Part shown: piece after piece, positions 1-11,019 of the stretch | Position numbering within the stretch: position 1 is the first letter of the stretch | Layout of the letters: every line of letters starts with the position of its first letter | Assembly (NCBI GenBank): GCA_048938895.1 | Contig: JBHLLU010000096.1 | Coordinates: forward strand, 1 to 11,019 | DNA length: 11,019 nt | Origin: Promethearchaeota archaeon | GTDB taxonomy: Archaea; Asgardarchaeota; Lokiarchaeia; Sigyniarchaeales; SOKP01 | Reading direction: 5' to 3' | The notes under the pieces: generated by a model | Seen by the model: the letters and a program-made list of their open reading frames with translations, nothing else | The model's database searches: none | Told to the model about the DNA's origin: nothing | Translations under genes and position numbers: made by a program

Positions 1-287
1 GGAATTACTCCTGGTGTAAAAGATAGCCATTCTTTTTTTATCTCCCAACTATAATGGCGTTTAAACCATCCTAAAACGGATTCATAATAATCAAAATGAT
101 AATCCGAATAACCAAAAATGCCATGTTTTGCACGATCAATAATTGCATTAATGATAGGCTCTGGAGATTTGAAGTCCATGTCTGCTACCCAGAGCGGTAA
201 AATATCTTTCTTATAGGTTTCCCATTTAGCGGATTGAGTCCCAAAACGGTCAACTACTTTATCAAAAGACCAATTTTGTTTTTTCAT
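1..287 (-). CDS. MalY/PatB family PLP-dependent C-S lyase/aminotransferase, N-terminal part (runs off the window start)
   Basis: Not in the ORF track. Manual translation from ATG at 287 gives MKKQNWSFDKVVDRFGTQSAKWETYKKDILPLWVADMDFKSPEPIINAIIDRAKHGIFGYS...WLSFTPGVI. PLWVADMDF, HGIFGY and FTPGV are MalY/PatB hallmarks. Confidence 0.9.
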   Translation of the reverse strand, partial: MKKQNWSFDKVVDRFGTQSAKWETYKKDILPLWVADMDFKSPEPIINAIIDRAKHGIFGYSDYHFDYYESVLGWFKRHYSWEIKKEWLSFTPGVI

Positions 288-395
288 AACTTCAGATCCT
301 TACTTATTAAAGTTAAGTATTAGAAAAACACCAAATAGATAAGTATTGCTTTTTAGAAAGTAGGTAAAATAAAGAAAAAAAATAATTTATATTTT

Positions 396-785
396 CTATT
401 GTTTTTGTTGTTGAATATAGAAATACAAGAATAAAACGAAAAATATTATCAATAATGCGAAGTTAAACCATCCTGCCCAGCCTGTTTCATCTACAAATGT
501 CCCAATTAACTGAATAATTGCTCCTAGTATGCATATTAATAGATCTAATATAACAAATATTTCAACGTTATCCCATTCTGATTCTCTATAAACAAGAAAT
601 TCCACAAAAGCAAAACTTAGAAACATAACTCCAATAAATCTACCTGCTGTAGGATCTAAATCAGGCCAGCTGAATAATTCTGTATATTGTTCAATGAAAA
701 ATGTGAAGAAAACTCCAAATATTAGAAAAACAAAAAGTTGCACCAGAAATAAATACTTCAATTCCTTTAATATTGCCGGACTCAT
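396..785 (-). CDS. Hypothetical integral membrane protein (about 4 TM helices)
   Basis: 129-aa ORF with four hydrophobic segments. Purine-rich GAGGG lies upstream of the ATG on the minus strand. Confidence 0.75.
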   Translation of the reverse strand: MSPAILKELKYLFLVQLFVFLIFGVFFTFFIEQYTELFSWPDLDPTAGRFIGVMFLSFAFVEFLVYRESEWDNVEIFVILDLLICILGAIIQLIGTFVDETGWAGWFNFALLIIFFVLFLYFYIQQQKQ

Positions 786-895
786 TTTATTGTTCCCTCT
801 TATAACAATTTTTTCAAAAAATTACAAAAAAGTTATGTAGCTTAGAATATAAATCTTATTGCATTTATGTCTTTTAGAGTATTAGGTTAAGATTA

Positions 896-1510
896 ATGAT
901 AATAAATTTTTATCCTCCCTCACTTTATAATTTTCTATGGTATATAAGGTCCAATTCCATAGGTAATAGAATTTTGGATTGTGGTGCGGGAGGTTCTGAT
1001 CCTAAGCTTGCTTTTTTTAAAGAAAATGGATTCGAAGTATACGGAATTGATATTTCAGAAGATCAAATTAAGGGAGCTATTGAATATTCTGAAAGAAACA
1101 ATGTTAAACTAAATATAATTAAAGGAGACATGAGAAAAATACCATATAATTCAGATTTTTTTGATTACATCTATTCTTATAACTCAATATTTCATTTAAG
1201 CAAAAAAGATAGTGGAATTGCTGTAATTGAAATGCATCGTGTACTTAAAAAAAATGGATTATGTTATCTAAATTTTCTCTCTGTTGATGATAAATGGTCA
1301 AAAGAAGGAGATGAAATCAATCCTGGAGAACTTATTACCAAAGAAGGTGATAAAGAGTATTTTCACAGCTATTATGATGATGATGAACCTGATATCTATT
1401 TTAAGGAAAATTTTGAAATTATCTATAAGGAGAAAACACAGATAAAAATTGGTAGATATTTCAATACTGGTCGTAGCTGCATTCTTGAATATATTGCAAG
1501 AAAGAAATAA
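896..1510 (+). CDS. Class I SAM-dependent methyltransferase
   Basis: Motif I ILDCGAGG, plus VYGIDIS, KGDMRKIPY, FDYIYS, SIFH and EMHRVLKKNG. Confidence 0.9.
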   Translation: MIINFYPPSLYNFLWYIRSNSIGNRILDCGAGGSDPKLAFFKENGFEVYGIDISEDQIKGAIEYSERNNVKLNIIKGDMRKIPYNSDFFDYIYSYNSIFHLSKKDSGIAVIEMHRVLKKNGLCYLNFLSVDDKWSKEGDEINPGELITKEGDKEYFHSYYDDDEPDIYFKENFEIIYKEKTQIKIGRYFNTGRSCILEYIARKK

Positions 1511-1554
1511 GAACAAGCCAATTTTAAAAATTCTACAAGCTAAAAATCATCTTC

Positions 1555-1564
1555 TTTTTTTTTT
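1555..1564 (+). terminator. Oligo-T tract, putative archaeal terminator of the methyltransferase gene
   Basis: T10 run about 45 nt after the stop codon. Confidence 0.45.
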
Positions 1565-1673
1565 ACATAATTGTCATTTAAAATAACAAGTTATTAATTT
1601 AACAAAAGAATTTGATTAAATAATATAAATTTCTTTATTTCGAATTGATTTAAGAAAAAAGAGTATGAAATAA

Positions 1674-3551
1674 ATGGTAAATGGAATTTTTGGCAAGATA
1701 TTATGGGTTGATCTTTCAGATGGAACTTATAAAGAAGAAACACTTCCAGAAGAGATATATCGGCAATATCTTGGGGGATATGGATTAGCTGCCAAGTTAA
1801 TATATGAAAATATGCCTGCAAAAGCAGATCCATTAGGATCTGAAGCAATTATAGGCGTTTTTCCTGGATTATTGACAGGTACAGTAGCCCCTTTCAGTGG
1901 ACGATATATGCTTGCTGGTAAATCACCATTGACGGGTACATGGGGTGATGCTAACAGTGGTGGTTTTTTTGGACCAGAAATTAAAAAATGTGGTTTTGAT
2001 GGAATTTTGATAAAAGGTAGTTCTCCTACACCAAAGTATATCACAATCATCGATGATGAAATCAAAATCTCAGATGCCTCTGAAATTTGGGGAAAGGACG
2101 CGGTAGAAACCGAAGAAATTCTAAAAGATAAGCATAATAATGCTCAAGTGGCTTGTATTGGGCAAGCTGGTGAGAACCTTTCATTGATATCTGGTATTGT
2201 TAACGATAAAGGAAGAATAGCGGCCAGAAGTGGATTTGGAGCCGTTTGGGGCTCAAAAAAGTTGAAAGCTATTGTACTTAAGGGTAATAAGAAGATTCCA
2301 CATGCAGATCGGGATTCCTTATTAAGTCATTCAAAAGAATATAACAATAAAATAGCAGAAGCAAAAGGTGGTATGGCTACGATATTCAAGAACTACGGTA
2401 CATCTGCAGGTAATGTGTTTTCGGGAAGTAATGGAGATACACCTGTTAAAAATTGGGGCGGAAACTCCCGAGATGATTTTCCAACTGATAGGTTAAACAA
2501 GATATCAGCTGGAGAAATAGATAAATATAAACAGAAAAATTATGGCTGTTTTTCATGTCCACTACGATGCGGTGCTATAATGAAAGTCCCTGAATTAAAC
2601 ATTGAGGAAACTCACAGACCTGAATATGAAACTTGTGCATCGTTTGGTCCCTTGATACTTAATGATGACCTAATGTCGATTTTTACATTGAATGAGCTAT
2701 GTAATCGAGCCTGTTTAGATACAATCTCAGCTGGGGGAACTGTTGCTTTTGCAATAGAATGTTATGAAAACGGGTTAATTAACAATGAGGATACCGATGG
2801 TCTTGAATTAAATTGGGGTAATTCAAGTGCTGTGATTGCACTAGTTAAGAAGATGACCACCCGTGAAGGATTTGGAGATATATTAGCTGATGGGTGTAAG
2901 AAAGCTTCTGAAAAAATTGGTAAAGGAAGTGAAAAATATGCGATAACATCGTTGGGTCAAGAACTTGGTATGCATGATTCTAAGTTTATGAGTTCTCTAG
3001 GTATGGCGTTTGCTTTTGATCCCACTCCTGGTAAACACACCAATTCAAATATTGATATGATTGCAATGGGTCCTATTGGGAGGAATCAGTATGTTGATGG
3101 ATTTACTATACCAAAAATCTCTCAAGAATTGGGAGATGAAAGATATGAAGCTCTTATGTTAGTAAATGCCCTTGCTCAATTTTCAAATTGCCTTGGACTA
3201 TGTATGTTTGCTAGCATGTTACAGAAATATCCTATGCGAGAATTAACAATAAGTTTGACAGGCTGGGATATAACGATAGAAGAATTAATTAACATAGGCC
3301 GAAGAATACAGACAATACGTCAAGCTTTCACAATTCGAGAGGGTATAATTCTAGCAGAAAATACATTACCGGGAAGGGCGTATGGTGATCCGCCTTTTGA
3401 GAGTGGACCTCATAAAGGAAAAATAATAGATTATAAAGGAGATTATAAAGGTTTTTGCGAAAAGATAGGATGGGATCCTAAAAACGGGTACCCCTTAAAA
3501 GAAACATTAACGGAATTAAACTTAGATTTCATCATAAAGGATCTCTATTAA
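1674..3551 (+). CDS. aor: Aldehyde:ferredoxin oxidoreductase family protein (tungstopterin, 4Fe-4S)
   Basis: 625 aa. N-terminal GKILWVDLS/YLGGYGL, KSPLTG, ANSGG, ARSGFGAVWGSKKLKAI, Fe-S ligands CFSCPLRC and GLCMF, PEYET, DTISAG, REGFGDILADG. Confidence 0.93.
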   Translation: MVNGIFGKILWVDLSDGTYKEETLPEEIYRQYLGGYGLAAKLIYENMPAKADPLGSEAIIGVFPGLLTGTVAPFSGRYMLAGKSPLTGTWGDANSGGFFGPEIKKCGFDGILIKGSSPTPKYITIIDDEIKISDASEIWGKDAVETEEILKDKHNNAQVACIGQAGENLSLISGIVNDKGRIAARSGFGAVWGSKKLKAIVLKGNKKIPHADRDSLLSHSKEYNNKIAEAKGGMATIFKNYGTSAGNVFSGSNGDTPVKNWGGNSRDDFPTDRLNKISAGEIDKYKQKNYGCFSCPLRCGAIMKVPELNIEETHRPEYETCASFGPLILNDDLMSIFTLNELCNRACLDTISAGGTVAFAIECYENGLINNEDTDGLELNWGNSSAVIALVKKMTTREGFGDILADGCKKASEKIGKGSEKYAITSLGQELGMHDSKFMSSLGMAFAFDPTPGKHTNSNIDMIAMGPIGRNQYVDGFTIPKISQELGDERYEALMLVNALAQFSNCLGLCMFASMLQKYPMRELTISLTGWDITIEELINIGRRIQTIRQAFTIREGIILAENTLPGRAYGDPPFESGPHKGKIIDYKGDYKGFCEKIGWDPKNGYPLKETLTELNLDFIIKDLY

Positions 3552-3625
3552 TTTCTTATCAGAAAGAAGTAAGTAAAATATTAAAACCAGAATAAAAAAT
3601 TAGAAATAAAATTTAAAAAAAAAAT

Positions 3626-3715
3626 CTATCTATTAAATAATCGAGGATTGTATCCTTCATTAAAAACCTTCAATTCGGCTTTTTCCCTTACGGATAAGGC
3701 TTTATTTTTTCTCAT
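3626..3715 (-). CDS. Putative 29-aa basic small protein (MRKNKALSVREKAELKVFNEGYNPRLFNR)
   Basis: Manual translation ATG(3715) to TAG(3626). It is GC-richer than its flanks, has an A-rich leader with AAGGT and a TATA-like TTAAATATA upstream, and a long T tract right after the stop. Confidence 0.5.
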   Translation of the reverse strand: MRKNKALSVREKAELKVFNEGYNPRLFNR

Positions 3716-4001
3716 TTTTTTTTTACCTTTTTTTTGTTGTTTTTATTATATTTAATTTAGATAAACTATTATATTTAGTTTCATTCTATAAACTTCAGGC
3801 GAAGTTCGAATACTTAAGAAAGCAAAGTAAGAAAGAATGTATTAAAGGTATGAGGGTATTTATGATGTAAAAATAGGAAAAACTTTGTAGTTTAAATAGT
3901 TCTGATAAAAGTTGTGTTTAATCTACTGATATTATACCCCTAATTAAAGAAGGTAATCTTTTCATTAGTATAGTCTGCTTTAGAATCAACAAATTTTAAT
4001 A

Positions 4002-4086
4002 AGGTTGCACCTGTCAACACTCGCAAATATACGAAAATCACTTTCCAAGAGACAAAAATCCAGGGTGCTTGACAGGGGCAGAACCT
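4002..4086 (-). ncRNA. Putative structured ncRNA, copy A (terminal stem plus Sm-site-like GAUUUUUG core)
   Basis: Minus strand reads AGGUUCUGCCCCUGUCAAGCAC-CCUGGAUUUUUGUCUCUUGG-AAAGUGAUUU-UCGUAUAUUUGCGA-GUGUUGACAGGUGCAACCU. The 5' and 3' ends form a long bulged stem. An internal hairpin has a U-G wobble that favours this strand. 29/32 nt identical to 7515-7546. Confidence 0.6.
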
Positions 4087-4106
4087 ACTTTTTGTATAGA
4101 GGAGAG

Positions 4107-4114
4107 TTTAAAAA
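4107..4114 (-). promoter_or_regulatory. TATA-like box (TTTTTAAA) for ncRNA copy A
   Basis: Ends 20 nt upstream of the stem start at 4086 and has an A-rich BRE-like stretch further upstream. This spacing fits an archaeal promoter. Confidence 0.45.
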
Positions 4115-4226
4115 GTACTTTTTATTTTCGAGTCTTCAAATTAAAATTTTAAATTAATTAAAGTAAGTAACTGGCATGAATCCCAAAAAGGAGAATAAAA
4201 CTAATTTTTTCCCCTAATTAATTCAA

Positions 4227-4280
4227 TGTGTATTCATGATTTTTTCAGAGATTAGGCTGCTCTAATAACATGAATACGTA
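4227..4280 (+). other. Intergenic nested stem-loop
   Basis: TGTGTATTCATG (4227-4238) pairs with CATGAATACGTA (4269-4280), 12 bp including two G-U wobbles. It encloses AUUUUUUC and the hairpin ATTAG/CTAAT. Confidence 0.45.
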
Positions 4281-4507
4281 AAAATATCCCCTTATTGAGT
4301 TATCATGCTCAATTACTTGAGTGGTTACACAAAAATAAGGTTTAAAATAACGTTAGGGATTGAAGGTTTTGTAATTTTATTCATTTTGGAAAAGATTCTA
4401 ACGACTAATTCATAAGGTTACAGTTATTAATTCAAATTAATCTAAAATAAAAATAATACCTAATTAAATTAAGAATGGTCTTTTAAATAGGATAAAATGA
4501 GTGAATA

Positions 4508-4879
4508 ATGAATGATTATAACAAGTATTCAATTAATCTAGAAATCCAATTCCAACCTTTAGAAATTATCGACATTGCAAAAAAAATTGATGAATCTACT
4601 AAAAATTGGCAGAACGTCTCTCTATGTATGGTTAATGATTCAGTAGTTAGATTAGCTGTTATTGAAGGAGAGTTTCATTGGCACAAACATGAAAATGAGG
4701 ATGAATTCTTCTATGTTATCGAAGGATCTCTATTAATTGATTTAGAAGAAAGAACAATTGAATTGAAACCTATTCAAGGATTTACTATCCCAAAAGGGGT
4801 AATCCATAGAACAAGGGCTCCAACTCGCACTTCAGTTTTATTAGTAGAAAAAAATACAGTAATCCCTACTGGAGATTAA
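4508..4879 (+). CDS. Cupin domain protein (mannose-6-phosphate isomerase-like)
   Basis: Cupin motif 1 GEFHWHKHENEDEFFYVIEG and motif 2 FTIPKGVIHRT. Confidence 0.9.
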   Translation: MNDYNKYSINLEIQFQPLEIIDIAKKIDESTKNWQNVSLCMVNDSVVRLAVIEGEFHWHKHENEDEFFYVIEGSLLIDLEERTIELKPIQGFTIPKGVIHRTRAPTRTSVLLVEKNTVIPTGD

Positions 4880-4952
4880 ATTTTTTAAAAAATTTTATAT
4901 GAAGAGTAGCATGAGTTTGTTTTCATTGAAATTAAGATACACCAAAAATTGG

Positions 4953-5672
4953 TCATTTCCTCTTTATAACTTTTATTAAAATTGGAATAAATAATGCAAC
5001 TACCGTGATGATGACGGCTGCTGAGATAATTAAGACAAGATTACCAGGGTTATCTTTAGATTTGATTATAGTTAAGCTTGATATTATCTCATTATTATGC
5101 TTTATTACTTCATTAACTAATATCCCTTTTTTATTATACGTGAGGATGGCTTGATCGTTTCCAATATCTATTATAATAGTATTGTCACTCACATTTGCAG
5201 ACCATAGAGTATAACTTTCAATGAACACTTTAACTATATTTATATCCACAGGATCATCTGGGATAATAAAATATCCTCCATAACCATGTAATAATAGATT
5301 ATTCATGCTGTCATCGAATTTAAAGAATTGATCAGTCTTATTATAAAGCAAACATAGCTGATTTTGGAATTCTAAATTATCAACATTCATTACTACATAG
5401 GTACTCGTGTTGACATTATACTTGCTGACGGATACATTAGCACCTAATGCTCGGATTATTTCTTCATATTGATATAATTTTACGAATTCTACTTTAATTT
5501 TATATGATTGAGGCGCGAAGTTATCTTCCCAATCATATTCTATGAATCCTTCTTCATCTATCGGGAGTGAGCAACCACCAAGTTTAAAACCAGCAAATAC
5601 TATGTTAATACAACTAGCAAAAGCTAAAAGAAATATTAAGATATTCTTGAGTATATGGAATTTTTCTTTCAT
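4953..5672 (-). CDS. Hypothetical secreted, C-terminally membrane-anchored protein
   Basis: Likely start is ATG at 5672 (MKEKFHILKNILIFLLAFA...), giving a signal-peptide-like N-terminus. C-terminal TM helix followed by a basic tail (KVIKRK). The ORF track's start at 5696 is a TTG. Confidence 0.75.
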   Translation of the reverse strand: MKEKFHILKNILIFLLAFASCINIVFAGFKLGGCSLPIDEEGFIEYDWEDNFAPQSYKIKVEFVKLYQYEEIIRALGANVSVSKYNVNTSTYVVMNVDNLEFQNQLCLLYNKTDQFFKFDDSMNNLLLHGYGGYFIIPDDPVDINIVKVFIESYTLWSANVSDNTIIIDIGNDQAILTYNKKGILVNEVIKHNNEIISSLTIIKSKDNPGNLVLIISAAVIITVVALFIPILIKVIKRK

Positions 5673-5891
5673 TAAAAGTAAATGGTTGACAATCAAATTA
5701 AAGCTTTTCTGATATTAACTTAATTTTTATCGCGATTTTCCTTTTTTTCCTTTTACTTAATTGAAATATCTTTTATTTCATGTGAGAAAACGGTATAATT
5801 GAAAGATTTATAAGTTTAAATCACCATTAAATCCTTAGAGAAAAGGTATTTAGGAAAAAAGAATTTCAAAAACTAAAAGTTAATCGTTGAT

Positions 5892-6488
5892 ATGAGATTT
5901 AATTTAAGATTATTTAGAGATTGGAAAAGAAGATTCTCCCTAAAGAAAAAAAGAATAGTTTTTAAACCTCCTTTTAACTATGATTACACATTTAAGGTAT
6001 TATTATTTGGAGAAACTGGAGCAGGTAAGACGGGATTAGCACAAAGGTATTGTTATGATATTTTTGATCCGTCAGAAAAGTTAACAATAGGCGTAGATTT
6101 TTACGTTAAAGCGATAGAAAAGAATGGAAAAAAGGTTAAGTTACAAATTTGGGATATTTCTGGTGAGGATCAATTCCGATTTCTTTTTCCGAGTTATTGT
6201 CTTGGAGCTAATGCTGCTATACTCATTTTTGATATTACTAAATCCAAGACTCTACACATTATGTCCCAATGGATTGAAATAATAAGAGAAAATGCGGGTG
6301 ATATCCCAATAATCTTAATTGGAACGAAATTAGATCTTGAAGAATTTCGTGAATTGAACAGAGATGAAATATTTGAAATAACGAAAAAATTTAAATTATC
6401 AAGTTATAATGAAATTTCAACTAAAACAGGTGAAAACGTAGTAAGTACATTCGATGTGCTTACTGATTTATTAATTAACAATCTGTAG
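5892..6488 (+). CDS. Rab-like small GTPase (Ras superfamily, eukaryotic signature protein)
   Basis: G1 GETGAGKT, G2/RabF1 TIGVDF, RabF2 KLQIW, G3 WDISGE, RabF4-like YCLGA, RabF5-like LIFDIT, G4 TKLD, G5 STK. No C-terminal prenylation cysteines. Confidence 0.92.
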   Translation: MRFNLRLFRDWKRRFSLKKKRIVFKPPFNYDYTFKVLLFGETGAGKTGLAQRYCYDIFDPSEKLTIGVDFYVKAIEKNGKKVKLQIWDISGEDQFRFLFPSYCLGANAAILIFDITKSKTLHIMSQWIEIIRENAGDIPIILIGTKLDLEEFRELNRDEIFEITKKFKLSSYNEISTKTGENVVSTFDVLTDLLINNL

Positions 6489-6570
6489 AGATTTCTATAA
6501 AAAAGGAATAATTAAGTAAAACTTATTTATACTTAATTAACATAAAGAAAATTAAATAACACTATTATAG

Positions 6571-7389
6571 ATGAAATTTGTGAAAAAATCATCTTATTGT
6601 TTCATTCTACTGTCTTATATTGTTATCTTAAATTTATTTCTATTTTCAATACCCACGATGGCGTTAAAGGAGAAACACTCGATTATAACCATCGAAGATT
6701 CTACAATTGATGCAAATAATCCTACTACTAATTATGGGGGTACAGATGATCTCGAAGTGGGGTATATTAGCAATTGGTTGGAAGCTTATATAAAATTTAC
6801 TTTATCTGGTGCGCCCAGCAGTTTTGCTGAAGTACATCTACGATTAGATTTTCTCCAAGTCTCAGCTACAACACGTATTTATATTTATGAAACATCCACT
6901 GCTTGGGATGAATACACGATTACATGGAATAATGCTCCTTCATATGGGACTCCTGTAGATTCGGTTATAGTAACTCAAAATACCGCCTATGAAATAGATA
7001 TTACAGAGAGTATTCGATCCGAATCAGGATTTTGGTCTATCTGTCTTACATCTCTTGAAACGAATTGGCTGAGATTGGCATCAAGGCAATACCCAAGCAT
7101 ATATGAACCTCCTACAATTATTTATTATGCTAAGGAAAGTGATGCTTCAATATATATGGGCATAATCATAGCCATAACTGTAATAGCAGTTGCTATAATA
7201 GGGTTCTTAGGCTTCATCTTTTATAGGAGAAATAGATTTCCAAAAGAAATTATTAAACCTATTATACCAAAAGAGACTTCTAGTCAGGTAATTCCTCAAA
7301 CAAGAACAGGAATGAAATATTGTGTTCACTGTGGTCAAGAAAATCGTGAAGATTATAGCTTTTGTGTTGCATGTGGGAAGGAAATTTAA
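6571..7389 (+). CDS. Single-pass membrane protein: signal peptide, DNRLRE/CBM96-like domain, TM helix, cytoplasmic zinc ribbon
   Basis: DSTIDANNPTTNYG, AYIKF, WDEYTITWNNAP, EIDIT and LASRQ...P resemble the DNRLRE family. A TM helix is followed by YRRNR. C-terminal CVHCG...FCVACG. Confidence 0.8.
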   Translation: MKFVKKSSYCFILLSYIVILNLFLFSIPTMALKEKHSIITIEDSTIDANNPTTNYGGTDDLEVGYISNWLEAYIKFTLSGAPSSFAEVHLRLDFLQVSATTRIYIYETSTAWDEYTITWNNAPSYGTPVDSVIVTQNTAYEIDITESIRSESGFWSICLTSLETNWLRLASRQYPSIYEPPTIIYYAKESDASIYMGIIIAITVIAVAIIGFLGFIFYRRNRFPKEIIKPIIPKETSSQVIPQTRTGMKYCVHCGQENREDYSFCVACGKEI

Positions 7390-7480
7390 TCGAAGCTTTT
7401 TTTAAAAATACTAAATATCGAAGATTAATTCTAGTATCAATTTAAAAACAAAATTCAATAATAAATTATAGTCATTAGAA

Positions 7481-7487
7481 TTAAATA
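7481..7487 (+). promoter_or_regulatory. TATA-like box (TTAAATA) for ncRNA copy B
   Basis: Ends 21 nt upstream of the stem start at 7509, nearly the same spacing as copy A. The region is AT-rich, so a chance match is possible. Confidence 0.4.
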
Positions 7488-7508
7488 GGAAAATAATAAC
7501 TTCTAGTT

Positions 7509-7624
7509 ATGATTCCTGTCTATCACCCTGGATTTTTGTCTTTTGGTAGTGTTAGCAATAACACTCTTGAAACTAACCCTAAACTATTTTAGCTTCTTTT
7601 TTGAAGCCGATTGACGGGAATCAT
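7509..7624 (+). ncRNA. Putative structured ncRNA, copy B
   Basis: ATGATTCCTGTC (7509-7520) pairs with GACGGGAATCAT (7613-7624), with one U-G wobble. Core CACCCTGGATTTTTGTCT is identical to copy A. Internal hairpins are AGTGTTA-GCAA-TAACACT (GNRA loop, 7548-7565) and GCTTC-T6-GAAGC (7592-7607). It lies between convergent genes. Confidence 0.62.
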
Positions 7625-7694
7625 TCTATATCCTAAACAAAATTATATTATAATAATTAGATTTAGATGGAGGTTTATACACTATTTAATACAT

Positions 7695-8153
7695 CTAAAC
7701 CTCACCAAAGTAGGAATATAAGACAAAAATTATCAAAGTAATAACAGAGATAAAAAAAATCCATAAACAAAGTAATGTAAAGAATTCATAAAACAGATTG
7801 ATTGTTAAAATTGGCTCTCTTAATACTAAAATAACTATTAGAGAACATATAGCGGCTATCACGACCTGAGTTACCAGAGCTTTTAAGATCTTGGTTCTAT
7901 CCTCAACTTTCTTGTCTTCTATAACATCTCTTAGAGTAATATAGATTGAAAGCGTAGGAAAAAACATCAACGCATAAGGAATAAAAGAAAGAAGATTTGA
8001 GAAGTAGATAACCGCAATAAATTCAATATTTTGATTGACTATAGCTGTAATTAATGATATTAATCCAGAAATAACAAAAATAATCCATATAAATAAGAGA
8101 ATAGGAACAGCGATATGTTGTACATATTCTTTTGATGAAACATCGAGAGCCAT
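7695..8153 (-). CDS. Hypothetical integral membrane protein (about 4 TM helices)
   Basis: 152-aa ORF with ATG start and four hydrophobic segments. Confidence 0.72.
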   Translation of the reverse strand: MALDVSSKEYVQHIAVPILLFIWIIFVISGLISLITAIVNQNIEFIAVIYFSNLLSFIPYALMFFPTLSIYITLRDVIEDKKVEDRTKILKALVTQVVIAAICSLIVILVLREPILTINLFYEFFTLLCLWIFFISVITLIIFVLYSYFGEV

Positions 8154-8294
8154 CGTCTATCTAGAATAAAAAAGTTTGATATAAATAAATATCGAAATTT
8201 TCCGTGCTTAGATATTTTATTCTTAGTGAATTCTATCAATTTATAATAGATCAAGAATTTGATTATTTTATTTGTAATCTTGAATTAGCGATAG

Positions 8295-8528
8295 TTGAAG
8301 GAGGGGATATTTACAATAAGTATTGAGGATATAAGAATCGAAAAGCTGAAACAGAAGATTAAAAGATTCAATGGTTTAATGCATGAAATCTCTCAAGAAT
8401 TCACTTTAATTTATCATGAAGGGAAAGAGGAAGTGTTTCAAGATATGGTTCTAGATATGATCCAATCGTTAGAAAAGGCTAAGGAAATGGTAAAGAGAGT
8501 TAATAATTTAGTCTTAGGTAAAAATTAG
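8295..8528 (+). CDS. Hypothetical small alpha-helical/coiled-coil protein (start uncertain)
   Basis: 77-aa charged helical ORF with purine-rich, coding-like composition. The annotated start is TTG. Confidence 0.6.
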   Translation: MKEGIFTISIEDIRIEKLKQKIKRFNGLMHEISQEFTLIYHEGKEEVFQDMVLDMIQSLEKAKEMVKRVNNLVLGKN

Positions 8529-8779
8529 AAGTAATTGATGAATATTTTTTGAAACTAATAGTGCCTTTATAGATTTTAGTCGGTATAATTCAATAATTGC
8601 ATTGTCTATTTTCTCATTTTTCATAGGAATAAAATGAAAATCATCACGATCTTCTGTCAGATTATCTTTTCAATTCTGTCCCATGAATAAAAAGACAAAA
8701 TTGAGCCCAAATTTCACAAAGATTTAAAAATGCATATTTATCGTTGCATTATGATAATAAGATACATAATTGTCAGATC

Positions 8780-9274
8780 ATGAAAAAGAGTCTAACAGGG
8801 TTAATAATAATTATTATTGGTATAACTGCAGTAGCAACTCCGTTATCTTTAATTCCGAGAGAAACTACACAAGATAAATTATCAAATCCTAATGATTTAC
8901 CCAATAAGGAGGATCCAAATAATAATAATAAGGATAAAGATATTTTAGAAGCATGCGTTGATATTAATCCAAATACCTTAAATTTTAAAAGTAATGGGAA
9001 ATGGATAACTATTTTTATACATTTCTCAAATGAAAAAGATATCAATACCGTTCAATTTGAATCAATTAAAGTCAATGATAGTATATTTGCAGACAAAGCT
9101 ATTATAGAAATTGGAGAAGGAAATGAATTTGATAAGTTAATTGTCAAATTTGACCGAAAGTCAGTGATTAATTTTCTTGAACCTGCTGAGGTTGTTGAAA
9201 TAACCATATCGGGGAAATTTAATGATGGAGTCAAATTTAAAGGGGAAGACTCTATCAACCTAATTAATTACTAA
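8780..9274 (+). CDS. Hypothetical N-terminally anchored or secreted protein with a PxTLNxKSxGKWIT...KFDR...FxGxD domain
   Basis: Likely start is ATG at 8780 (MKKSLTGLIIIIIGITAVA). An N/D/P-rich linker is followed by a beta-rich module that I recall from the C-termini of microbial surface proteins. Confidence 0.78.
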   Translation: MKKSLTGLIIIIIGITAVATPLSLIPRETTQDKLSNPNDLPNKEDPNNNNKDKDILEACVDINPNTLNFKSNGKWITIFIHFSNEKDINTVQFESIKVNDSIFADKAIIEIGEGNEFDKLIVKFDRKSVINFLEPAEVVEITISGKFNDGVKFKGEDSINLINY

Positions 9275-9278
9275 CTTC

Positions 9279-9287
9279 TTTTTTTTT
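9279..9287 (+). terminator. Oligo-T tract, putative terminator
   Basis: T9 run 4 nt after the stop at 9274, between convergent genes. Confidence 0.5.
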
Positions 9288-9313
9288 AATAATCACGGGG
9301 TTTATTTTAGATA

Positions 9314-9547
9314 TTATTCATTAAGTCGATGTTTTGGAGGATTGGGGATTTTAACCTTTCTAATTATTAGAAATCCAAGGAGGAGAAAAACTAGATCAAA
9401 TCCAATATCTTTCACATACATAATAGATCCCGTAAACCCAATAGATATGCGAAACACTAAGGCACTGACACTATATGAAATTGAAATTATCCCAAAACTA
9501 AATAAAATTATCCCAAAAAAATAAGTTAAATCCGTTTTTTTCTTCAT
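9314..9547 (-). CDS. Small hypothetical 2-TM membrane protein
   Basis: ATG at 9547 (MKKKTDLTYFFGIILF...), with an alternative GTG at 9556. Two hydrophobic helices and a basic tail. Confidence 0.6.
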   Translation of the reverse strand: MKKKTDLTYFFGIILFSFGIISISYSVSALVFRISIGFTGSIMYVKDIGFDLVFLLLGFLIIRKVKIPNPPKHRLNE

Positions 9548-9780
9548 GTATTCCACTCATGTCCATAATTATGTCTTTAGTTATTAGTATGAATTTTTAG
9601 TATTTAATAGATCTCCTCTCATTATGTGAAACATGATGATAATCCGAATATTAATTAGACTAATCATAAATATTCTCAAGCAATGGGTCTTAATTTGGTT
9701 TAAGGAAAGAATTATAGCAAATGATTAAATAACTTAAAATCGTGCAAGTCCTTTGTCTTGATACCGATGAAAATACCCCG

Positions 9781-11019
9781 TTAATTAAAATACGTAATTT
9801 TCCCTTTTTTCGCTAAGATTTTACCATCCTTAATAACATAAAGGAAATTTGTAGGATCCTTAAGAATAGAGAGATCTTCAATGGGGTTTCTATTACATAT
9901 TACCAAATCTGCAAGTTTTCCTGCTTCTATCGATCCTATATTATTATCCATTTTAATCGCTTTTGAAGCCTGGAATGTTGCTGCTTGAAGTGCTTGGGTG
10001 GGAGTCATACTTATGTCTTCCACCATATTAATAATTTCAAGTGCAGTAGTACCATGAGGATTACCGGGCGTTCCAGCGTCAGTTCCGATTGCAAGAGGCA
10101 CTCCCTTTTCAAATGCCAATTTATGATTGATATTCATTTCCTGTACGACTTCTTCAATTTTAACTTTTACTTCAGGGGGTAATTCTTTCAAAATGTCAGG
10201 TTTTTTAATACCTAAAGCCGCTGTGTGAGTTGGTATTAAGAAAGTTTGTTTTTTACTCATTAGATCAATAGTTTCTTCATCTATAAGAGTTCCATGTTCA
10301 ATGGTATCAATGTTTGCTTTTACAGCTTTATAAATTCCCTCATTTCCATGAGCATGACATGCAACATGCATTTCAAGTCTATGAGCTTCCTCTGTCATAG
10401 CTAACAATTCTTCATCCAAAAATAAACTTGTCTCAACCTTAGATGTTATTCCATGTAATACTCCTCCAGTAGTAATAGTTTTTATAAAATTCGCTCCAGA
10501 TCGTTTTCTATCCCGAACAGCATGTTTTATACCATTTACTCCTGTTTTTACTTCAGTTAATTTTGCATAATACTCTATTACTTCCGTAGGCCCAATTGCT
10601 TCTTGATTACCCCATTGAGAAATCGGAAGATTTGCTATAATTAATCGAGGTCCTGCTAAAGCACCACTATCGAAAATTCTTCGCAATGAAGGCGCCCAGT
10701 CAGGTAAACTCCCACAATCTCTCAAACATGTAAAACCATTAATCAAATGTCTTTGTGCATTTTGTAAAGCATAGTAATGCCACATTGCTTTTGTGGTCCT
10801 GAGGTATTTCCTCTCAGTATCTGGTTCTGCAGTGCTATCAAGATGAACATGACAATCAATCATCCCGGGGATTATCGTATTTCCCTTAACATCAATAATT
10901 TTATCATTTGATTCTTCTTCAAAAGTATCATCTTCTCCACACCATACAATTTTGTTATTAAGAATTGCAATTGATTGATTTTTTTTTACAATCCCTTTCA
11001 CAGAATCAAAAAGATCTCC
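9781..11019 (-). CDS. Metal-dependent amidohydrolase (Xaa-Pro dipeptidase-like), 5' end outside the window
   Basis: PGMIDCHVH, GFTCLRDCG, FIK (position of the carbamylated Lys), HAHG, IEHG, GTDAG, GSIEAGKLADLV. The frame stays open to the window edge (GDLFDSVKG...). Confidence 0.92.
   Translation of the reverse strand, partial: GDLFDSVKGIVKKNQSIAILNNKIVWCGEDDTFEEESNDKIIDVKGNTIIPGMIDCHVHLDSTAEPDTERKYLRTTKAMWHYYALQNAQRHLINGFTCLRDCGSLPDWAPSLRRIFDSGALAGPRLIIANLPISQWGNQEAIGPTEVIEYYAKLTEVKTGVNGIKHAVRDRKRSGANFIKTITTGGVLHGITSKVETSLFLDEELLAMTEEAHRLEMHVACHAHGNEGIYKAVKANIDTIEHGTLIDEETIDLMSKKQTFLIPTHTAALGIKKPDILKELPPEVKVKIEEVVQEMNINHKLAFEKGVPLAIGTDAGTPGNPHGTTALEIINMVEDISMTPTQALQAATFQASKAIKMDNNIGSIEAGKLADLVICNRNPIEDLSILKDPTNFLYVIKDGKILAKKGKITYFN

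Follow-up and report, generated by a model that had tools for sequence, protein, structure and literature searches.

Two short stretches on opposite strands of the window (the whole stretch of DNA analysed, 11,019 nt) share sequence, which raises the question of what kind of element they represent and what it may do. An earlier note had described them as dispersed copies of an unrecognised structured non-coding RNA read from defined strands, and this description agrees with the Rfam searches, the covariation and the G-U bias reported below. That a family of structured RNAs of ~120 nt is real is close to certain. The family is previously undescribed, occurs in multiple copies per genome, and is confined largely to one Asgard archaeal family.

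Two Copies in the Window

Both copies lie where they had been placed before (Table 1). Their 32-mers differ at three positions and have the 18-mer CACCCTGGATTTTTGTCT in common without a mismatch (4067-4050 on the minus strand, 7524-7541 on the plus strand), as the earlier note had reported, and AGTG follows the 32-mer in both. When the window was shuffled with its dinucleotides preserved (n = 200), matches with ≤3 mismatches averaged 0.01, and two matches occurred in 0 of the 200 shuffles. The proposed pairing of CCUGUC with a distal segment was recovered in copy A (UUGACAGG) and in copy B (UUGACGGG). The outer stems are unlike in sequence yet pair in each copy. Both RNAs are closed in this way in their minimum free energy (MFE) folds, which reach -27.8 kcal/mol (z -3.1) for copy A and -35.9 kcal/mol (z -6.3) for copy B. 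Covariance model R1 scored copy B with 91.9 bits at 7510-7623 and copy A with 41.2 bits at 4005-4081; with model R2, copy B reached 86.0 bits. The GNRA loop described earlier is present in copy B (GCAA, 7555-7558) but is not a feature of the family, in which the P2 loops vary.

Copy A lacks both hairpin P2 and the pyrimidine-rich strand. Another species (L055) carries a full-length syntenic counterpart, in which the RNA measures 106 nt and scores 65.3 bits, with a flank 79% identical to window positions 4157-4377. Judged by this comparison, copy A arose from a full-length paralogue by internal deletion, and the contrast of one versus two hairpins, previously taken for a variable module, is not one of design. 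True variation within the family is seen in the pyrimidine-rich strand that links P2 to P3 (J2/3); having lost it, copy A is probably decaying.

Table 1. Positions of the two RNA copies and of their parts in the window
Feature	Position	Strand	Evidence
Copy B, full-length member, 116 nt	7509-7624	+	Model R1 and fold z
Copy B, P1 5' strand AUGAUUCCUGUC, pairs with 7613-7624	7509-7520	+	MFE fold; 12/12 P1 pairs covary in the family
Copy B, invariant 20-mer CUGGAUUUUUGUCUUUUGGU, contains AUUUUUG resembling an Sm site	7528-7547	+	Family conservation
Copy B, hairpin P2 (AGUGUUA-GCAA-UAACACU)	7548-7565	+	7/7 P2 pairs with double changes
Copy B, J2/3, type-specific single strand CUUGAAACUAACCCUAAACUAUUUUA	7566-7591	+	Unpaired in fold
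Copy B, hairpin P3 (GCUUC-UUUUUU-GAAGC)	7592-7607	+	5/5 P3 pairs covary
Copy B, P1 3' strand GACGGGAAUCAU	7613-7624	+	MFE fold and covariation
Copy A, short member, 85 nt, internally deleted	4002-4086	-	Model R1 and synteny
Copy A, P1 5' strand AGGUUCUGCCCCUGUCAA, pairs with 4002-4017	4069-4086	-	MFE fold
Copy A, core motif CUGGAUUUUUGUCUCUUGGA, one change and altered 3' end	4044-4063	-	Sequence comparison
Copy A, P1 3' strand UUGACAGGUGCAACCU	4002-4017	-	MFE fold

Distribution and Novelty

Further copies, the search for which had been suggested before, were found with covariance model R1. The genome of the window has five copies in all, and matches occur in 127 of the 135 genomes of the archaeal family (1-18 copies each), among them all 36 high-quality genomes and 12 of the 13 genera. 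Diverged copies occur in four of 14 genomes of the sister family, and the rest of the phylum yielded one marginal match among 125 other genomes. Of the 36 other genomes of the genus, 32 contain a 25-mer (control matches, 0). The 20-mer CUGGAUUUUUGUCUUUUGGU was found, in most cases without a mismatch, in 126 of the other 134 family genomes. Outside the family, matches to the 20-mer remained at the level of a reversed-pattern control, save one exact match in G047, which is probably a mis-binned genome.

The proposed Rfam comparison was carried out as well. No model of Rfam 15 (4227 models) matched either copy at E ≤ 10, and for six other members the sole overlap was a chance match to NEAT1_2 (24.2 bits versus a gathering score of 60).

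Secondary Structure and Covariation

From 5' to 3', the RNA comprises a 12-bp closing helix (P1) formed by its two ends, the invariant 20-mer, hairpin P2, the pyrimidine-rich single strand of ~31 nt, hairpin P3, which is not always present, and the strand that completes P1; the DNA just 3' of P1 reads N-CC-Y-TTT, a C-rich flank with a U-run. P3 is missing from the 100-nt forms of one genus. Twelve of the 13 genera retain the 20-mer while all its surroundings change, in line with the constant scaffold postulated earlier. At each of the 12 pairs of P1, both bases differ between copies, including copies of one genome.

Over 97 non-redundant members, 93.1% of the cells at modelled pairs could pair, compared to 71.9 ± 0.6% in shuffled alignments (0/500), and the paired cells fell to 33-45% once the partner column was slid. 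Double (compensatory) changes were observed at 24 of 24 modelled pairs, counted in an alignment that was fitted to the model and over related genomes, which are non-independent samples. An independent MI-APC scan ranked modelled pairs in all of its top ten places and revealed no additional long-range pair; the covariation supports a conserved fold. G-U and U-G cells outnumber A-C and C-A cells by 147 to 48, which fixes the RNA strand as the one carrying CUGGAUUUUUGUCUUUUGGU; the two window copies lie on the strands predicted in the earlier note.

Comparison with Known RNA Classes

The earlier note had not recognised the copies as tRNA, SRP RNA, RNase P RNA, box C/D RNA or a known riboswitch, and by Rfam 15, ARAGORN and the genomic context they are none of these. 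ARAGORN found no tRNA or tmRNA gene in the window, and no T arm is stacked on the helix. Like the box C/D and H/ACA guide sRNAs, the new RNAs are small, multi-copy and archaeal, with a constant, putatively protein-binding part and variable single-stranded parts. Unlike box C/D sRNAs, they have neither a C box (RUGAUGA) nor a D box (CUGA) at their termini; CUGA occurs solely within J2/3 of one type, and the Rfam C/D matches in the window are sub-threshold and lie elsewhere than the copies. An ACA (ANA) 3' of the helix, as in H/ACA sRNAs, is also absent, with C, C and C/T there instead, and complementarity to 23S and partial 16S rRNA sequences of relatives did not reach significance (z -1.9 to +1.0). 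With Y RNAs the family shares a size of ~100 nt, ends in a long stem, a pyrimidine-rich interior and a U-rich 3' end. However, a search for TROVE/Ro60 (PF05731) gave 0 matches in the genome of the window, which is 98.7% complete, whereas the control genomes did give matches, and neither Y_RNA nor YrlA of Rfam matched.

A Putative Protein Platform and a Pyrimidine-Rich Strand

A function as a trans-acting ribonucleoprotein (RNP) appears fairly probable. For the best explanation as a whole, namely a trans-acting RNP RNA that would combine an Sm-site-like platform with an effector strand resembling an anti-Shine-Dalgarno sequence, the chances seem about even. The RNA would be made as a separate small transcript, or be trimmed back to the helix, and would act in trans as part of an RNP. 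Two observations speak against this explanation. No upstream position from -60 to -7 exceeded 0.13 bits (95 members, A+T-rich DNA), which leaves the TATA-like box that the earlier note saw 20-21 nt upstream unsubstantiated; and similarity between paralogues usually begins just 10-15 nt upstream of the helix, so that a promoter is not co-duplicated. The invariant AUUUUUG strand and the U-rich 3' end could serve as docking site for a conserved protein, with an Sm-like archaeal protein as the leading candidate. The exposed pyrimidine-rich strand would be the working part and pair with purine-rich sequences, such as ribosome-binding sites of the GGAGG type, or, alternatively, hold a second protein. 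Paralogues with differing pyrimidine strands would then be sibling RNAs of different specificities.

We infer that the RNA may bind protein. In nearly all members, the invariant 20-mer contains AUUUUUG as a single strand with P1 on one side and P2 on the other, an A-U(4-6)-G element flanked by helices as in an Sm site. It is close to the eukaryotic Sm-site consensus, quoted in a passage of PMC5587771 as AAUUUUUGG. The resemblance to Sm-class snRNAs and to RNAs bound by Sm-like archaeal proteins, such as SmAP1/2 of Sulfolobus, extends to the U-rich 3' flank, to a small RNA with its own gene, and to the LSM-domain proteins encoded in the same genome (3-4 genes). In contrast to these RNAs, the family has neither sequence nor Rfam similarity to any snRNA, its invariant block of 20 nt is far longer than an Sm site, its 5' and 3' ends pair together, and the 20-mer is unrelated to the SmAP2 motif of Sulfolobus (GGAUGGAUAUUAGGAAAUG). 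The Sm link is without phyletic support, because a relative with no detectable copy of the RNA has the same number of LSM genes (three). An Sm-type partner is a tentative candidate. It is quite improbable that Asgard archaea have in this family an Sm-class small RNP RNA, with an Sm ring on the AUUUUUG strand and a recognition strand that pairs with other RNAs; if true, the snRNP design would have a prokaryotic counterpart, or even a prokaryotic relative, in the lineage that gave rise to eukaryotes.

In the family as a whole, pyrimidines make up 72.5% of J2/3 and G 8.8%, with CCUCC in 47 and CUCC in 59 of 97 members; CCUCC is absent from some paralogues, including copy B. The 16S rRNA of a genus member ends in ...GGAUCACCUCCA, and GGAG or GAGG precedes 269 of 2271 long ORFs at -20 to -4, compared to 60 of 2271 in a control window. 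In the sister family, the pyrimidine strand forms a separate hairpin. The type-C strand has no extended antisense target in its own genome, and 25 other sites there with 10-12-nt words of this strand lie mostly within Gly-rich coding sequence. Pairing of J2/3 with ribosome-binding sites is a tentative proposal, about as probable as the Sm-type partner.

A parallel exists in bacteria, where Hfq-dependent sibling sRNAs pair through C/U-rich seeds with ribosome-binding sites. They, too, come as several paralogues per genome, with a constant protein-binding module (a U-rich strand beside a hairpin and a U-tail) and an exposed pyrimidine-rich strand that resembles an anti-Shine-Dalgarno sequence. 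Unlike these sRNAs, the new RNA has an archaeal host, a long helix joining both ends and no Hfq-type terminator hairpin, and the search of its own genome gave no targets.

Alternative Explanations

Instead of pairing with targets, the RNA could sequester a protein or be purely structural, titrating or scaffolding in the manner of 6S, CsrB-type or Y RNAs. Proteins, e.g. a poly-pyrimidine-binding protein, would then bind to both the invariant strand and the pyrimidine tract. The lack of base-pairing targets in the genome and in the rRNA of relatives fits this explanation, as does a pyrimidine strand that varies between paralogues and genera in sequence, not in composition, and copy numbers of 1-18 would suit titration by dosage. 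Nevertheless, we regard it as unlikely. At the syntenic locus, J2/3 is identical base for base across many species of the genus, which argues for sequence-specific recognition over composition alone, and no candidate partner emerged, Ro60/TROVE being absent from the genome.

The ends of the RNA allow for another explanation, a tRNA-like minihelix, in which tRNA end-processing or CCA-adding enzymes would recognise the 12-bp helix and N-CC and either set where the RNA starts and stops or add a tag, the rest being cargo. The acceptor stem and T stem of a tRNA together comprise 12 bp, the modelled length of P1. The consensus reads A-U-G-R-C-U-C at the 5' end and G-A-G-Y-C-N at the 3' end; U occupies model position 1 in 63 and G position 2 in 70 of 95 members. 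The helix is followed by a variable N, C (72/95), C (63/95), C/T and a T-run, with A in just 6-10 of 95 at these positions. As tRNA genes of the same genome pass from the discriminator base directly into a T-rich trailer without CC, the CC is specific to this RNA. However, the P3 loops (6 nt, variable in sequence, 4-6 nt from P1) provide no stacked T arm, P1 reaches 15-17 bp in some members, NCC is replaced by CUAUUUUU in one genus and by UCUAUAUCC in copy B, and ARAGORN finds nothing, which makes this mimicry very unlikely.

Very unlikely, too, is a selfish repeat (MITE- or SINE-like) multiplied as DNA or via RNA, with the terminal helix as inverted terminal repeats. Like MITEs, the elements are short, dispersed and multi-copy (up to 18 per genome) with inverted ends; several copies lie at contig ends, and in places two copies are separated by just a few kb, the window being one example. 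Similarity between paralogues is mostly limited to the element and 10-15 nt on either side. The arms are not conserved in sequence; they covary with an excess of G-U on one strand, and this points to selection on the RNA, not on a transposase site. Target-site duplications, named before as a sign of MITE or IS ends, were not found over 96 loci (longest word shared by the flanks, 4.51 nt versus 4.55 ± 0.10 nt for re-paired flanks). The neighbouring genes are ordinary, with no transposase, integrase, RT or Cas gene among them. Furthermore, the main (ancestral) locus is syntenic across four genera, and at least one copy is kept in each of the 36 high-quality genomes.

Just as unlikely is a cis-acting leader or riboswitch with P1 and the U-run as its switch and a ligand pocket built from the invariant strand, P2 and the junction. 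The three-way junction with invariant joining strands is riboswitch-like, and at the ancestral locus (14 non-redundant loci, three genera) a radical-SAM gene on the same strand follows the RNA after ~200 nt; this gene resembles the tetraether lipid synthase Tes (386 bits, under the cut-off of 450 bits). Yet no more than 15 of 97 copies have a co-oriented ORF as their nearest downstream neighbour within 300 nt, and for 33 this neighbour is read from the opposite strand. Paralogues adjoin unrelated genes, and both window copies converge on their downstream neighbours.

Finally, a short peptide, for which the A-T-G at the 5' edge of most members could be the start of 14 codons that end inside P2 (a frame open in two types, in which a GTA/GTT difference would be synonymous), has practically no standing against a 20-mer invariant at every codon position, third positions included, an ATG missing, frame shifted or stop lost in many members and other genera, a different reading frame in copy B, and an A/T difference that covaries with its partner in P2 (AU in 56 members, UA in 19).

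Sequence conservation and structure of the RNA

Copies A and B almost certainly represent a genuine family of structured RNAs. Their resemblance is as the earlier note described it: 29 of 32 bases are identical, including the exact 18-mer CACCCTGGATTTTTGTCT, and none of 200 dinucleotide-preserving shuffles of the window contained two matches with 3 mismatches permitted. Both ends pair in the fold of each copy, with z = -3.1 (A) and -6.3 (B) on the proposed strand and weaker folding of the opposite strands in both cases. The positions of all features are compiled below, followed by the consensus architecture.

Positions of the RNA copies and related features
Feature	Sequence	Position	Strand	Length	Remark
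Copy A	Window	4086-4002	-	85 nt	
Copy B	Window	7509-7624	+	116 nt	
Region between copies A and B	Window	4087-7508			Cupin gene, unknown 247-aa ORF, Ras/Roc-type small GTPase, CBM96/zinc-ribbon protein
Intergenic stretch	Window	4157-4377			Between copy A and the cupin gene
Sub-threshold Rfam C/D-box match	Window	5282-5349	-		Inside an ORF
Sub-threshold Rfam C/D-box match	Window	1343-1394	+		Inside an ORF
Degenerate copy in the host genome	C163	57485-57556			At contig end
Flank of the syntenic counterpart of copy A	L055	291-510			Other species
Type C copy with insertion	L067	1485-1632			Same genus, contig C12
R2 match in another family of the phylum	L176	101-186	-	86 nt	Genome G253

Consensus architecture of the RNA, from 5' to 3'
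Element	Size	Description
P1	12 bp (15-17 bp in some members)	Pairing of both ends; middle semi-conserved CUCC/GGAG
J1/2		Few variable bases, then invariant CUGGAUUUUUGUCUUUUGGU
P2		Hairpin directly after J1/2
J2/3	Mean 31 nt	72.5% pyrimidine, 8.8% G
P3		Hairpin; missing from the 100-nt forms of one genus
P3 to P1 return strand	4-6 nt	Followed by the P1 3' strand

Standard pairs filled 93.1% of the pair cells in 97 non-redundant members, compared to 71.9 ± 0.6% in column shuffles (0/500), and sliding the partners by 1-3 columns lowered pairing to 33-45%. Changes on both sides were found at all 24 modelled pairs; the helices are kept by compensatory change. As the 97-member alignment was fitted to the model, a structure-blind mutual-information scan (MI-APC) was also run. 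Its ten best column pairs were all modelled pairs, and it revealed no further long-range pair or pseudoknot. The excess of G-U pairs over A-C oppositions (147 vs 48) shows the transcribed strand to be that predicted earlier. An alternative fold, in which CUCCU of J2/3 pairs with GGAG in the 3' strand of P1, was rejected because changes in the inner P1 are, by eye, not matched by covariation. Within J2/3, CCUCC occurs in 47 and CUCC in 59 of the 97 members. The difference between GGTAGTG and GGTTGTG resembles a synonymous exchange within an ORF of 14 codons, but it is a compensated exchange of an A-U for a U-A pair (AU 56, UA 19); together with the lack of any third-position variation in the invariant 20-mer preceding P2, this compensation rules out a peptide gene.

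The earlier note's reading of one versus two hairpins as a variable module was not borne out. L055, the syntenic locus of copy A in another species, is full length, with P2, the pyrimidine strand and P3. Copy A has therefore lost approximately 30 nt internally and is, judged from this synteny, a shortened copy and not a designed short form. Over 223 nt, the L055 flank and the intergenic stretch next to copy A have 79% identity. This stretch gave tblastx matches in several frames and on both strands; its conservation looks nucleotide-level, and it may be a promoter, a UTR or another non-coding element.

Distribution

The window makes up all of contig C41 of the 4.65-Mb host assembly (174 contigs), in which five copies were found, scoring 119.8 bits (contig C61), 97.6 (C137), 91.9 (copy B), 41.2 (copy A) and 25.7 (C163, degenerate). 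Like the C163 copy, several copies in relatives lie at contig ends. This suggests that the RNA repeat breaks assemblies, so copy numbers from draft genomes are lower bounds. Paired copies on one contig are frequent, 3-7 kb apart and in varying relative orientation. Five relatives, for example, have such pairs at distances of 3.3, 2.8, 4.7, 5.2 and 6.4 kb; in the window the distance is 3.4 kb.

A 25-mer of the element (≤3 mismatches) matched 32 of the 36 other species-level genomes of the genus (reversed control pattern: 0) and none of 24 neighbouring-family genomes. Approximately 90 copies were fetched, and 72 of them were aligned to build the covariance model R1. With one to 18 matches per genome, R1 detected the RNA in 127 of 135 genomes of the host's family (own genome included), in 12 of 13 genera, and in all 36 genomes that are ≥90% complete and ≤5% contaminated; the eight negative genomes are 62-94% complete. 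These counts include related genomes, which are non-independent samples, and the E-values are rough owing to short calibration. R1 gave a single match among the 14 sister-family genomes; the contig with this match (C1000 of G047) measures 1.8 kb, belongs to an assembly of 1150 contigs and is probably mis-binned. The five genomes from two further families of the order gave none. The 20-mer (≤2 mismatches, 400 phylum genomes) was present in 126 of 134 genomes inside the family, nearly always exactly, and in 10 of 265 outside it, nine of these with two-mismatch hits only; the outside count is close to that of the reversed control pattern.

The broader model R2 (97 members of six genera) found convincing yet diverged copies in 4 of the 14 sister-family genomes. 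Three copies in a closed 6-Mb genome of that family have AUUUUGUCUUUUUGG, P2, UUGAUUUCGCCC, P3 and P1 in common. In a phylum sample, R2 matched 25/25 family genomes and 1/125 others. That single outside match (L176, 86 nt, 30 bits), from another family of the phylum, shares UGGAUUUUUGCCUUUUG, a hairpin, a stretch of pyrimidines and a closing helix of 12 bp, and may be a remote homologue from beyond the order. The RNA is thus essentially universal in one family, and part of the sister family has a diverged version. Its origin may lie further back, but R1 and R2 do not detect it elsewhere.

In an exact scan of named public genomes, 53 among the 80 listed of 118 matching stretches came from Promethearchaeota/Promethearchaeia, 16 from 'uncultured archaeon', eight from other Asgard candidate phyla and three from bacterial MAGs. 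Three contigs with the exact 20-mer (L197, L226 and L250) belong to MAGs titled Clostridia, Saccharibacteria and Patescibacteria; they are probably archaeal and mis-binned. An Asgard host is supported by the scan, by the Ras-family GTPase gene in the window and by the intron-rich tRNA genes.

Putative transcript ends

The TATA-like box that had been proposed upstream of each copy is unsupported, since no positioned TATA emerged from an upstream positional scan of this A+T-rich DNA and paralogue similarity usually starts only 10-15 nt upstream. Directly upstream lies an A-rich tract (A at -5 in 80/95). The A, U, G consensus that follows at the edge of the helix would suit an archaeal initiator, transcription then starting at the G. 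The ends could possibly also be made by trimming a longer precursor back to the helix. Downstream, the consensus reads N, C (72/95), C (63/95), Y and then T-T-T, from which one genus and copy B deviate. The conserved CC after the helix, missing from the tRNA genes of the host genome, would favour a tRNA-like end of the RNA; we regard this as very improbable.

Among 34 ARAGORN tRNA predictions in the host genome, 17 contain an intron and none encodes CCA; their trailers become T-rich at once. The two predictions whose introns span 771 and 2807 nt look questionable, as does the assignment of a 'Stop' anticodon.

Alternative identities

The RNA belongs to no described family. Rfam 15 gave no match to copy A or B at E ≤ 10, in line with the earlier note's failure to recognize them, and permissive thresholds yielded nothing on the window copies or six further members. 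No tRNA or tmRNA was found in the window by ARAGORN. Sub-threshold C/D-box matches elsewhere in the window, to SNORD108 at 5282-5349 (26.3 bits, cut-off 46) and sR2 at 1343-1394 (22 bits, cut-off 42), are most likely due to chance.

The defining features of every specific family considered are absent from the RNA. As for a leader or riboswitch, a same-strand ORF follows within 300 nt downstream at only 15 of 97 loci, and 33 of 97 face an opposite-strand ORF; copies A and B are both convergent with their neighbouring genes. A C/D or H/ACA guide is rejected by misfitting box positions and the absence of rRNA complementarity. No 16S or 23S rRNA was found in the host assembly, and rRNAs of relatives were used for the duplex test. 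Against these, duplex energies of the 20-mer and three J2/3 types were no different from those of shuffles (z -1.9 to +1.0). A MITE or IS end, the mobile origin weighed against the RNA in the earlier note, is contradicted by the lack of target-site duplications at 96 loci (longest word common to both flanks 4.51 nt vs 4.55 ± 0.10 in controls), by unconserved arms and by flanks without a transposase, integrase, RT or Cas gene. A Y RNA is dismissed, as the host genome has no TROVE/Ro60 gene while positive controls gave matches.

Putative mode of action

A trans-acting RNP is the reading that we consider somewhat favoured. No element other than the 20-mer stays constant from genus to genus, so the 20-mer must be read base by base. 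A protein would be the simplest reader, since a search of both strands of the host genome for an antisense partner (≤3 mismatches) returned only the copies themselves; matches to the 20-mer at 3 mismatches were about as numerous as those to the reversed control. The 20-mer could serve as a docking strand for a conserved protein, with an Sm-like protein as candidate, and the pyrimidine-rich strand would be the exposed working surface.

The 20-mer includes AUUUUUG with a helix on either side, the arrangement of an Sm site, for which PMC5587771 quotes the consensus AAUUUUUGG. The 20-mer is followed by a weaker second repeat, UCUUUUGG, and the RNA ends in a U-run. Three to four LSM-domain proteins are encoded in the host genome. 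LSM gene counts did not separate RNA-bearing from RNA-free genomes, and since a relative without the RNA has an equal count, these genes are compatible with the Sm idea, not supportive of it. An Sm-type partner is proposed tentatively.

In the main type, the pyrimidine strand repeats CCUCC, the anti-Shine-Dalgarno core found at the 3' end of 16S rRNA. Long ORFs show an enrichment of GGAG/GAGG at -17 to -10 (269 vs 60 of 2271 in a control interval). Exact antisense words in the host genome (11-mers of four copies, 10-mers of the type C strand) gave no convincing target. The absence of an extended target fits short seed pairing and fits a protein-binding tract equally well; pairing with ribosome-binding sites is, in our view, a rather doubtful proposition.

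Functionally, the RNA would most resemble small RNAs of the Sm or Hfq type, in which a constant U-rich module for protein goes together with an exposed seed and with sibling copies. We found no description of the RNA in the full-text literature, a scope outside which supplementary files may list it, and regard it as a new family of a general kind of system that is already known. It would be more than that if the Sm link is true. To our knowledge, very few Asgard non-coding RNAs are known beyond rRNA, tRNA, RNase P RNA, SRP RNA and guide sRNAs, and we are aware of no exploration of post-transcriptional control in the host's group. Presence in all 36 high-quality genomes, an unchanging 20-nt block and compensation in all helices are hallmarks of an important RNA, and R1 and R2 allow its immediate annotation in hundreds of genomes. 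An Sm-protein site in the invariant block would offer a tractable entry to the role of Sm proteins before spliceosomes, and pairing of the pyrimidine strand with ribosome-binding sites would make the RNA a family-wide translational regulator.

RNA types and neighbouring genes

The type C locus is syntenic within the genus. Its J2/3, UCUGAUUUCGCCCUCCUCCCCCUAUU, is identical across many species and stays fixed while the helices drift by compensation. The gene order comprises an unknown 162-aa protein, a divergent small four-helix membrane protein, the RNA and, approximately 200 nt downstream of it, a radical-SAM gene resembling the tetraether lipid synthase Tes. This arrangement was found in four genera. 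Type D is single-copy with a different conserved J2/3, and further paralogues, copy B among them, have a J2/3 of their own. Across 97-133 loci, the flanking genes encode Tes-like radical-SAM, four-helix membrane, Ldh_2, HhH, LRR and helicase proteins, with no RNA-related or mobile genes among them.

In one type C copy (L067), the otherwise invariant pyrimidine strand is interrupted midway by 30 extra nt, GCCCUCC[AAGGUGAUGGCACUCCCAUGCCUGGGGAAU]CCCCCUAUU, yet the copy scores 89.3 bits. These extra bases may be a small intron or may have been inserted recently.

Follow-up and report, generated by a model that had tools for sequence, protein, structure and literature searches.

The two loci under study in the window (the whole 11,019-nt stretch of Lokiarchaeial DNA analysed here) are almost certainly genes of a conserved, structured and previously undescribed small RNA family, a conclusion drawn from comparison of their sequences across genomes. 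Among the Lokiarchaeia families sampled, this RNA family is restricted to one: in the class sample, covariance model matches were found in 119 of 126 genomes of that family but in only 1 of the 24 sampled from six sister families, and in the order sample the RNA is present in 123 of 131 genomes of the same family, with 1–18 matches per genome. Matching public contigs nearly all carry Promethearchaeota or Promethearchaeia in their titles, in keeping with the Asgard identity assumed for the organism. No known group is closer to eukaryotes than the Asgard archaea, yet to our knowledge nearly nothing is known about their small RNAs; a full-text search of the literature returned no described Asgard small RNA family. 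Neither window copy matched any of the 4,227 models of Rfam 15 (cmscan, E up to 10), and the matches of the main subtype, none better than E 0.55, included no snRNA. The outcome is a well-defined RNA family not in Rfam, present in nearly all genomes of one Lokiarchaeial family, whose three-helix junction fold has strong covariation support.

The RNA is best read as a stand-alone, trans-acting RNP small RNA. The probability of about 0.4 that we assign to this reading covers the whole of it: action in trans, docking of a protein on the first junction (J1/2), SmAP as the lead candidate for that protein, and the second junction (J2/3) as an anti-Shine-Dalgarno effector. Its parts differ in strength and are weighed separately below.

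Fold, strand and borders of the RNA genes

Members of the family are modelled as three-helix junctions of about 90–130 nt, in which a long terminal helix (P1) encloses two hairpins (P2 and P3) and two single-stranded junctions, J1/2 and J2/3. The structure was set by hand, since RNAalifold, run on a MAFFT alignment that shifts the P3 register between subtypes, missed both P2 and P3. Base-pair counts come from alignment A3, in which 63 copies represent ten genera. Read with the bias towards the hand-set structure that comes from fitting A3 to that model, compensatory changes occur in all 24 modelled pairs (13 of 13 in P1, 6 of 6 in P2 and 5 of 5 in P3), and 90.8% of cells are paired, compared with 59.5% in shuffles and 29–45% when the partners are slid. 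At the modelled pairs, G-U or U-G pairs outnumber A-C or C-A mismatches by 101 to 27, and because of this excess the RNA strand is very probably the one that carries GGAUUUUUG, the same strand that the initial annotation had named.

The borders of conservation are sharp. In 28 orthologues it extends from an AUG just 5' of P1 to a conserved CC(C)UUU tail directly after P1, beyond which the flanks are unalignable. The sole conserved upstream element is AAA[AC]N-ATG immediately 5' of P1; no TATA-like signal at a fixed distance was found in the upstream regions, which are A-rich and unalignable. A generic structured non-coding RNA gene should display helices with compensatory changes, an excess of G-U specific to one strand and sharp borders of conservation, and all three are seen here; the compensatory changes support the initial proposal that the two loci are RNAs.

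The two window copies (Table 1) are young or degenerate paralogues of the family. Copy A folds with a z-score of -5.15 against shuffled sequences; when 50 further genomes of the genus were searched, just 2 had full-length relatives. Copy B is shortened, with no separate P2, and apart from two short partial matches it has no orthologue among the same 50 genomes. On the mechanism proposed here, both would retain P1 and the core, with the effector region altered in copy A and absent from copy B. Elsewhere in the family, larger duplications surround some copies in two other genera; no recognisable mobile-element ORF was seen in them by eye.

The identity that first drew attention to these loci is real: the 12-mer GGATTTTTGTCT is the same at 7530–7541 on the plus strand and 4061–4050 on the minus strand, and in both copies it lies inside the terminal stem, as had been stated. 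The stretch common to both loci is in fact longer, a 15-mer CCTGGATTTTTGTCT (7527–7541 and 4064–4050) contained in a 32-nt inverted repeat (4045–4076 versus 7515–7546, 91% complementary). Such sharing is not due to chance, because GGATTTTTGTCT occurs exactly four times in the genome (both strands, 4.65 Mb) and all four occurrences fall in copies of the same RNA. Taken alone, the 8-mer GAUUUUUG is poorly informative, as it occurs 603 times in this genome of 31% G+C.

Table 1. Positions of the two RNA copies and their parts within the window, with the evidence for each
Feature	Positions	Strand	Evidence and remarks
Copy A, whole small RNA gene, lineage-specific paralogue	7507–7631	+	Covariance model R1, 99.1 bits, E 4e-21
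Copy A, P1 5' strand	7509–7524	+	Fold; pairs with 7609–7624, one U-U mismatch (7521/7612)
Copy A, invariant 20-nt core CCUGGAUUUUUGUCUUUUGG, junction J1/2	7527–7546	+	Sequence; homologue search without the core
Copy A, Sm-like stretch AUUUUUG inside the core	7532–7538	+	
Copy A, P2 hairpin, AGUGUUA / UAACACU, loop GCAA	7548–7565	+	Fold
Copy A, junction J2/3, reads UAACCCUAAAC, predicted single-stranded	7566–7591	+	Sequence, fold
Copy A, P3 hairpin, GCUUC / GAAGC, loop U6	7592–7607	+	Fold
Copy A, P1 3' strand	7609–7624	+	Fold
Copy B, shortened paralogue: P1, core, one hairpin	3997–4084	-	R1, 50.3 bits, E 8.6e-9; fold
Copy B, P1 5' strand	4065–4085	-	Fold; pairs with 4003–4020
Copy B, core CCUGGAUUUUUGUCUCUUGG, one U-to-C change after GUCU	4045–4064	-	Sequence
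Copy B, sole internal hairpin, UCGUA / UGCGA, loop UAUU	4021–4034	-	Sequence, fold
Copy B, P1 3' strand	4003–4020	-	Fold

The invariant core and its candidate partners

The core of J1/2, situated between the P1 and P2 helices, is among the most rigidly conserved 20-mers that could be expected in a non-ribosomal RNA. In a core-independent test, in which the BLAST query consisted only of the 3' part of the RNA, 89 loci were found and the exact 20-mer CCUGGAUUUUUGUCUUUUGG was present in 83 of them; the other six comprise three loci with one mismatch, one with three mismatches, one cut by a contig end and one weak, probably spurious match. Across 86 of these copies the core takes only 4 distinct forms; of the adjacent 20-nt segments, the upstream one takes 66 and the downstream one 48. 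Invariance of the AU5G core across homologues, which the initial annotation had named as a check, essentially holds, in this core-independent search as well.

The rare variants of the core (GGAAUUUUG, CCUGAAUUUUUG, U5-U for U5-G and UUUUAG for UUUUGG) are uncompensated, and no partner for it was found inside the RNA. A weak mini-hairpin of four base pairs (GGAU/GUCU, with a UUUU loop) is predicted within it and takes in the A and first U of AU5G, plus the G; over 104 homologues ViennaRNA gives it a probability of 0.69–0.76, with the four loop U residues unpaired at a probability of at least 0.95. The weak bracket that had been drawn around the U-tract exists only as a thermodynamic prediction, one that the invariance of the core itself places beyond a covariation test.

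On balance, J1/2 probably serves as a platform for a conserved protein, the 20-mer acting as a sequence-specific docking site. SmAP is the leading named candidate: like Hfq, it would hold the U tracts on the surface of its ring. Its identification as the partner is tentative and less likely than not. An inventory of Sm/Lsm paralogues, which had been suggested at the outset, yielded four LSM-domain ORFs in the genome (87, 93, 102 and 138 aa), three of which show, at the assumed motif positions, the Sm1 Asn and the Sm2 Arg-Gly. The two paralogues traced across 61 genomes are nearly ubiquitous, the 138-aa one in 57 and the 93-aa one in 60, RNA-less families of the class included, and neither is co-distributed with the RNA. 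Binding of a generic Sm-like archaeal protein to the core is possible. Twenty invariant nucleotides are nevertheless more than an Sm-type ring needs, and such invariance fits a larger protein interface, or pairing with an invariant RNA, at least as well. In addition, with its two ends held together by P1, the RNA presumably offers no free end by which J1/2 could enter a ring already assembled.

A family that pairs with an invariant cellular RNA (pre-rRNA, rRNA or tRNA) would act in ribosome biogenesis or RNA modification, as a guide or a chaperone, snoRNA-like in role but lacking C/D or H/ACA boxes. Twenty invariant nucleotides over at least ten genera are typical of RNA–RNA interfaces, and a core with no partner inside its own RNA is compatible with one outside it. 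Against this, a scan of the genome for sites complementary to the core, with runs of at least 11 pairs, gave nothing above shuffled queries except the antisense strand of the RNA genes themselves. That scan covered an assembly from which the rRNA genes, the likeliest targets, are nearly absent: of the 16S gene it contains about 165 nt at the 3' end, and two single-contig relatives also contain no assembled rRNA. We regard an RNA partner as improbable. The core offers a concrete bait with which to find the partner, whether that is SmAP or another protein or rRNA. Should SmAP bind it, the core would become the first Sm-type site of high affinity to be defined in any Asgard archaeon, and the recognition of structured RNAs by archaeal Sm rings could be tested directly in vitro.

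The pyrimidine-rich junction J2/3

The second junction is pyrimidine-rich. In the syntenic subtype, which is the ancestral one, its sequence is CCUCCUCCC, similar to an anti-Shine-Dalgarno sequence. Of 227 distinct copies, 115 have CCUCC in J2/3 and 77 have the full CCUCCUCCC; among control windows, CCUCC occurs in 12 of 288. The 3' end of the organism's own 16S rRNA is GGAUCACCUCCU, and upstream of long ORFs GGAG/GAGG has its maximum at -15 to -11; no more than about 7–8% of crudely called ORFs have a Shine-Dalgarno-like motif before them. In the proposed mechanism J2/3 would be the effector, pairing with purine-rich, Shine-Dalgarno-like mRNA leaders. That it is an anti-Shine-Dalgarno seed is a suggestion we hold to be less likely than not. 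A 9-mer scan for J2/3 targets, uninformative in an unannotated genome, returned 290 scattered matches, many of them plainly intra-coding. The suggestion is limited to the main subtype, since J2/3 of copy A has no CCUCC motif, copy B has no J2/3 and in copies of genus g21 this junction is no more than CU-rich.

A different use of the same motif is conceivable, in which the RNA is a decoy of the 16S rRNA 3' end: P2 and the CCUCC of J2/3 would mimic helix 45 and the anti-Shine-Dalgarno tail, titrating a factor of small-subunit maturation or initiation and not mRNAs. The organism's own 16S rRNA ends in CUGCGGCUGGAUCACCUCCU, then a U-rich spacer, the main subtype presents a hairpin then CUGAUUUCGCCCUCCUCCCCCUAUUUU, and CUGGAU is common to the core and the 16S tail. 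This likeness is one of short words, taken without a statistical test; CCUCC is absent from half of the copies and from both window copies, and the 20-nt core is left unexplained. We therefore consider a decoy role unlikely and prefer, for J2/3 of the main subtype, the mRNA-directed reading.

The Sm-site reading, lesser alternatives and known systems

The initial annotation had matched the core to the eukaryotic Sm-binding site and proposed Sm-class, snRNA-like RNAs relevant to the origin of snRNPs. The resemblance of A-U5-G to an Sm site stands; the full consensus RAU4-6GR, in the form quoted there, does not, since the core reads G-A-U5-G-U, with U following the G in every copy that retains it. 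Relaxed to RAU4-6G, the motif occurs 8,164 times in the genome. In its complete form this reading would place a heptameric Sm ring on AUUUUUG between two stems and make the RNA an Asgard forerunner of snRNPs. It can draw on the position of A-U5-G between P1 and P2, retained in 86 of the 89 independently found loci, and on a genome with four LSM ORFs. Set against these are an invariant block of 20 nt, far above the 7-nt Sm footprint, and the lack of any match to an snRNA, U7, Y RNA or other Rfam model at E up to 10. Given the closed topology of P1, a ring would further have to assemble around the strand, and the traced LSM paralogues do not follow the distribution of the RNA. That distribution, one Lokiarchaeial family against a single genome in its six sister families, is also far from the broad conservation looked for in an snRNP ancestor, and we know of no spliceosomal targets in these genomes. 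With consensus, Rfam, range and LSM distribution all against it, the snRNA-like claim is not borne out and is very unlikely to be right; on present evidence the tie to the origin of snRNPs is weak, and the Sm/snRNA reading is one of resemblance only.

A narrower version keeps the principle and drops the ancestry. J1/2 would nucleate an Sm/LSM-ring RNP in which a SmAP ring holds A-U5-G between the helices and the ring, or a second protein, reads the flanking bases; the principle would be that of eukaryotic Sm-class snRNPs, arisen within one Lokiarchaeial family and with no role in splicing. This, too, we judge unlikely.

A role in cis, whether in regulating adjoining genes as a leader or riboswitch-like element or in terminating their transcription, is highly improbable. 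At 35 of 49 loci (some of these loci being duplicates of one genomic place) a radical-SAM gene does follow the main subtype 180–350 nt downstream, co-oriented with it, and an oligo-U tract follows P1. However, that tract stands between the RNA and the downstream gene, copy A sits in the gap between genes that converge, both neighbours of copy B run on the strand opposite to it, the D subtype and its conserved neighbour converge, and the adjoining genes are housekeeping genes of unrelated function. Still less can be said for a selfish repeat or DNA-level element (a MITE, transposon end or attachment site), with the window copies as inverted ends of a 3.4-kb element. The copies are indeed inverted and 3.4 kb apart, and genomes hold 1–18 matches, but no gene for a transposase, integrase, reverse transcriptase or Cas protein was found between them or next to them, within-genome similarity mostly stops at the RNA borders, and the main subtypes retain synteny across species; linked recombinases, similar flanks and unstable positions, the marks of a mobile repeat, are thus not the pattern observed, and the excess of G-U over A-C indicates selection on one RNA strand. 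Translation of a small peptide from the AUG before P1, through the core, has a negligible chance of being correct: most copies have this ATG, and a 14-codon frame opens from it in the C and D subtypes, but the frame through the core is not kept, because the distance from ATG to core is 17, 18, 20, 21 or 22 nt among copies, AAG, TTG or AGG replaces the ATG in some, and compensatory changes track RNA pairing, not codons.

Several known RNA classes invite comparison with the family. C/D-box, H/ACA, K-turn, BHB and tRNA-like assignments were rejected, the boxes being absent by eye and ARAGORN reporting no tRNA. Y RNAs, which are bound by Ro60, are similar in length (about 100 nt), in their long terminal stem of 5' and 3' ends and in their large pyrimidine-rich internal region; this assignment was also rejected, as no TROVE/Ro60 gene (PF05731) was matched in the organism's own genome, 98.7% complete, and no Rfam Y RNA model matched. 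Sm-class snRNAs and U7 (U1, U2, U4, U5, U7 and their relatives in Rfam) share A-U5-G between two helices and a setting in which LSM-fold proteins are encoded. The Lokiarchaeial RNA departs from them in having no model match, no purine after the G and a conserved block of 20 nt, in having both ends locked in a terminal helix, and in being confined to one Lokiarchaeial family with no known splicing substrate.

Another comparison is with the SmAP-associated small RNAs of Crenarchaeota. In RIP-seq of Sulfolobus acidocaldarius, SmAP1 and SmAP2 co-precipitate RNAs with U-rich motifs, binding is through these U-rich sequences, and SmAP1 prefers 3' ends; the sites are degenerate U-rich motifs (PMC12817955). 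The Lokiarchaeial RNA has internal U5 and U4 tracts and a 3' oligo-U tail, which would be candidate sites, but its conserved element is an invariant 20-mer.

The alphaproteobacterial cuckoo/CcsR small RNAs (Rfam ar14, RF02344) differ from the Lokiarchaeial family in several respects. The ar14 model scores 12.7 bits on the RNA, against a gathering threshold of 58.8 bits. The cuckoo motif lies in the loops of 2–4 tandem hairpins, and these RNAs have no counterpart of the invariant 20-mer (PMC4615179, PMC8034643); in the Lokiarchaeial RNA the motif lies in a junction of a three-helix RNA closed by P1, and both window copies are without it. There are also likenesses. Cuckoo/CcsR RNAs carry the same anti-Shine-Dalgarno-like word, CCUCCUCCC, and Hfq, a protein of the Sm fold, binds one of them (PMC4615179, PMC8034643); like the Lokiarchaeial RNAs they are multicopy, with CCUCCUCCC in an unpaired region (here in 77 of 227 copies, but in neither window copy) and highly variable stems. 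They are the best functional analogy for the family, an analogy and not a homology, and if the CCUCCUCCC junction acts on Shine-Dalgarno leaders, the Lokiarchaeial RNAs would represent a striking convergence with these bacterial small RNAs.

Two related RNA genes in the window

Copies A and B, the window's two genes of the small structured RNA family, share the 15-mer CCTGGATTTTTGTCT (7527-7541 on the plus strand, 4064 down to 4050 on the minus strand), so the identical 12-mer that the initial annotation had placed at 7530-7541 and 4061-4050 was correctly read. The surrounding 32-nt blocks (7515-7546 versus 4045-4076) are 91% identical. Four occurrences of the 12-mer were counted in the 4.65-Mb assembly, two in the window and one each on contigs C61 and C137; by contrast, the genome, with a G+C content of 31%, contains 603 instances of the bare 8-mer GAUUUUUG and 8,164 of RAU4-6G. 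Given this contrast, and judged from sequence, the identity of the two copies is homology, and likeness to an Sm site is by itself little informative.

The copies are divergently oriented, both in intervals free of genes. Copy A is predicted to fold into a closed three-helix junction; copy B retains P1 and the core, with a single internal hairpin and without J2/3. Among 50 further genomes of the genus, two have full-length relatives of copy A and none has a full-length relative of copy B; on these sequence comparisons, the window holds one young paralogue and one shortened one rather than the ancestral members. Ras/Roc-family small GTPase genes, one of which is present in the window, are typical of Asgard genomes, and the two C/D-box matches in the window are probably due to chance.

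Features of the window, with strand and basis
Feature	Positions	Strand	Basis or remark
Copy A, whole gene	7507-7631	+	predicted fold, z-score -5.15
Copy A, P1	7509-7524 paired with 7609-7624	+	predicted fold
Copy A, J1/2 core	7527-7546	+	sequence
Copy A, P2 hairpin	7548-7565	+	predicted fold
Copy A, J2/3	7566-7591	+	predicted fold
Copy A, P3 hairpin	7592-7607	+	predicted fold
Copy A, flank motifs	7502-7511 and 7625-7631	+	no oligo-U tail at 7625-7631
Copy B, whole gene	4084-3997	-	sequence and predicted fold
Copy B, P1	4085-4065 paired with 4020-4003	-	predicted fold
Copy B, core	4064-4045	-	one U-to-C change
Copy B, sole internal hairpin	4034-4021	-	predicted fold
Unusually long gene-free interval	3552-4507		957 bp; holds copy B and the repeats below
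A/T-rich inverted repeats	3595-3625 and 3714-3744		
Ras/Roc-family small GTPase gene	5892-6488	+	Pfam Ras, E 1e-38
C/D-box match SNORD108	5282-5349	-	Rfam, sub-threshold, 26.3 bits, E 0.18, inside ORF
C/D-box match sR2	1343-1394	+	Rfam, sub-threshold, 22 bits, E 0.22, inside ORF

Range, folding and invariant core of the family

The covariance model R1 was built from 65 copies of the genus, with P1, P2 and P3 as helices and the core left unpaired. It matches five copies in the genome of the window, four with the 12-mer and a fifth with a variant core. The fifth copy (L113, contig C163:57487-57572) is truncated by the contig end, and its core, CCUGAAAUUUUGUCUUUUGG, provides a rare natural variant of the A-U5-G stretch. 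In a sample of the order, R1 finds the RNA in 123 of 131 genomes and 12 of 13 genera of its own family (1-18 matches each) and in 1 of 19 genomes of sister families; the corresponding counts in a class sample are 119 of 126 and, for six sister families, 1 of 24. The only match outside the family sits on a 1.8-kb contig. Copy number is uneven: most genomes have 1-7 matches, but G137 has 18 and G124 has 12-13; in G124, 220-700 nt of flanking similarity is common to some copies.

Scanning 185,579 species genomes for the exact word yielded at least 119 loci, the first 100 of which are all matched by R1. The titles of the 80 matches listed almost all read Promethearchaeota (kingdom Promethearchaeati), Promethearchaeia or uncultured archaeon; the exceptions are a few with other Asgard names and three with bacterial names. 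Two of these three score just 29-33 bits with R1; the third (L280, titled Patescibacteria group bacterium) is a full-length copy of 84.9 bits, whose contig most probably comes from a Lokiarchaeon and was mis-binned. Rfam 15 gave no match at copies A and B at E up to 10 and none credible for the main subtype (best E 0.55), and a description of such an RNA was not found in literature searches.

The structure was tested on an alignment of 63 copies drawn from ten genera, in which each of the 24 modelled pairs shows changes on both sides. Paired cells amount to 90.8%, against 59.5% in shuffles (none of 500 reaching the observed value) and 29-45% with slid partners, a margin that is still large although the alignment, being fitted to R1, leans towards the modelled structure. 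G-U and U-G cells outnumber A-C and C-A cells (101 versus 27), an excess indicating that the folded RNA is very probably the strand bearing GGAUUUUUG, the one named by the initial annotation. This is almost certainly a real and apparently undescribed RNA gene family of an Asgard lineage, with unusually rigid sequence conservation.

Across 28 orthologues of the main subtype (C), conservation sets in abruptly at the AUG immediately preceding P1 and stops at the CC(C)UUU tail that follows P1; the flanks beyond are not alignable. An oligo-U tail is compatible with archaeal termination; no fixed-distance TATA-like signal was seen in the A-rich upstream DNA. The conserved flank motifs abut P1, AAA[AC]N-AUG on the 5' side and N-CC(C)-UUU on the 3' side, and the A and U runs are predicted to pair with each other in some folds. 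A four-helix variant with an additional hairpin between P2 and J2/3 occurs at L395 (genus g21) and at L173, L176 and L183 (genus g26), while in the orthologue L076 (G002:C12) an insertion of ~30 nt interrupts the CCUCC...CCCCCUAU junction.

Loci found through the core are unfit to test its conservation, so a query limited to the 3' portion of C-type RNA, which lacks the core, was run against 120 other genomes of the family and the upstream DNA read at 89 matches. The exact 20-mer CCUGGAUUUUUGUCUUUUGG is present at 83 of the 89; three loci carry a single mismatch, always outside AU5G, one carries three (GCCGGAAUUUUGUCUUUUGG), one is truncated at the edge of its contig, and one is a weak, probably spurious match. 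The initial annotation had made its proposal depend on an invariant U tract, and, with so few variants at loci found independently of the core, invariant it is. Among 86 copies only 4 distinct 20-mers occupy the core, against 66 directly upstream and 48 directly downstream, and the most divergent genera keep CUGGAUUUUUGUCUUUUGG while P1, P2, J2/3 and P3 are all altered. None of the rare core variants listed (GGAAUUUUG, CCUGAAUUUUUG, U for G after U5, GUUU for GUCU, UUUUAG for UUUUGG) is accompanied by compensation. Folding of 104 homologues predicts a weak GGAU/GUCU hairpin (probability 0.69-0.76) with its UUUU loop unpaired at 0.95 or more; the U tract would be half open and half weakly paired, covariation being uninformative on openness.

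Candidate mechanism and its rivals

The reading we favour, at a probability of about 0.4, is a stand-alone, RNP-forming small RNA with a docking platform in J1/2 and an effector in J2/3. P1 would shield both RNA ends, the invariant J1/2 would offer base-specific docking to a conserved partner, and J2/3 would be a variable effector, anti-Shine-Dalgarno-like in the ancestral subtype. Taken alone, a protein platform in J1/2 is the more probable option, and SmAP as its protein a doubtful one. J1/2 might instead pair with an invariant RNA, e.g., pre-rRNA, which is improbable; the rRNA is unassembled here.

J2/3 is rich in pyrimidines. Of 227 distinct copies, 115 have CCUCC there and 77 have CCUCCUCCC; among 288 control windows, CCUCC is present in 12. 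The motif is absent from copies A and B. The genome's own 16S rRNA ends in GGAUCACCUCCU, and GGAG/GAGG peaks 11-15 nt before long ORFs, in just ~7-8% of them by a crude ORF call. That the RNA acts as a 16S 3'-end decoy is quite improbable.

The initial annotation had matched the core of both copies to the eukaryotic Sm-binding site and suggested that the RNAs could be Sm-class and snRNA-like. Although the A-U5-G tract lies between two helices, the RNA has a 3' oligo-U tail and, according to PMC12817955, archaeal SmAPs co-precipitate U-rich RNAs, the conserved block spans 20 nt rather than ~7, the snRNA models of Rfam 15 give no match, the RNA is limited to one Lokiarchaeial family and the core G is never followed by a purine. 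The LSM inventory that had been suggested returned four LSM-domain ORFs (87, 93, 102 and 138 aa), a point in favour; yet the 138-aa protein is present in 57 and the 93-aa protein in 60 of 61 genomes, including every family lacking the RNA, and neither of these two behaves as a dedicated paralogue co-occurring with it. Because P1 ties both RNA ends, a pre-formed ring could not be slipped over J1/2, and an LSM ring there would need Hfq-like surface binding or assembly around the strand. Beyond a low-information resemblance, the eukaryote-like reading is thus unsupported and very unlikely. The 102-aa LSM gene (contig C123, L322) directly adjoins a small, L37e-like zinc-ribbon gene; LSM genes next to the gene of ribosomal protein L37e are known from other archaea.

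A cis element is highly unlikely. Copy A is flanked by two convergent genes, and copy B lies between the aldehyde:ferredoxin oxidoreductase and cupin genes, antisense to both; the family's neighbours (these two, a Ras-family GTPase, a CBM96 and zinc-ribbon protein, radical SAM, thioesterase, MarR) are mutually unrelated. Subtype C is syntenic across species, with a 156-aa ORF upstream and a radical-SAM gene 180-350 nt downstream on the same strand at 35 of 49 loci, duplicates of one place included; subtype D consistently adjoins a 281-aa ORF. At L109 (G000, C61:6266-6396) and ~35 orthologous loci, the best-conserved subtype, the radical-SAM gene, always at this spacing and on this strand, carries an HMPTM-type zinc ribbon, and the upstream 156-aa ORF is conserved, its family not recognised. 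The chance of a mobile or DNA-level element is remote: no transposase, integrase, reverse transcriptase or Cas gene was found among the neighbours. Similarity of same-genome copies mostly stops at the RNA borders, and a small number of larger duplications seen in two further genera contain no mobile-element ORF recognisable by eye. A small ORF from the conserved ATG is rejected with near certainty, the ATG-to-core distance (17-22 nt) not being constant modulo 3 and no frame being conserved.

Comparison with cuckoo/CcsR small RNAs

The alphaproteobacterial cuckoo/CcsR small RNAs are defined by the same nine-letter word as found in J2/3, which PMC4615179 and PMC8034643 interpret as an anti-Shine-Dalgarno motif, with one member bound by Hfq. 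The Rfam model of these RNAs, ar14, scores just 12.7 bits on the Lokiarchaeial RNA, so the likeness is one of analogy, not homology. An anti-Shine-Dalgarno action of J2/3 is a tentative suggestion, less likely than not. The kind of molecule, a small structured RNA combining a protein platform with a pairing module, is already known, while its architecture and the 20-mer are new.
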